In this document: positions 1-11,979 of the stretch, one piece after another
Layout of the letters: every line of letters starts with the position of its first letter
How positions within the stretch are numbered: position 1 is the first letter of the stretch
Origin: Octopus sinensis
Lineage: Eukaryota
Assembly (NCBI RefSeq): GCF_006345805.1
Contig: NW_021826705.1
Location: 1-11,979, forward strand
Direction: 5' to 3'
Length of the DNA: 11,979 bases
Program-made: the position numbers and the translations under genes
Notes under the pieces: generated by a model
Told to the model about the DNA's origin: nothing
Database searches by the model: none
The model's input: the letters and a program-made list of their open reading frames with translations, nothing else

Positions 1-8374: not shown

Positions 8375-8606
8375 TATCACTTTCTGGGCAACAGGAATGC
8401 AGTCAACTATATCGAAATAGTCGACAACAGGCTGGTAAACTTTCAAAAGTTGGGAACAAATATGAGGATAAAACTGCACAATTTCCACGGTCACCTTCCT
8501 AAATTCCCTTACAATTTTGTTGACACAAGTGACAGGCAAGCAGAATATTTCCATCAGGAGATAAATTCAATGGAACAAGGTAACAAAGAAGGTGAATCTT
8601 GTATAT

Positions 8607-9082
8607 TCATCATCATCATCATCATCGTTTAATGTCCGTTTTCCGCGCTAGCACGGGTTGGACGGTTCGACCGGGGTCTGGGGAGCCAGGGGCTGCCCCA
8701 GGCTCCAGTCTGATCTGGCAGTGTTTCTACAGCTAGATGCCCTTCCTAACGCCAACCACTCCGCGAGTGTAGTAGGTGCTTTTTACGTGTCACCTGCACA
8801 GGTGCCAGAGGGGTCTGGCATCGGCCACGATTGGTTGGTGCTTTTTTTATGTGCTACCGGCACAGAAGCCATTCGAGGCAGGGTTGGCATCGGTCACGTT
8901 CGGATGGTGCTTTTTATGTGCCACCGGCACAGAAGCCAGTGGAGGCTGCACTGGCAACGGCCACGTTCGGATGGTGCTTTTTATGTGTCACCGGCACAGG
9001 TATCACAACTACTGTTTCCATTGATATTTGGTTCGATGTTCATGTACATGCACTTGACTCAACAGGTTTCCTCAAGCACAGG
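8607..9082 (-). mobile_element. RTE LINE 3' UTR fragment (same family as 3730-4706)
   Basis: Has the (CAT)n tail and is collinear with 3730-4270. It carries 3 minisatellite units plus a partial (GGTGCTTTT at 8775, 8837, 8906, 8973). Confidence 0.88.
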
Positions 9083-9243
9083 GATGACTATTGCTGAAAC
9101 TTGGCTCCTGATATTTTTAATGTTCAGCACTCAAGCAAATCATTCAAGCGCGAATTCAGGAGAAATTACTCACCATTTAATGATGGGATTTTGCAGAAGA
9201 AATTTTAAGATTTTTACAAGAGTGGACTCATATTTTTACAATC

Positions 9244-9268
9244 GTCATATCTCTGCCAGAGATATGAC
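9244..9268. repeat. 25-bp palindrome
   Basis: GTCATATCTCTG-C-CAGAGATATGAC, with perfect 12-bp arms. Confidence 0.9.
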
Positions 9269-9310
9269 TACTGAAACAATGTAAATATTTTGAGTTCCAT
9301 TACTGATGTG

Positions 9311-9352
9311 AATATGTTAGATAAATATGTTAGGTAAATATGTTAGTAAATA
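9311..9352. repeat. Tandem 13-mer, about 3.3 copies
   Basis: aatatgttagata aatatgttaggta aatatgttagta aata. Confidence 0.85.
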
Positions 9353-9532
9353 CTCCTACGGCCGTTTCTGGGGGTGTGGTTGAATTTTAACATATTACAC
9401 GTAAAGTAACGCTCAACACGCTTATTCCTCTTCTGATTCAAATTGGTTCTTATAATATGTAATAACTCTAAAAATGTGCTATATGGAATTCGCTAATATG
9501 AATATTCATCATTCTCAACGTTAATTTTCCAG

Positions 9533-9624
9533 AAAATAATTGTTTTGCTTTTGCTTTTTTTTTTTTTTCATAAATGGAAGAGGAAGAATTAGCGAATTTC
9601 AATATCAACGGAGTCTTCATCGAT
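9533..9624 (+). CDS. Candidate exon of a divergent protein tyrosine phosphatase domain (YINA-motif region); 5' boundary is 9533 or 9581
   Basis: Ends ...EEELANFNINGVFID|GTAAGT in phase 0, like PTP DYINASFID|. Two phase-1 acceptors are possible: ttttccAG|9533, or aAG|9581 downstream of T14. The longer form contains an in-frame TAA at 9571-9573. Confidence 0.6.
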
Positions 9625-9719
9625 GTAAGTAAATTCGACATTTTTTTTTAGCGTTTTGCTTCTAAAACTTCGCCGCATCTTTCTATCCTGCTTAATTTCT
9701 TCTTCATTTTATGATATTA

Positions 9720-10199
9720 CTAGCAGCATAGCCCGGCATTGCCCGGGTATGTAAGAGCCCCTGGAACAGACATGATGCTTGCTGTGAATTTTAAAAAAAT
9801 TCCTGCCAATTTGTGAAAGATATTGTCGAAAATATGTCATCTTGAATTTGAACGCGATTTCCCAAAATGGCATGATTTTATCGATTTTTTCTGATGGTAA
9901 GGTATTGCATGGAAAACTAACGTTTGGTGAAAATCGATTGCAAGTTGCGAAAACTACAACAGAAAATGTGTTGCAAATAAAAAGCTTAGATTCTCGACCC
10001 CATGTCGAATCTATCGATTTTTTTCAGAACTGGGGGACCTTTTCAAAATTTTCGCTGCGTTAGTTTCGAATTATGACATTGGGCTATGTGTGTGTCAAGT
10101 TTCATCAGAATCGGTTGAAAGCCGTGGTCAGGGTGAGGGTACAACCTGACAGACACACAGACACACAGACAGACAAACTGCTGTTTATATAGAGAGAGA
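9720..10199 (-). mobile_element. Non-autonomous Helitron (Lep1-like architecture), 480 bp
   Basis: On the plus strand: a|CTAG at 9720, hairpin cccgg-cattgc-ccggg at 9732-9747, aagtttcatcagaatcgg, a (GACA/CA)n tract at 10148-10175 and tttatatagagagaGA|t. On the minus strand this is A|TC...hairpin...CTAG|T. Confidence 0.85.
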
Positions 10200-10333
10200 T
10201 TTTTCTTTCGTGTGATGGTAAATCAGCAAATGAAAGTAAAACGGATTTAATATACCGTTTAAAAAAATTATATTTTTTACCTTAGATATTGGTTTACTTG
10301 TGAAAATAGTTCATGGCTACAATAAATAAATAT

Positions 10334-10921
10334 AGGCGCAGGAGTAGCTGTGTGGTAAGTAGCTTGCTTACCAACCACATGGTTCCGGGTTCAGTCTCAC
10401 TCCGTGGCATCTTGGGCAAGTGTCTTCTGCTATAGCCTCAGGCCGACCAATGCTATGTGAGTGGATTTGGTAGATGGAAACTGAAAGAAGCCTGTCATAT
10501 ATATGTATATAAATAGGCGTAGGAGTGGCTGTGTGGTAAGCAGCTTGCTTACAAACCACATGGTTCCGGGTTCAGTCCCACTCCGTGACATCTTGGGCAA
10601 GTGTCTTCTGCTATAGCCTCAGGCCGACCAATGCTATGTGAGTGGATTTGGTAGATGGAAACTGAAAGAAGCCTGTTGTATATATATATATATATGTATA
10701 TGTGTGTATCTGTGTTTGTCCCCCTAGCATTGCTTGACAACCGATGCTGGTGTGTTTACGTCCCCGTCACTTAGCGGTTCGGCAAAAAAGAGACCGATAG
10801 AATAAGTACTGGGCTTACAAAGAATAAGTCTTGGGGTCGATTTGCTCGACTAAAGGCGGTGCTCCAGCATGGCCGCAGTCAAATGACTGAAACATGTAAA
10901 AGAGTAAAAGAGTAAAGAGTA
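10334..10921 (+). mobile_element. SINE family A with a tandemly duplicated head (head-head-body)
   Basis: Heads start at 10334 and 10515 (period 181). One 3' half follows, with the tail ending at 10921. Confidence 0.9.
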
Positions 10922-10940
10922 TATCTAGATCAGTCGGCAT

Positions 10941-11156
10941 TTTGCTGTTTGTTCCTTCTCGAGCCATGCCTGGCTCATAAGGGCCGGTTTCCCGGTTTCT
11001 TGGCGTATAGGTTCCCCACCTGGACGAGACGCCGGTTCATCGCAGGTGAGCTGCAAAATGCAGGAGGAAAAAGTGAGAGAAAGTTGTGGCAAAAGAGTCA
11101 GCAGAAGATTCGCCATTACCTTCTGCCGGAGCCGCGTGGAGCTTAGGTATTTCGCT
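10941..11156 (-). mobile_element. SINE family B, tail type 3, head missing
   Basis: The minus strand agcgaaatacctaagctccacgcggctccggcag...cacaactttctctcac matches the family B body. A third unrelated tail follows (cctgcgatgaaccggcgtctcgtccagg...gaaaccgggaaaccggccc), V-SINE-like by recall. Confidence 0.75.
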
Positions 11157-11513
11157 ATTTGACTGTGGCCATGCTGGAGCACGACCTTTTGTCGAGCAAA
11201 TCTTTGTAAGCCTAGTACTTGTTCTATCTGTCTCTTTTGCCGAACCGCTAAGTTACGGGGACATAAACACACCAGTATCGGTTGTCAAGCGATGTTGGGG
11301 GGGACAAACACAGACATACAAACTCATATATATATATACATATACATATATACGATGGGCTTCTTTCAGTTTCCGTCTACCAAATCAACTCACAGGGCTT
11401 TGGTCGGTCCGAGGCTATAGTAGAAGACACTTACCCAACGTGCCACGCAGTGGGACTGAACCCGGAACCATGTGGTTGGTAAGCAAGCTACTTACCACAC
11501 AGCCACTCTTGCA

Positions 11514-11559
<46 letters not shown>

Positions 11560-11718
11560 ACGGGCTTCTTTCAGTTTCCGTCTACCAAATCCACTCACAA
11601 GGCTTTGGTCGGTCCGAGGCTATAGTAGAAGACACTTGCCCAAGGTGCCACGCAGTGGGACTGAACCCGAACCGTGTGGTTTGGTAAGCAAGCTACTTAC
11701 CACACAGCCACTCCTACG
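11157..11718 (-). mobile_element. SINE family A, head-head-body arrangement, tail lost
   Basis: One copy at 11157-11516, then (TA)n at 11517-11557, then an extra head at 11558-11718. Confidence 0.88.
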
Positions 11719-11775
11719 TATAGTTTTTTTTCCTTTTTATATTGTTCATCTGTTTTCGTTTTATTGTGTAAATAG

Positions 11776-11901
11776 GGACCTTCCTGTGAAAATCAATTCC
11801 TTGTCACGGAAAGACCAGTAGAAGGGAAAACTGTGAATTTCCTGAGGTTTGTAAGCGAAAACTGTTATCTGAATATCGTGGCCTTCTTTCATTCAAATCG
11901 G
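11776..11901 (+). CDS. Candidate exon of a divergent protein tyrosine phosphatase domain (TQGP and DFW motif region)
   Basis: Long pyrimidine tract, TAG acceptor and CGG|GTAAGT donor. It is 126 nt, phase 0-0, and only one frame is open: GPSCENQFLVTERPVEGKTVNFLRFVSENCYLNIVAFFHSNR. It aligns without gaps to the PTP pattern GY....YIATQGPL..T..DFWRM.WE.....IVML. Confidence 0.75.
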
Positions 11902-11953
11902 GTAAGTTTAGAAATGTTTTGATTTCACATTATTTAAAGCTATCACTGACTGT

Positions 11954-11979
11954 ATCATCATCATCATCGTCATCATCAT
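11954..11979. repeat. (ATC)n tract, possibly the tail of a third RTE copy
   Basis: Same trinucleotide as the tails at 3730 and 8607. It is cut by the window edge. Confidence 0.6.

What the first reader, a model, noticed from the sequence alone, without database searches (positions are those of the whole stretch)
9533..11901. Hidden host gene: two exons of a highly divergent PTP (probable pseudophosphatase) domain
Neither exon is in the ORF track. Joining 9624 to 11776 across a GT-AG intron of 2151 nt gives ...NFNINGVFID|GPSCENQFLVTERPVEGKTVNFLRFVSENCYLNIVAF. This aligns ungapped to receptor PTP domains (for example [47 protein letters not shown]), and the intron falls at a position I recall as conserved in PTP genes. 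Three normally near-invariant motifs are altered: YINA to NING, TQGP to TERP and DFW to NFL. That points to a catalytically dead D2-like domain of a lineage-expanded PTP family. The catalytic motif lies outside the window, so inactivity is inference.
Basis: partly seen in the sequence, partly recalled or inferred. Interest (0 to 1): 0.7.

Follow-up and report, generated by a model that had tools for sequence, protein, structure and literature searches.

The report
Unannotated octopus dead-phosphatase domain exons
Two short coding exons hidden among transposon copies belong to a fast-evolving, almost certainly inactive tyrosine-phosphatase-like domain of an octopus receptor phosphatase gene whose counterparts are already annotated in other Octopus species, so the finding is real but ordinary.

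Summary
The finding holds. Exon 2 (11776-11901), the GT-AG intron (9625-11775, 2151 nt) and the junction ...NGVFID|GPSCEN... are real. An annotated Octopus sinensis protein (XP_029644739.1, LOC115218885) starts MNGVFID|GPSCENEF..., across the same junction. Both exons, their splice sites and their flanks are colinear with O. vulgaris and O. sinensis loci at 78-80% DNA identity.

Substitutions against O. vulgaris fall 8/6/21 by codon position (p = 0.001), and dN/dS is about 0.22. These are coding exons under purifying selection.

One correction: an in-frame TAA at 9571-9573 means exon 1 cannot code from 9533. The coding part is at most 9574-9624.

The window peptide alone gives only a sub-threshold Pfam Y_phosphatase hit (E 0.098). 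The O. sinensis relative scores 63 bits (E 3.9e-17), models as a classical PTP fold, and matches membrane-distal D2 domains best (PTPRG D2).

In the relatives the catalytic motifs are degraded: WVD, HSSDKFHKSG or YCSKNFHKSG, and no Q-loop. Active-type PTP exons lie 3.7 kb upstream on one gap-free O. sinensis stretch. A dead D2-like domain is therefore supported, though inferred for this copy.

"Lineage-expanded family" is not supported: I found four annotated proteins, at what looks like one locus per species. Novelty and interest are low.

The parts
9574..9624 (+). Exon 1, maximal coding extent: MEEEELANFNINGVFID, the degenerate 'DYINASFID' motif-2 strand of a PTP domain. The true 5' edge is uncertain: either the ATG at 9574 or an acceptor AG at 9579-80, 9581-82, 9585-86 or 9591-92.
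   Evidence: frame, stop, ATG; 80% identity to EDELAKFNMNGVFID at L001 18439-18483; conserved donor, TAA-ATG and a 3-nt in-frame indel; the O. sinensis CDS of XP_029644739.1 starts inside the equivalent exon.
9571..9573 (+). In-frame TAA stop immediately upstream of the ATG.
   Evidence: frame-2 translation ...FFFFS*MEEEE.... Conserved in O. vulgaris.
9385..9573 (+). Non-coding sequence upstream of exon 1 (intron or 5' leader) that is conserved with the O. vulgaris and O. sinensis counterparts. It includes a pyrimidine tract and a conserved AG at 9531-9532.
   Evidence: the whole block 9385-9635 is 78% identical; indels of 1 and 4 nt here, so it is not coding.
9625..11775 (+). Phase-0 GT-AG intron of 2151 nt (GTAAGT ... 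AATAG). It contains several SINE copies and at least two other repeat fragments.
   Evidence: The counterpart introns are 2260 nt (L001) and 2179 nt (L002). Only 10196-10336 is colinear with them; the SINE copies match elsewhere in those loci.
10322..10921 (+). SINE head-only copy followed by a full SINE copy, in + orientation, inside the intron.
   Evidence: repeat families D2, D5, D8 and inverted pairs I2, I4-I6; these copies match non-colinear positions in O. sinensis.
11157..11731 (-). Full SINE copy plus a head-only copy, in - orientation, ending 45 nt before the exon-2 acceptor. They form 190-217 nt inverted repeats (84-88% complementary) with 10322-10713.
   Evidence: I2, I4, I5, I6, D13.
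11776..11901 (+). Exon 2, 126 nt, phase 0 to 0: GPSCENQFLVTERPVEGKTVNFLRFVSENCYLNIVAFFHSNR. It covers PTP motifs 3-4 (TQGP to TERP, the DFWRMVWE helix to NFLRFVSE, the IVMLT strand to NIVAF).
   Evidence: tblastn E 2.9e-12, 71% identity to XP_029644739.1 residues 8-45; same 126-nt exon in L001 20744-20869 and L002 12201-12326; splice sites conserved; dN/dS 0.25; in the relative's model these residues form strand, helix, strand.
11902..11979 (+). Start of the next intron (GTAAGT donor). The remaining exons of the domain (YWP-like, WPD-like, signature motif, Q-loop, stop) lie beyond the window.
   Evidence: donor and first ~50 nt conserved with O. vulgaris; in the relatives the next exons lie 3.5 to 16.8 kb downstream.

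Best explanation
The window is octopus nuclear DNA, rich in SINEs and microsatellites. It carries two consecutive protein-coding exons (at most 9574-9624, and 11776-11901) joined across a 2151-nt phase-0 GT-AG intron.

They encode the motif-2 to motif-4 segment of a classical protein-tyrosine-phosphatase fold: one core strand, a strand, the 'DFWRMVWE' helix and the 'IVMLT' strand.

The gene is the counterpart of O. sinensis LOC115218885 (XP_029644739.1), O. vulgaris CAI9733297.1 and O. bimaculoides A0A0L8GIH0. It is either the ortholog in another octopod or a diverged paralog.

That domain is most likely the membrane-distal (D2) domain of a receptor-type PTP. Its catalytic machinery has decayed: the nucleophile Cys is Ser or sits in a broken P-loop, the P-loop Arg is Lys, and the WPD and Q-loops are lost.

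By analogy with other RPTP D2 domains, I infer that it acts as a non-catalytic module that docks partners or regulates the upstream D1.

Shown here: the exons, the junction, the homology, the PTP fold of the relative, and purifying selection. Inferred: inactivity of this particular copy, its linkage to a D1 in one transcript, and the scaffold role.
For: - Sequence and frames.
- Specificity of the weak direct signal: the only Pfam hit is Y_phosphatase. All 15 PDB hits are PTP-domain proteins in the same register, the best being D2 stretches of PTPRS, LAR and PTPRG.
- Close relatives: P0004 is 69% identical over exon 2.
- Family membership of the relatives: XP_029644739.1 scores E 3.9e-17 and 63 bits over profile positions 31-231. 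The O. bimaculoides fragment scores E 7.9e-12.
- Same junction in an annotated model: XP_029644739.1 begins MNGVFID|GPSCENEF.
- Colinear conservation: exons, splice sites and flanks match at 78-80%.
- Coding constraint: substitutions fall 8/6/21 by codon position (p = 0.0011), dN/dS is 0.22, and the coding indel is 3 nt against 1 and 4 nt upstream.
- Fold: the model of the relative has pLDDT 88 and pTM 0.85. The listed Foldseek matches are all classical PTP domains, with TM up to 0.87 for PTP epsilon D2.
- D2 character: PTPRG D2 scores 30.3 bits against 5.6 for D1, PTPRA D2 20.0 against 8.1, and the C-terminal tail aligns to the end of PTPRA D2.
- D1 upstream: exons encoding WPDHD, VVHC|SAGVGRTG, the Q-loop and an LEHQFQ linker lie 3.7 kb upstream on the same strand in a gap-free O. 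sinensis stretch. Window 6520-8528 is colinear with the DNA just downstream of those exons.
- Shared intron positions: the O. sinensis D1-type exons and the D2 share two further intron positions, HC|S versus HS|S and QKR|IQ versus PDC|ES.
- Dead motifs in the relatives: AIHS|SDKFHKSG, VYCSKNFHKSG, WVD or WAG, and IPDCESY in place of QTxxQY.
Against: - The window peptide alone is below Pfam's gathering score (12.7 against 20.9 bits).
- It has no relative sharing 5-mers in the 5.8-billion-protein set.
- No D1 exon and no motif-1 (NxxKNRY) exon of the D2 was found in the 9.5 kb upstream in the window, nor between D1 and exon 1 in O. sinensis.
- The in-frame TAA before the ATG is conserved. This leaves open that the domain is N-terminally truncated or translated on its own.
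- Catalytic motifs of this copy are outside the window.
- The public gene models of the relatives are fragmentary or chimeric, and both assemblies have gaps at the key breakpoints.
- No transcript data could be consulted.
- The dN/dS estimate rests on only 58 codons.
Confidence: 0.8

Rival explanations
1. The exons belong to a stand-alone, N-terminally truncated pseudophosphatase gene. Translation would start at the ATG at 9574 (or at an equivalent site), and the protein would lack the pTyr-recognition (motif 1) segment. On this reading it is not the D2 of a receptor PTP.
For: - A conserved in-frame TAA sits directly before a conserved ATG.
- NCBI models the O. sinensis counterpart as a separate 216-aa protein that starts inside this exon.
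- No motif-1 exon was found between D1 and exon 1.
- The AlphaFold model of the 216-aa protein is confident without the N-terminal ~60-70 residues (target lengths).
Against: - The upstream D1 exon ends with a consensus phase-0 donor (CAG|GTAAGT), read off L002, after an LEHQFQ linker motif that normally opens a D2.
- Phase-0-compatible acceptor AGs exist inside exon 1 in both species.
- Similarity is best to D2 domains, including the D2 C-terminal tail.
- The ATG has a weak context, with T at -3 (read off).
Confidence: 0.2
2. The two exons are relics of a decaying, non-functional duplicate (a pseudogene). They retain open frames only by chance.
For: - Amino-acid divergence from the relatives is high (29% in exon 2) and normally invariant structural motifs are altered.
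- The downstream exons of this copy are unseen.
- The peptide is absent from all predicted proteomes searched.
- The intron has been invaded by several SINEs.
Against: - Substitutions are biased to the third codon position (p = 0.0011) and dN/dS is 0.22.
- Both frames are open, all three visible splice sites are consensus and conserved, and the only coding indel is 3 nt.
- The O. sinensis and O. bimaculoides counterparts keep an open frame through to a shared C-terminus...LYSNFVQ.
Confidence: 0.1
3. Exon 2 encodes an ankyrin-type repeat, not a PTP segment. Many ankyrin-repeat proteins matched the query stretch ...NCYLNIVAFFHSNR.
For: In one search, 11 of the 17 hits with E up to 0.001 (P0005-P0007 and P0009-P0017, except P0008) match query residues ~21-58. 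Each of the six I examined shows the NGHLDVVxFLHxNR ankyrin motif or strong Pfam ankyrin hits.
Against: - Those scores mostly sum 2-5 repeat copies per protein.
- The window peptide hits no ankyrin Pfam model.
- The one close relative (69-71% identity) is a PTP domain at E 1.5e-6 to 3.9e-17, with exon 2 aligned to profile positions ~38-80.
- In the model, this segment is strand, helix, strand inside a PTP fold.
Confidence: 0.01
4. The open frames and the PTP resemblance are chance in AT-rich, repeat-rich non-coding DNA.
For: The direct Pfam hit is sub-threshold (E 0.098), and the exons are short (51 and 126 nt).
Against: Conserved counterparts with the same boundaries in two other genomes, an annotated protein spanning the junction, and codon-position bias.
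Confidence: 0.01

Closest known systems
Octopus sinensis LOC115218885 (XP_029644739.1, 216 aa, 'uncharacterized protein'), with O. vulgaris CAI9733297.1 ('RPTP mu-like') and O. bimaculoides A0A0L8GIH0
   Same: - The same two exons, with the same 126-nt exon 2, the same phase-0 junction (NGVFID|GPSCEN) and the same splice-site sequences.
- Colinear flanking DNA at 78-80% identity.
- 80% amino-acid identity in exon 1 and 71% in exon 2.
   Different: - 29% amino-acid divergence in exon 2.
- The window copy keeps R, V and E of the DFWRMVWE helix (NFLRFVSE), where O. vulgaris and O. sinensis have YFLKCLIN.
- The internal Met used as the start in XP_029644739.1 is Ile here.
- The intron carries different, lineage-specific SINE insertions.
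- Whether the window is an ortholog from another species or a paralog could not be decided.
Inactive membrane-distal D2 domains of vertebrate receptor PTPs (PTPRG/PTPRZ D2, PTPRA/PTPRE D2, R2B PTPRK/PTPRU D2)
   Same: - Classical PTP fold with the best sequence match to D2 (PTPRG D2, E 1e-8).
- Structural match to PTP epsilon D2, TM 0.87.
- Loss of catalytic residues.
- Position downstream of an active-type domain in O. sinensis.
- By analogy, D2 domains recruit substrates or regulate D1 (PMC9640194 and PMC7320164 titles and abstracts).
   Different: - Only 15-20% identity.
- Structural motifs 2-4 are also degraded here.
- No motif-1 (KNRY) exon was found.
- The neighbouring upstream O. sinensis gene model, which may be the N-terminal part of the same receptor (inference), has F5/8 type C and EGF-like domain hits rather than a vertebrate RPTP ectodomain type.
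- No functional data exist.
Pfam PF00102 Y_phosphatase (classical PTP domain)
   Same: The window peptide aligns to profile positions 29-71 in the expected register. The relatives pass the gathering score.
   Different: The window fragment alone is below threshold (12.7 against 20.9 bits). It covers only about 18% of the profile.

Membership tests
Classical PTP domain (Pfam PF00102 Y_phosphatase) | Sequence match to the family profile at or above the gathering score | tested here: inconclusive
   Window peptide: the only family hit, E 0.098, 12.7 bits against a 20.9-bit cut-off, profile positions 29-71. Relatives that are 71-80% identical to these exons pass: XP_029644739.1 at 63.1 bits (E 3.9e-17), CAI9733297.1 at 28.4 bits, A0A0L8GIH0 at 45.7 bits.
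Classical PTP domain (Pfam PF00102 Y_phosphatase) | PTP alpha/beta fold | tested here: met
   Tested on the O. sinensis relative, not on the window fragment itself. AlphaFold2 gave pLDDT 88 and pTM 0.85. The Foldseek matches listed are all classical PTP domains, TMq 0.75-0.87. Residues matching the window exons form strand, strand, helix, strand.
Classical PTP domain (Pfam PF00102 Y_phosphatase) | Conserved structural motifs 2-4 (DYINA, TQGP, DFWxMVWE, IVMLT) in register | tested here: inconclusive
   In register but degenerate: FNING, TERP, NFLRFVSE, NIVAF (HMMER alignments). Retained residues are I, N, F-I-D-G, T..P, F.R.V.E and IV.
Catalytically active PTP | HCx5R signature, WPD loop and Q-loop | not testable with these tools
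   These exons lie beyond 11979. In the relatives the feature is not met: AIHS|SDKFHKSG (O. sinensis/vulgaris), VYCSKNFHKSG (O. bimaculoides), WVD or WAG, and IPDCESY in place of QTxxQY.
Receptor-PTP membrane-distal (D2) domain | Greater similarity to D2 than to D1 domains of tandem RPTPs | tested here: met
   Window peptide: in each of the three printed alignments (all PTPRS) D2 scores above D1 (for example 9.7 against 6.8 bits). The next three hits (LAR, PTPRF, PTPRG) also have their best stretch at D2 positions. Relative: PTPRG D2 30.3 against D1 5.6 bits, PTPRA D2 20.0 against 8.1, and the tail aligns to the PTPRA D2 C-terminus.
Receptor-PTP membrane-distal (D2) domain | Encoded downstream of an active-type D1 on the same strand and in the same transcript | tested here: inconclusive
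   In O. sinensis, D1 C-half exons (WPDHD, VVHCSAGVGRTG, Q-loop, LEHQFQ linker) lie 3.7 kb upstream on a gap-free stretch. Window 6520-8528 is colinear with the DNA just after them. However, no D1 exon is detectable in the window, and public models split D1 and D2 into separate genes. Transcript linkage was not testable.
Receptor-PTP membrane-distal (D2) domain | Complete domain including the N-terminal motif 1 (NxxKNRY) | tested here: not met
   No such exon was found upstream in the window or between D1 and exon 1 in O. sinensis by tblastn, Pfam scan of the + strand frames of L002 6000-10030 (O. sinensis only), or conserved-block inspection. A degenerate candidate (…DLEYCYNISSVI, L003 23633-23737) runs into a stop and has no counterpart in the window.
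   Four annotated proteins from three Octopus species share this domain. Only one PTP-like representative appears among 1.84 billion 50%-identity clusters. The only second copy seen (O. sinensis, L003 1-6615 against 25959-33740, 94-97% identical) ends at an assembly gap and is single-copy in O. vulgaris.

The most novel reading that the evidence does not exclude
The domain is an octopod-specific, rapidly evolving pseudophosphatase that has lost the phosphotyrosine-recognition segment (motif 1). It is made as a stand-alone cytosolic protein from its own start codon at 9574, uncoupled from the receptor's D1. This would be a truncated D2 recruited to a new, non-catalytic role, rather than an ordinary D2.
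Probability: 0.15. Interest if true: 0.35.

Novelty: new member of a known kind. Interest (0 to 1): 0.18.

Why it matters
The main value is for annotation. Two real coding exons lie between SINE copies, and no predicted protein in the databases searched contains them. The public models of their counterparts are fragmentary or chimeric and sit next to assembly gaps. The counterparts are modelled as 'mu-like', 'epsilon-like' and 'uncharacterized'.

Biologically this adds one more example of a receptor-PTP D2-type domain whose catalytic residues and normally invariant structural motifs have drifted while the reading frame stays under purifying selection. That pattern fits the view that D2 domains are kept for non-catalytic functions. 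It does not open a new question.

Tried and rejected
1. A word-indexed homolog search with the joined peptide found nothing.
2. The exhaustive HMMER search gave one true relative plus ankyrin-repeat and low-complexity hits. I rejected those as repeat-summed or compositional.
3. I looked for the D2 motif-1 exon and for D1 exons upstream. tblastn of the four Octopus proteins against the window, sensitive blastn of the O. sinensis exon regions, a Pfam scan of the three + frames of L002 6000-10030, and open-frame inspection of the conserved blocks all found none. The conserved block 8382-8528 is open in the window. By my reading it looks like a transposase remnant, and its O. sinensis counterpart has stops.
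4. A search with the D1-type half of XP_036365301.1, aimed at a full-length two-domain ortholog, returned only distant PTPs at 30-49% identity.
5. Rfam and tRNA scans of the window found nothing.
6. Pfam scans of other window ORFs found nothing significant. These were the LINE-like tail, the 208-aa ORF in the 66-nt repeat element and the transposase-like block.
7. A literature check for conserved intron positions in PTP domains found only work on FN3 introns.
8. The O. bimaculoides protein has no contig on record, so I could not test whether the window is its locus.
Full report
**What the window is**

The 11,979-bp window is eukaryotic DNA of 31-53% GC. It is packed with (TA)n/(CA)n microsatellites and many copies of one ~400-nt SINE in both orientations. 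No Rfam family or tRNA was detected. The closest relatives of its coding content are all from Octopus, so this is octopod nuclear DNA. The species could not be determined.

**Checking the observation**

- Exon 2 (11776-11901) reads GPSCENQFLVTERPVEGKTVNFLRFVSENCYLNIVAFFHSNR. It sits between ...AATAG and GTAAGT.
- Exon 1 ends ...AACGGAGTCTTCATCGAT|GTAAGT at 9624.
- The intron is 2151 nt, GT-AG, phase 0.
The frame has a TAA at 9571-9573 directly before an ATG at 9574 (numbering corrected).
- The coding part is therefore at most 9574-9624 (MEEEELANFNINGVFID). Candidate 5' edges are the ATG, or the AGs at 9579-80, 9581-82, 9585-86 and 9591-92.

**Direct family signal**

- The joined peptide hits a single Pfam family, Y_phosphatase. 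The score is sub-threshold (E 0.098, 12.7 against 20.9 bits), on profile positions 29-71.
- All 15 PDB sequence hits are PTP-domain proteins aligned in the same register (receptor-type PTPs, plus PTPRQ). The top ones are D2 stretches of PTPRS, LAR/PTPRF and PTPRG.
- A word-indexed search of 5.8 billion proteins found nothing. No predicted protein contains these exons.

**Relatives**

An exhaustive HMMER search of 1.84 billion representatives returned one close hit, P0004, 69% identical over exon 2. It also returned ankyrin-repeat and repetitive proteins whose scores mostly sum several repeats. I rejected those.

P0004 is O. vulgaris CAI9733297.1, 'RPTP mu-like'. Its relatives are:
- O. sinensis XP_029644739.1 (LOC115218885, uncharacterized, 216 aa);
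- O. bimaculoides A0A0L8GIH0 (167 aa);
- O. sinensis XP_036365301.1, 'epsilon-like'.

XP_029644739.1 starts MNGVFID|GPSCENEFLVTEIPEEGKTVYFLKCLINKGYLNIVAFFDPSG... It therefore spans exactly the proposed junction. It hits PF00102 at E 3.9e-17 (63 bits, residues 2-200 on profile positions 31-231).

An AlphaFold2 model of it is confident (pLDDT 88, pTM 0.85). Its listed Foldseek matches are all classical PTP domains, with TM up to 0.87 for PTP epsilon D2.

**Genomic conservation**

I fetched the O. vulgaris locus (L001, OX597827.1) and the O. sinensis loci (L002 and L003, CM016872.1).

- Exon 1 has a counterpart, EDELAKFNMNGVFID, at L001 18439-18483 and L002 9977-10021.
- Exon 2 has a 126-nt counterpart at L001 20744-20869 and L002 12201-12326.
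- The counterpart introns are 2260 and 2179 nt.
- Window 9385-9635 and 11754-11958 align at 78% and 80% identity.
- Conserved features are the donor GAT|GTAAGT, the acceptor ATAG|GG, the second donor GG|GTAAGT, and the TAA-ATG pair.
- Further colinear blocks (window 6520-6609, 7386-7572, 7743-7959, 8382-8528, 10196-10336) show that the whole 5.4-kb region is homologous. It is interrupted by SINE insertions specific to the window.

**Is it coding and constrained?**

- Between the window and O. vulgaris the two exons differ at 35 positions, distributed 8/6/21 over codon positions 1/2/3 (binomial p = 0.0011).
- Nei-Gojobori dN is 0.15 and dS is 0.69, giving dN/dS of 0.22.
- The only indel inside the coding part is 3 nt. 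The indels just upstream of the ATG are 1 and 4 nt.
- The other two frames of exon 2 contain stops in both species.

These are real coding exons under purifying selection. The sample is small, at 58 codons.

**Dead enzyme?**

The catalytic motifs of this copy lie beyond 11979. In the relatives:
- the signature HCSAGVGRTG is AIHS|SDKFHKSG (O. sinensis/vulgaris) or VYCSKNFHKSG (O. bimaculoides);
- WPD is WVD or WAG;
- the Q-loop QTxxQY is IPDCESY.

The nucleophile position differs between species (Cys or Ser), and the P-loop Arg is Lys in both versions of the signature. By established PTP enzymology, such a domain is not expected to hydrolyse phosphotyrosine. For the window copy this is inference by homology.

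**D2?**

- By sequence, the relative matches D2 better than D1 of tandem RPTPs: PTPRG 30.3 against 5.6 bits, PTPRA 20.0 against 8.1. Its tail EYLQKESILYSNF aligns to the C-terminal end of PTPRA D2. The protein stops a few residues later.
- In O. sinensis, active-type exons lie upstream on the same strand. They read ...FFFRKWPDHDIP...VVHC|SAGVGRTG...MVQKR|IQLEFIYD...LEHQFQ, at L003 17111-20766. That is 3.7 kb upstream of exon 1, in a stretch without assembly gaps.
- The last of these exons ends at a consensus phase-0 donor after an LEHQFQ motif, which typically opens the next PTP domain (read off).
- Two intron positions are shared between this D1-type domain and the pseudo-domain: HC|S against HS|S, and QKR|IQ against PDC|ES.

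Together this supports a tandem D1-D2 receptor PTP. The neighbouring upstream O. sinensis model carries F5/8 type C and EGF-like domain hits.

**Caveats on the D2 reading**

- No D1 exon and no motif-1 (NxxKNRY) exon was found in the window's 9.5 kb upstream, nor between D1 and exon 1 in O. sinensis.
- The public models split the region into separate genes.
- XP_036365301.1 and CAI9733297.1 look chimeric.
- Both assemblies have N-gaps exactly at the points where they disagree: L003 13485-13585 and L001 17397-17497.
- The 94-97% identical second copy in O. sinensis (L003 1-6615 against 25959-33740) ends at such a gap. It may be a haplotig artefact.

**'Lineage-expanded family'**

This is not supported. 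Only four annotated proteins from three Octopus species carry this domain. There is one PTP-like representative in the exhaustive search. The picture is a single, fast-evolving locus, with about 65% identity between the O. bimaculoides and O. sinensis proteins.

**Mechanism, with status of each step**

Shown:
- the exons, the junction and the homology;
- the PTP fold of the relative;
- purifying selection.

Inferred:
- The window encodes the core strand, strand-helix-strand segment of a non-catalytic PTP-fold module.
- This module most likely sits C-terminal to an active D1 in a receptor PTP.
- It acts by binding partners or modulating D1, as described for vertebrate D2 pseudophosphatase domains (PMC9640194 and PMC7320164, abstracts).

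The main rival is a stand-alone, N-terminally truncated pseudophosphatase translated from ATG 9574.

**Verdict**

The object is an unannotated counterpart of already annotated, though uncharacterised, Octopus genes: a new member of a known kind, of low interest.

Noticed in passing
window 10322-10921 (+) and 11157-11731 (-): The intron holds two SINE copies in each orientation. They form 190-217 nt inverted repeats, 84-88% complementary, and the last ends 45 nt before the exon-2 acceptor. In the pre-mRNA these could pair into long dsRNA, which might be an editing substrate or affect splicing.
   Followed up: no
window 4301-4692 (-): Two overlapping ORFs...RGRGRPRKTWDEVVKHDLRALGL...DRGLWRYAV and ...MIRWMCNV.... 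By my recollection they look like the C-terminal tail of a LINE ORF2, broken by a frameshift. Pfam gave no significant hit.
   Followed up: partly
window 3760-4250 and 8624-9050: Two copies (about 90% identical) of an element that contains 66-67 nt tandem repeats (families D7, D9, D10). The copy at 8624-9050 is inserted between blocks that are colinear with O. sinensis. The 208-aa ORF at 8658-9284 overlaps it and has no significant Pfam hit.
   Followed up: partly
window 1493-2286: A composite repeat: 187-nt units at 1493 and 2100 (99% identical) flank two tandem 183-nt units at 1733 and 1917 (95%). Related units occur several times in introns of the O. vulgaris and O. sinensis counterpart gene.
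   Followed up: no
window 7386-8632: Sequence conserved with O. sinensis (L003 21639-22181, 73-80%). It is open for 48 codons at 8382-8528, continuing ...NMRIKLHNFHGHLPKFPYNFVDTSDRQAEYFHQEI.... By recollection it resembles a transposase-derived motif. The O. sinensis counterpart has stops, and there is no Pfam hit. It is an old shared insertion, not a PTP exon.
   Followed up: partly
window 7638-7700 and 7900-7962: An exact 63-nt direct duplication 262 nt apart (family D15, 100% identical).
   Followed up: no
L003 1-6615 vs 25959-33740; L003 13485-13585; L001 11773-17497: O. sinensis carries a 94-97% identical second copy of the D2 N-terminal exons that ends at a 100-N gap. O. vulgaris has four 100-N gaps just upstream of its exon 1. 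The models XP_036365301.1 and CAI9733297.1 join exons across these regions and look chimeric.
   Followed up: partly
window 4894-5391 vs L001 16916-17330: This window stretch matches, at 84-86% and in reverse orientation, a small O. vulgaris contig bounded by gaps (L001 15090-17396). That contig may be mis-oriented in the scaffold, or the stretch may be a low-copy repeat.
   Followed up: partly
window 11848-11901 (peptide SENCYLNIVAFFHSNR): The end of exon 2 resembles the NGHLDVVxFLHxNR ankyrin-repeat motif closely enough to pull in many multi-repeat ankyrin proteins at E 1e-7 to 1e-3. I judged this convergent or compositional.
   Followed up: yes
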